From NCBI GenBank assembly GCA_024679065.1, contig JAGIQG010000012.1, forward strand, positions 58,280,001 through 58,344,000: DNA of 64,000 bases, written 5' to 3'. Positions within the stretch are counted from its first letter, which is position 1; each line of letters starts with the position of its first letter. Positions 1 to 64,000 of the stretch are shown one piece after another. Made by a program: the position numbers and the translations under genes. Origin of the DNA: Sphyrna mokarran (taxonomy: Eukaryota). Below the pieces are notes generated by a model, which made no database searches, had not been told where the DNA came from, and saw only the letters and a list, made by a program, of their open reading frames with translations.

Positions 1-242
1 TATTCAGATGTCTATAAAAAAAACACTTACATATCCTATTAATACATTGATTGGAGAGACAAAAGTGCATGTGAAATTTCACTAATATTAGGTACAAAAC
101 AAAAAGACATGATCATTTCTGTTATCTTAAAGGCCCAAGTAACAGGGTAACATTTCAGCATAGACGTAATATGTGACTCAATTCCCAGCATAGACTCAAT
201 TTTATATAGCTATAAAAAAATAAAGAGGGAAAAATGAAATTA

Positions 243-437
<195 letters not shown>

Positions 438-1261
438 TTAAATATAGCTGCTACATATGGTTGAAAACTTTCTCAGATTTTCATTTTAATTTCTTCCTAT
501 GCAAATTGATTGACAATTAATACAGTTAGTCTTATATTTCCTTGGGTTAATCCAAGATCACTAAATTATTCAGATAAAATATTTTATCACATATATTCTA
601 TTAGCATATTAGTTGGAGGGGAAAATATATTTAAAATTTCAGTATGATATGTACACAATACTAACACAATCATTTCTAATGTCTTAAAGGAGAAGTAACA
701 GGATTATATTTCAGTATAAATGTAATTGTTAGACATTCCAGTTAATTATAATAGATGCATCATTTTTAATTTTAATACTTTGTTTGAACATTATTTTAAG
801 GAGTGTTTGAATGAGCCAGTTCCACTGGCCAACTTTTGTCTCATAGAATGAGAGACAAGACAAAACATTGGCTCCTTATTATGTAGTCCTTTAATTATAG
901 TATCTGTTGTCAGTTAGACAAGTTTAATAGAATCTACAATAGCCTGCAGGGTAAATCCAATATTATTAACCTCTGATCTATTTTGAACAGCTATATCTCA
1001 TGATGAGATGCTTGTTAACTATGACAATAGCATTTCAAGTGACACAGAATAACAAATGCAGATTCTGATTTTCATTACAAATATAACTAGTATACAATAA
1101 GGCATTAATGACTTTTTTTTACTGCTCTTTACCAAACAAAGACTCCAAGGGAGAAAAATTGCTTATAGCTCACTGTAAACATTATATGAGGGAAAATATA
1201 TTTGATGTGCACACACTGGAAGCACTATTTTACTACTGACTTTCTGCATGACAGTATTAAA

Positions 1262-1563
1262 GAAAAAAGAACTTGCAGTTTTATGGCAACTTTCACAACC
1301 TCAAGGCATCTCAGAACACTGTACAGCCAATTAAGCACTTTTGACGTGTAGTCATTACTGTAATTGAGAAATCCTGGAAGCCAATTTGCCTACAACAAGT
1401 TCCCACAAAGAACAATAAAATAAGCAACAAGCTTTACATGTTGGTTGGGGAAAATATATTAGCCTGGACACCAGAATAACATCCCTGTTCTTTTTCACTC
1501 AGTGCCCTAGATCTTTTATGAGAGTGTGTTGACTTCTTGGTTGAAACATTTTCATCCAAATGG
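1262..1563 (-). mobile_element. Old Deu-domain-type SINE (SacSINE1/AmnSINE1-like), partial
   Basis: Reverse complement resembles 36670-36980 (gggaacttgttg..gcaaattggct..tgggatg..gaggttgtgaaag..ataaa.tgcaagttc); heavily diverged. Confidence 0.6.
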
Positions 1564-1609
1564 AAAAATGTAAATCCAACATATAATATAAATTGCTAAA
1601 TAATGCAAC

Positions 1610-1760
1610 AGAGGATGAGATTAAAACTAGTAAAATGCAAGTACAGGATTGATATTTGGAAACGCTTTTTCACACAGAGGGTGATGAATCTCAGGATTGA
1701 GTTCCTAGATAAAGAATGGTAGAAATAAATTCTTGCATCATTCAAGACTGGATGCTTCAG
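1610..1760 (+). mobile_element. Ancient CR1 LINE 3' fragment
   Basis: ggaaacgctttttcacacagagggtgatgaatctc = RFFTQRVMNL, the CR1 ORF2 C-terminal motif. Confidence 0.6.
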
Positions 1761-2204
1761 TGACAGGGGTCTCTAGAGTGCTTCTGGATTGATGAATTGA
1801 AATGTCCAAATCCTCTTTAAGCCATAAATATCTCCTACTCTTGTGAATGTCAAGTTTATTAATTTTCAGTTGATCTATTAGTGACATGCGAACTCAGTGC
1901 ACACAATAATTCATCATACAATACCACGTTTAGAGAATTACTTGGTACTTTTCAATGCTCAGCCTTCTCTTGTGCAGATCATATCAGTATAATAAATGGC
2001 CATAAAATTAATGTTTCCACATTTTTTTGGATCCAAAGAAGTACAGGACAGTTTGCAGTTCTCTGCAATCTCCTTTCCAATCAATGCATTTGCCTCATCT
2101 TCCTTCATGTGCTGAATTTTATCTTTTCAAGTCATTTTAAATACCTTTCAACTCTGTCCACTGCTCCAATAGTTTTTCTCAAACTAAGACTACAAAATTA
2201 AGAT

Positions 2205-2390
2205 AAAATACTGTGAACGTTGGAAGCCTGAAATATAGTTAGAAGATGTTGGAAATACTCATTAGCACAATCAGCATCTGTTGAAAATTAGTTATTTTAC
2301 TGATCAGTGTTGATGATATATCACCAACCTGAAATGCTGTGTCTCCATTGATGTTTCGCTGACCTGTAAGCATTTTCTATTTTTATGGCT
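2205..2390. mobile_element. Degenerate palindromic Penelope-like terminal element
   Basis: Left arm (gttggaaatactca..cagcatctg) is inverse to the right arm (gatgttt.gctgacctgtaagcattttctatttttat); the centre has a decayed tgatga..acctgaaa core. Confidence 0.5.
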
Positions 2391-2544
2391 TATATGCATT
2401 CACCATAATATATCAGGGAATAAAGGCTTTAATCATGAGGACAAGTCACAGAATATAGGTTTTTATTCCTTTCATTTGAGGGGTGATTTAATTAAGGTCT
2501 AAAACAGTTAAAGAGATTTAATGGAGCAGGTACTGAGAAATTAT

Positions 2545-3388
2545 GGGGGTCATTTTCAGGCCTTGCCATGCCTGGCGCAGATCGTGTCAATTCTGGAAAA
2601 TACAGTGTGGGCCTAAAAATGTGTTTTGTGCCCGGTGTCAAATGTTTTGCAGTCTTCCTGGTCCCTTTCTATTGACAAAACTGGATTGCGCCCAGAAAAT
2701 GTGCAAGGCCAATTAGCACATTTAAGGTAGTATTTAAATATACTTAGGCTGCTTGACACTAGATTCTCCCAGTTCCTGGAATCTTCTGACCCTTGGGTGC
2801 AGCACGGGCCTGGTGAGAATCACTACAGGTCTCCACTAGCGGAGACCATGTGTGATGGCCAAGCCGGCAGAGGGAGTTCGGAGATCATTGAAGCCTCCAG
2901 GTGATTGGGGACATGGCTGGGCAGTTGTCATCTGGCGTAACTAATCTGGCACAATAGCACTACCACCTTGGTATACTGGCAATATCCATCTGGCACTGCT
3001 AACCTGGCACACAGCAGTGTTAAAGGTGGGGCCTGAAAGGAGGCTGTCAAGGGTAGTTGTGAAGGGGAGGCATGAAGAAGGGGCATGTCAGAGGACCCAA
3101 TGCCAGTGAGCTTTGTTGTGGAGAGGTGGGGGAGAGACATGTTGCCGCTAATGCGAGAAGGAGCGTGTCCTGATGTCTCTGGGGGAAAGGTGGGAATTGT
3201 AGGATCAGAACACCCTTTCAAAACAGTGCCTGATTGCTTGTTTAAGATATGCCTCTTCCAGAACCAGTGCACAACTCACCACTCTCTCAAAAATGAATAA
3301 GTACAGAATGATTGCAGTCTGGCCAGACAGAATGGCACGGACCGCTCTGGTTTTCTTGCCATCATGACATTTTCAGAAAATCAAGCCC
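2545..3388. mobile_element. Non-autonomous Harbinger-type DNA transposon (MITE)
   Basis: Imperfect TIRs GGGGGTCATTTTC / GAAAATCAAGCCC flanked by TAT on both sides; interior resembles 54145-55210. Confidence 0.65.
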
Positions 3389-3439
3389 TATATCATCTAA
3401 AAGAGGAATACAGAGTAAAGAGGATTCATCAAAACTCCA

Positions 3440-3752
3440 GGGCAGCATGGTGGTACAGTGGTTAGCACTGCTGCCTCACGTGCCAGGGACCTGGGTTCAA
3501 TTCCAGCCTTGGATCACTGTCTGTATGGAATTTACATGCTTGCACACTCTCTCTGCGCCTCTATGGGTTTCCACCCACAGTCCAAAAATGTGCAGGTTAG
3601 GTGGATTGGTCATAATCAATTGCCCCTTAGTGTCAGGGGGATTAACAGGGCAAATACATAGGATTATGGGGATAGGGCTAGGTGGAATTGTTGTCAGTGC
3701 AGGCTCAATGGGGCGAATGGCCTCCTTCTGCACTGTAGGGTTTCTATGTTTC
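3440..3752 (+). mobile_element. HE1-type tRNA-derived SINE
   Basis: ggcagcatggtggtacagtggttagcactgctgcctcac (A box), ggttcaattcc (B box), V-domain core, CR1-like tail gaatggcctccttctgcactgtaggg.ttctatg. Confidence 0.9.
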
Positions 3753-4274
3753 TGAGGCCAATCATGAAGAGTAAAAAAGTAATGAAAATATGGAACTCAC
3801 TTGCTTCGAAGGCTGTTGGTGCTATGTTAATTGAACTGTTCAAGATTGAGTTATTGGGAAGGGACCAATGGGATATAGAATTCAGGTACAACTACAATCC
3901 AATGGAATGATGGAACCAAAGACTGCCAAGATTAAATCAGTGTCTCCTTTCTGAAAACACTTTTATTGTGTGATAGAACACGTGTAATGTACTAGGTTAA
4001 ACCCTCAATATTATAAAACTCTGCTTCTGCATACAAGTTTACTTGATAAAATCACAGATGAGGAATTAACCTGATTCTGTGGTGATCTCTATTTTTCACC
4101 AACTGAAGGAACAGCTAGAAAATGGAAAGCTTCATATGTTGGGTATACTGATCTTGATGCTGGTTTCTCTACTCTATGTGCCCCATGCAAAATCTTTCAA
4201 TTTAGAGTCTTTTTTATTTATATTGGTGAATTGGTGGTTCAGAATGCAAATATTGAGTCACATATACTCAATAG

Positions 4275-4600
4275 GGGCAGCATGATAGCACTGATGCCTC
4301 AGACCACACCTGGTTCAATTCCAGCTTGGCTGACTGACTGTGTGAAGTTTGCACATTCTCTCCATGTCTGTGTGGGTTTTTCCAGGTGCTCAGCTTCCTT
4401 CCCACAATCCAAAGTTGAGCCAGTTAAGTGGGTTGGCCATGTTAAATTGCTCCTTAGTGTCCCTAGATGTGTAAGTTAGGGGATTAGCAAGGTAAATATG
4501 TGGGGTTACGCGATAAGACCTGATTAAGGTGCTTTGTTAAAGAGTTGGCGTATGCGCAATGGGTCGAATGGCCTCCTTCTGCATTGTAGGGATGTGATGA
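4275..4600 (+). mobile_element. HE1-type SINE
   Basis: Same head, core and tail as 3440-3752. Confidence 0.88.
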
Positions 4601-5702
4601 TGGAGATCTACTGTTCACTCAAATTAAATGCACATTTTTAAAATATCTAAAGCTTCCATTCTTTTGTTTAGCAGTCTATATTAACCAGAAAGCAAAATGT
4701 TTTTTTCCCTATAGTTCCTGTTTTCTCCCTTCCTTTCACAAAGATGTTGATTTCTGTGAGTAACAGTACCATGTAAACTAACCATTAATCAGCTAGAATT
4801 ACTGGCTATGGGTGAAACTTAACTCTAGGCATCAGAAGGCTCTTTAATGGAGATTGAATATCATTTAACCCAGTTCTATCCTCATACAAAATTGTTGCGT
4901 GAATTCCCTTCCATAAGTTGTTGGATAACAGTTTCTGTTTCTGCTTTAGTTGTGTCCGCATCACAGACTAATACCTCTTTTCTTTAAATCTGTATATGAA
5001 TAGCACTAGCTAAACTAAACATGGCTTACTGAAGTAATAATCCTGATCATGAAAACTCTTAAATGGAAATAATCTAAAGGTGAGTCTTATAGATTTCAAG
5101 AGACAGGACTGTGATTATTTCCACTGGCAGTTTGTTTCAGCATGAGATTGTTCTGGAGAACAAAGAAAGTTAATCCACTGTTTTGGAAACAGATAGTCCT
5201 TGTAGTTTGGGCCAATGACTACCTCAGACTTTTACATTGCCAGAGGGCACCAAGAACTTGTTTTTGTTAATTCGTGTCAGTCCATTACATATTTGATAGA
5301 ACATAGTCTATTTTTTCCTGCTCTGAGGTGATTCTCAGTCCAAATCTTTGATCAAGGATATGACACGATTGTATTTCTGATTCATGGAGAATTGATGGAT
5401 TGCTTCAATCTTATTTACATCCTTTTATCATGTAAGGATCTAACACACAACTTACAAACTGAAGGATTGGACGAACAAGTATTTGGTAAGCTATAATACT
5501 GATATATCTGTTGCAATAGCAAAGGTTCCTCCTCAGAAATCCAAGAATTCTCTTTTCTTTAGAGGTTATTTGCTGAATCCCAGCATTGGAATTCTACTTG
5601 ATATTCCTGCACAGGAACACTGGGCCAATTACAGTAGAACTACAAACTACATAAACTTGAGTACATTCCTGAATTCTCACTGTTCCAAATGCTGATCTGT
5701 TT

Positions 5703-5800
5703 GCTGCTGCCTCACAATGCCAGAACCCAGGTTCGATTCCCTGCTTGGATTACTGTCTGTGCAGAGTCTGTACATTCTCCTCGTATCTGTGTGAGTCATG
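5703..5800 (+). mobile_element. HE1-type SINE, 5' fragment
   Basis: gctgctgcctcacaatgccagaacccaggttcgattccc...gagtctgtacattctcc. Confidence 0.75.
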
Positions 5801-6830
5801 TTTTCATTTTGTGGTAAATCAATCCACGCACTAACCTTGGAATGTAGTATGCTTCGTGGATATAGACACTTTTGTTTCATTGTTCTTAAGTTATTAATGC
5901 TGAATACTGCCAGTAATGCTCACAGAATACAATGAGGATGACATGATAAAACTGAGGGCATCTCGAGCTGAACTGTAAGATTCTAGCTGAGGTGTTCAGA
6001 ACTTTTTGAAAACCACGGGAGAAAAGATGAAGGAGTTCATGTTAGGCAAAACATTCTGGAAATGCGCAGAAGCCAAACAGTAGCTGGTAAAGTAAGTTAA
6101 CAGTGAGATGGGGCACTATATCAAAACTGGTTAAACCTGAAAAATTGGATTATAGTTTCTTTCCTGACCTCTTATCAATTCCTATCAGTTTTTGATCCTA
6201 TTTCAGATTAAAAGCATGTGCATATTCATTTTAGTAGTTTATTTTTATTCTTGATACAGAAATTGTTACCTAACTTCACCAAGAACATCCAGGTTAGTAA
6301 GTTTCTTTGCTGTTAACTATATTAATTATTTGGTGTCAATGCTATTTCAAGAGTTTGGTGATGGAAAATTTGAAGGGATAATTTATCTGTGATATAGTAC
6401 AGTGTACCATTACTCTGATAGGTAATTGTATATTATTTATATCTGGAATTAAGGATCTACTGATGACCATGTACTAATCATAGGCATTGCTGGCCAACCA
6501 GCAACTCCCATGTCCCACGAATGAATAAAGGATATTATTTATAGAGGCCACGGTATACTGCAAACAAAATTGTCAGTCTTGACACCAGACCATAGAATGA
6601 AGGATACCATGCAAATCTTGAATTCATCTCCTGACCATCATATATTGCATATTGTACTCTGTACACTTTTTTTTTGCTGGGCAGCCAGTGATAAAAATAT
6701 AAAGGGATTTGAAATGAAGCATGGATTTTTGATTTCCAAGATGAAGTATAATAATAAAAATCTCCCATCCCGAGAGTAGAAACACAGAAAGCACAATCTA
6801 GTGCGAGAACAAATATTGCAAAAAAGGTTT

Positions 6831-6864
6831 TGTCAAAGCTTTTTGTCTTGCACTCATCAGCACA
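6831..6864 (-). ncRNA. Decayed hammerhead-ribozyme motif
   Basis: tgtg CTGATGA gt gcaag ac AAAA agct TT gaca; the G of GAAA and the cleavage-site C are both changed by CpG-type transitions. Confidence 0.5.
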
Positions 6865-7719
6865 ATTTGCGAGGATATCAACTTTATTCTGTATAAGAGA
6901 GTGCTGATTGGTTGGCAAAAAAGCTGTAATTGGAGGAGGCATTGCCATGGAGAATGCATCAGTTAATGACAACTGACAGTTAACTGCCAAGCATTGTTTG
7001 AAAGTTTAAATCAGGCAGCTTGATTCTGATTGGTGAAGGCATTGCACTGAGGAATGAACCCAGAAGATTAAGGTCACTTATTTGTGTACATATTCTGTCT
7101 GCAAAAAACAGGGTTCTGTGTATTAATATATGTAGCTTCCAGTAGATGCAAATGCACTGCATTGTAAACCCGACTAACAATTTTAAATTGGTTGTCAGAA
7201 CCTTTGGCACACTGAGAATTAATTCGCAAATGCCATCCAATCGCAGAATTAAATCTAACGTGGACACCTTGTTTTGAATTTTGCAAGCACAGGCTGGTGG
7301 ATACAGGCTGTACCTTGCCTGTTGCAAACAACAGCTGGGTGAGACTTTAACGCGAGTGGCCAGTATTTAATGTGTACGACTTATATACCCGCATCACATT
7401 GGCACTGAAATTCAAATGCTAAATTGTTCTTCATTATGTGATAGGCAGAAAGTCATTTGCATTTGATGGCAGCATCCTGTTAGCGGTGAATACAATTTGT
7501 GTTGCTACTGCATAGTAGCAGTGTTAAACTGCCAACTGTTGCTCAATTTTTGAGATGCCTTGGCAGAGAATCCTTGGCAGTTAACTGTCAGTTATCATTA
7601 ACTAGTGCATTCTTCATTACAACACCTCCACTAATCAGGGTCCACTTGCCAACCAATCAACATTCATGTCTCATACAGCATAAGGTCATTATGTTCTCTG
7701 AAATTGATATTTTTGTGAT

Positions 7720-7753
7720 TGGCCTGATGAGTGCAAGATGAAAAGCTTCGACA
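7720..7753 (+). ncRNA. Minimal hammerhead-ribozyme motif (Penelope type)
   Basis: tggc CTGATGA gt gcaag at GAAA agct TC gaca: intact core, short stem II, palindromic AAGCTT stem III, UC cleavage site; stem I has one mismatch. Confidence 0.6.
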
Positions 7754-8074
7754 TAATGTTTTCAGCAATACTCAAGTTCTGTATTACCAAATGGCTGTAG
7801 ACATATTATAAATTTATAATTTCTAACTAATGTAGAATAATGTACTATATATGTTAAACAACAGCTCACTGCTTCTATAAACTACGGTGTGTTTATTGTG
7901 ATTTTAAAAATTAATGGCTGACTTAAAATAGATTTTCATACTAATGAAATGATGCATTAAACTGACCAGCATCAGTAACACATTCAATTCCTGAACTTCC
8001 CAGAGTTTTCCCCAATGTCCTCTCATAATCTTGGAAGGATATGAGCAGCACCCCAAGATTCTGTGTTTACGCCA

Positions 8075-8230
8075 GGGATTTTGTCAATCTCAAACCAGAG
8101 GACCCTGCAGATATTCCAACTATACTTGCCCCAAGACCAGAAAATCCCACCCAAGCTCAAAGAACATTTGCACGGCCCTGTCCTGCCCACTATGATTTCC
8201 ATGGTGAATGAGATGGGAAAATTCTGCCCT
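8075..8230. mobile_element. Short Harbinger-type MITE
   Basis: gggattttg...gggaaaattctgccc ends; similar to 25700-25830. Confidence 0.5.
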
Positions 8231-9997
8231 TGATGTTGATTTATTCAGTTGTCACAAAACTCCGACTGTAAATCTAAATGTTATGTCTCAGTGGCTCTTG
8301 GAACACAGCGAATAGTATATTTTCTAATTTATAAACAGGTGGAATCATGTAATACGCAGAATAATAAATACCTAGGACAAAATGAAAAGAAAATAATCAT
8401 TTTAGTCTGGAAATTATAGGTCCACTAATCATAGATAAAATGTATGTCTCTCAAAGTTTCCAGGAAAATTGACACTTTCTGCCATAATATTAGTGCTTTT
8501 CAGTTTGTGGGCAAAAATGTAGGACTTCTTTCCCATAAAGTGGGCCAGTCAATGAGAAGGAAGCAGCAACAAATCAGCTGTAAATTGTAATTAGAAGCTT
8601 GTTTGATTTACCAACACCTCTAAGCCTTCTCCAAGGACTAAGGAGAGATGGTAAACAATTCACAGGATGGTAATCTCCCCCGGAAAAAAAGTTCTTGGTG
8701 TATCGGAAGTGGGAGGAAGTAACTTGAAGCTGGGGACACTGATCAATCAACATAGTCATAATGCAGTTAACTCACCCTCAGAGCAACGGTAACATAAAGT
8801 TCAGGGAAGTCTAAGCCAACAGGAAAGCACTGTAATCTTACAAACTGCCAACACAGTTCAGACAGAATCTTCCATTCTGGAGACTAAGTTAGTGGCTGGC
8901 GGGGAAGTCAGCGTGATTCCTGCGGATAACAGGTTGGGTGAACACGCACAATCTTCCACTTTTGAGCTCATTAATTATACATCAGCAAGCAGTTTGGTGA
9001 ATCTTGTGGTAGAGAACAGCAGGAAGTGGCTTGCCCCACCATTATTACTTCTTGGGGTCAAAAGTCATGGCACCATTTTTATGGGGCACCCAAACAGACA
9101 TTCATTCATTCCAGTCCAGGAGATCCATGCTGCTCCTCCAGAGGCCTTGTGGCCACAGCTCATACGGAAGAAATTCACAGATGGGAGCAACCACATCCTA
9201 GGACCTACGTGGGTGCCTCTGGCATTGCCTTTCACTTATCTTTACACAACAGCACCGCTGACCATACACCCATTCTTGAGACAATGCTCACCATTGCAGA
9301 GGTCCATGTTTGCTGGAACCTTGACCCTGCAGCCTTTTGCTGCTCAGGATCTTGTTCCTCTTAGCCCTGTGCAGACTGATGACGCAACTTCATTCTCGTC
9401 ATCTGGATTTGAGCAGCCAGCATCATCAACGGCCTCAGTGGACGACTGAATAAGTGATACATTATGCGAACATGCCGTGTACTGGTCTCCTTGCATCTCA
9501 AAGCCAGCAGGCCAGTGTTAATCTGACCTCTGCCTAGACATGGCATTTACACCTCTAAGGTAAAGGCCATCCTGGAGAGCTAAAATGTTCATACACGAAA
9601 GCTTACGGCAATGTTGCATTTTGACCTGGGTGATGAGAGCTGTATACAAGAAGCCTGAAGTGGGCACCTTTCTGCTTGACCACTACCCCCAAATATCTAT
9701 AGAGCCTTGGCAGCATTGAAAGACTAAACACATGAGCCCTTCCAACCATTTCCATTCACTTGGGGAGACAGAGGTTTAGAGATACAAGTTTGGCTGACGT
9801 ACACCAGCTGTGCCCTTGGAGGCATCCATCTCCCTCCTCCCCTTCTTTCCTGCCTCTTTTTGCAGCCAATACAAATGGTACAGTATGAATGGCAGCTCTA
9901 CACCTTACTGCAATCTCGACGTTATGAATCAGCAACAAACTTGCGGCTGGATTTTACCACAGAGCGAGAATGCAACTGAGCAAGATGCTGAACTATG

Positions 9998-10095
9998 CTC
10001 TGACGACAGGTCACCCAGACTCGAAACGTTGGCTCTATTCTCTCCCCACAGATGCTGTCACACCTGCAGAAATTTTCCAGCATTTTCTGTTCTTG
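9998..10095 (+). mobile_element. Penelope-like terminal fragment with hammerhead-like core
   Basis: CTGACGA caggtc accca gactC GAAA cgtt followed by the family tail ctctccccacagatgctg..acctgc..aaattttccagcattttctgtt, which is shared with 16205, 38240, 48040 and 51720. Confidence 0.6.
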
Positions 10096-11477
10096 TTAGT
10101 TGTGTGAGTCTAACTCTCATTGTGTTGCATCTTCATTATTTGGGTGTCCCTTTAGCCTGCCACTTGTGCTGACCTTGGAACTCTAGCCACCTGAAACGAC
10201 CCTTCTCCCATCCAGAGGATCTCATCGATGAACTGCGTGGTAAAGGTCAGATTTGCAAAATAGTGCTCATCACATTCCAGACTCACCCCACCACCTTCTA
10301 CCCTCCCGCTGTCATCCACCAACTCTCCCCATCATCTTGATCCACCCAATATCACCATTCCTCTTGCCGCTGTTATCCTGGAATGTGCCACAGTCCAGTG
10401 CCACATGCCTTCCCTCCTTGGCACCCATTACTGTTCCCATGCCCACCCTGATCCTCCCCCTTCCTGTTATCCGAGCCATTTTTCTAATTCCCCACTGGTG
10501 AGATTTTCAACCACCACACTTTCAGTCTGAATCTGCCATCCTACTGCATCCAATTTCCCCCCTGCCCATTACTTTCTATCCTTTCATCAGGACTCTTGAG
10601 TTCTCCTCCTACTATCCCATAGTCAATACTATGCCCTCTGACATCTCTACACCCTTCCCCTTACACTCACCATCACCCAGCCCACCCTTCCCCCATAAGC
10701 CTAGCTTCCCTGCCCAGCCTTCGCTATCCCCCCACCCCACCCCACCTCCCACCCTCACCTGCCTCTCTTGTCCAGCCTTGCTGCAATATTTGCTAATGGC
10801 TCTCGCGTGAAGTGACCCGAGGTCTCCAAGGAGAAAGCAGCATCTATGCACCTCATAGTTGTGGAAGAGGGGAAGCCCACCACATGGAGCCACTTATATA
10901 CAATCATAAAACTAAACTTTCTGAATCCTCACTGACGGGCAACTTAATTTGGAGGGCGACATTAATTCTGGCACAGTTGTCTTTTAATATGTATGAGATG
11001 CTAATGTTTGCAAATGAGGTCCTAACTCTGTCCGTCGGGAAGCTCGGCCTGCCTTTAACCTGCCTTGAAAGTCGGGTGAACAGAATTCAAAAAGTTTAAC
11101 TTGCCGTTGGGAAACAGATTTTCTGCCCTCCACCATGATTCCTGCTGCTGGCGGAGTGGAAAATTCCATCCTGCATCTTTCCACAAAGATTCACACAGGA
11201 GGAAAGAGTCTGGGTATCACACAGCTTAAAAGAGACTGCAAACACCAAGAAGCAGCATGAAGTGAAGTCAACCTGTCAACGTTCATGTACCAGGCAATCG
11301 AAAAATAAAATATCCTGCGGTTGACTTGAGCTTTGTGCTGAATATTTATGCCATGCCTTACAGCACAAGATAACAATAAATAGAATTAGAACAGCTAAGC
11401 ATGAAAAGTCCATTTTTTTTTTTCACTGCTACAGTTTCTCTTTAAGAAGTGTTGAAGCCATGAAATAGATCTTGGTA

Positions 11478-11795
11478 GGGCAGCGTGATGGCACAGCGGA
11501 CTGCGGCCTCACAACGTCAGGGACCCAGGTCCAATTATAGCTTCAGGTCACTGCCTGTGTGGAGTTTGCACATTCTCCCCATGTCTGGGTGGGTTTCCTC
11601 CAGGTGCTTTGGTTTCCTCCCACAGTCCAAAGATGTGTGGGTTAGGTTGATTGGCCATGCTAACATGACTGTCATGTCGGGGTCAATTTAGCAATATATG
11701 AGTTACAGGAATAGGGCTTGGGTGGGATTGTGGTTGGTGCAGACATAATGGGCCAAATGGCCTCCTTCTGCACTGTACAGATTCTTTGATTCTAT
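11478..11795 (+). mobile_element. HE1-type SINE
   Basis: gggcagcg.gatggcacag...gtggagtttgcacattctcccc...aatggcctccttctgcactgta.agattct. Confidence 0.88.
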
Positions 11796-11819
11796 TTTCT
11801 GTCAGTCTTTCTGGCTGCA

Positions 11820-12570
11820 TTGCTGGTAGGATGTTTTCATCCTAGTTTGTCATCCTGGTTATCAACATGCAGGCCAGGGGCTTGTTATAGAGCACACAGC
11901 TCTGTTTCAAGGTACCGACATCCACATTTGATAAATTTGAATTAATATGAGTTTCATTGCACTTTGTGCTCTGCTTCGACACATGATAGGCGCATGGGTA
12001 TCACCAGCATTGGCATGTCTCCTGATGCCATCTTTCATTCTCTTTCAAGTAAGGGTGACACAGATGGTACTTTGAAATAAAGGGATCCTCAGCACTTCTG
12101 GGGAAGCAAGCATTCTGCATGTTCTATATTGCTCATTGTGTATAACATTCTCACTGAAATATGAAAAAAATCATTTTTGGGAAGTCAAACAACACACGGG
12201 AGCTTGAATGGCAAATAGAGAGTTAATCCCGGATCCTCTATACATTAGGTTCTATAGATTTCTGTTGCCCTCTCACATTGCTGCTGTTGGTGGGTGGCAA
12301 AAATAACACAATTGTTGGCTTGCTGAATAAAGCAAATGTGACATCCTTGATACATTGCAGGCTGCCAACCTGGCTGACACTGCATGTTTCTCAGGACGAG
12401 CTGGAAGAGCTTTGAACATATCACTTTAAAATGAGACAGCCAAACTTTGCTACCACAGATAGTAATAGTGATGTGACACTCTTTACAGAGGTCTTGATGA
12501 AAGCATAGTTTTGCCATAGTATCTCTGTTAAACCTAAATGTCATGGTCTCATTATCTAAGCTGTGCTTGG
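11820..12570 (-). pseudogene. Highly decayed Harbinger (HARBI1-like) transposase remnant
   Basis: Minus strand across frameshifts: FRFNRDTMAKLC..DL, SSSFQL, SVSQ...CIKDVT, matching the Harbinger N-terminal/HTH region (FRFS...GSFQ...GxSQ...CIxxVT). Confidence 0.5.
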
Positions 12571-13753
12571 TAAGGAATAGTCATTGCATAACAGTGGTAG
12601 AATGTGACAGTCCATAAAATTTGCCAGCTGGTATCACAAGGAGCCTCTCCTTGTTCTTGCAGGCTCTGCCATCTCAAACCTGTATTACTGAAGCCCCTTG
12701 TACCAGGCAGCTGGAAAGTGGAAAAATATCAATCCAAATTACCTCTAAACAAGGACTCCAGCTTGCTTCCTGTAAATTCACATCTGCTCCATGTGGATGA
12801 GATGAACACTATACATCCAGTGGTGCTTCCAACAAAGATATGGTGTAACTGTCTCTTTAGTTATCAATCCAACCAGTTAACTACTTGACTGAACTAGCTG
12901 ATTGCAACACCACTGGGATTCCTCCCTCCAGCAATTTTGGCTAGCTCAGGGGAAAAAAAATTGGTAGGCTGTAACTGCACTCCACACACTGCTGCCCCCT
13001 CATGTCCAGTTGGCATTCTGACTGCATGCCATCAGAAATTTCCAGGCAAAATATAAGGTTAAATTAAATGCAACAAGAATGAAACAAAAGTCATTTGAGT
13101 CCCATCATAACATTACCAACTTGAAATCCCCGCTGGGGATTATTTTATTAACACACTCACTATGAACTTAATTGTGTTATGAATCACATCTGTCTTTATG
13201 ATGAGACTGGCTGGCAGTGCGGGTACCAACTTCCAGTGCCCACTGCACTGTTAGTGCATGGTGCTGTTTCGAATGAAACATTAATGACGGTGATATTATA
13301 ACTGCCATTTTATTCAGAGGTAATTTGCAACTGGCTTCTGCAGAATTATATTCTATCAATATCAAAACGACATTGCACATGCAATAGAAAGTTGCTAGTT
13401 CTCCAGTAATGCTGAAAAATATTCACATACGGTCTGTGAAGATTAGTTGCAAGCAGTGGATGAGGAGCTGAAACCTTTTAAAAATGTATGGCAAGTCACT
13501 AATGTAAACAGGCTGTTGGAAGATGCCAGAGAAAGCAAAGTCTGTTTTTTTCACATTTTTTTTCCTCTGCCCATCTCGGCCCTCCCACTCACCCATCTTA
13601 TAAATTGTGGTTGACTGGCGCAAATTCACAGCTTTGGAAGTGTACATAAAACCGCGCTCTCACACAACACACACACAGGATTATATCCCAAAAGGGAAAC
13701 ACGACCGAGATCGATGTCTGGGGTACCGGCTGCTGACTGACCTGTGGGCTCAC

Positions 13754-13886
13754 CGTATTTAGTCTGGTTGGAGGTGCCTGTGGTTTTGCTGAAGGATTCC
13801 TCCCAGATGGGGACGTACTCCGGGATCTCCGAGGGTTCTTCAATGGGAAGATCGCATAATCTGCTCATCGAAATCACCAATGTCAT
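13754..13886 (-). CDS. SERTAD4: SERTA domain-containing protein 4, first coding exon (exon 13754-13901 including 15 nt of 5'UTR)
   Basis: ATG at 13886 gives MTLVISMSRLCDLPIEEPSEIPEYVPIWEESFSKTTGTSNQTKY, resembling the SERTAD4 N-terminus (MTLVLSMNRFCEPIV..EIAGYQTLWE). Acceptor ttttgcag|c at 13902/13901; phase-1 donor ACG|gtgagc at 13754/13753. Confidence 0.9.
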
Positions 13887-14358
13887 TTCTCAGCCGAGGT
13901 GCTGCAAAATCACATAGAGAGAGCGAGAGACTCACTTGGTCCACTGTGTGTGGGGAATGTGCGGCTGAACAAGGGGAAAGAGCTCTGCAGTTTATTTGCT
14001 GCAACGCCTTGGGGTTATTTCAGCTCCCCAACCAAACCTCCTTGTCCATAAATTAAAAAAAAAACAAACCCTCCGATTCAATTCTTCGCTCAAGTGGGGC
14101 GATCGCCCACCACTGCCCATTAACTTTAAACCAAACAGGTCCACGGTTTGGGATCCTTTCTATCGACACCAGGGTCGTTTTTCTCCCTCCCGCCCGGCAA
14201 AAAGATGAGAATGTCTTACCAGTCATTCAGAGTGGACTCCGGCGGCAGTCCAGCCTGGGAAACTTGCGAGAAATGGACAGGATGCAAAACGACAGCAAAG
14301 AGCCCGGGTCCTGGAGTCACAACCCTGAGAGAACGGGACGGGAGAATTGGCTCAGAAT

Positions 14359-14383
14359 TGTGTGTGTGTGTGTGTGTGTGTGT
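14359..14383. repeat. (TG)12 microsatellite
   Basis: Direct reading. Confidence 0.95.
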
Positions 14384-15402
14384 CGAGTCCCGGAGGAGCC
14401 AAGCACAACGTCAAAAGCATGCAGATTAAACAAGCATTGGTATTTGAGGGAGAACTAACTAGATGGAAGATAAACAAAACACATTCTCACCAGCCCCTTT
14501 CCCTCCCTTCCCCAACACCACACATTCTACTAAATGGTAAATAACTGGGCTAAATACTGCTTTCTAACCCAAGTGATTCCTTCTTTATTTTTCGCCATTC
14601 ACCGCCAGATTTTTTTTTTGATATATATGAAATACAGATTACATCCTGCATTCCGTGAAGAGCCCGGGTTGCCAAATATACTTTGGAATCCAGTTGGTTC
14701 TGGCGTGGAATATCTTAAGGGAGGGTGTCTCTTGGAAATTCCACACCACAGGCAAAAAGGTAAATCCATTTTAACCCGAGTTTAGCTGGCAGTGTTCGGA
14801 GGAAAATGAAACTTTTAAACTGGATCTTCCTCCACCTTCCCCCCCCCCCCAGCAACCAAAGGAGCTGGTGTTACAGATCTCACACACGTACTGAGTGGTG
14901 AATGAATCAAGATGGTCAAAGGATTGCGGACAAACTTTATTTTCCGTCCTCCAAAAATTGTTTTTTTTTATTTAAAAAAAAATCCACCTTCACAATAAGT
15001 ACACACTGGGAGGAGTGAAGGGGAGGTTGGTCCATAATTCTCCCCTCCACCTCTGTCCGAAACGACTTTAAACAGTAAAAAGCGAATAAAAGAAAACACG
15101 AAATCCCAAAGACATACCTAATTGTGTCAGCAGCTCGGCTGGTGGAAGTGGCCCGGGACGCGGGGGAGCTAATTGCCACATTTCAGAGTGCTTACACTCA
15201 TATCCCCAGGAATCCTACCTACAGTGTCCATTTCCCCATAGAAGGAAAACTGTTGAGACGCCGAATGAATGCTCCCAGTATTTGTGAGGAATGGGGCGGG
15301 GTCGCTTTAAGGATTGGTTGCTGACAAGTCCAGCCACACAGCAGCCCTTCATTGTGAAAAGCAGAGGGGCCCGGCCTCCCGGGGAAGCAGGCTCTGCCAT
15401 TC

Positions 15403-15410
15403 CTTTTATA
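15403..15410 (-). promoter_or_regulatory. Candidate TATA box (TATAAAAG); predicted TSS near 15380
   Basis: Perfect TATAWAWR on the SERTAD4 strand inside the CpG-rich region, followed by donors TAG|gtagga (15219) and TAG|gtatgt (15118). Confidence 0.55.
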
Positions 15411-16204
15411 GAGCACATCTGATAGCCGCTTGTGACCACGCGGTCAGACGTGGCAACGGGGAGGGTTTTTTTTTCTGTAAACTTACTTCCCCCCCCCCCC
15501 AACTCCTGATTTCCGGATGTTAGTCTCCCACCTCCCCTCCACAGATACATAAATCAGATAGGGGTTCAACCCTGGCAACATCGTGCTTCCCTCCAGGGCT
15601 ACACACAAATCTATTGCTGCATCAGCAATGGAATTGCACTCGACACTCTCCCAGTGCGGTTTGCATCAAGCTCGGCCAGTTTTGTGCAGGAACTACACAC
15701 CGGGCTGAGACAGCAGAGCCCTCCCTGCACAGGGGCTCAGCACTGCTGGACCAGACCCTGGGAGAGACCTCCCTCCAACTCACACACACCCATCAACAGA
15801 GGCTCCCTGCAACACCTTCTGTGCTCGCTGCAACCTCCCTCCCCCCCCCCCCCAAATGTCAGCCGCTGGCTCACATCTGGAAGTGACCGCAGATGCACGG
15901 TTATTTCATAGGGGCCAGCCCTTCACTCACTCACTGGTGCCCGTCCTCGGCTCGGTGGATGCTGCTGCAAAGGACATTTGACAGTTTCCCTCCGGGCTCT
16001 GTGCGAGATTGAATGCAGGGCGTCAGTGTTGTTCCGGATTCAAATAGCCTGGCAGACCGCACCTCGCCCTCCCCATTCTTTCCCTTTTCAAACAAAAAAA
16101 CATGCTCCAGCAAGTAGTCGGATCAGCGAGGCCAATTTGTGTCCGCCAGCCGCTTTCTTGGGGAGGCTATAGCGCTGTCTTAAAGGCGATGCACAAACGC
16201 AGGT

Positions 16205-16285
16205 ACTGAGCAAGGGTCATCGACCTGAAACTGTTTCTCTGACCCACATGTACTGCCCGACCTGCTGAGTATTTGCAGCAATTGA
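16205..16285 (+). mobile_element. Penelope-like terminal fragment
   Basis: agggtcatcgacctgaaac (stem II + GAAA) tgtttctct..ccaca..tactgcccgacctgctgagtatttgcagca. Confidence 0.6.
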
Positions 16286-17707
16286 TTTGCAATTTTTTTT
16301 TGAAGTTCAGATTAGGAAACAAGCCTCTTAATGTGTCACTAATTAATTAATGTACCCTGATTGACACCATGGTTTCAGTTAAAAATCTTACAAGAGACCC
16401 GGCACAAAATTGAGATGGGTCAGCGCCCTTCGAAATCCCAAATTGGCACCCACGGCCAGCGTGCTGCACTCCATAATGAGGGGGTCCAAAAATGAATGTG
16501 GTCTGGAGCATGCAGAACTAGGCTGATGGTGCTATCAGTTAGTGTGCAGGGCTCATTTTGATGCCAGCAGTGTCACTTTGGAGCTCAACATTCCAGGTAA
16601 CATCTCCTAACTTTGCATGGGTGAACAGAAGTTCATCGGGACCCTCCTCCCCCCATACTCAGCATGATTTAAGGCTCCGTCAACTACTTAGAGGCGAATT
16701 GCTGGTTGATTCCATGTGTTGTCTATAGTTAGCTGAAGTTGTTGCCGATTACTGTGAGTGGTGTAGCAGGTGTGAAGGAATTTATGTTTAGATTTCTGCA
16801 ATTGGTCACCCAACTATGAGTGCACTCATAGGCATTCTCTTGGAATACAGCCTGGCCTGAAGAATGAATAGAGACAGGGGCAGCAAGGCAACCTGCTGGA
16901 AGAGGAAGGGGGGAAGAACTTTCAGCACAAGACCATAATTGCCTGAGGTTTAAGGGAACAATTCTCCTTACTGATGCTCAGCAAGTCAACAATGTGTGTG
17001 ATTTTGGTGCTTCAGAAGGATGTCCTCATCGAAATTTATCATCTGCTGTAGCCACAACAACAACCTGAGAGCAGAACAAAAGTTGCACTACCAATGGCTA
17101 TCGAGGTGACCGCAGCGATGAGCTTGTAGCCAGACTGGAGATATTTACAACTTCTTTCAGTTTGCCATCCATTGTTGCATAAGGGAGATCATTGAAGCTT
17201 TCTGTTCATCAAGAACTAATCACATGTCATTTCTTCTTGCCGGAGGAAAGTAGGCACAGTGAGAGACATCAGTGGGACTGCAAGCTTCGTCAAGGTGCAG
17301 CATGTCACTGACTGCATACACATCAATTTGTGGACACTGCATAATAATTCTGCCTTACGATGGAACTGCAAGGAATCCCACTCCCTCAATATCCAGCAAG
17401 GGTGTGACCATAGAGAATCAATTCCTGGAATCCTGGGGGCAGTCATATCTTTATTCCTTGGCAGTTTGCTGTGCTTTTATGCCACTCCGACAAAAGATGG
17501 TTGCTGGGTGATGAAAGTGATTCATTGATGACATGGCCAGTGACTCTGGTGCACAACCCATGCACATATGAGCAGTTTGAATTCAATCAAAGGCATGTAG
17601 CAGAAGAAATGGGACAGAGCAGACTGCTGGCATTCTGAAACAAAGTTCCCTGGACTGGGCTGTACAGGATACCTACTGGACTCAACTAAGTGGGAGTGAA
17701 AATTTCA

Positions 17708-17880
17708 AAGAATCCCTACAGTACAGAGGTCATTTGGCCCATCGAACCTGCACCGACAACAATCCTACTGAGGCTGTAACCCTGTGACCTCACATATTTA
17801 CGCTGAATAAGGTGCAATTTAACATGACCAGTCAACCTAACCCACAAATCTTAGGACAATGGAAGGAAACTGAAGAAGAC
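17708..17880 (-). mobile_element. HE1-type SINE, 3' half
   Basis: gaatccctacagtacaga..catttggcccatcgaacctgcaccgac = reverse complement of the HE1 tail; truncated by the next copy. Confidence 0.85.
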
Positions 17881-18202
17881 CATAGAAACTCTACAACGCA
17901 GAAGGAAGCCATTTGGCCTATCGAGTTGCATTGACAACAATCCCACCCCAAGCCCTATCCCACAATCCCGAACATTTACCCCACTAATCTCTCCAATCTA
18001 TACGTCCTGAGATGTATAGATTTGCAATTTAGCAGAGCCAATCAATCTAACCCACACATCTTTGGACCATGGGAGGAAACCGCAGCTCGCAGAGGAATCC
18101 CACAAAGCCAGAAGGAGAATGTGCAAATTTCACCAGTCATCCGAGGCAGGAATTGAACCCAGGTCCCTGGTGCTATGAGGCAGTAGTGCTAACCACTGTG
18201 CC
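17881..18202 (-). mobile_element. HE1-type SINE, near full length
   Basis: catagaaactctaca... to ...gtgctaaccactgtgcc. Confidence 0.9.
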
Positions 18203-18916
18203 GGAGTGGTAATCTGCTGCATGCTGCCTTTGAGGAGCAGTCCAATTATACAATGACCAGCTGAGGAGCAGGAATATGAGCACGAGGAGATGCAGAGTAT
18301 GTGGAGTAGGAGGAAAATGCAACTTCAGTCGGCCTCTTTTGCCCAGGTATCCCTAAGGAGCTCATCTCAGTGCAATACCAGTAAACATCAAAGCCCAATT
18401 TCCCATTCACCGCACTTTACTTTCACTCTGAACTGATCATCACAATGTCCACTTAGCCAAGATGCAAAAATAAATGTCACCATAAAATTAATATTTCAAA
18501 CCAAATTTATTGATGAAATCATTCCATAAGCAAAATAAACATAAACTAATCGCTTCTGCATTCCCTCAGTTCTTCTCTTCTGTGTTCCTTTGACTGCCTG
18601 GTGCTCCTTTGCAATTAGGTCAATTAGCTTTTGCATACTTGGTGGAAAAACTGCAGAACTGAAGGATGACCTCAAGCACCTCTGCTTTGGACTGCACCAT
18701 CTTGACAGCAAGCAGCAAGGGTACTGGCTGAGTGGCAGTGATGGGAGAATGAGTGTTGTCATCCTGAGAGGGGATAGCTCTCGTAGGGGTTTATGATCCG
18801 TGAAATACTGCCCCTCTCCCAGGGCAGCTATTTTTGCAATCTGGTGACAGACTACCGGAATTCTCCAAGCCCATTTGAATACTGGTATCCGCCAGTATAA
18901 TCACACTGCTCTGAAC

Positions 18917-20358
18917 TTAGAACATAGAACATAGAACATTACAGTGCAGAACAGGCCCTTCGGCCCTCGATGTTGCGCCGACCAATTAGGAACAAGCAGT
19001 GACCCTCTAACCTAAACCATTCCCTTTTCATCCATAAACTTATCTACTAACCTCTTAAACGCCACCAAACTTGGCGCATCTACAACTGACGCAAGCAGGG
19101 CATTCCATACCCTTACCACCCTCTGGGTAAAGAACCTACCTCTGACATCTGTCCTAAAACCACCACCCCTTAATTTAAAGCTATGTCCCCTCGTGCTAGC
19201 TTTCTACATCCTAGGAAAAAGGCTATCACTGTCCACCCTATCTAAACCTCTAATCATCTTATATGTTTCAATAAGGTCTCCTCTTAGCCGCCTTCTTTCT
19301 AACGAAAACAACCTCAAATCCCTCAGCCTCTCTTCATAAGACCTGCCCTCCATACCAGGCAACATCCTGGTAAACCTCCTCTGTACCCTCTCCAATGCCT
19401 CCACATCTTTCTTATAATGTGGGGACCAGAACTGCACACAATACTCCAAGTGCGGCCGCACTAGAGTTTTGTACAGTTGCAACATGACGTTGCGGCTCCG
19501 AAATTCAATCCCCCTACCAATAAAAGCTAAGACTCCGTATGCCTTCTTAACAACCTTATCGACTTGATTGCCAACTTTCAGGGATCTATGCACATATACA
19601 CCAAGATCCCTCTGTTCATCAACACTATTAAGAATCCTACCATTAGCCCTATACTCTACACATTTATTATTCCTGCCAAAGTGCATTACCTCACACTTTT
19701 CACATTAAACTCCATTTGCCACCTCTCGGCCCAGCTCTGCAACTTGTCCAAGTCTCTCTGCAAACTATAACACCCTCTTCACTATCTACCACTCCTCCGA
19801 CTTTGGTGTCATCCGCAAATTTACTAATCCATCCTTCAATACCCTCATCCAGATCATTTATAAAAATTACAAACAGCAGGGGCCCCAAAACAGATCCCTG
19901 AGGTACACCACTAGTAACCGAACTCCACGATGAATATCTCCCATCAACCACCACCCTCTGTCTTCTATCTGCTAGCCAATTCCTAATCCAATTAGCTAAA
20001 TCACCCTCAATCCCATACATCTGCATTTTCTGCAGAAGCCTTCCATGGGCCACCTTATCGAACGCCTTACTAAAGTCCATATATACCACATCAACTGCCT
20101 TACCCCCATCCACCTCTTTGGTCACTTTTTCAAAAAACTCAATAAGGTTAGTAAGGCACGACCTACCCTTCACAAAACCATGCTGACTATCCCCAATCAA
20201 TTCATTTCTCTCGAAATAACTATAAATCCTATCCCTAATAATTCTCTCCAATACTTTGCCCACAACAGAAGTAAGACTCACCGGCCTATAATTCCCCGGA
20301 AAGTCTCTCTTCCCCTTCTTGAACAATGGGACCACATTCGCTATCCTCCAGTCTTCCG
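18917..20358 (-). mobile_element. Young 5'-truncated CR1 LINE (RT domain, C-terminus, 3'UTR, (TTCTATG)n tail)
   Basis: [71 protein letters not shown]; one frameshift near 19770 and one stop near 19205. Confidence 0.97.
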
Positions 20359-20960
20359 TGGCTTGCATGGCAATAAACTGAGGAATTTCAGTCTGAGCTT
20401 TCACACTTGGGGGGCAGTTGTATTGTAACAAAAGATGAAGCATTGAGCAGTGCACTCTGGAAAATGATTGGTTTTAGAAGTGTTTTGTGGGAGTTGGCCA
20501 CCATTTTCTGGCTGGAAAAGACAGGCTCCAAGCTCTACTCATAGCTTTGTGCCATGTTGATGCCAGACTCCCTCTTGCTCCTTGTCCATTGAATTTCATT
20601 GAGGTTTTCTAATACATCAAACATTTCATTGTCCAAAGCAGTCAGTTCTGTTTTGTAGCCTGTAGCATCAAAGTCATTGTCTGAGTCCTCTAGGGCAGAA
20701 TTCACATGCAACCTTACCCTTTCTGTACTACCCTATTTCCCTGCCCAGGCTGCAATGTATTTGTGCCTGATGCAGCCTCAAATCTATCCGATGTGCAGAA
20801 TGTCAGTATCTGAGCTGGTACCAGTGAGTATGAAATCGTGCGCTGGCCTTTACCATCATCACTCTCTTCTCGACTTGCTCCCACTGCCTGGTCAGGTTGC
20901 ACATCTTGGGTATTTGAAAGATAAAAGGCTCAAATGTTAAAGTTTGGATACAGGAAGCAT

Positions 20961-21133
20961 TCTCACAACACCAGGTTAATGTCCAACAAGTTTATTTGGT
21001 AGCATGATCTTTTGGAAGTGCTGCTCCATCATCAGGCTAATGAGCAGCGCTCCGAAAGCTCCAGCTACCAAATAAACCTGTTGGACTTTAACCTGGTGTT
21101 GTGAGACTCAGTCCAATGCTGATATCTCCACAT
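20961..21133. mobile_element. Palindromic Penelope-like terminal element with two opposed hammerhead-like cores
   Basis: tctcacaacaccaggttaa.gtccaaca.gtttatttggtagc ... gctaccaaataaacctgttggactttaacctggtgttgtgaga; centre: minus CTGATGA tggagc agc acttc caaa, plus ctaatga gc agc gctc cGAAA gct. Confidence 0.8.
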
Positions 21134-21329
21134 TAAAGTTCTAATGAGGAGAGGTGGGAAGTAACACGTGCACTTTACACCATTTGCAGTTTGCAGAGAG
21201 TGTGAGGTGAGAGGAAAGTGAAATGTGAGAAGGAGGATGAGGTATAAGTACACTGTCATCTGCTATAGTTTCAACCCCAGTGCTGACCATGACCTCAGTG
21301 ATGGCTTTCCCAATAATGACCGGCACAAT

Positions 21330-21840
21330 CACCTCCATGGTGCTCGGACCTGCAAGCACATAGTAGGGAAAAGGGGAGGAGAGATTAGCTCCTGCCATTT
21401 CCGGCTATGCATCACCTTTATAATGAGACAAAGAGAGGGAAGTGTGTCAATGAGTGTTGTGTCATTTGTTTATATTATGCTGTTGCCAAGGTAGAGAATT
21501 TGGCATGTTTGCACACTTTAAGATGTCAATTTGAGATTTGCAGCAAATCTAAGTGCCCGAGGATGCAGCAAATCGTGTAAATGTTATGTGTGAATTCCAG
21601 TTGATAAAGATTCTTGGCAGATGAGTAATGAGGGTGTGGTGAATTGAGCAGTGTCTGAAGCTAGTAGTGCGGATGGTTGGATGTGAATCTGAAGATGCAC
21701 TCACTGACCTTGACCATGTGTCATTGAACTTCTTGCAGCACTGCGTTCAGGCCCTTAAGGCATGAATCTTAGCAGTGACCTCCAAGGCTACCTGCTGCTA
21801 CTGCCTTCTGATCTTCTGTGAATATGGAACATCTCTCTTT
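21330..21840 (-). pseudogene. Harbinger Myb/SANT (trihelix) DNA-binding gene remnant; probably continues to ~18500
   Basis: Minus strand TQCCKKFNDT (QCRKKFNDL motif) near 21750-21715, followed by an intron-like segment and KVMHSRKWQEL (KxAHNxxE motif) near 21415; convergent with the nuclease at 16820-18390. Confidence 0.7.
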
Positions 21841-21889
21841 CATAATGGCCCAGATATTCAAGAATCAGCAATCAACATAGGGTTGATCT

Positions 21890-22560
21890 GAGGTGGCTGA
21901 GATGGTAGTTTGGGTCTGGGGCTTATTGGGGAATAGGATGGTTGGAATTGGAAGGTAATCAGGTTGATTGAGGGGGTTCATTGGATTGGGGTGGGGGGTA
22001 GTTGGGTCAGGTCAGGGTGGTACTTGTGTGTTTGGGAGTGCTTGACTCAGGTTGGTTGTTAATTTGGTCAGGTTGCGACAGTAGTCAGGTTAGGCTGGGG
22101 GGGTCTGTCAGATCAGGAGTATATTTAGCTTAGGGGAGTCAGGCTGGGTCAGGATCGAGGTAATTGCATCAGGTCAGAGGTTTTTGGCTGGTCATTAGGG
22201 AGGGTGGGTAGATGAGGTATTGGGTAATCAGGAGGTTGTAAAACAGAGAGTCAGGCCTGGTCAGAGTAAGTGACAGGGGGTTTTGAGTGGACAAGGAGGC
22301 AGTCAAGTTATCAGGAGATGGTCAGGGATAATCAGGTGCTTGGGGTTAACTAGGTTTGGTCAGGTGAGGGAAGTTTGGGGAGGGGGTTTAGTCAGTTCAG
22401 GTCAGGGGAGTAATTCTGTGTCCTCAGAGGGATAGTTGATTCAGGTCGGGGGCAGTACTGAGGTGATCTGCAGAGTTAGTTGGATGGGGGTAGTCAGGCT
22501 GAGTCAAGAGGGTAGTTAGGAAGGATCGGTATGAGTGACTGATGAGTCGGTGCTGGAGTA
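21890..22560 (+). repeat. G/T-rich low-complexity tract of degenerate gggtcagg / gtagtcagg units
   Basis: Direct reading; strongly C-poor on the plus strand. Confidence 0.7.
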
Positions 22561-24599
22561 ACTCCGGAAATGGACAAAAACATTTTTCTATTTAAATTTT
22601 GGGAGCACTAATCAGGCAAGTACATCAGAACTGTCTGAGGTCTCCAACTTTAGCTCAGAGTTGAAGACATTTACAGAGGGTTCTGGGGAGCAGGGGAACT
22701 GCCCTACGGAAGTTGGAAAATTCCAGGGCAATTTCCAAATAAGTCAGCACATCAGGGCTTCCACGGAGTCCTGACACACATCTCATTCACATCTTCGATG
22801 TCCAAAGAACCAATCTTCCAAAGACTGGACAATGTGGCCAATATTTTGATACATACGCCATGCAGGTCAAGACCCTTCTGTGTTTTTACCTGAGTGTGTG
22901 GATTGTAATTGTAATGGTTTAAGATTTTAAGTGCAAAGAATTTTCTTTCCTCTGGAAGGTTTATTATTAGCAGTTCCTGCAGCTCATACAGAAAATTGTG
23001 TTGATTGCAAAGGTTTTAGAAAAGTAGTAAATCCTCATGGTGTATTGCCAAGAGTTCTGTGATGATTTGATGGGCCAAGTGCTGTTGTCTTCAACATCTA
23101 GGATTACAGAATGACCTGTGCTCAATGGTGGGTAAGGGCTTGTGCACTTGAAAGGGGAAGTCAGCGAAAGGAGATGCAAAGTTGGTCAAGGCGAAAGGTT
23201 TTCTGTCCTAAGGGCTCATTTGGGTAAGGTAGTCAGAGCTATGGAGTGTTGGATACAGTTCAGCAAGTCTGAAGAAATCTTTGTGATCATGCGTACTGTA
23301 AGCCTTTATTGACTTTTAGAAGGTACAAACTAGAAGCTGTTGCCTTGCTTGCTGATACACATGGCTCAATCCAACACTTGACTGACCCTGGGTCATATGC
23401 ACTCTTACGTTACTGTGCGGGTGGCACTATACCCAGTCCCATGTTAACCCTATATATGCCAGAACATGTACTACAGTTGGTGGCCAAACCTTTCAGACCA
23501 GGAAGGTCCTCATTTTCATCTAAACTAAATGAGTTGAGTACAACTAGGATAATGGTAGCGATATTACATGGGTTTAGCAGAGGTATGTTTCTTGTCCTGT
23601 TCACTGTTCAGTGACTCTTATGGGATTAGTTCAAAGACAAGATCAGACTTGGCTTTGGTGCCTACCATGACCAATAACTCTATTAACACTCAGGCCTAAA
23701 ACATTTTCAGGGATAACTGTGCCTGAATTGCTGATGACTTTCATTAAACTGGTTGAGGTATGTGGAGTTATTCGGATATCACCAAATCTACAACCTATGT
23801 CTGTATCACTAAAGGCCAATTCATGGGGTGCTGTGCCTCTACCTTAATCTAGACTCCAGGTTTGGTTCCCACATACGCACAAAGGACAGACCTATAACTA
23901 CTTATAGTACCCAGGTTCAAAGATTTCTGAACTATTTTGAGAGTAATATTGGAGGATATCTCAATGGGAAGTTCCTATTTTTGCCATCACCCCTTTTTTC
24001 CCTATATCCTTATGTCAGTAGCTTTATAAATAATGGTTCAAAGTTTATTCCTTGCAAGACTGAATAGGAGTATCAATGTGAGACTGGGATATGATGAATC
24101 CTGGGAATATTCTACTTGCTATTCATTCTCCTGCATTCCCATTAAAGAATTGCTCCAGATGGGTGGAGGGTTTTAGTGCATTACTGACTAAGGTCAAAAA
24201 GGAAGAATGATTGCTTGAATGATGTATTTGAAGGCAAACTCTGGCATAAAAATACCTGACTTTGCAATAAGGGAATTAAGCCTTTGCATTGTAAACCTCT
24301 GCCCTAAAATGTAAAGGCCACAAAATTCAGCTCCTGAACACCTAGTTCAGTGACAAGATAGCTGTTATTGTTCTGAAATGGCATCCATAGTACACGCATG
24401 CACATTAATGATGTGAGTAGCACTGGATTTCACTTTGGTGAAGATTTAACATCATGCAGAAAGTGTCTGCCGAAAGTATACAGAGTAGAAAGATGTGATA
24501 TGCCATGGCAGAATTTTAACCCAGGTCCCCAGATCTTGCCTGGGGTCTCTGATTTATTAACTCAGTGATAATACCATTGCGACACAACCTCCCATGCTG

Positions 24600-25960
24600 A
24601 GAAAGAACAGTGGGTTAATGCTTCATGGAGTGACTGCAACTCTTCCAAAGCTGAGCCTCAGCAATCCTTGTAGAATGTTGGAGGAGAGATTGCTGGACTG
24701 CTATCCTAGCCTGAAAGCCCGTTTGAACATTGGTATCCACAGATATAATGTCAGCACTCTGAGCCTGCATGGCAACAAGCTTAGCTTATGTGAAACCAGC
24801 TTGAGTTTCCAAGGTAACAAGCTGACTTTATGTGACTTAAGTCTGAGCTTCCATGGCAGCCAGCAGACCCGGAGTGCTCTCTGCTTATGTTGCAATGGAA
24901 GTTGAAACATTAGTCTTCAGTCCACTCCATCAGCATCATCACCAATGGGCTCACGTGTGCTAACGGAATTGATCACCACTTCCACAATGGAAAGAAGGGC
25001 TCCGAGCTTGACACAAAGTCCTGTGCAAAGTTAGTACTGCATTCTTCTATAATCGTTGACATTTCATGCAGACTTTCTGCTTGTCCAGCTAATGCACCAA
25101 GCATTTGATTGTGCATAGCCTCCTGCTATAGCCTGTTCCATCAAATGGTTTATGGGGTTTCAGTCTGTTGTTGGCAATGGCCTCAACAATGGCCCCTTCA
25201 GAGAATAGCAACCACGATCTCCCCCATCAGGATAACAATATGCAGCCAAGCCTGGCCTCCACTGGCTTGCGCCTTCTGCCCTCAGTTATGCAGCAACTTG
25301 GCCTGCAAGAGAGAGAGAAGCATGTCATTGACTGTGGTACAATCTGTTTGTGTGATGCATCAAGGTTGAATAGCTGGCGGTATGTGCAAGCTGTGAGATA
25401 TGGGTGAGGGGTTTGCAGCAATGTTAAGTGTATGAGGGTGAAGTGAAGCTATGAATGGTAGCTATCAGTCAGAATTGATAGAGATTGCTGGTAAGGTGTT
25501 GTGCATTGAGGCTAGAAGTGTGGTTGGTTGGATGTGACATTTAAAGACATATTCACTGTCCTTGATCACTCAGATGAAATCACTGAATTTGCTATGACAC
25601 TGCATCCTGGTACACTGGCCTTGACTCCTGGTGCTGACCAGCATGGCTATCTGATTCTATTGCTTTCATAAAGTTTGACTGGAGGTCTCCCTGTGGGCAG
25701 ATCACAGGCCAGATGTTCCTGCCATGCTCACCCTAAAACTGGAAAATCCTGTCCGAGGACAATGGACTACCCCCTCCCATCCCTGCCGCCGATTACGACT
25801 CTCACAGTGGACGGGATGGGAAAATTCCCTCCTCATCTCTCTTCCTCTCTGCTTCCTCAACTACAGTGCACAATACAACGTCAAAAGACCTTGATGCAAA
25901 CTTTCTCCCCTCTTGTGCCACAAAGTTCATTATTTTTCCCACTACCATAAAGAGTCTCCT
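24600..25960 (-). pseudogene. Second Harbinger Myb/SANT gene remnant with coiled-coil C-terminus
   Basis: Minus strand NQIAMLVSTRSQGQCTRMQCHSKFSDFI near 25655-25570; acceptor ctcttgcag| at 25303 followed by AKLLHN*GQKAQASGG; 14-aa repeats AAMEAQT / VTLETQA / VAMQAQS near 24880-24750. Confidence 0.7.
24759..24880. repeat. Degenerate 42-bp tandem repeat, ~3 units
   Basis: Units begin at 24759 (ctgagcctgcatggcaacaagc), 24801 (ttgagtttccaaggtaacaagc) and 24843 (ctgagcttccatggcagccagc). Confidence 0.8.
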
Positions 25961-26699
25961 CCTCCAGTCATAATGCACCTCCTCTTAAAGATGTGTTAGC
26001 TGGCTTTAAGTAGTGCAGGCCACCTTTAAATGCTGCTAGCGTCACATGCGTTTGGGCTGAAAGTGTTGGCATACTGCCTACATCAGAAGCAACAGGCACA
26101 GATTTACCACTGTTTCTGTTTTCATGGACTGCCCTATAGCGCCCTGAACATTTTATTTGGAAGTTTCATCACAATGAAGAATCTTGGCTATCAGGAGTTG
26201 CGAAATTACAGAAAGAAAATTGAGTTTATTGAACAAAGTTGAGAAATTTCAAACATCTCCATAAACCATTTAAAACTATGTTACAAAGTAACTGAACTTT
26301 TGGCATTCATTTGGATTGTAGGCAGTGACCTGAGACAAATAGCTGTAGCCTGGTCACAATGTACAGTTGAAATGTTACTCAAGAGAGGGCGGTTGCTTGC
26401 ATGCCTTGTACCAAATCCCTCTCTCATGTTTCGAAGATATGTCTACATTATCTACATAATTAAATTAATTGAGGGTAGACTTAAAAGTTTCCAAGGTTCC
26501 CCAGAACACATCTTTCATCCAATCTGATAGACTAAAACTTACTTTACAATGCTATTGCAGGTATAAATAAAGACTTTAAATTTAACAATACAACACAAGG
26601 TATTATATTGAAAATATTGAACTCAGGAATCTTCAAGTAACACTTGAATATATTTTCTGATATCGTGAGAATAGACCTTCCAAAATTCATCTAACATTG

Positions 26700-27030
26700 G
26701 TGACATCTCTGTTGTAATTTATTAATCCAGAAACTCAGCTAATGTTCGGGAACCCACCACAGTAGACAGTGGAATTTGAATTCAATATAAAAAGTATCTG
26801 GAATTAGAATCTACTGATGACCATGAAGCTATTGTTGATTGTTGGAAAAACCCACCTGGGTTCACTAGTGTCCTTTAGGGAAGGAAATCTGTCATCCTTT
26901 TCTGGTCGAGCTTACATGTGACTCGAGACGCACAATAATGTTGTTGACTCTTAATTGCTCTCCAATGGCAATTAGGGATGGGCAATAAATGCTGACTAGC
27001 CAGTGACGCCCATGTCCCATGAATGAATTT
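26700..27030 (+). mobile_element. Shark SINE with LINE-derived 3' tail (ggcaataaatgctg...cccatgaatgaa)
   Basis: ggttcactagtgtcctttagggaaggaaatctg core and tail; an internally deleted copy lies at ~6440-6530 and a head fragment at ~24500-24590 (minus). Confidence 0.7.
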
Positions 27031-29479
27031 TTAAAAAATGGTGGTAACCAATTGGATCACTTTAAGATGAAACCTAATATAGAAGCAAAAGGCTTTATGC
27101 AATGTGTGTCAGAAGCAACCTGCCGCAGTTGATATAGAACGTCTATACTTCCACTCATGCAGGAAAAACGAGGGTCTGGGGAAAGGGAGCTCAAATCACA
27201 GAGGAAACAAATACAGAACAGTGTTTCCCGTGAACACTGTAACTGACACCTTGGGTATTTAGTTTGAGGAATGTTACTCCACCAGCACTTGGAGCCCCAG
27301 ATCATTGAATTATTTCTTAGCTTTCAAACTTCAAACCGGATCAACATCAAATTCACTTTAAGAGATGCCGCAAAGCAAGTCAAACCTGTTTCCTTGTCAG
27401 ATGCCAAATTTAAGGGCTTGGGTTCAGATTCTTACATAAATTTGTAAAATTCAGAAAGAGATCCCATTTAAACAGTTTAGAAGTGAAAAAAAGAACTGCT
27501 TGTCTCCAGCTCTGATTCTCAAATCACAAATCTGATAAATGCTTACTGCCATCTAACTCTCTGTGGATCTTGTAAGCCCATAAACCTGGATGGAGTGGGA
27601 AATGAGGCAAATAATCTTTTATCTGATGACTGACGATCAATTGCCAAGTACATAAAAAAAACTAGAGGTGAGCAAGCCACGCTAGGTGTCAAAAACTGAT
27701 TACTTTAACAGTTCCCCTGAGAAGTGGGTGTTATTTAAGTGAGGTAGTAATGAAGTTGTGGTATCATGACTGTTATCACAGTCATTTACATTTAGCAGTA
27801 ATCACCAATCTCTACATTGAGCTTGTGCATTCTAAGCACTCAGGGAAATGTAGAAGAACATCCACAGCCCAAACTCAATTATTTTTAGAACTTTACAGAA
27901 TCTTTTCAATTTTAGATTTCCTTTTGCCTTTCTGATTTACCATCTGCTTTTCTGCTATTTGATGCAGAGCTGCCACCCTGCCTCTAGGCCAGTTGCAAAA
28001 TGGGTATCATACTGGGGAACCCTTTGCTTTCTGGAATTAAGAGGAAGAGAAATAGAAGGAGGCAAGGCTGAAGAATATCCAGTGAAGATAAATGGCACCT
28101 ACTCATTGAGGATACCAGTGTGTAGAATGTGGGGTAGATGTTTGTCCTCATGCCTGAGTTTGGAAGTGCATGGTGCAGTCCACCTGATTTTCATTCCAAT
28201 AAAATAATGGATCAAAAGTTGTGAAGTTCTAAAAGTCAGGCAATCCATTCCTGCTCCTCCTTGGTGCAAGTGACAAATGAATGTGGTGGTTGACTGTTTT
28301 ACATGAAAATTCCCCAGGCTTTTTCTCACAGCACCTGATGCAGCTGCTACAGGTTACACCTGAGGCAACGTGAACAGACTGAACACTTGCTTTCTGCCTC
28401 CTGTGCACTAATCTGAGGGGACTGCCAAGAGGTATTTGCTGCTATCCTGATAGAGAGCAGTATCAAGCTAGCACATGCTTACTACTAGCACAGAGCTCTG
28501 GTTCTGCATATCCAGTGAACCCCACCCCTCACTGCAGAAGATAAACCTAATGGTACTGTGAGATCAGTGAAACTTCAGAAATATTTGTCTTGTGTCCCAG
28601 TCCCAATCATTTGAGGCTGGAACTGGCAGTTTGCTCTAATTTGATACCACTGGCAACCTTAGAGGAAGTGAAGATTCCCTTTGGGATCTTGATGAGGGAA
28701 ATCCAGGTCTGCCTGGGGATGGTTCAAGCCCCTGGGTGGATTTAAGTATTGAGAAGCCAATTACAATAAATATGCTTAATTCCTCCAGTTGTGCTGCCAC
28801 CTGCTGTACAGTGTGGAGCACAGCCTTTGAGCCTGCCTACATGTTTCATTCACTGCAGAGATATTTCTGGAAAAGTGGGTCCCACCAGACCTGTGTCTAC
28901 AGAGTTATCCCAGAGTCAATCAGTACCATTTCAATAACCATCTTTGTTCTCAATATAACCACAACCATTATGGGGTTGATTTTGAGTTCGCAGTCTAGGA
29001 ATGGTACTCAAAAACCAGAAAGCATGCTTCGTGCTGGTGAGTTTTCAAGTTCCAATCTTGCAGCAGCCTTGCTGGCAGTGTAATGTGAAACATGCCATGG
29101 GACCCCAGTAAGTTCATTTTAATACACTAAATGTCATTAATGGGCACTCTGTCTGGGACATTCCCTCCCCCATCCCCACTGGCTATTTAGCAAGCAACAG
29201 CATGACGTCAAACCGGCATCATTTAAAACAGGTTCACCTAGACATGAACTTGCTATGGGGATCACATGAGGGTCTTAAGGTATCTATAGCTCCCATAGGA
29301 AAGGGACATGGTCAAGCAGGAGCCTGGCAATGTCCTTGTCACTGTCCCTTGACAGGGGTTGGCACTTGGAGCAATACTGGGCATACCCAAAAATGAAGTG
29401 TTAATCTGGTGAATGTACAACACAGCACTACTTGCATTTTAACAGCAGCAAACAATAAACACGACTAAGAAATCTCACA

Positions 29480-30305
29480 ACAAATGGATACAGATCTACA
29501 CTCTGCCACATTATTCCTGCCACATCCATTCACGAACGGTGGTGGGCAGTTAACTGGAAAACAAGGCTCCACTGATATCCCCAAGCTCGATGATGGGAAA
29601 GCCTAGCATATCAGTGCAAAATACAAGGTTGATACATTTGCAAATATATTCATAGAATCCCTTCAATGCAGAAAGAGGCCATTCAGCCCATTGAATCTGC
29701 ACTGGCAATAATCCCACCTCAGATTATGTAACCCCATGTATTTACCTTGCTAATCCTCCCAGTATTAAGGAGCAATTTAACATGGCTAATCTATCTAACC
29801 CACATATCTTTGGACTGAAGGACTGCAGAGGAAACCCACGCAATAATGGGGCGACTGTGCAAACTCCACACACTGAACCAAGGCTGGAAATGAACTCGGT
29901 CCCTGGCGCTGTGAGGCAGCAGTGCTAACCGCTGTGCCACCTGAAGCAGGATGACTCATCTCGGTTTTCACCGAAGCCCCCCAGCATCACAGATCCCAGT
30001 CTTTAGCAAACTCAGTTCACCCCCTGTGATTTCAAGAAAGGAGTGAAGGCACTGGATACATCAAAGGCTGTTATGGCCCTGACAACATTCTGGCAATAAT
30101 ACTAAAAATGTGTGCTCCAGAAACTAGTTATGCTCCAAACCAAGTTGTTCCATTACAGCTATAGCACAGTAATGTGGAAAATTGCCCAGATATGTCCTGT
30201 CCACAACAAGCAGGACATTTTCAACCCTGTAAATCAGACCCAAATCAAACCTCATTACTCTCTTTCGATCTTCATCAATGTGATGGAAGGTGTCATTGAC
30301 AATGC
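29480..30305 (+). mobile_element. Old CR1/L2-clade LINE ORF2 fragment, split by an HE1 SINE
   Basis: WWAVN, KALDTSKA..GPDNI, CAPE, KLFHYSY, WKIAQICPVHNKQD..NP.N. Confidence 0.75.
29651..29941 (-). mobile_element. HE1-type SINE
   Basis: catagaatccc...gtgaggcagcagtgctaaccgctgtgccac. Confidence 0.9.
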
Positions 30306-31251
30306 CAGTTTAAACTACTGATAAACTTTAGACAGGAAAAACTCTTATAGCTAATTAATGCCTCTGATCCTCAGCTCTCAGACCTCACTGTCTGCAGCTT
30401 CCACTCTCAGGTTACTTATCGTCCTGTAAATGATTAGAATAGCAGTTCCTCCTTCACTCCACTGAATTCCTTCATTTATCAAATGCCCTAAATTAAGGAT
30501 TCTGTCTCACATTATTCAATTGAGCTGGACTTCATGCTACTTATACTTTGCATGAGACCTGAATCAGGCTCCAATGATGAGGAAACTAGTCCTAACAAAG
30601 TAACAGTATAGTTGCCTCTAGCAAGGATCTTGTTCACCACTGATTGAGGCTGCAAAAAATTAGAATTTAATGTTAAATTTAAGTTATATGCTAAGTGCAT
30701 ATATTAAATCCTGCCCAGGGGTTATGATAACTGTTGAGAAGATAGTAAGTATGACAAAGATAAGGATAATAAATTGGAGACCTGCTGACTTTGGGAAACT
30801 GAGAATAGAATTTGGGAAAATAAAAATGAAAACATTTATTTGCAAACAATAATGTAGAACAAGAGCGAGAACTGTTTAAATCAGTGCTCAACAGAGTCAA
30901 GAGAAAATATATTCCAATGAAAAGGAAGAAACAACTAAAAACCAGTAAGCCCCATGTATGAAAGCAAAGAAATATAGATAATGAGAATAATAAAGGGACA
31001 TCACTAAGAATACGGACAAGATGTGAATACAACAGAGATTAAAACTGAGTCATAAAAGCAACTTGGAAAACAAAGAGGGACATTGAAATCAAGTTAAAAA
31101 GCAACACCAAACAAAACTGAAGCTATAGGCACAAAAATATAGAAACGTAACTTGGGATAGTAATAGAGGACATGAAGTGACAGGATAAAATCACAGGCAA
31201 AATAGCAAAATGGCAGAAATATTAAATAATATAATTATTTTGCCTTGGTAT

Positions 31252-32439
31252 CGAAGGAAGAGCGGTGGATATGGTATATATGGACTTCAGCAAGGTGTTT
31301 GATAAGGTCCCCCATGCAAGACTTATTGAAAAAGTGAAGTGGCATGAGATTCAAGGGATGTTGCTTTGTGGATCCAAAACTGGTTTGCTCGCAGAAGGCA
31401 TAGAGTGTTTGTAGATGGGTCTTTTACTGCATGGAGATTGGTCACTGATGGAGTGACCCAGGGATCTGTTCTGGGACCCTTACTGTTTGTGATTTTTATA
31501 AATGACCTGGATGAGGAAGTGGAGGGATGGGTTGGTAAATTTGCTGATGATGCGAAGATTGGAGATGTTGTGAATAGTTTAGAGGGATGTCAGAAGTTGC
31601 AGTGTGGCATAGATAGGATGCAAGACTGGGCGGAGAAGTGGCAGATGGACTTCATCCCCAATAAATGTGTAATGGTACATTTTGGCAGATCAAACGGGAT
31701 GATGGAATATAATATTAAGGGTAAGACTCTTAGCAGTGTGGAAGATCAGAAGGATCTTGGGGTCCGGGTTTATAGGACTCTCAAATCGGCTTTGCACGTA
31801 GAGGCTGTGGTTAAGAAGGTGTATGGGATACTGGCCTTCATAAATTGAGAAATTGAGTTTAGGAATCGGGAGATAATGCTGCAGCTTTATAAGAACCTGG
31901 TCAGACCCACTTGACGTACTGTGCTCAGTTCTGGTTGCCTCATTACAGGAAGGATGTGGAAGCCATTGAAAGGGTGCAGAGGAAATTTACAAGGATATTC
32001 CCTGAATTGGGTGGCATGCCTTATGAGGATAGGTTGAGAGAGCTTGGTCTTTTCTCCTTAGAGAGACAAAGGATGAGAGGGGACCTGATAGAGCTGTTTA
32101 ATATGATGAGAGGTATTGATTGGATGGACTCTCAGAGGCTTTTCCCCAGGGCTGTAATGGCTGCCACAAGAGGACACAGGTTTAAGGTGCTGGAGAGTAG
32201 GTATAGAAGAGAAATCGGGGGTAAGTTTTTCACTCAGAGGGTGGTGGGTGAGTGGAATTGGCTGCCGTTGGTGGTGCTGGAGGCAAATTCGTTATGGTTT
32301 TTTAAGAAACTTCTGGATGAGTACGTGGGACTTAATAGGATTGAGGGTTATAGGTAAACCTAGTAGTTAGACTTATGATTGGCACAACTTGTGGGCCAAC
32401 GGGCTGTTTGTACTGTAGTTTTTCTATGATTCTATGATT
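31252..32439 (+). mobile_element. Younger 5'-truncated CR1 LINE
   Basis: [45 protein letters not shown]; (ttctatga)n tail. Confidence 0.95.
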
Positions 32440-32828
32440 CACCAAAGAGATTGATCATGTGGGCACAATATTAATAATATAACTGCATTTAAAACATGAA
32501 GAGGAAGAATATTAAATAAACTAATCAAAGAGAAAAATGTCCCTGGATTGTAATTGTGCATTTTAAAGGAATTTGGGGCAGAGATAACAGATGCACTATT
32601 AGACAGATTTAATTATTTGTTAGAAAAAAGGTGTCACAAGCATTGATGAAAAGCTAACTCGATATCTGAAACGGAAGCAGAAAATTCCAGCATTTTTCAC
32701 TTTTATTTCAGTTTCTAGTTTTTGCAGTATTTTGCTTTTATAACCTTTTATATATTTTATGTGGGAAAGGAGACAAAAAATACCCAAGGAATTGTAAACC
32801 AGCCAACTAACATTGTAGGGAAAATGGA

Positions 32829-33150
32829 TGGCAATATGGCACAGTGGTTAGCACTGCTGCCTCACAATGCCAAGGACCTGGGTTCAATTCCTGATTTGGG
32901 TCATTGTCTTTGTGGAGTTTGCACATTTTCTCATGCCTGTGGGGGTTTCCTGTGGGTGCTCTGATTTCCTCTCACAATCTAAAGACACAGTCTAAAGGGC
33001 TAGCCGTGCTAAATCGCCCCTTAGTATCTGGGAGATTAGCTAAGGTAAATGCATGGAGTTATGGGGATAGGGCATGGGTGGAATTGTGATAAGTGCAGAC
33101 CAAATGGACTGAATGGTCTCTTTCTGCACTATATGATTCTATGATTCTAT
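32829..33150 (+). mobile_element. HE1-type SINE
   Basis: tggcacagtggttagcactgctgcctcac, ggttcaattcc, tail (attctatg)n. Confidence 0.9.
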
Positions 33151-34929
33151 ACTAACAGTGAAAAATAGAAAAAATATCTAGAAAGTAAAAATATAATAAT
33201 GAATGGTCAACATAAGGCTTGATAAATCTCATTGAATTCTTCAAAGATAGTAGACAAAGGAAATGTGGTCAATGTAATATATCTAGAACTTCAAAAGACT
33301 TTCAACAAAGCACATTACAGATGATGAATAAGGCCAGAGTACCTAGAGTTATGAGATAATTAGCAGAATGAAAGCTAGCTGGTTTGAAGACAGTTAAACA
33401 GGGAGCTGGGATAAAGGATAACTATGCAGAGTGTCACAAGTTGAAGTGAAGCTTCATTAGAATCAATGGTGGGACTGCTGTTGTTCCCAATTCATACAGA
33501 AATGTAATCATTTGAAATTACAAAAAAACACAAGGCAAGAAATACATCTTGGGAATGGGGGGAGAGGTGCAGTGGGGTCGATGGAGCCAAATGAGTAATA
33601 TCAGATCATCTACCCATTATGCACAATTGCAGATATTTAATTCCATTAACTGCAATGGAACTGACAATCAAACATTGCGAACAGCAGGCAATCAATCCAA
33701 CACATCTGTTTTGCCCCATTGTTTGAAACAAATTTTGACCACACAACTCTAAATCTGCCGATAACGGCGGTAGGGAAAATCAGCATTTAGGAAGTCTGCA
33801 ACAAATTAAAAGAAGACATTAATACTTTTGAAGAGTCGGTATATAATCGGCTGCACATTCTATTTAAGTTCACATACTATTGAGTTGGTTCCATTGGTTG
33901 CTGTTTCTTAAACAGACCTCCATTTTGTTGTCAGTTAATGCTGTCACAGTGGTATAGTGCCATACAACTTTTGTACCCTGATCGGGAGTGAATACTGATT
34001 TCCCAGTGGCATGTCTTGCCTTGCCCAAATATTTGAAACAGCTGAACCTGTTAAAAAGAAATGTGTCCAGCTGAAACGAAATTGAGAGCTGATTTAAAGT
34101 GCCAGGGTTGAGGTTAGGGGAAAATAATCAGTCCCAGATAGAACCTGTTATGATGGATGATATTGTACTAGTCTGTCCACAAAGTTCTTCTCATTTAATG
34201 TGTGAACTATTTTTAGCTCTTCAGTTTCAACTCATTTCCATCCTGAAGAGATTTCAATTCTTCTGTGATAATCATTTTGCAACTGTGTTACTGAATGAAT
34301 TTTTTGTAACAGCAATGCTTATTTCTAACTTCCTCTTAAGCTTTCTGATTGCCTTTAGTTATAGTAGTTTTGGATCTTCCTACACTCGTCCCAGCCTTTT
34401 TTATTTCCTTTTTCTTCCAAGAGGATTTATATATTATTATGTTATTCACACTTATTTTGCTTTGTATTGCTTTATGAATCCATTTTGGGCCCCACCTTGT
34501 TAGCCTTCACTTACTACTCCATGGTTAGCATGGTCAGTACCATGTCCTGAAATGTATTCTATTTGTTTTTTGAGCGCTCTCCTTGCAAGCTTTTTCCTTG
34601 AAGTTTCCTCTTTCACGATTGTACACCTGAGAATTCTGGTGTCTGCTTATCCTAACTCATGTCAAATTAGAGCATAACGTGCCACTGCTTCCATTCTGCA
34701 ATTTACTGGATCACTTTCCATTACTTAATCTATAGGGCTCCTACAGAATCCCTATTATACTGTCAGAGCACAGTTATCAATTACAATAATTAGCTCAGAT
34801 GCTAAACCACTTAAGTTGTCCAGATTTATATTAAAAGTATATAATGGTTTACACATACATTCCTTATCTCTTCATAAAGAACCAATCAATTTTTAAACTC
34901 AGCTATTGAGGAAAGGCTAATGTTTAAAG

Positions 34930-35216
34930 TTTATTTAGTTAGTGTCACAAGGAGGCTTATATTTACACTGCAATGAAGTTACTGTCAAAATCCCCTCATC
35001 TCCACACTCCAGTTCCTGTTCCGGTACACCGAGGGAGAATTCAGCATGGCCAATGCACCTAACTAGCATGTCTTTCCATCTGTGGAGGAAAGCAGAGTAC
35101 TGGGAGGAAATCCACGCAGACATGGGGAGAATGTGCAGACTCTGTACAGTCACCAAGCTAGGAATAAAACTCGAGTTCCTGGCATTGTGAGGCAGTAGTG
35201 CTAACCACTGTGCCAC
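34930..35216 (-). mobile_element. HE1-related SINE with an alternative 3' tail
   Basis: HE1 head and core on the minus strand; the tail ends ...cagtaacttcattgcagtgtaaat..aagcctccttgtgacactaa instead of the CR1 tail. Confidence 0.8.
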
Positions 35217-36073
35217 TGGACGAGAATTTGATTTAAACCAACGCAAATTGTTTTGATTTACAAACTACTCTGATCAACATATTTGTCATCAATATTTTTT
35301 GATCAAAAAATGGTGATTTATCTTCGGGTATCTCTTTATTCTGGAATTTCTTTACATTCATCGTACACATGATGCAAATGTTTCTGCAATCCGGTTATTC
35401 TCTAAGCACAGCGACAGAAACACAGGGGTCCAGATTTATCAGGTGATGTCATTGAGAGCCTTTACATAATTCCTTCCAGAGATCCCTTTATTCCTCTTTT
35501 ATTAAATTCTGTGGTGCTCACGCAGAAAAGATTGATTATTTTCAGACTGCCTTTCCTTGGTGTTAAGAAGTGTGAAAATCACCGATAACAAGTGATGTAA
35601 CACTACAGGCAAATGTACAGATACGAAACAAGGCATTCTGAAATAATTTATTCTACCATTGGATGCATACCTTACCACACATAACTGGTTTTACTGCAGA
35701 ACTGACACTCAATTTTGAAAAATATCATTCAATTAAAGGCAAAGCCAAAATCAGGATGTCTTTTAAGGATCAAAAACTACAAAAAAGAAATGATGCTCTT
35801 ATGTTTTCTTCTGTCCAGTTTTGATTATTATTTTAACTGTTTTTCTTTAGTAATGATATTATCAGGAGTGCTGACATGGGAGAACGATTGAATCATGTGG
35901 TGTGATTGACTGGTTGAACACATACATCTGGCTGTATGTCTACTTATATTTTACCATGTTTAACAGTTGTTCTCTGTAACTCATTTGAGCCCACTCTCCT
36001 CAGTAATGTTATCAGCATTCGAATAAAAATATTCAAAAATCTGACAAAATAAAGGATGGAAAAGAAACATATA

Positions 36074-36209
36074 GGCTGGAATTCTCCAATCTCCCCTGCA
36101 GCTGGGATTTTCTGGTCCCACTGCAGAGAACAGAGATTTGGCTGAGTGCCAAATTCTCCATTCTCCCTGGCAGCAGTGGAAGGGTGTACAAGAACAGAGA
36201 ATTCTGGCC
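36074..36209. mobile_element. 136-bp Harbinger-type MITE
   Basis: TIRs GGCTGGAATTCTC / GAGAATTCTGGCC (11/13), ATA duplicated on both sides. Confidence 0.8.
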
Positions 36210-36344
36210 ATAATGGCATTCTTTGTTTTTTAAGGGCTTTTGTGGTGAATGTTTCTTCTCACTGATGAGGTGCCAGTCTTAGCTCTGTAAGAGCACTGTT
36301 AGTTCTGAATCAGAATATCATCCATACACTTGGAATTGACCATA

Positions 36345-36645
36345 TAAGATTAAGAGATGATGTAATTGAGGCATGCAGGATGGTCAAAAGTGTTGAACAG
36401 TAAATAGACACTATTTCCTTTGGTTGAGAAGTCCATGACAGCAAGGCTATTCAGAGGAATATCAGGAAGCACTTTGTCACAATAAGTTGAATGGAAATCT
36501 AGATCAACTGAAAATTTCAAAACTGTGACTGATAAATTTGCAAGGTTATGGAACCAAGACAGATCAATGGAATTAAGATACTGAGCAGTCACTATCTACT
36601 TGAAATCTGGAAAGGACTCGGGGAGCTGAATAGCCTCCGACCATT
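36345..36645 (+). mobile_element. Ancient CR1 3' end fragment
   Basis: agattaagagatgat.taattgagg (RLRGDLIE-like), ctatttcctttgg, tail ggactcggggagctgaatagcct. Confidence 0.55.
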
Positions 36646-36669
36646 TACATTATCCAGATCATTTTGCTG

Positions 36670-36980
36670 ACGCTGAAGGAATGCTGCGCTGTCAGAGGTG
36701 CCATCCTGCAGATTCTTATGTTAAATTGAAACCCTGTATACTCTAGGTGATATGAAATAACACATATGGATATATCTGAAGACCTACAGTGGAATTATCC
36801 TGGTTAATATTATCCCTCAACTAATATTACTAATAAAAAATTGATCTGGTCTTTATGTTATTGCTGTTCCTGGGATCTTGCTGTTGTATTTGCCTATGTT
36901 GTAACAGTGATGATGTTGGCTGTGAAGCAATCTGGAATGTGGCAAGGTTGTAAAAGGAACTACATAAACACAAGCTCTTT
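36670..36980 (+). mobile_element. Deu-domain-type SINE (SacSINE1/AmnSINE1-like)
   Basis: ctgaaggaatgctgcgctgtcagaggtgccatc..gttaaa..ga resembles the recalled conserved SINE central domain (gagggagtgctgcactgtcggaggtgccgtc). Confidence 0.65.
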
Positions 36981-37779
36981 TGTTCAATTTGTAAAGGTGT
37001 TATTGCATCATATAAAGTAGATGGTAAGGCACTAGAGTTTAAAAACGTCAGCAACAATAGTTATAGTTATGTTCAAAAAACTAATTGCATGTAATATGGC
37101 TTTCTGTTCGCAGTAACAAAAAGCTAAGAACTTAATTCACAGGGAGTAACAATGATTTGCAGGTCAGGAATAAATTGCATGTTCCCCTCAGCTGGGAGTG
37201 GTGAAGGATATTAAATGAATAATATCTGTTAAAACAGCAGTGAGTTGGTATTTGACACCTTTATGTTATCAATAGTAATTTCTATCCACAAATTACTTTG
37301 GATTTAAAATTATTTATTCATAACATTTTAAACTTTGTGAATGATTACCAACAAAGCTATATTATACCTTTCATATAAAGAAAGGTTTTGTATTCACAGC
37401 ACGTTAACTGTGTTCCCCATTCCTAATCTGTTTGAATGTTTTCCAAAATCTATCAATAAACTTTTCTTGCTTTTTTGCTGTGTTGTATCACATGATTGTA
37501 TCTTTGTTTGCTTTTAACTGCATGAAATGTATTAATGCAAGTCACTATAATTAGTCCAAAACAAATACACTGAAACCTTTCTTTTGAACCTCTGCCAGAA
37601 ATAGAATGAGGCTAAAGCATCTAGCGAGAGTTTTATGGAGAACGCTGCAATTTGATTTATTGTAATCTTATTCAATTGCCTTCCTATTTGAATATGTTTA
37701 CATCAAATGGATTGCGAATAATGGGTGTGAATTTCCAGGAGAACTCACATATCCACTAAAACTTGTGTGCATGCCGCTT

Positions 37780-37990
37780 AAAAGTAAGGTAAAGTTGCAA
37801 TAGTCCCGGATAACCATAGGGTACAAACTGGTGGTTATTTGACTCAAGGACCACCTCATCATAGATGAGAGACAAAGTTGAAAATACAGGCCTTCATTAA
37901 TAACCTCAGCTGGTGTGGGAATCAAACCTGCACTGTTAGCATCATTCTACATCATGAACCAGGTATCCAACCAACTGAGCTATCAACTCC
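37780..37990 (-). mobile_element. tRNA-derived SINE (same family as 53835-54045)
   Basis: Minus strand tagctcagttgg (A box), ggtttgattccc (B box), gctgaggttattaatgaaggcc. Confidence 0.75.
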
Positions 37991-38467
37991 CTACAATAAC
38001 CCCAATGACTCTTTTGTATCTTGTTTTTGCTTTGAGACTGAGCTGACCTTTATTCTGTGATGAACAACAGCTCTGGATCTATACTTTCTTTTAACTACAA
38101 TCATTACCACTCCCTTTGCCTTTTGTTCCATGATATCTTTGGTATTTAACTTCACTCACCCCCTAACTTATCCCTTTTCTTCACCCTGATCCTGTCCCCT
38201 TTTTCAATAGCACATCACATTTATACTTCTTTTCAGTTACAAAAACAACGCATATTAGACTGAAAACATTATCAGTGTTTTTCTTTCTCTACAGATGCTG
38301 CCAAACCTGATGAATTTTCCCATCCCCTGCTGTTTGTATGACAGAGGCATAGTCGGCCTTGGCTATGGCTGGTTGTTACTTACTGGAAACAGTTGACTTA
38401 ACTGAGAACTGATTGGTTAAAATCTAGATGTTGACATTCTCCATATGGTCCCCTGCATTCTGTGTCT

Positions 38468-39042
38468 CATAGATAGAAAATAGAACATAGAACACTACAG
38501 CACAAACAGGCCCTTTGGCCCACAAGTTGCACCAATCACATCTATACCTACCAAGCCATAGACCTGTCTATAACCCCCAATCCCATTAGATCCCATATAC
38601 TCATCCAGAGGTCTTTTAAAAGACCCTAGCGAGTTCGCCTCTACCACCACCGACGGCAGCCGATTCCATTCACTCATCACCCACTGAATGAAAAACTTAC
38701 CCCTAACATTTCCTCTGTACTTGCTTCCCTGCACCTTAAATCTGTGTCCTCTCGTAGCGACCATTTCAGCCTGGGGAAATAGCCTCTGAGAATCCACCCT
38801 ATCTATTCCTCTCAACATTTTATAAACCTCTATCAGGTCGCCTCTCAATCTTGGTCTCTCCAGGGAGAAGAGTCCCAGCTCCCTCAACCTATCTTCATAA
38901 GGCATGCCTCCCAATCCAGGCAACATCCTTGTAAATCTCCTCTATACCCTTCAATAGCTTCCACATCCTTCCTATAGTGAGGCGACCAGAACTGCGCACA
39001 GTACTCTAAGTGGGGTCTGACAAGGGTCTTATAAAGTTGCCA
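38468..39042 (-). mobile_element. CR1 LINE 3' fragment (same subfamily as 31252-32439)
   Basis: [31 protein letters not shown], same 3'UTR, ttctatg tail. Confidence 0.95.
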
Positions 39043-42024
39043 AACTTCAGACCAGTGCTTGTGTGTTATCAGATCAGATAGGGGTTGTATGCCTTTGCCC
39101 ATGTGCTGGTTGTTGAATTTTGTGTCATCATTTGTACAGACTCTTCCCAATGCCTAAACAAGATTGACTAACTGACCTTTTTTTATGTGAGTGTCCCTTG
39201 TCCTGTGTAGTGGGCTTTGTGTGAGGGTGATAGTCCCACTGGCTTGAGTGGATGGTGAGGTATTCAGGTGAGTGGGAGTGCTGGTGGCCCTGTGGCATAA
39301 AGGTGCAGGGAATCCAGCAGGCCTAGGAGTACGAGAGGTCTGCCAGGCTCAGGGATCTTGTGAGCCCAGCGGTGTGGGGATTTGATAGACATAGAGTGTG
39401 GCTCATTCGGTGGGCAAGAGGGTTTGAGTGGTCTACCAACCTGAATGGGTGGAAAGTATGGCAGGCATGGAAGGGTGTGACTGACTCTGAAGGCCCTTCC
39501 CCTAAACTGTCCCTGGCTGCTCTGTACTTCAGTCGTGCACTGCCCCTATAAATTTTGGGTCCAGTATCTCCAAGTTCTGAATTTCCTGCCCAAGGCTCAG
39601 TACCTCAGAATGTCAGTTCATCAAGTTCTTCCACAGCAAGTTTGTTTCCTCAAAGTCTAAAAGATTCTCAGTGAGCTCAGAAGCTAACTTTCACTGGTGG
39701 GTAACTGAAAGCATGAGAGACACATGTGAGTTTCACTAAATCAGGGAGGAAGGATTAAATCATGTTGAATTACATTTAAATTATAAGCAAATGAACATAT
39801 AAGCATATCAATTAGTTCTGTGCAGCTAACAGGTGAGTCTCCTGTTTCGTTATCTTGCTGCTCTTGACTTAATCTTTTGCAGTCTTCCTGCCAGTGGGAA
39901 TCTGTCATACAGCCTCCCACAAAACTCTCTGTACACACTACCAATTTGCCTCCTCCTGTGGAATCACAAAATCCAGCCACTTAAGTGCAAGTTTACAAGT
40001 CACCAACTCTTTAAAGATGTAAGCTGAATAAATAATTAACCTGGGACCAAAATGTATGGTTAGTGTTCTTCTCCAAAAGGCATAAGTTACTGTTTGTAAT
40101 GCAGTTGTACAAATGCTTAATCATCTTGTACCAAATTGCTTTCTTTACTATTTAAATGGAGGGATGAAGTGACAAGACTTCAATAAAATAGCAGATAGTA
40201 GATTTTGGTACAAGCATGATAAGTGCTGTGTGATAAAAGGAACAATAGTCATTTCTGTCTTTAAGTGTCAACATCTTGGCGAGGATAACATGAGTAATTC
40301 ATAAAGCTTCCATAATTTTGCCAGAGCTCATTGCTAAGTCATAACAGAAAGAATGAAAAACATAAGCATCATTTTTTGTTAATTCAAAATCTGATATGGC
40401 TTTAACTTCAAAATCATCACTTAAAATAACTGTTTTCTAAAAACAAATGATCAATCTGAAAGGTCATCTTAATTTGCATCTAAATCTAAATCAAACCAAC
40501 ACTAACTGCACAACAACTAGAATTGCTGGCAGGACTTAAATTGGCTTTTATCTTGGTCATGCTAGCTGAGAGACAGGAAGATGGTACTTTTCCATAGCAA
40601 GGGAGAAAAATCAACACATAAGCCACACAGGAGACCATTATTGATGTCTGTGTGGTGTCTGTCTCTCTGTAAGACTGTACAACAGAAGTGAATCACGTGA
40701 TTTGAGGGACCAATGGAAACTGAGAGTGTGTGATCACACCACAGAGTGGAGTCCTCACTCAGGCAGAATCATCAAGTAGCCATGAAGTATGTATGTTAAG
40801 GTTGGATCTCTGCTCCAGGGCAGCCCAGAGCTGAAAAACTCCTGTATCAACTTCTTGTATCAATTAATAACTTCCTCATTCTTAACAAAGACTCAAAATT
40901 TTTGACGATATTAGAAAATCATAGCATAAAAATTATGTAGTTCTGAGAGTTTAGCTACTGATTGCCATTAGCAGAAGCTGGCTGAAGAGCACGTCATCTA
41001 TCAATCACTACAGGGGAATAATGCAGGAAATGGGAAGGTGCAAATATAAAATGGATGAAAACAGCATTCTGCAATATCATGACAAATTTTGTATGTTCAC
41101 AGACATAACTTGTTGGATATGAAAACTTTTATTTTGACACATTTTTGCAATTGAACCTTAGAATTAAACACAAAGTATAATAGGATTTGTATCATTAAAT
41201 ATAACCAAAAGAAGTGAACAATTTGAAACAGTTCTGTTCTGTTTAATTCAAACAGCACTTACATTAGGTAAGAACATCTCGGACATGAAACATATCCATT
41301 ACAATAGTAAAATTACAAGATTAATCTTATCCACTGCTTTCCAGCCCTTTAAAATGCAAAGATCAAAGCAAATTACTTTTTGGAACTAAAACAAAGTTAA
41401 ATCTTTTTGGGGCTTATTCCGCTTTGTTAGTTAAAAAAAGTTTGATTACGTTTTCTTCTAAGTTTAAACACCCAGCAATTTAAAGTGGTGGTTTTCCTAT
41501 CATCAACTTCTTTAAATATGATTTGATGATGGAGAAATGGCAAGATATTGCCAAATTCCCATGGCCTGCTGATGGTGCTTATTCCACATCCCACTGTCAC
41601 CTAGATTGCATATTAATAGGTATAAATGCCAAAAGTTTCACTTAGCTAAATGTGGAATGCGCATTACAAAGCAATTTTTTTGTCCTCATGACTGGTCGTC
41701 ACATTTTAAAAGCCCAACTTACTGATTGGGCATGTAAGCAATGGTCAATGTCATTCTTGAAAAACATAACCTTTCTGGGCATGCACAGCATTGTGCAACA
41801 AAGATAATGAATACAGCAACACATCCAAAATCAGTTGAACTTGGGAATCCTAATTGACTGAATCAGGCAGACAGTACCAATTATATTCCAGAAAAGACAC
41901 CTGGAAAAGAAAACTTGATGCAGATTATAATTTAATAACATAGCATAACTTAGAGACATATATGGCTATGATAGGTTGTTATAGTGTGAAATGGTGTACT
42001 CATGATTAAAATTGAAATACTAAT

Positions 42025-42695
42025 GGTCCAGATTTTGTGATCAGTGGTGCAATATCCACACTCGCTGCTGATTTTGATGAAAGTTGCTCACAAAGATCTG
42101 TGGCATAGGTTTACCTTTTCCCAATACAATCTGAATCTGGCTCCAAGCCAAGGGGATTTTGAGGAGTCCAGCAACAGTAATGTCACTAAATAGCCAATCA
42201 TCAAACTAAGAAAAAAAATGCACTGAATTTTTCATATTTTAATAGAATCAAATAAATGATTGGGTCTCATTGGCAGAATTTAAGTAGAAACTGCAACATC
42301 ATAAATAAATTTTTAAAAATTAAGGTCTTTATTTTAAAATGAAGAAATGAGATAAGCCATATATACACAATGAGTTTTTTAGGGACATTGAGGCTGTTCA
42401 CTAATAACTATGAACATAAAATACCATTAGAAGCCTAGTTATACCTCATTCAAACAAAGTATAACTTTTCCAAAGCTTTTTATAGTTAAACTGAAGCAGA
42501 AAAGGGCAAATTTTCATCAGTCCAGTGATTTCTAAATGATTGCCCTATGGAGAAGCGTAGAATCATGGAGAGCAACTTTTGATTTCCATGATTAGCATCT
42601 CATGTAATGACCCCAAAAGCTGCTGCCAGCCGCAGAGATGCAATGATAATGAATACTGGCAGTTTTGCTAACATTGCCACACCAAAATCCGGACC
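42025..42695. mobile_element. Harbinger-type non-autonomous DNA transposon
   Basis: TIRs GGTCCAGATTTTG / CAAAATCCGGACC (12/13), AAT duplicated on both sides; AT-rich interior. Confidence 0.8.
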
Positions 42696-45600
42696 AATGT
42701 ATTTGAATATACCAAATAACCTGGATTGAGATGATCAGAAACAGCTGCAATGAATAAGGAGTTGACTCACTGGGATGCTAGGAAGGAATAGAGATTTTTC
42801 TTGAGGTTAGGAAACCCAGGGGTACAGCAGAATGGTAACAAAAATGTTCTTTTGTAGGTTATCAGTCAATAGCCAGCCTGACTTGGAGGCCAGCTGTTGG
42901 TTGAATGGGAAATTCTGCATCACAAAGCTGGGGCTGGAATTTGGTAGCTTTAGTGGTTAGTGTGTGGGGGGCTGGGTGGGGCAGATTGTGAAGAGATTGT
43001 AGGGATGGTGTTGTATTCGGGGATCTGATTGTAGGGTTTCTATCCAATTATTGGGGATTCCAATTATGGGATGAAGAAGAGGACAGATTGCAGGGAAGTT
43101 CATTGGATAGCTTATTGGCCCTGGATGAAAGAGTTCTGCTCTCCTAACCTACAGTCAGTATTCTAAAGGCACTCACCTCATGAATTCAGCCCTTCTTGCC
43201 TCTTTTCACTTGCCTCTTTTCACCTGCCAGGTTTCTCGAGGCCAGGAAACCTGGCTGACTGTGATTAAGAATAGATTCACTATTACAATGAAAATGTGCA
43301 CATTCATTTATACTATTTAAATGACCAACAAATCTTCTTTAAGAAGATTGGTCATCCTGCCCCTCGTCCACAAAACTCATCACGTGTTTCATGGTGGTGG
43401 AGATGGCTTGTGGCAGGATCTTTTGGTCTCGCCATTGTTAACAGGGTTTCTCATTAAATGCACTTTTCGCCACTGGGAAACCATCCCTCCTCCCGTCGGT
43501 GGAACTGGAAGATCCTACTCAAATGAATAGCTAGAAAGTTCTGACCCAGATGTAGGCAGTTTTGAGGTGTGTTGGGTTTCTGATTTATACATTTAGCTTT
43601 TTCACTGCCATCTGGAACAAACCCATCTGTTTTGGGGGTTAAAACTCCTCCCAATATGACTGTCTGAGAAATGAATGAATTTCAAGCTGACAATTCACCC
43701 TATTTTAATTAAGACCGTTTTTCTTGGCAGGAGTTGTACACGATAGGAGGACAGGAATTGTAAGGGGTAGTAGGCCTTCCCAGAAAAATCACTGAATATT
43801 CATAGGAAAGGAAGTCCTTTGAAAGCTTGGCCCAGTGCAGTTTGAGAGAAACACAATTATTTGATCCAACTGGTGTGTACTAATAATAACCATATATTGT
43901 ATGATGTTTCTACTTATGTTGCATCAAAGTGTCAGTAACATTGTTGTGCACAAGTGCTTAACAACTTATACAAGGACAATACAGGACGTAAATGAATGAG
44001 GTTGCTTATGCATTCACAATGCCCCCTCTGCCCTCTTTGCAGAACTATGGGAATAAATTGGATTGCAGCATTGAACAGTCAGAACAGCAATAACTGTCAG
44101 CACACAATCTTTACCAAACACTTTGCAACATTTAGGTGGTTACGTCTTTCAGGAAACACACCAAATAACATTGAATACTGAAGATGAAGAGACAGAGGAA
44201 GTACAAGATGATGAGAGGGAAGCTGGTACAGAGCAAAGTACCCACCAGCTGCCTAACCTTCTGCAATTGTCACAGGACATAGACACTGTGGGGCTTCCTG
44301 TTACACAATGTTAAAATACAGACATAATCAAAAAATCACTTTCCAGACATACAGTAACTATATCCACAGAAAAGTGAAATGGATATTTTACCCCAAGCAA
44401 TCACGGCCAGCTTCAGTTTACTTGGAAAATGCAGAAAGATGGCCATAGAGGAGGGGTTCAATGGATTTATGCTCAGAAAGAGCAGGAGGCCTCATGAGGA
44501 CGATGCCTCTCCCAGCAGTGGCTTGCACGTAGAAGCACAGGAGCAGCCAATTGGCTCTTGTGTCAGCAGCAGTTCTGGGCAATTATGTAACTCTATACAA
44601 GAGATGGCAAATAATACATCCGGAATCACTAAGCCCACACACTTCAAACAAGTTGCAGCAATTCAGTAGATCTTACAAATCACATACAGCTGGCCAGTTT
44701 TCTAAGGGAAAACCTACTACCTCTCCCTCAGCTTTGGAAGCATATAGGATCAAACACCTAGAGAAGTGGCACAAAGCAGTGTATGATTCAAAAACAATAA
44801 ATGCACAGGAAAAGAAAGCTGAACACCTAGAGCACATGCACTTAAATAGCACATGTACTCAGACATCACATGCATTGAAAGTCAATATAAAATTCTGTTA
44901 CTTTGAAGATCTATTACAGTCTGTCATTCGCATTTTTGTGCAGTAAAGAGTCATCTGTACAAAAGCAAAACAAACTGAGCATATTCAATTCTGAGCAAAA
45001 ACTATACAAGAACGATAAGTAGCAATTCTGCCATTGAAAAATGTCCAATAGAAAGTAAAAAGGGATGAAAATGGCCCTCGGAGAAAGCCTAAGACAGCAT
45101 ATCAGCTGTACATTTTGCACTATTCTTTTGCGGAAAAGTGTATCAGCTGTTGCCTGTCGTGCACTTTCACTGAAGATCAGCTCCACCACCATTACACCAA
45201 GATGTAGTGCTCACTTAGCTTGGAGAAAGAACTGAATAAGTAGACCTTTCCACACACTCATCTACAAAACATGATCTGAGATTAGTGTTTCTGAATATCT
45301 TTGTCTTCCTAATCTTCCATGACTTGCTGCTGCTTCTCATTGAAGTCCATAATTTGTACCCATGGTAATATTATGCAGCATTCAGTATATTGTATTCATT
45401 TTCTGGTCTTCTAGGAGATATATTTTATGAGCTTCCTGGCTTCCATAAGTAGACCAAAAAACTGAGGCATTGCTTCAGCATGTAAAAAGTATCTGCTCAA
45501 TGGGATATGTAATTCTTCTATACTCTTTATATCTGTTCTCTATGAGGGTATAGGGTTGGGTAAGTCACCAACATTGAAAAATGCTTACTGCCTCTACTCA

Positions 45601-46899
45601 TACTTTCTGCTAAAATGTGTGTAGGTGAGTACATGATGGAACAAGGTTTCAGCTACATACCTGCTCAGTAGTGACAAGATTCATGTGATGCCCTTTGGGA
45701 GTGATTCAATCGTGTAAAAATAGAGTGTAGTAATGACCTGGAGTATCACTAAATGTACTTATGAATAATTGACTGCATGTGCAAATCTTTGTGGACCAGC
45801 CTCAGCCAGAGTGCTCATCATGTGCCTCAGGCTCATGATACTCTATATTTATGGACAGTTTTTCCAACTTTTGCTCTAATATCATCACTACACCGATTCT
45901 GTGGGGCTGAAAAATCCTCAATAGAATTCATTTTTAGAAATGGTGTATGAATACACGCAAGTATCCTTTCATAATTCTAATCCCAGTTCTGAAGACAAAT
46001 TCAGAACACCCTTTTTGCTTATCCACACCATGTTCAAAAGAGCATCCTTTTTTAACATAGATCTTTACCATGGCATCATACTCATTAACAAGACTTTAAG
46101 AAGCATTTTTCTTTTGTTCTTTCACCAGCCTCTTTACAAACATTTTAGTTAGTAAGCAAACTGAGACAAGTAACAATAGAAGAGAAGCCTATTGCACATT
46201 TGTGGACTAATTATATCTATTTCTCATTCCTATTAAGACAAGAAGAAAATATACCCTTTTATTCCTTTTGGTTGGGTAATGAGAGCAACAAATGGTGCAT
46301 TTTAAAGTAATTAAACTATCTCCTACCTAACACCCGCGTTTTGTTTACTCATCTTGTGAGGTTCTATTGTTTTAACATTTATTCATGGTAGCAATGAATG
46401 AACAGATCAGTTTCTCATCCTTTCCTCCCAGGACACACAACATTGCTGCTTTTCATAAAAAATATCTACAGATATTTTTGACGTGAATATTTCAGAATTT
46501 GACAATTTTTCAAAACAGCTATTCAAAAACAAAATACCATGAATCCTGGAAATTTGAAATAGAAACAGAAAATGCTAGAAAGACTCAATGGGTGAGGAAG
46601 CATCTATTGAGAGCAGGTAGGAGAGACTGTGCCCAACCTGTACCTCAGTAGGTTACTGGCTAGTGAAAGATCCTTCCAGAGGTTCCATGTCAATCCAAAG
46701 CTCGACCATTGTTGCCTCCTCACATTCACCCTTCCTGACTTTCCTACCAAGCCAGTCAGCTTGATCCCAGAGAGATCTCAGAAAAACCTTAAAATTCTGG
46801 TCTATTGCTGAATGCCATCTCCTACCCTACCAGAAGCATTGGCAGTGGCTGCTGCTACTGTTTGGCACTGTGGTGTACATAGCTGCTGGCCATTGACCT

Positions 46900-46928
46900 G
46901 GGGGGGGGGGGGGGGGGGGGGGGGGGGG
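46900..46928. repeat. G29 homopolymer
   Basis: Direct reading. Confidence 0.9.
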
Positions 46929-47044
46929 AGGAGATTCAATCCAAAGTTAGTTGGGAGGAATGTTTCAAAGAAGAAAAAGTAGGGTGCTTGTGGGAAATCT
47001 GCTTAAAGTGAGCATTAGTCCAGCATCTTCCAAGTTTCACCGTA

Positions 47045-47345
47045 CATACTTCTTCCCAGAGCTGAAATGACAATTACAAGAGGGCACAAGTTCAAGATAA
47101 GGGGGAAAAGGTTCAATGGAGATGTGCGGGGAAAGTCTTTTACATAGAGACTGGTGGAGGCTTGGAATGCACTGCCAAGTGAGGTGATTGAGGCAATTAC
47201 GTTAGCCACACTTAAGACTTATCTTGATAGGCATATGAACAAACAGGAAGTACAGGACTATAAGTGGTTGGTTTACATAGGTAAACATGATTGGTGCACG
47301 TTTGGAGGACCATAGGGCCTGTTACTATGCTATACTGTTCATTGT
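47045..47345 (+). mobile_element. CR1 LINE 3' end
   Basis: LLPRAEMTITRGHKFKIRGKRFNGDVRGKSFT.RLVEAWNALP plus 3'UTR. Confidence 0.9.
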
Positions 47346-47439
47346 ACTTTGTACATGTGTTTGATTTGAGCAGTGAGGTCTCTTGGAGCTGCTGGGAAGG
47401 TAAATCAATAATGCAAAACAGCAATTAAGTGCATCTTTA

Positions 47440-47900
47440 ATCTTGCATTCTGGCTTTAACAGCCAGCAGACCTATCCCTGAGCTGTCAGCAACTCACCAG
47501 ATCAATCAGACAAGTGTTTTTCAATGAAACTGACAGACTATGAAACCTTTGATTAGTGAAACTGAAGAGTTACAGCCATGGCCAGGTGAGAGTGCTCACA
47601 GCACTCTTCCTCAGCGAGTGCTTTAATTGCTTGAAGGTCATTGCCAACTTATTTAAAGTCACTTCACTATCTTACACTTCACTCACCCTCAGCTGCACTT
47701 ACTTGCTGCCAGCCTTCATCACAGCATGGAAACAGCAAATGCAGCTCTATCTTGTACCTCTGATGAAGCGCAGAAGGAGCAACACCAATATCACTGCTTA
47801 TCCTCTGTCATATACTACTCCACAGGACAGAGGGGATGGGCACAGAGATCCAGCTTAATGGAGGTCTACAGGCAGAGGATCAACTGGCCACCCAATGGAA
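47440..47900 (+). mobile_element. Harbinger-type element 5' fragment
   Basis: Ends in EVYRQRINW, resembling the RVYRQR N-terminal motif of shark Harbinger transposases. Confidence 0.4.
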
Positions 47901-50900
47901 GACCGTGCATCCTAAGGTGTCTTTTACTGTAAAATGCCGTGGCGGTGGGAAGGCATCATCCTCCCTTCTTGATATCTTTCCCTGCCATTTTACTGGCCAT
48001 TCTGCCTCCCTCTCAATAGGGCTGATAAAATACAATTCTTTCTCCCTCACAGATGATACTAGACCTGCAGAGTATTTCTAGCATTTTCTATAAAAATAAG
48101 TATTTGGTGTTTGAAATTACCCTTAATGCAATGTTTTACTTTTTAAAAAAATAAGTGAATACAACTAACATTTATTGTTGATGTTATAACATCTCCTCTC
48201 CCATATAGGCAGAGCATAAAAAAAAACTGTCCTGAAATTTATGAATGATTCTTTATCCAATGAAACAGTGATAGTATTGGCTTCAGAAACATGCCTGCAA
48301 TAATTTTATTCAGTTATCCAGTCCGTCAAATGCAGCCAGTTATGTTGTTTGGATTACTTTTTTGGACCATAAATTTTTGCAGCACAGCCAAATGTACTGT
48401 AATATCCCATTCACAACTACTCAAAAAATCCCCAGTTTGTAAAGTTGCTTATATATCCGCTCTGCACCTGACAGTATTCACACCTCTGTTCAGCCAACAT
48501 AACCCAATCAAAAGGATGGAGGATGAAAGAAAAGATAAACTTAACATTTCTGTTGTCGATCATCAGCAGTGTCAACACATCTTTCAGAAGTAAACTGTAA
48601 ACTAACCAGGTATAAGCTGAAAATAATATTTACAATGTAAACTGAACATAACATGCATATGGTTTAGATTGCCAAATTCTTCCCCATTAAATTGTAGCCA
48701 TTAGAAACATCTGGATTCCACAATAAATCTATATAAATTTATATTAAATAAATTTAAGAGCTAAAGACACCATTACAAATAGATAAGTCTTTAGATTTAC
48801 ATTTCTAACACACACCATTGTAAAGTTTATTTAATACTATGATAAAAATAAGGCACCGATAAGATCGGTGTTTTGTAGGCATTAAAATGTGAGAGAACAC
48901 AGGCATCATATAATGTGAATTTGTACTTCAATATAAAATTCAGACACATTTTATCTATTGTGTTGTGTGCTACTGTGCTATGAAATGTGCTTCTGACATT
49001 GATACCACAACAAGCCACAATGTTACTTTGTTATTGCATTCATGATGTCAAGTTGTTAATTAATCATAACATTTATAGAAGTTGTGTGACAATACCTTTA
49101 AAAAGAGGTGATGTTATAAAAATATGATCACATTCCATTCTTTATTGGAGCTATTTAAAACACGTGCTTGCAGACAAACAGCAAAGCCAAAAGCACATTA
49201 CTGCACAGCACTCTACATGACATGGAAAATATTTTTAAAAATAAGGTTCTTTGTTATTCCTTAAAAACAATCATTTCTTGACATTTATGTAGATTCAACC
49301 AGATTCTTAATAGGGAGTAGCAACTTTAGCACAGCTTGTCACGATTCTGATGTGAGTTGATAACTTTTAAGAACCAACTTTAATCCCTCTAGAGAACTTT
49401 GCGAATACAAAATACACTCTCTGACCTATATTTGATGCCCAGAGTATTTGACATGCTCAGGAGCAAGCATGTAGGTTTCAGGTGGGGATTTTAGGGAAGG
49501 CAAGGGTAGGAAGGCTGTGGCTTTCCTTGTGAGGTCCTCTCCTTCTGATTAAACAAAGGAAAGCTTTCCACTTTCCTTGGAAGTCTTTTATCCATCCTAA
49601 TGTTGGAACTTATTTTCATCTATCAGGAAAACCACAGTAACTCTCTATTTAAAGCCAGAGTTAAAATGAAGTTAGAGTCCTTGGAGTCCTATCGATATAA
49701 AAAATTTACAAAGGCCCTGCCTCTTTAAGATGGACACCGTAGGTGCCAACAGATCCTTGCAGATTTGAATCGCAAGTGTTATGAAAGGACTAAGTTTCAA
49801 ATGGGCAACTAATCTGCTTGGTTTTAATTGCCCATCCACCTGGTTTCAGCCTAGGCTAGTAGGAACAAAATCTTCTCTGTATTCAACTACTCCATATTAG
49901 GAATTTCCTGTTAATATATTATAATTTCAGTTCTGGTTGCATTTTGTGTAATAACCAAATTTATCTAAAGGTTATAAATTGTTTTAATTATGCTCACTAT
50001 ATTCTTTACAACATCAGCATCTATGTTTGAACATTGGATGATGAATCTGTAATTATCAAGTAATATCTGAATCTGCAACAGGGGTGCAATTAATATTTGA
50101 TTATATGTTAATTATGGCTATGGATAAACTCCTATTTCAACATTGTTGTTACAAGGCTAGTGTTGCTTTTAACTTAAAATGCATCATTCATCCAGACTCT
50201 TTCAGGCTATTTGCATAAAGGCACTACAAGTAAACCTGACATCAAAATAGTGTAAATTAAAAAAAAATCCTCAATTCTATTTTTATATGTTGCCAGTAGG
50301 ACTTTGTTTAATTCTTTGATATTTGTCAAATAACGTATTGCGTCATCTTATTTGATGCCACTACATGACTCTAACTGACAACAGAGCAATGTAGTAAATG
50401 TGTTGAGGGTTTTAAAGATGTTATTATCCTTGAACACATTACAAAAAGGCTTATACTTGAATGAAAAGGCACAATGATACATAGTCTAACATTAACAACT
50501 TTACAGGACATTGTACTCCAGCAGAAAAATCTGTTAGCACCTTGGTTTGTTCAATTTTCATCATTTTCTAGTCACCCTTTTTGCTCTTCTAGTTTTTTTT
50601 CTGCTTTTTGGTGGTGTTTCATTTATCTTTTGATTGATTTATATTTTGAGTTATATTCAGCTTCTTTCATTATCGTTTTCTAATCTATTTATGTTCGTTC
50701 CACATTTTCTTGTGAAATTTGTGCTGGCCTACATGAGGAACGTTAGGACTGAGAATTCGAACCCTGCCTGTTTTGGTGCACAGTGCTTCCGAATATGGAA
50801 TGAGTAGGGCATGTCAAAGTAGTCATAAATCTCTGAGCAATATGCCTTAACATTTGAAAAATACATTATCCCTGATGCATCAGTATATCATTTGTATTTT

Positions 50901-51015
50901 TGCATGACAGCCTTTCCAACATAAAAAGAAAAATCCCACAGATGCTGGAAATCTGAAATAAAACTGAAAGCGTTGGAAATCGGCTGGTCTGGCAACATCT
51001 GTGAGTGAGTTAGAA

Positions 51016-51718
51016 GGCTGAATTTTACACTCTGCCAAGGTCCCGTATCTCACCACGTCCCCTCCCATGACAACTGACTGGCATATATGTCAAGGGGAGA
51101 TATCCCACCCCCCTCCCAACTTGGGTGGGCAGTCCCACAGCCATTTAATCTCAGTGGGGCATTAATTGGCTCAGGGAAAGATGTCCACCCCTATCTGGGG
51201 AAGGCAGACACATCTCTGGGAGTTCCCAGCTAGTCAATTGCTGGCAGCTCTCTACTTTGGAAGTGTCACTGAGTGGCCACTGCTGGGTTTGCACATAATC
51301 ACCAAAATGCCACGGAAGCCAGATTTGGAGGCAAATCAGAGATTATGGTGGGACTAGGCTAGCAGGTCTTGATGACAGGGGAGAAAGAAGCGGCTGGGGT
51401 GATAACGTGTAGGGTCGACAGATCGAGAGGAAAAGGAAAACAGGAAGGAGTCCCTGTGATGGGCCAAGAAGATCTGTGAAGGATATGCCTCAACTTATGA
51501 ACCAACAGCCTGAGAGGTAGAAACTGCTGAGCTTCCTATTCAATGCTAGCCTCCACCTGACACAGGAAAAAATGCAGTGGAACCGGAACAGACATTAAGT
51601 AGCTACTAGTTGGTCATCATCATTTATAAAGTTGAGGCAATTGCCAGGAATATTGTATCATGCCCTGTTTACAGCCTCTGCCTGTCTGCCAATCTGTTCC
51701 TGGTTAAATACTCTGCCC
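51016..51718. mobile_element. Harbinger-type MITE inside a palindromic Penelope-like element (arms ~50925-51010 and ~51719-51790)
   Basis: Ends ggctgaattttac / ttaaatactctgccc; the flanking arms are inverse copies of ccacagatg.tgccagac..atttccag...ttt.atttcaga. Confidence 0.55.
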
Positions 51719-53834
51719 TGTTTCTCTCTCCACAGATGCTGCCAGACTTGCAGAGAATTTCCAGTGCTTCTGTTTTAATTACAGCCTATTCTGTGGTCTG
51801 TCTCAGTGAGTTTGCTAATTTAGGGCCAACTGTGGGTAACTTGGTGCTGCGGGCCCATTCTCAAGACATACTGTGTTGTAACTACCCAAACTCATTTTAT
51901 GTGTGGCTACAGACAGGCAAAATGTACATTCCAACAGTCTGACCTGGTTTTGGCCCAAGTGAAGGGTACATTGATACTCAGGCCCAGGTTTTCACCATGA
52001 CAGAAAAATTCTTCATTGTGGCGAAAAGAGTAGAGATGCTTGAAAATCATATGTCCCTTTTGCGAATATTTTTGCAAGGGAATAGGGGTGGAGCCATGTT
52101 TCAACAAGCACAGTTTATGGAGACAGCTAACCATTTATATCTTCTGCTAACTCCACTGAAGTGGGATTTTGATAAGTCAGATGTGTGAAACCCGATGTGT
52201 GCAGATTAAACCAGGTAAGAGCAAGTCTGAGCTTGATGGCTGCTTGGATAGCCCTTGGGATTAGCAAGGTACCACTTTGAATCTGGTCCCAGTACTTCTT
52301 TGGAATAGGAAATGAAGGAGGGCAAGTATTAAAATTAGGCATAGACGTGTGTAAAAAGTACATAAACTCATTACTACCAAGCTCATTGGAACTGTCAACA
52401 GACCTATCAAACTGTTTTATCATTGGGACTTGTCAAGTTATTTTAAAGTGTAGCTATTTAATTTTTTGAAGAAAACTATTTAAAAAATGATTGCTTGCTA
52501 TTTCACTCTGTTGAGTTTCCATTATTGGATGACTGCTACATAATTGATTTCACAAGTATTGACTATCACAGTAGGATGTCTTCCATTTCACAGTTTGATT
52601 GCAAATGGAGGGGGTGGGTGGAACGACTGGCAATCAGGGATAGTGATTAGTGGGTGATGTCTGGGGGTGTGGTGGTGGTGGGGATGGAGGTAATGAAGGC
52701 TGGGCAGTGGGATTGCAGACATCATCAGATCTCACAGTTGTACACAATGCACTGGGAGATTGGGGCCCACATATGCAATAGCGCTCCTACAGCTCAGCAG
52801 CTGTCTTCCTGGTGAGTTTAGGCTCCGCCCACTCTCAAGCACATTTTGATTCAGTTTATTTTCTAAATACCATACATTTGAGTGTGGGAGCTCACAAAAC
52901 AAAGGGTGCGATTCTCTCCTGTTTTCAAGCTTGTTCGGCACATAGAATCTTTTGGTAAGATCGTCCCCTATCTCTGGGAGCCAGAGACCAAAATAAGTTC
53001 AAGGAATCCCAGGGTAAGGAAGACTTAAGGTACAAAGGAGCTGATTGGGGTCCATGGTAGAGGTCGGGAAGAGAGGGGAGAGTTCAGAGGCCATTGGATC
53101 TCAAGGAGAGACTCCTGACTTCAAAAGAGTCGAGGTGTCCCCATCCTTCTAGTGCAAGATGTTCTATCGATTTTCGGCCTTCTATCACGCAAGTTCAATC
53201 CTCCTGCCAGCCTGAAAATTGAAGCTAGGCAGGAAACATCTTCAATTGTGACAAGAGTGGGTTTTCCATCCAAGGCCTTGCCCACCCCAGTGTAAAATTG
53301 CTGCCTTGTTGAGGTTGGTGAGAACCTAGAGGGAATCCTATTCCTTCAATTTCACACCCCCACATAAAAATTCATCGGTAGAGAAACGTAAAATTCTGGC
53401 CCATATCTTTATTAGATTTCAAATTCTCCAAATTATTTTCTCTTTCTAAATATATCTTTCACTTCTTACTTATTCCTGTCTTCTTTCTGCTTTCATTGTT
53501 TTTTTTAAACTTACTTCTCTTTATTTCTTGCCATTTATAATGATACACTTCCAGGGCATTCTGTACACACTCTGGAAGGTCTGGAGAATTCCTGATCATT
53601 TAAAAAAATCATATTCAAGACACTCAGAAACAAGTTCTATTATGAATTAACATAATAATATTACTAAGACATCTGTAGTAGCATTATTACAGTAAAATTA
53701 ATATATTTATGATGTGCAACTATTTTTCTAAATAATTATTGCACCACTATTTCTGTTCAATTTTCTTCATCCACATTTTCTGTACTTTCTTCCAAATTCT
53801 CATTTATATCAACAGCAAGTTATTATTCTAACTT

Positions 53835-54045
53835 ATTGGTTAGCTCAGTTGGCTGGAAAGCCATTAGAACAAATAGAGTGATGCCAACAGCATTGGTTCA
53901 ATTCTCATACAGGCTGAGGTTATTCATGAAGGCCTGCCTTCTCAACCGTTCCCCTCGCCTGTGGTGATCCTCAGGTTAAATCACCATTAGTTCTCTCCCT
54001 CAAAGGGGAAAATAGGTGACCTGCGACTATGGTGATTTTACCTAT
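53835..54045 (+). mobile_element. tRNA-derived SINE
   Basis: tagctcagttgg (A box), ggttcaattc (B box), gctgaggttattcatgaaggcc, gactatggtga tail. Confidence 0.75.
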
Positions 54046-54144
54046 TGTTCTACAGCACCTTTGACATATTGAAATATCACAAAGTGCAGTGGTAAAAGGC
54101 CAAAAGGAATTGGGAAAGTTCTATGAAGTTACCAAAGACAAAGA

Positions 54145-55210
54145 GGGCGATTCTCTCATCCTGCTGTGTTGATTTCTTTTTGTGTAGTGGGCTGGGAAAA
54201 GTGCATGGGGGTTAATGCAAGGTGTTCCTGCTAACGTATCCCAGCGCCGGATTTCTGGCACGGTCTGCTCTATGTCAGAAATCAGAGGGATGGCAGGGCT
54301 AGCATTTAAATAATACTTTAAATATCACTTAAATGCTATTAATGGGCCTAGGACTGAATTCTCTGGATCTGCTAGCCTCTTCCAGCACACCAGAATGTTT
54401 CACTGCAGTAAGGTTTAGAGTAACTCTCTACTTTCAGGAAACTGGCAGCCCAAACTCACTGGAGTGAAGAGGAGGAAATTGGGGCCATACAGGGGGTTGG
54501 GTAGTGGGAGGGTGGGGGTGATGTCCCCTGGGCATGGGCATCTTGGCAATGCCAGCTCTTGGCACTGTCCCAAGGGGCAATGTGTCTATGTGCAGGGGGC
54601 ACCTTGGCATTGCCCACTGGGCATATGGCAGTGTCAAGAGGATAGGACATTTGTGGGGTGGGGCCTAATAGAGCAATCGGTGAGGGGGAGTCCACTCTGC
54701 CATTGAGATGGATAGGGACAGGACAGAGACCAGCAATTGGAGTGGGCTAGGGTTGGGGTCTGCCAGGAGGATCTGCTTGCAGGAGGCTGTGCACTGCAAG
54801 GGGTTGGGGAGAGACTAGAGATTGGGGCAGTCTGGGATGCGGGGGACTCGAGGCTGGCCTGACAATGGTCAGGAGTCGCAATCGGGCCATGGGGAGTTTG
54901 GGGGGGCAGCACTGTGGGGGTCCTGGGGCTGGCCAGCAAACGAACTAGCCAGCAAACAGAAGGCTGACAATTCAGAGCCACTGCGCATGCACATAAGCCT
55001 GGAATTGGCAGCCTCCTGCAAGACTAGGCCCTGCCCCATCCACTCCCCCCACACACCTCCCGAGCTTTTAATGATAATCATAATTCTGACCTCTATATCG
55101 CACAGAATGTAGGAGATTCTTGTGTGAACTCCCACTGAAAAAACTACCAGAATTATTCCAGTTTTCCTGCAAATTCAGTACTTACAAATTTTTTGAGGGA
55201 GAATGCCACC
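54145..55210. mobile_element. Harbinger-type non-autonomous element
   Basis: gggcgattctctc / gagggagaatgccacc ends; interior with ggcaatgcc / ggcactg repeats like 2545-3388. Confidence 0.55.
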
Positions 55211-55365
55211 TATAATTAAAAATACAGGTTTTAAAAGCAGGAAGTGATGTTCAAAGAGATTTAGGGAAAGAATTCCAGAGCACTGTTCTGTGTTGAGTAT
55301 CACTTTCCTATGGGAATAGTATCTGTTCCCAGTTGGCATAAGTCCTGCTGAGATCTGCTGTGAAA

Positions 55366-56283
55366 ATAGAACATAGAACATAGAACATTACAGCGCAGAA
55401 CAGGCCCTTCGGCCTTCGATGTTGCGCCGACCAATTATGAAGAAAAAGCAATGACCCTCCAGACTAAACCATTCCCTTCTCTTCCATAAACTTATCAACT
55501 AACCTCTTAAACGCCACCAAACTTGGCGCATCTACAACTGCCGCAGGCAGGGCATTCCACTCCCTAACCACCCTCTGGGTAAAGAACCTACCTCTGATAT
55601 CCGTCCTAGAACTATCACCCCTTAATTTAAAGCTGTGTCCCCTCGTGCTAGCTTTCTCCATCCTAGGAAAAAGGCTATCACTTTCCACCCTATCTAAACC
55701 TCTAATCATCTTATATGTTTCGATTAGGTCCCCTCTTAGCCGCCTCCTTTCTAACGACAACAACCTCAAATCCCTCAGCCTCTCTTCATAAGACCTGCCC
55801 TCCATACCAGGCAACATCCTGTAAACCTCCTCTGTACCCTCTCCAATGCCTCCACATCTTTCTTATAATGTGGGGACCAGAACTGCACACAATACTCAAG
55901 TGCGGCCGCACTAGAGTTTTGTACAGTTGCAACATGACGTTGCGGCTCCGAAATTCAATCCCCCTACCAATAAAAGCTAAGACTCCATATGCCTTCTTAA
56001 CAACCTTATCGACTTGACTGCCTAATTTCAGGGATCTATGCACATACACACCAAGATCCCTCTGTTCATCAAGACTACTACGAATCCTACCATTAGCCCT
56101 ATACTCTACACATTTATTATTTCTGCCATAGTGCATTACCTCACACTTTTCCACATTAAACTCCATTTGCCACCTCTCGGCCAGCTCTGCAACTTGTCCA
56201 AGTCTCTCTGCAAACTATAACACCCCTCTTCACTATCTACCACTCCACCGACTTTGGTGTCATCCACAAATTTACTAATCCAT
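55366..56283 (-). mobile_element. Young 5'-truncated CR1 LINE, near-identical to 18917-19835
   Basis: Same 3'UTR and tail and long identical stretches ([33 protein letters not shown]); several 1-bp frameshifts. Confidence 0.97.
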
Positions 56284-59044
56284 AAGATAATCCATAAAAT
56301 AAGGGTATAATTTCGAGGAAACTGACATCTCGTTTAGTCATCATCCCTTGAGTGATCATGAAATGTGGCCAAGTGACCCATTGATTCCTCCCCACATAGA
56401 GTTCCTAACCATTCTATTTTCAATAGGATTCTACCAGAATGGATGATTAGCCTTCAGTAATTGCTGACTCAGGAAAACAGTCCTTGCAACTCATACATAT
56501 GGAGTAACCTGACTTGCAAGCAAACCCTGCTTAGTCATCTTGCTATTGAGACTTCAACATTCCTTACCAGTTGTAAGCCAAATGGTATCAAGAGTCAATG
56601 AAGATTGTGTAGGGATTTTGAGCTCTGAGCAATTAACTAGAGAATGGAGAGAGTGTCTGTGGAGTGTGGGGCTGAGGCAGAGGCAGGGGCAGAGGGTTGT
56701 TGGCGTGGTGGATAGGTGGGTGGGTAGATAGACAGACAAAATTGTAAATGCGAATTATATGAACCTATGACATGCGTTTCTGTGCAACATGTTTTATTAT
56801 AGGGTTCAGGAAGCTCTGGTACTTCTGTCTGAGGGCTGAGCCTCACCTCTGAGGCTACAGGTCAAGGGTAGGATGTGAGAGTCAACAATATATATGCAAA
56901 TTGAAAATATTTGGTTTATTATTCATATAACGTGTTGTCTATTGTGGGAAAATATTAGATCCTCAAACGTCATACAATTCACTGACATGTCAAATATCAT
57001 TTGATCAAATCTGCAGGGATACATTAGAGTTGGCAGCTCTCATCCCTACTCAAATTTAAAGAGGCAGTGCAAACGAGTTGGAATCTCCTTAGAAAAACAT
57101 GTTGGATGGAGTTTAATCCAGACCTCTGGGGATCTGGTGACAACCACTTGACACTTCGTTTAGGGAAGGCTAATCAGAGGCCATCAGCTCCCCATTACTG
57201 TTGGTGCTCCAGGGAGCAGAAGCTGCTGCTGGCAATACACCCTGCAGCTAGATCCAGGATTAGTGAGGGCCCCAGATCACAGGTGAGTAAAGCAGGGTGG
57301 AAGTTATAGGGATGGGGTTGCAGAATGTGGAGAGAAGGAAGGGGAGGGTGGAAGATGTGAAGGGGAGGGGAGGAGAGAGGGTGTGGAGGGAGGGTGTGTG
57401 GAGAGGGGGGAGGGTGTGGGGGCAGAGCAGATGAAAGGGCAGGGGGTGGCTCTTAGTGAGCCCCCTTTCCAATGCTACGTCCCTAGATCAGCAACTGGGT
57501 TACTGATAATAAGGGACTCCTCCCCCACCCACTCCCAGAAACGCACTGCAAATACAATAGTGTTTGCTTTTTGAGTTGTCCACATGGTGACTGCCCCACC
57601 CGCTATTGACTGAAGAATACCAGTGGAGGCAGGATGAATCTATTAGGACTGAGGTGGGAAGGGGACTGGCACCCTCCTACAAATTAAATGTCTTCCCACC
57701 TCCAACCTTGTTTTGAGGGAGGGCACTGAATTCCATCCAACATGTTTCTAAACTGAATAATCTGGTATCATTTAAGTATATTTTTTACATTCTGCCCTCT
57801 CTAACCCCAGGAATTTCAATGGCTTCATGTTCTTTGATACTGAATCTGTTGCATCTACATCTGGAATTCAGAGGGAGAGATAGATCATTTACCAGCAAAC
57901 TCTCGGTGAAGAATTGTCTTATTGGAAGAATCATTGCTCCTTTTGCTGTAATTTTGATTCGTTACATCTATATTATGGTTTATTTTATTTCTTACACTTG
58001 TTTTTCTTTCTATAGATTCTGCCTTATCTTCCTCTTATCTCTCTTTTTATTTCTCTAATACTTTGTACATATTAGTCTTACATTTTTGCTTCAATTTTGC
58101 TAATTTCTTCACATTTATTTAAACTTTTTTTCTGTTACTACTTTTTAAGTCACTTTTCTTTCTTTTCTGTTGCACTTTTGTTTCTTACTTTTGACTTTCC
58201 ATAACACCCTTGATCTGCCGATTTCTTGAAAGAAAACATAATATGTGATTTGTGATACTGGGGTCATTTTTGCCACTTCCTCAGTCAGCCTGGTTTGCCT
58301 CGAATGTTTGCTTAAACTGCTGATGTTGTTCCCTTCCCTACACCTGCACACATAGCACCAAGTCTTCAGCACAGATATGTTTATCACAGTACTTTGTGAA
58401 TCAATTAGCACTGTACTGTAAATAGAAGAAGCATGTTGGTAATTGCAGTCTGGGACTAATATAAACTGCAAAGATTGGAGCTATTGCTAAAAAGAAATGA
58501 AATTCCAGAAGAGGACTCTTATGTAAAAAAGAGCAGAGCTTGGTCCCTGTCTGGCATTGTCATTGAATCTGCCTGAAAACTAGGAATGGACTATTAGCAC
58601 AATTTTTTTAGCTTGAAGCAGATACCTTCAGCTTGCCACATCTTTTTTTTTAACTTCATTTGAATTATATTCCAAACAGATGATATGGTTAAACCTTTGG
58701 ATATCCTTTTAATGTGTAGTTTATAGACCTATAGCATACTCTATGACATTACAAGTTAGCAATAATTAGCCTTAAATTGAGTAATAGAAGACTTAATTTG
58801 AACATGGTCATCTTATAATCTTTTGTGCTTTACATTTCATTTCTTTGACCTAAGGTCCCCCAGTTTGTGCACTATTAGCTGCTTAAGAGGACAGAGAATC
58901 AAATTGTTATTTTTCTCTGCCAACGGTGCTCGGTGAGCATTTGGACAGATAGAAGGAGCTGTGGATAGGAATCAGTCACCTATCATTATGTCTTCTTGTG
59001 CCTACTAGTGGGGTTGCATAAGGATATTATTCAGCTGAGATTAT

Positions 59045-60052
59045 GGGCTAGATTTTCATGGAGTGAGAGGACTCAATGATATGAGTGAAAATATGGCCAG
59101 GACTGAATCTGGGATTTTTGATTCCATTCTCAGAATTTCTGATTTTCAGGAGATCTTTTTAAGGGTAAGGATTGGATTGGTTGCCAATCTGCATTTGGTA
59201 CTCCCAACCTAGCTGGCTCCATTATGGGAATAGGCATGTCTAGTCTTCCACAATTTTCATAGAATCAGGCCAACCTTCAAAGAGCTTAGGTTCACGGCAA
59301 AGAATACATAATGAGGCTTGGCTAAGAGCCCATAAATCCATTAGATTGTTAAAATAGCTGGACCCAGGGAAAACATTGTTTGATTACCAGCTCTGGTTCT
59401 GATTTCTTCTGTCAAGTGTACAATGTTTATTACACAACTTAAAGAGAGTTCAAGTGCTTGCAGTTTGTCCAAATGATACTTTAAAGAATCTGGATGATTG
59501 ATAATTTTATCACTCTATAGTAAAAAGGTCTTTTTTAGAAAAGTGGGAAAGTTATCCATGAATGACTTTTAAAAGTGAAGGTATGGGGTTCATTGCTTCC
59601 ATAGTGTATAGTGAGTGAATGTACATGGAAGTACCAAAGCTTGTCATGGAGGGCATGAGGAGGTGGGTGTGGTCATATCTTAGCATTGGAGAATAAGGGA
59701 ACAGGGAAGTGTATGAGAGCGTACCTTTGCATGGAGTATGAGAGTGGATGAGTGGCAGCAGGTGATATGGGGAGAATATGGGAGTTGAGGATGTATGAGG
59801 GACAGGGCTAGAGCACTTACACCTTTCATTATAACCTCACAGTCAAGGCAGACATTTTAAACACATCACCTCGGCACTGGCATCCTACAGTTGCCTCTGA
59901 ATCTTTTCCTGAGTTGTGCTGGCCCAACTGTAGCCCACATCTACCCTTTTGGAATGAAAATCCTGTTTTTTCTGGCACTTTCTCCCAAGCTAGGTGGACT
60001 GTGTCAGGAATTTTCCCAATCCCTGCTATCTGACATGTGGATGAAAATTCCA
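59045..60052. mobile_element. Probable decayed Harbinger-type non-autonomous element
   Basis: gggctagattttca start and tgaaaattccatcc end resemble the other MITE termini in the window. Confidence 0.4.
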
Positions 60053-60188
60053 TCCTCTATCATACATCACTAGCTGAGTATATGTGATGCTAACAAAAGC
60101 CATTTTGTTATGAGTTCAGCAGTAATGACTCATACGGAGAAAAACATGCATTTGACAAAAATGGCAAACAAGATGGTATCATATCGAT

Positions 60189-60194
60189 TTTATT
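60189..60194 (-). terminator. Candidate SYT14 polyadenylation signal AATAAA (3'UTR ~60170-62294)
   Basis: AATAAA on the minus strand followed by a U/GU-rich tract (atcttgtttgccatttttgtc). It sits at the end of the repeat-free AT-rich stretch after the stop codon; TE sequence resumes near 60050. Confidence 0.55.
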
Positions 60195-61631
60195 ATTTCA
60201 ACCCATTCTTACCCAGCTGGATCTAAATTATTTGGCCAACAGTCTGACAGTGCCTGGATTTACTTCTAAATAAAATGATTAAATAAAACAGCTAAAACAT
60301 TTGTCTTCTGTTTTGCTGGATCTAAAAACTGAGAAGCTTCTGCGCGATACGGATAATTAGTATCTAAATATAAAGTCCAAAACGTTAAGGTGAAGTTCTA
60401 GGTTCCAGAATTATTGAAGTCCTCAGTAAGCCCATATTGCAAATACTTTCCTACAGGGTCTGACAATGTAATTTTGTCGTCATTCCTACACCAGAAAGGA
60501 CTAATACAAATTGAGCACATTTTTCTCAGATAATTTGCATGTACCTAGCAGCTACATTCCCAGTGTTGCTACCAATACAAATCAATAACTGACTAGATAT
60601 CTAAAAGTGGTTGCTGATAGCTTATTTCTCTCATTTTTTGGTGGAGTTTACTAAAAAAATTATTTTTAAGTTAGATTTTAAACAGTTGCTTTGTTGTTTC
60701 AGCCAATGTGCTTTAAAAGAGTGGCTGTCAGACAGCAATTGCTTGTCATATCAAAATATGAAATATTGAAGTTTGCTGTAATATTTGATAATTATATTAA
60801 TTTTGTATAAAAAACTTAGTCATAGTTCAATGCAGCCTATTAAAGGATAAATTAAGCAGCATTGAATAAAACTGATCTTATTTGATGTTCCCATAATGTT
60901 TGAACACATTATTCATTTTTTAAAAATGGTATCTTATTGACAATTTCTCTGAAAAACAGAACTAAATTTGATTTTATCCCCGCTAAAATTATGTATACTG
61001 AAATATGGTGTTATGAATTTGCTTTGTGCTCATAGAATTAACAATGCTGGTGATGGGAAAATTAATTTCCTCCAATCTCATATTGTGGCAGTCTATGCTA
61101 CTTCTAGGTCATGTACAGAATGGTGTGGATGTAGGTCAATTTTCAGTAGACACTGTGGAAAAGCTGGCATTGGTAACTACAAATATTCCATGAAGAGGCT
61201 GTATATAATTTACACAGCAAATGCACACTTTATGCAACTGTTATATCAGAGATACTGAAGAAATGCATACTAGTGCTCCCCATCCACAATGTACCATGTC
61301 CTGCTCTCACATAGAAGGCTTTCTGCTTTGGTGACCAAATATAATGCTATTTTACAGCATCCATGTACAGGAGTTAAGAGATTGATCAAGACATTGGCCA
61401 TAGGGCACAGCTGAGAAGAAATTTTTAGCTTTTAATCCCGTGAGTACTAAAGGCACCTTCACATTCCATATAACTAATTACTCTGGTGAGTCATTATTTC
61501 TGTATTTTTAAATTCATCAAAAAAGAGAAAATTAATTTCAGCACAATTAATAAGTATTTTTGAAAATTAATAATTGTGGCCAGTTGGCTTCTGATATATT
61601 GACCATTCAACAGTATTACTGTATTTGATTT

Positions 61632-61667
61632 GTGTGATACTGGCATTTGGTGTGATACTGGCATTTG
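61632..61667. repeat. Perfect 18-bp tandem duplication (gtgtgatactggcatttg)x2 in the SYT14 3'UTR
   Basis: Direct reading. Confidence 0.9.
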
Positions 61668-62294
61668 AATGCAATTTCTTTCTGTCACCAAGTTTACAAT
61701 GATCAGTTATGGGAAATCAAGAGGAACCCACTTCAACAAACGTAAACAGATTCCAATATTGGTGATAGGACAAGAAAATGTTAGGAGCTGCATTCCCTAC
61801 TTTTGAAAATCACTAAAAGATGATACATTAATATTTCACTGGTACATCGATTTGATTGTAAAACTGCTCAATTTATGTCTCACCAAAATAATTTGCTATA
61901 TGGTAGTTTCACCTATTATGTAGCCTACATTCCAACGTCACAGAAAAATCTTGTGTCATAAGTTATGACCACTATCTTACTACACATCCTCAACTAGTGA
62001 TGTGAACACTATAGATGGTGTTACTTGGGCTTTTCAAAAAGTATAATTTTTCTCTAATTTTCTAAAATCTCTTGTGCCTCATTCTAAATGTTGCACCAAC
62101 AGTAAATGATACACATTATACAGGAAATTGTGTTCCCTCACATTTTCCTTGAAATCATTTCTTTCCAGCATTATCATGAACTGAGCCAATAATGAGGCAA
62201 TTGTAGTGTTCTGCAATCTTTAGTTTGGTTAAGAAAGAGTCTGAAAGATATTGTTTTGAACCCCTGAGCCAAAGCCCACAACAGTCCACATTCA

Positions 62295-62608
62295 TTAGGA
62301 TTCCAATAATGAATGCCACCGACAAACTTGCTGTCCCTTTGATTCCTTCATTTCAGTCCAATGATTCAGCTCTTCCTCACCTGAGCTGTTGAGGCCTAGC
62401 GAAATCCAGCCAATCATTTCTTTGCGTTTCATGCTCCGTTTGTTATACACAGATAGTATGAGTGTCACATCGGAAAGCTGAAACAGTGCTACCTGAAAAA
62501 TGAATGTTTCTTTGTACACAGGATTTGGTTGGCCTCGACGGATGGACGTCTTACATTTGGACATCTCCTGACCCATAGAATTCAGCAATGTTAACTTGAC
62601 ATATGTGT
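62295..62608 (-). CDS. SYT14: Synaptotagmin-14, last coding exon (C-terminal part of the C2B domain)
   Basis: Acceptor tttttccag|AC ACA TAT GTC AAG. Reads [103 protein letters not shown], near-identical to the recalled SYT14 C-terminus. Synteny with SERTAD4 favours SYT14 over SYT16. Confidence 0.96.
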
Positions 62609-64000
62609 CTGGAAAAACAATTCAGTTTAACAGAGGCATCAGAGATAAGAACACTTCTTTCATCACTATACTGTTACCAATATCAAACATTTAGCAAGCT
62701 TCGACTAGCCACAACACTTGGTAAGCGTACTAGTCAATCTCCATTATGGAGTGTACAATACATAGAAGAAATGAAAAGGTATGCCTAAAAGACAGCAGAG
62801 GTGATGAAAATGAATCAAGAACAAGGGGCAACAGGGAGCACAGAAATGCCATCAAAACAATTTGGCATGGGATGGACATTAAGAACAGCAACAGCTGGAA
62901 TAACAATCTCTCCATTGTTTTTATTTAATTTCTGAACTAATTAATATATATGAAAAAATAAATTTATTAGGTGAATTATTAGAACCAGTTTGAATCTTGT
63001 GAATCTGAATGTTAGGTATAACCATTTTTTTGAATAAATTTGTTGACTTTTTCCTCCAATTTTATACTGACCTGGGTGAGGGTTGACAGTGTGGAGAATC
63101 TTTAAAATATCCCTTTTGATGAAAGTAATATATCATCAGGCATCCACAGGCTATAGGCTCCATTCAGTGTACAACTCTTTTATCCTGCCACAATAATATA
63201 TATCAATCCCACCTTCAGAACACTGCGATATTTTCATTTATTATGGGCTTGCTGAGTGAGATTACCAGTGCTATTCCAATCACTCTTCATTTTCAGATAG
63301 AATTTTTGCTGTGGTCTTTTATTTATTGAAACTGCTAAGTTGACTTCATAAAGAGCTGTTAATGGTAATCAATCTATCCTGGAATTAAAAAACAGGTCCC
63401 AGAATTTTAAAAATGTATACTAACATAACATGTATAATAGAGCCATCTTTACTTAAAAAAAAAACATCTATTTTGTCTTTCATACTCAAGCATAGTATTA
63501 CATTGAAATAATTATGCAGAAAAGTCATTCAGTCCAATCAACTTGTGTTGATGTGTATCTCCTTGACCTGTTCTTATATCTCTGTTCTCATATCTCTTTC
63601 ACCCTCTTTCAGAGCCACCAATTTATTCTTAAATGTTAACGCTGTCACCTATTACATGCCAGAAGAATGGTCAACTAGAAGGGGAAAGTCTATTGGGCAC
63701 AACTGAATAACAATTTGCATGCAAGATTTAATTTTCAAACAGATCATTAAATAGACACGTAGCATTCCCATTCCATTCAAATTGGTGGAATGCTGATCAA
63801 ATACGCAAATAGAGGTTCAGTTACACTAGGCACCAAGGTGTCTTAGAGGTGGAACAGCTAAAGACCACTCAGGATATTTTTTGGACAGATTTTTATGCAG
63901 CAAGTTTCCACTCACTATTGGCCACCACCATCATTCCTTCAGGATCCCCAGTTCCAAAATAAGCCCTATTTTCTGGCTGGATTAGTGGAAAATGTTGGCT

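What the first reader, a model, noticed from the sequence alone, without database searches (positions are those of the whole stretch)
6814..7770. Inverted ~190-bp arms in a SERTAD4 intron, each ending in a minimal hammerhead ribozyme core
Seen: 6814-6992 (minus) and 7573-7770 (plus) are diverged inverse copies around a ~580-bp spacer. Combining them gives tgtc-CUGAUGA-GU gcaag AC-GAAA-AGCU-UC-gaca: stem I (ugUc/gaca), a tiny stem II, a self-complementary AAGCUU stem III and a UC cleavage site. Known: Penelope-like retroelements carry such minimal hammerheads in their pseudo-LTRs, often in inverted arrangement, and these are thought to cleave as dimers. Inference: this is a Penelope/retrozyme-like family. 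The copy on the SERTAD4 sense (minus) strand has lost the G of GAAA, while the antisense copy keeps the core. That fits either CpG decay or selection against cutting the pre-mRNA.
Basis: partly seen in the sequence, partly recalled or inferred. Interest (0 to 1): 0.7.

Follow-up and report, generated by a model that had tools for sequence, protein, structure and literature searches.

The report
Decayed Penelope retrotransposon in shark intron
This is an old, broken copy of a common Penelope-type jumping gene, with the mirror-image ends typical of that group, lying in an intron of a shark gene; its two tiny self-cutting-RNA motifs are real but damaged by what is likely ordinary mutation and are probably inactive, so the locus is ordinary.

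Summary
The inverted arms and both hammerhead motifs are real, inside the 13.3-kb intron between SERTAD4 coding exons. The 'spacer' is the decayed 3' end of a Penelope-like ORF: it matches the C-terminus of full-length RT + GIY-YIG proteins (E 2e-11), and single genomic copies run RT, endonuclease, arm. The insertion (about 6799-7796) is a 5'-truncated element plus an inverted end repeat, a published layout. The family is large (585 exact 25-nt motif hits, 0 control) and old (median 15% from the majority). Its ribozyme core diverged less than flanks (6.8% vs 15%), which suggests function in the active ancestors. Loss of G12 is common CpG decay (44 of 123 copies), so selection is not needed to explain the sense copy. 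That copy also has no same-strand partner and is predicted to be buried in the arm-arm duplex. The antisense copy has damaged stems. A genome-wide sense/antisense test could not be run. This scan found the same kind of insertion many times on other shark DNA. Ordinary; interest low.

The parts
6799..7796 (.). Whole insertion: 5'-truncated Penelope-like element (minus strand) with an inverted end repeat at its 5' side; ends approximate, no target-site duplication recognisable
   Evidence: TSD scan no better than random
6799..7000 (-). 3' pseudo-LTR with hammerhead motif and tail (SERTAD4 sense strand), 12.6% from family majority
6830..6865 (-). Minimal type I hammerhead motif, sense copy: G12 to A (6844, CpG to CpA), G-G mismatch at inner stem I pair (6861), UUU at the cleavage triplet
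7010..7562 (-). Decayed 3' end of the PLE ORF (linker and GIY-YIG endonuclease; stops, frameshifts, deletions); 7532-7086 matches residues 692-842 of an 850-aa RT protein
7552..7579 (.). Inversion junction (body ends 7562, inverted arm starts about 7569) with a 14-nt near-duplication; microhomology-type join is inferred
   Evidence: (family D8)
7569..7796 (+). Inverted pseudo-LTR with hammerhead motif and tail (antisense to SERTAD4), 17.9% from family majority
7719..7754 (+). Minimal type I hammerhead motif, antisense copy: core letters and UC kept; stem I 3 of 5 pairs; stem II closed by G-U (7739, CpG to TpG)
7727..7796 (+). Likely start of the PLE ORF: ATG inside the hammerhead core, broken here by an in-frame TGA at the decayed CpG; the tail resembles the N-terminus of full-length relatives
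   Evidence: (weak, E 0.002 pairwise)
13743..13886 (-). SERTAD4 first coding exon (upstream of the host intron)
309..425 (-). SERTAD4 next coding exon (downstream of the host intron)

Best explanation
The feature is one old, 5'-truncated insertion of an endonuclease-bearing Penelope-like retrotransposon (likely Penelope/Poseidon clade) with an inverted end repeat, and both hammerhead motifs are likely dead passengers that decayed neutrally. Shown: the spacer is the ORF's GIY-YIG end; sister copies join RT, endonuclease and arm; the arm continues into the ORF start; the family has at least hundreds of copies of the motif; G12 loss is the common CpG-to-CpA change. Inferred from family knowledge: an active partial-tandem master was transcribed, its RT-endonuclease nicked the intron and began reverse transcription in the tail just past the hammerhead, stopped about 550 nt into the ORF, and a second, inverted copy of the end was joined head to head. 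In the master RNA the two-base loop of the AAGCUU stem III would have forced cleavage as a double hammerhead or with the element's protein. Predicted for today's SERTAD4 pre-mRNA: one mutated motif, no same-strand partner, paired into a ~200-bp imperfect arm-arm duplex, hence no cleavage.
For: Window 7553-7077 (minus) is the only part of the window hit by 8 of 9 long relatives, E 8e-14 to 1e-6; such relatives carry RVT_1 (3 of 3 scanned) and GIY-YIG (1 of 3). Walking upstream through copies gives the PLE RT and a GIY-YIG domain with C-x-C and two His, with no Cys-rich linker. L107, L110, L125, L127, L143 each hold RT, endonuclease and arm in order; L133 has arm, ORF start, RT, endonuclease, arm. 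585 exact motif hits against 0 for the reversed control. All 18 inverted motif pairs found in 103 loci point outward, as in the window. G12 site: CG 2, TG 69, CA 33, TA 11, other 8 of 123. Only 10 copies genome-wide fit an exact pattern that keeps both CpGs. Arm-arm duplex -199 kcal/mol against -64.5 +/- 6.3 for 100 shuffled partners; 31 of 36 motif bases paired to the other arm at p>=0.97. Layout, tail and ORF start in the end repeat are published (PMC8557442, PMC3846280, PMC11167929).
Against: Pfam gives no GIY-YIG hit on the window's own fragments and no RT or GIY-YIG hit on 14 of 14 single-copy fragments; the domain call rests on relatives and on majority translations. Only 7 of 17 short relatives hit GIY-YIG, 2 above the curated cut-off. 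No Rfam hammerhead match. No target-site duplication. No tree against named Poseidon references. At both ribozyme CpGs the ribozyme-compatible change TG outnumbers CA about 2 to 3 to 1, which plain symmetric decay does not predict. Stem II positions are not better kept than background (G 30%, A 27%). Folding results are predictions; no cleavage was measured.
Confidence: 0.9

Rival explanations
1. The host selected against ribozymes that would cut pre-mRNAs, so sense-strand intronic copies such as this one lost G12 preferentially while antisense copies were free to keep it.
For: The sense copy has lost G12 and the antisense copy has kept it. Tandem retrozymes are reported to be depleted from introns in Xenopus (10.64898/2026.07.22.740005, passages). 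A Poseidon hammerhead from anole cleaves once the element's protein is added (PMC11167929), so lone motifs may have been cleavable while the family was active.
Against: 44 of 123 copies show the same loss and 71 of 123 keep G, so sense-lost with antisense-kept is expected in about 1 of 5 inverted pairs by chance (0.36 x 0.58, my arithmetic). The sense motif has no same-strand partner matching the core pattern in the window and is predicted to be in a duplex. A tested metazoan minimal motif was inactive alone and weak as a dimer (PMC4209133).
Confidence: 0.05
2. The two arms and the spacer form a mobile non-autonomous unit of their own (retrozyme-like or fold-back element) that is copied as a whole.
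For: Inverted pairs recur: 4 of 30 pattern-sampled loci hold an inverted partner within about 1.5 kb.
Against: The inverted piece and the truncation point differ from locus to locus; no fetched locus shares the window's junction; the spacer is ORF sequence; no tandem arrays (3 direct pairs in 103 loci).
Confidence: 0.03
3. The insertion is neutral as a ribozyme but matters as a long intronic double-stranded RNA (editing substrate or splicing modifier) in SERTAD4 pre-mRNA.
For: Predicted ~200-bp duplex. The insertion is also present in DNA contigs of another organism (one sample) at about 94-95% identity.
Against: The arms are only about 72% complementary and each is as diverged from the family majority (12.6%, 17.9%) as typical copies (median 15.1%, 91 copies). 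It lies about 6 kb from either exon. Presence in a relative shows age, not constraint.
Confidence: 0.05

Closest known systems
EN+ Penelope-like elements of the Penelope/Poseidon clade, e.g. Poseidon of Anolis carolinensis (PMC11167929) and Pen2 of Adineta vaga (PMC3846280)
   Same: Single ORF of about 840-850 aa in relatives, RT then C-terminal GIY-YIG; end repeat holding a hammerhead and the first codons of the ORF; tail beyond it; 5'-truncated copies bounded by inverted end repeats; palindrome near the 5' end of the repeat.
   Different: Shark family, old and apparently inactive; ATG lies inside the core (CUG-AUG-A) rather than at the start of stem II; no TSD left at this locus; clade assigned by motif, not by tree.
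Minimal type I hammerheads (min-HHR) of metazoan PLEs (PMC4209133)
   Same: Conserved core boxes, short stem I (5 bp), G10.1-C11.1 pair, palindromic stem III that cannot close in a monomer, dispersed mostly as single truncated copies, some as pairs on opposite strands a few hundred bases apart.
   Different: Stem II is only 2 bp here, against 7-8 bp in the Schistosoma families and 6 bp in D. virilis as described in that text; no unpaired base between A9 and stem II; sharks are not named in the parts read.
Animal non-LTR retrozymes (10.64898/2026.07.22.740005)
   Same: Type I hammerhead related to PLE end repeats; one chondrichthyan genome was positive in that survey.
   Different: Retrozymes are non-coding tandem arrays; this copy carries ORF remnants and is inverted, not tandem.

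Membership tests
EN+ Penelope-like element | RT of the PLE type upstream of the endonuclease in one ORF | tested here: met
   Family level: majority translation shows the RT motifs; single loci align in order to an RVT_1-positive 850-aa relative. The window copy is truncated and has no RT.
EN+ Penelope-like element | C-terminal GIY-YIG endonuclease with CCHH motif | tested here: met
   Window 7532-7086 matches residues 692-842 of P0155, E 2e-11; C-x-C and two His in the majority translation; relatives hit PF01541. No direct Pfam hit on the window fragment.
EN+ Penelope-like element | Pseudo-LTRs, direct or inverted, that include the ORF start and an optional tail | tested here: met
   Direct arms around ORF pieces in L133, arm running into the ORF N-terminus; 18 of 18 inverted pairs head to head; 3' ends cluster near +50-59 and spread to about +85 from the core.
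EN+ Penelope-like element | Target-site duplication at the insertion | tested here: inconclusive
   Best flank match scored 1, random median 2; the copy is old.
Penelope/Poseidon clade | No CX2-5CxxC zinc finger in the RT-endonuclease linker (present in Neptune; criterion from PMC8557442) | tested here: met
   Read by eye in the majority translation and in P0155.
Penelope/Poseidon clade | RT phylogeny groups with named Poseidon elements | not testable with these tools
   No named reference PLE sequences were returned.
Minimal type I hammerhead ribozyme | Core CUGANGA / GAAA / UH with stems I and II | tested here: met
   Family level: complete in real copy L161; 4 of 106 in-register non-window copies pass all criteria with G-U allowed. 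Neither window copy passes.
Minimal type I hammerhead ribozyme | Core conserved beyond background | tested here: met
   10 non-CpG core sites 37 of 544 cells (6.8%) against 15.0% base-matched, 0 of 10,000 draws; N7 plus loop II 48 of 335 (14.3%), Fisher p 4e-4; copies picked by ORF homology only.
Minimal type I hammerhead ribozyme | Covariation in stems | tested here: inconclusive
   Outer stem I pair: 65 of 121 Watson-Crick against 45.6 shuffled, 0 of 2000, neighbours not significant; on 52 of the 125 motifs the whole-structure score was reached by 45 of 500 shuffles. It reflects two or three subfamily events; no covariation in stems II or III.
Minimal type I hammerhead ribozyme | Self-cleavage as dimer or with the element's protein | not testable with these tools
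   Needs in vitro transcription; AAGCUU self-duplex computed at -4.3 kcal/mol.
Non-LTR retrozyme | Non-coding tandem array with a hammerhead in each unit | tested here: not met
   ORF remnant present; 3 direct pairs in 103 loci, none an array.

The most novel reading that the evidence does not exclude
While this family was active, its protein-assisted or trans-dimerising minimal hammerheads cut host pre-mRNAs that carried a sense-strand copy, and the shark genome records this as a strand-biased loss of catalytic bases across its many intronic copies; the inverted arm would act as a built-in antisense lock that let such copies persist. This would be genome-scale in vivo evidence that PLE minimal hammerheads cleave.
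Probability: 0.06. Interest if true: 0.6.

Novelty: new member of a known kind. Interest (0 to 1): 0.14.

Why it matters
As a single locus it matters little: it is one decayed copy of a large family in a published layout. The family has modest use. Whether PLE minimal hammerheads do anything in vivo is open (PMC4209133; PMC11167929 found cleavage dispensable for insertion in vitro). Here the core diverged about half as fast as its surroundings, which points to purifying selection in the active lineages. With a gene annotation, the many dispersed copies would allow a direct sense-versus-antisense test of whether such motifs ever harmed host transcripts.

Tried and rejected
Rfam scan: no hammerhead family at E<=10. 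Pfam on window fragments and on 14 single-copy fragments: no relevant hit. A master subfamily with TG at both ribozyme CpGs: rejected, the two sites are unlinked (TG/TG 33, TG/CA 17, CA/TG 18, CA/CA 9). An element-wide strand bias in CpG decay: rejected, TG 1359 against CA 1351 over 101 ORF sites, some of which are not true CpGs. TSD search: no better than random. Single-motif folding: neither window motif folds better than shuffles (z +1.8 and -0.1); uninformative for a dimeric motif. Expression: no RNA holder listed; the two guessed-RNA contig sets laid gave only short pieces from other copies, which says nothing on expression. Whether the relative shares the G12 loss could not be read, because other copies swamp that position and 101 differences were not shown. 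Lunse et al. on dimer cleavage was not held. The 4x4 table and chi-square printed used the wrong partner column and were ignored; the offset-30 row is the true pair. In one search and the counts built on it four duplicate loci were dropped and L047 was dropped by mistake.

Full report
Observation. The inverted arms are present at the stated places: 6899-7000 with 7564-7665 (77%) and 6814-6866 with 7718-7770 (81%), about 72% over 202 columns. The + arm carries the hammerhead core with UC at 7719-7754. The - arm carries the same motif at 6865-6830 with G12 changed to A. SERTAD4 relatives (best hit 89% identical, a shark) map to minus-strand exons at 13886-13743 and 425-309 with canonical splice ends. 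The element is therefore intronic and the left-arm motif is on the sense strand. Rfam has no matching family, and the loose core pattern occurs once in the window against 0.46 by chance, so the motif is significant through its family only.

Family. The right arm drew 2193 candidates in the genome, 40 scored, 75-82% identical apart from itself. A spacer peptide drew 2825 candidates, 150 scored. A 25-nt motif pattern has 585 exact hits against 0 for the reversed control. Over the end repeat, 91 copies lie 10-28% from the majority (median 15%); the window arms lie at 12.6% and 17.9%. An exact pattern that keeps both CpGs of the motif fits 10 places. DNA contigs of another organism (two runs of one sample) cross the left end, the inversion junction and the right end at about 94-95% identity, though no single contig spans the whole stretch. 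The family and this insertion are old.

The spacer is coding remnant. In other copies the spacer runs on from the left arm. Its minus-strand frames read as a broken endonuclease C-terminus. A profile of 13 such fragments found 1217 proteins at E<=0.001; 7 of 17 scanned hit GIY-YIG, 2 above the cut-off. One of them led to 91 longer proteins, most annotated with RVT_1; 3 of 3 rescanned carry RVT_1 and one also GIY-YIG. Eight of 9 long relatives hit the window, only within 7553-7077 on the minus strand, E 8e-14 to 1e-6. Walking upstream through copies gave the RT, thumb and GIY-YIG domain in one frame, with C-x-C plus two His and no Cys-rich linker. By the criterion in PMC8557442 (passages) that points to Penelope/Poseidon; no tree was possible. 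Single loci L107, L110, L125, L127 and L143 hold RT, endonuclease and arm in order. Against: Pfam recognises neither the window fragments nor 14 of 14 single-copy fragments.

Anatomy. Read on the minus strand, the insertion is: inverted end repeat (7796-7569), junction with a 14-nt near-duplication, 5'-truncated ORF (7562 to about 7010), end repeat with hammerhead and tail (about 7000-6799). An ATG lies inside the core. The tail resembles the N-terminus of full-length relatives, weakly in the window (E 0.002) and more clearly in L133 (E 1.5e-4), where the arm runs into the ORF and a second direct arm follows the endonuclease. Among 103 loci with a motif there are 18 inverted pairs, all pointing outward like the window's, and 3 direct pairs; 4 of the 30 loci sampled by pattern alone have an inverted partner. 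This matches published PLE insertions: inverted 5' copy and tail (PMC8557442, passages), 5'-truncated copies flanked by inverted repeats that hold the first codons (PMC3846280, passages), ORF start in the hammerhead and reverse transcription starting in the tail (PMC11167929, parts 1-2 of 4). No TSD survives.

Is the ribozyme real? At family level, likely yes. Real copy L161 has the whole motif: 5-bp stem I, 2-bp stem II, palindromic stem III whose 2-base loop cannot close in a monomer. In copies picked by ORF homology only, 10 non-CpG core sites differ from the majority in 37 of 544 cells (6.8%), against 15.0% for base-matched flank sites (0 of 10,000 draws) and 48 of 335 for N7 plus loop II (p 4e-4). 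I read this as purifying selection among active master copies (inference); overlap with the start codon may explain part of it. The outer stem I pair covaries between subfamilies (65 of 121 paired against 45.6 shuffled), but this is two or three events, and on 52 of the 125 motifs the whole-structure score was not beyond shuffles (45 of 500). Stem II sites are no better kept than background.

The lost G. The base before G12 and G12 form a CpG. Of 123 copies, 2 keep CG, 69 have TG, 33 CA, 11 TA and 8 other (the sample mixes loci picked by arm, ORF and pattern). The first 100 of 585 pattern hits give TG 65, CA 22, TA 12, CG 1 (my count). The window's left arm is CA and the right arm TG, the two usual outcomes. 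Sense-lost with antisense-kept is expected in about 1 of 5 such pairs by chance. Only 4 of 106 in-register copies pass all motif criteria, and neither window copy does. TG exceeds CA at both ribozyme CpGs (69:33 and 67:28). The two sites are unlinked, the ORF as a whole is balanced (1359:1351), and 4 of 16 other sites with 60 or more copies are as skewed in one direction or the other, so I draw no conclusion from it.

Function today. The SERTAD4 pre-mRNA would contain one hammerhead-sense motif, lacking G12 and with a broken inner stem I pair, and no same-strand motif matching the core pattern elsewhere in the window. The arms are predicted to pair (-199 kcal/mol against -64.5 +/- 6.3 for 100 shuffled partners), with 31 of 36 motif bases paired to the other arm. 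A tested metazoan minimal motif was silent alone and weak as a dimer (PMC4209133, parts 1-2 of 4). Cleavage is therefore unlikely, and selection is not needed. It is not excluded: the genome-wide strand test needs an annotation I did not have, and the anole motif cleaves with protein.

Novelty. Layout and motif class are known. Two literature searches (hammerhead + Penelope + shark; three of Penelope, shark genome, retrotransposon, Poseidon) listed no paper whose title or abstract start describes this shark family. A 2026 preprint reports retrozymes in one chondrichthyan (10.64898/2026.07.22.740005, part 1 of 5 and passages). Supplements were not seen for any paper; those of PMC4209133 and of the preprint may list related motifs, and Repbase and Dfam could not be checked. 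PMC6155905 and PMC6765202 were seen as passages; Lunse et al. only as a reference entry and through that review. This scan's notes hold 55 similar findings in at least 10 genomes and 27 in this genome; these are unchecked AI notes, not support. Verdict: new member of a known kind, interest 0.14.

Noticed in passing
family-wide; window 6844-6845, 6834-6835, 7739-7740, 7749-7750: At both CpGs of the hammerhead the ribozyme-compatible change (TG) outnumbers the damaging one (CA) 2 to 3 fold (65:22; 69:33 and 67:28), though TG at the first site puts a stop in codon 5 of the likely ORF. Unlinked and within the spread of other sites; unexplained.
   Followed up: partly
window 6974-6989 and 7575-7590: 16-nt near-palindrome at the 5' part of the end repeat; the inverted arm begins 6 nt before it, and several sister copies' inverted pieces start nearby. 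Palindromes at such junctions are described in PMC3846280.
   Followed up: no
L133 (G000:C771:47312909-47316166): Direct arm, ORF start, RT piece, endonuclease piece, direct arm within about 2.2 kb: an internally deleted or interrupted copy with the full end-repeat layout.
   Followed up: partly
L063, L062, L079, L090, L102, L120: Inverted copies that include several hundred bases of ORF on both sides, so the inverted piece is a second truncated element of variable length rather than a fixed repeat.
   Followed up: no
loci L069-L098, L152-L161: At least three subfamilies differ at the outer stem I pair (U-A, C-G, purine-U) and in the tail.
   Followed up: partly
window 19207-20473 (-) and 31348-31845 (+): LINE-type reverse transcriptase fragments (RVT_1 E 1.5e-30 and 3e-11), unrelated to the Penelope element.
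   Followed up: no
window 62298-62621 (-): C2-domain exon (E 1.4e-15); from recalled human synteny probably SYT14, not checked.
   Followed up: no
window about 13728-13742 (-): Two GT donors 15 nt apart after the first SERTAD4 coding exon, matching the short and long forms among shark relatives.
   Followed up: no
window about 6440-6530 and 8110-8240: Two other very high-copy short repeats flank the insertion (depth peaks).
   Followed up: no
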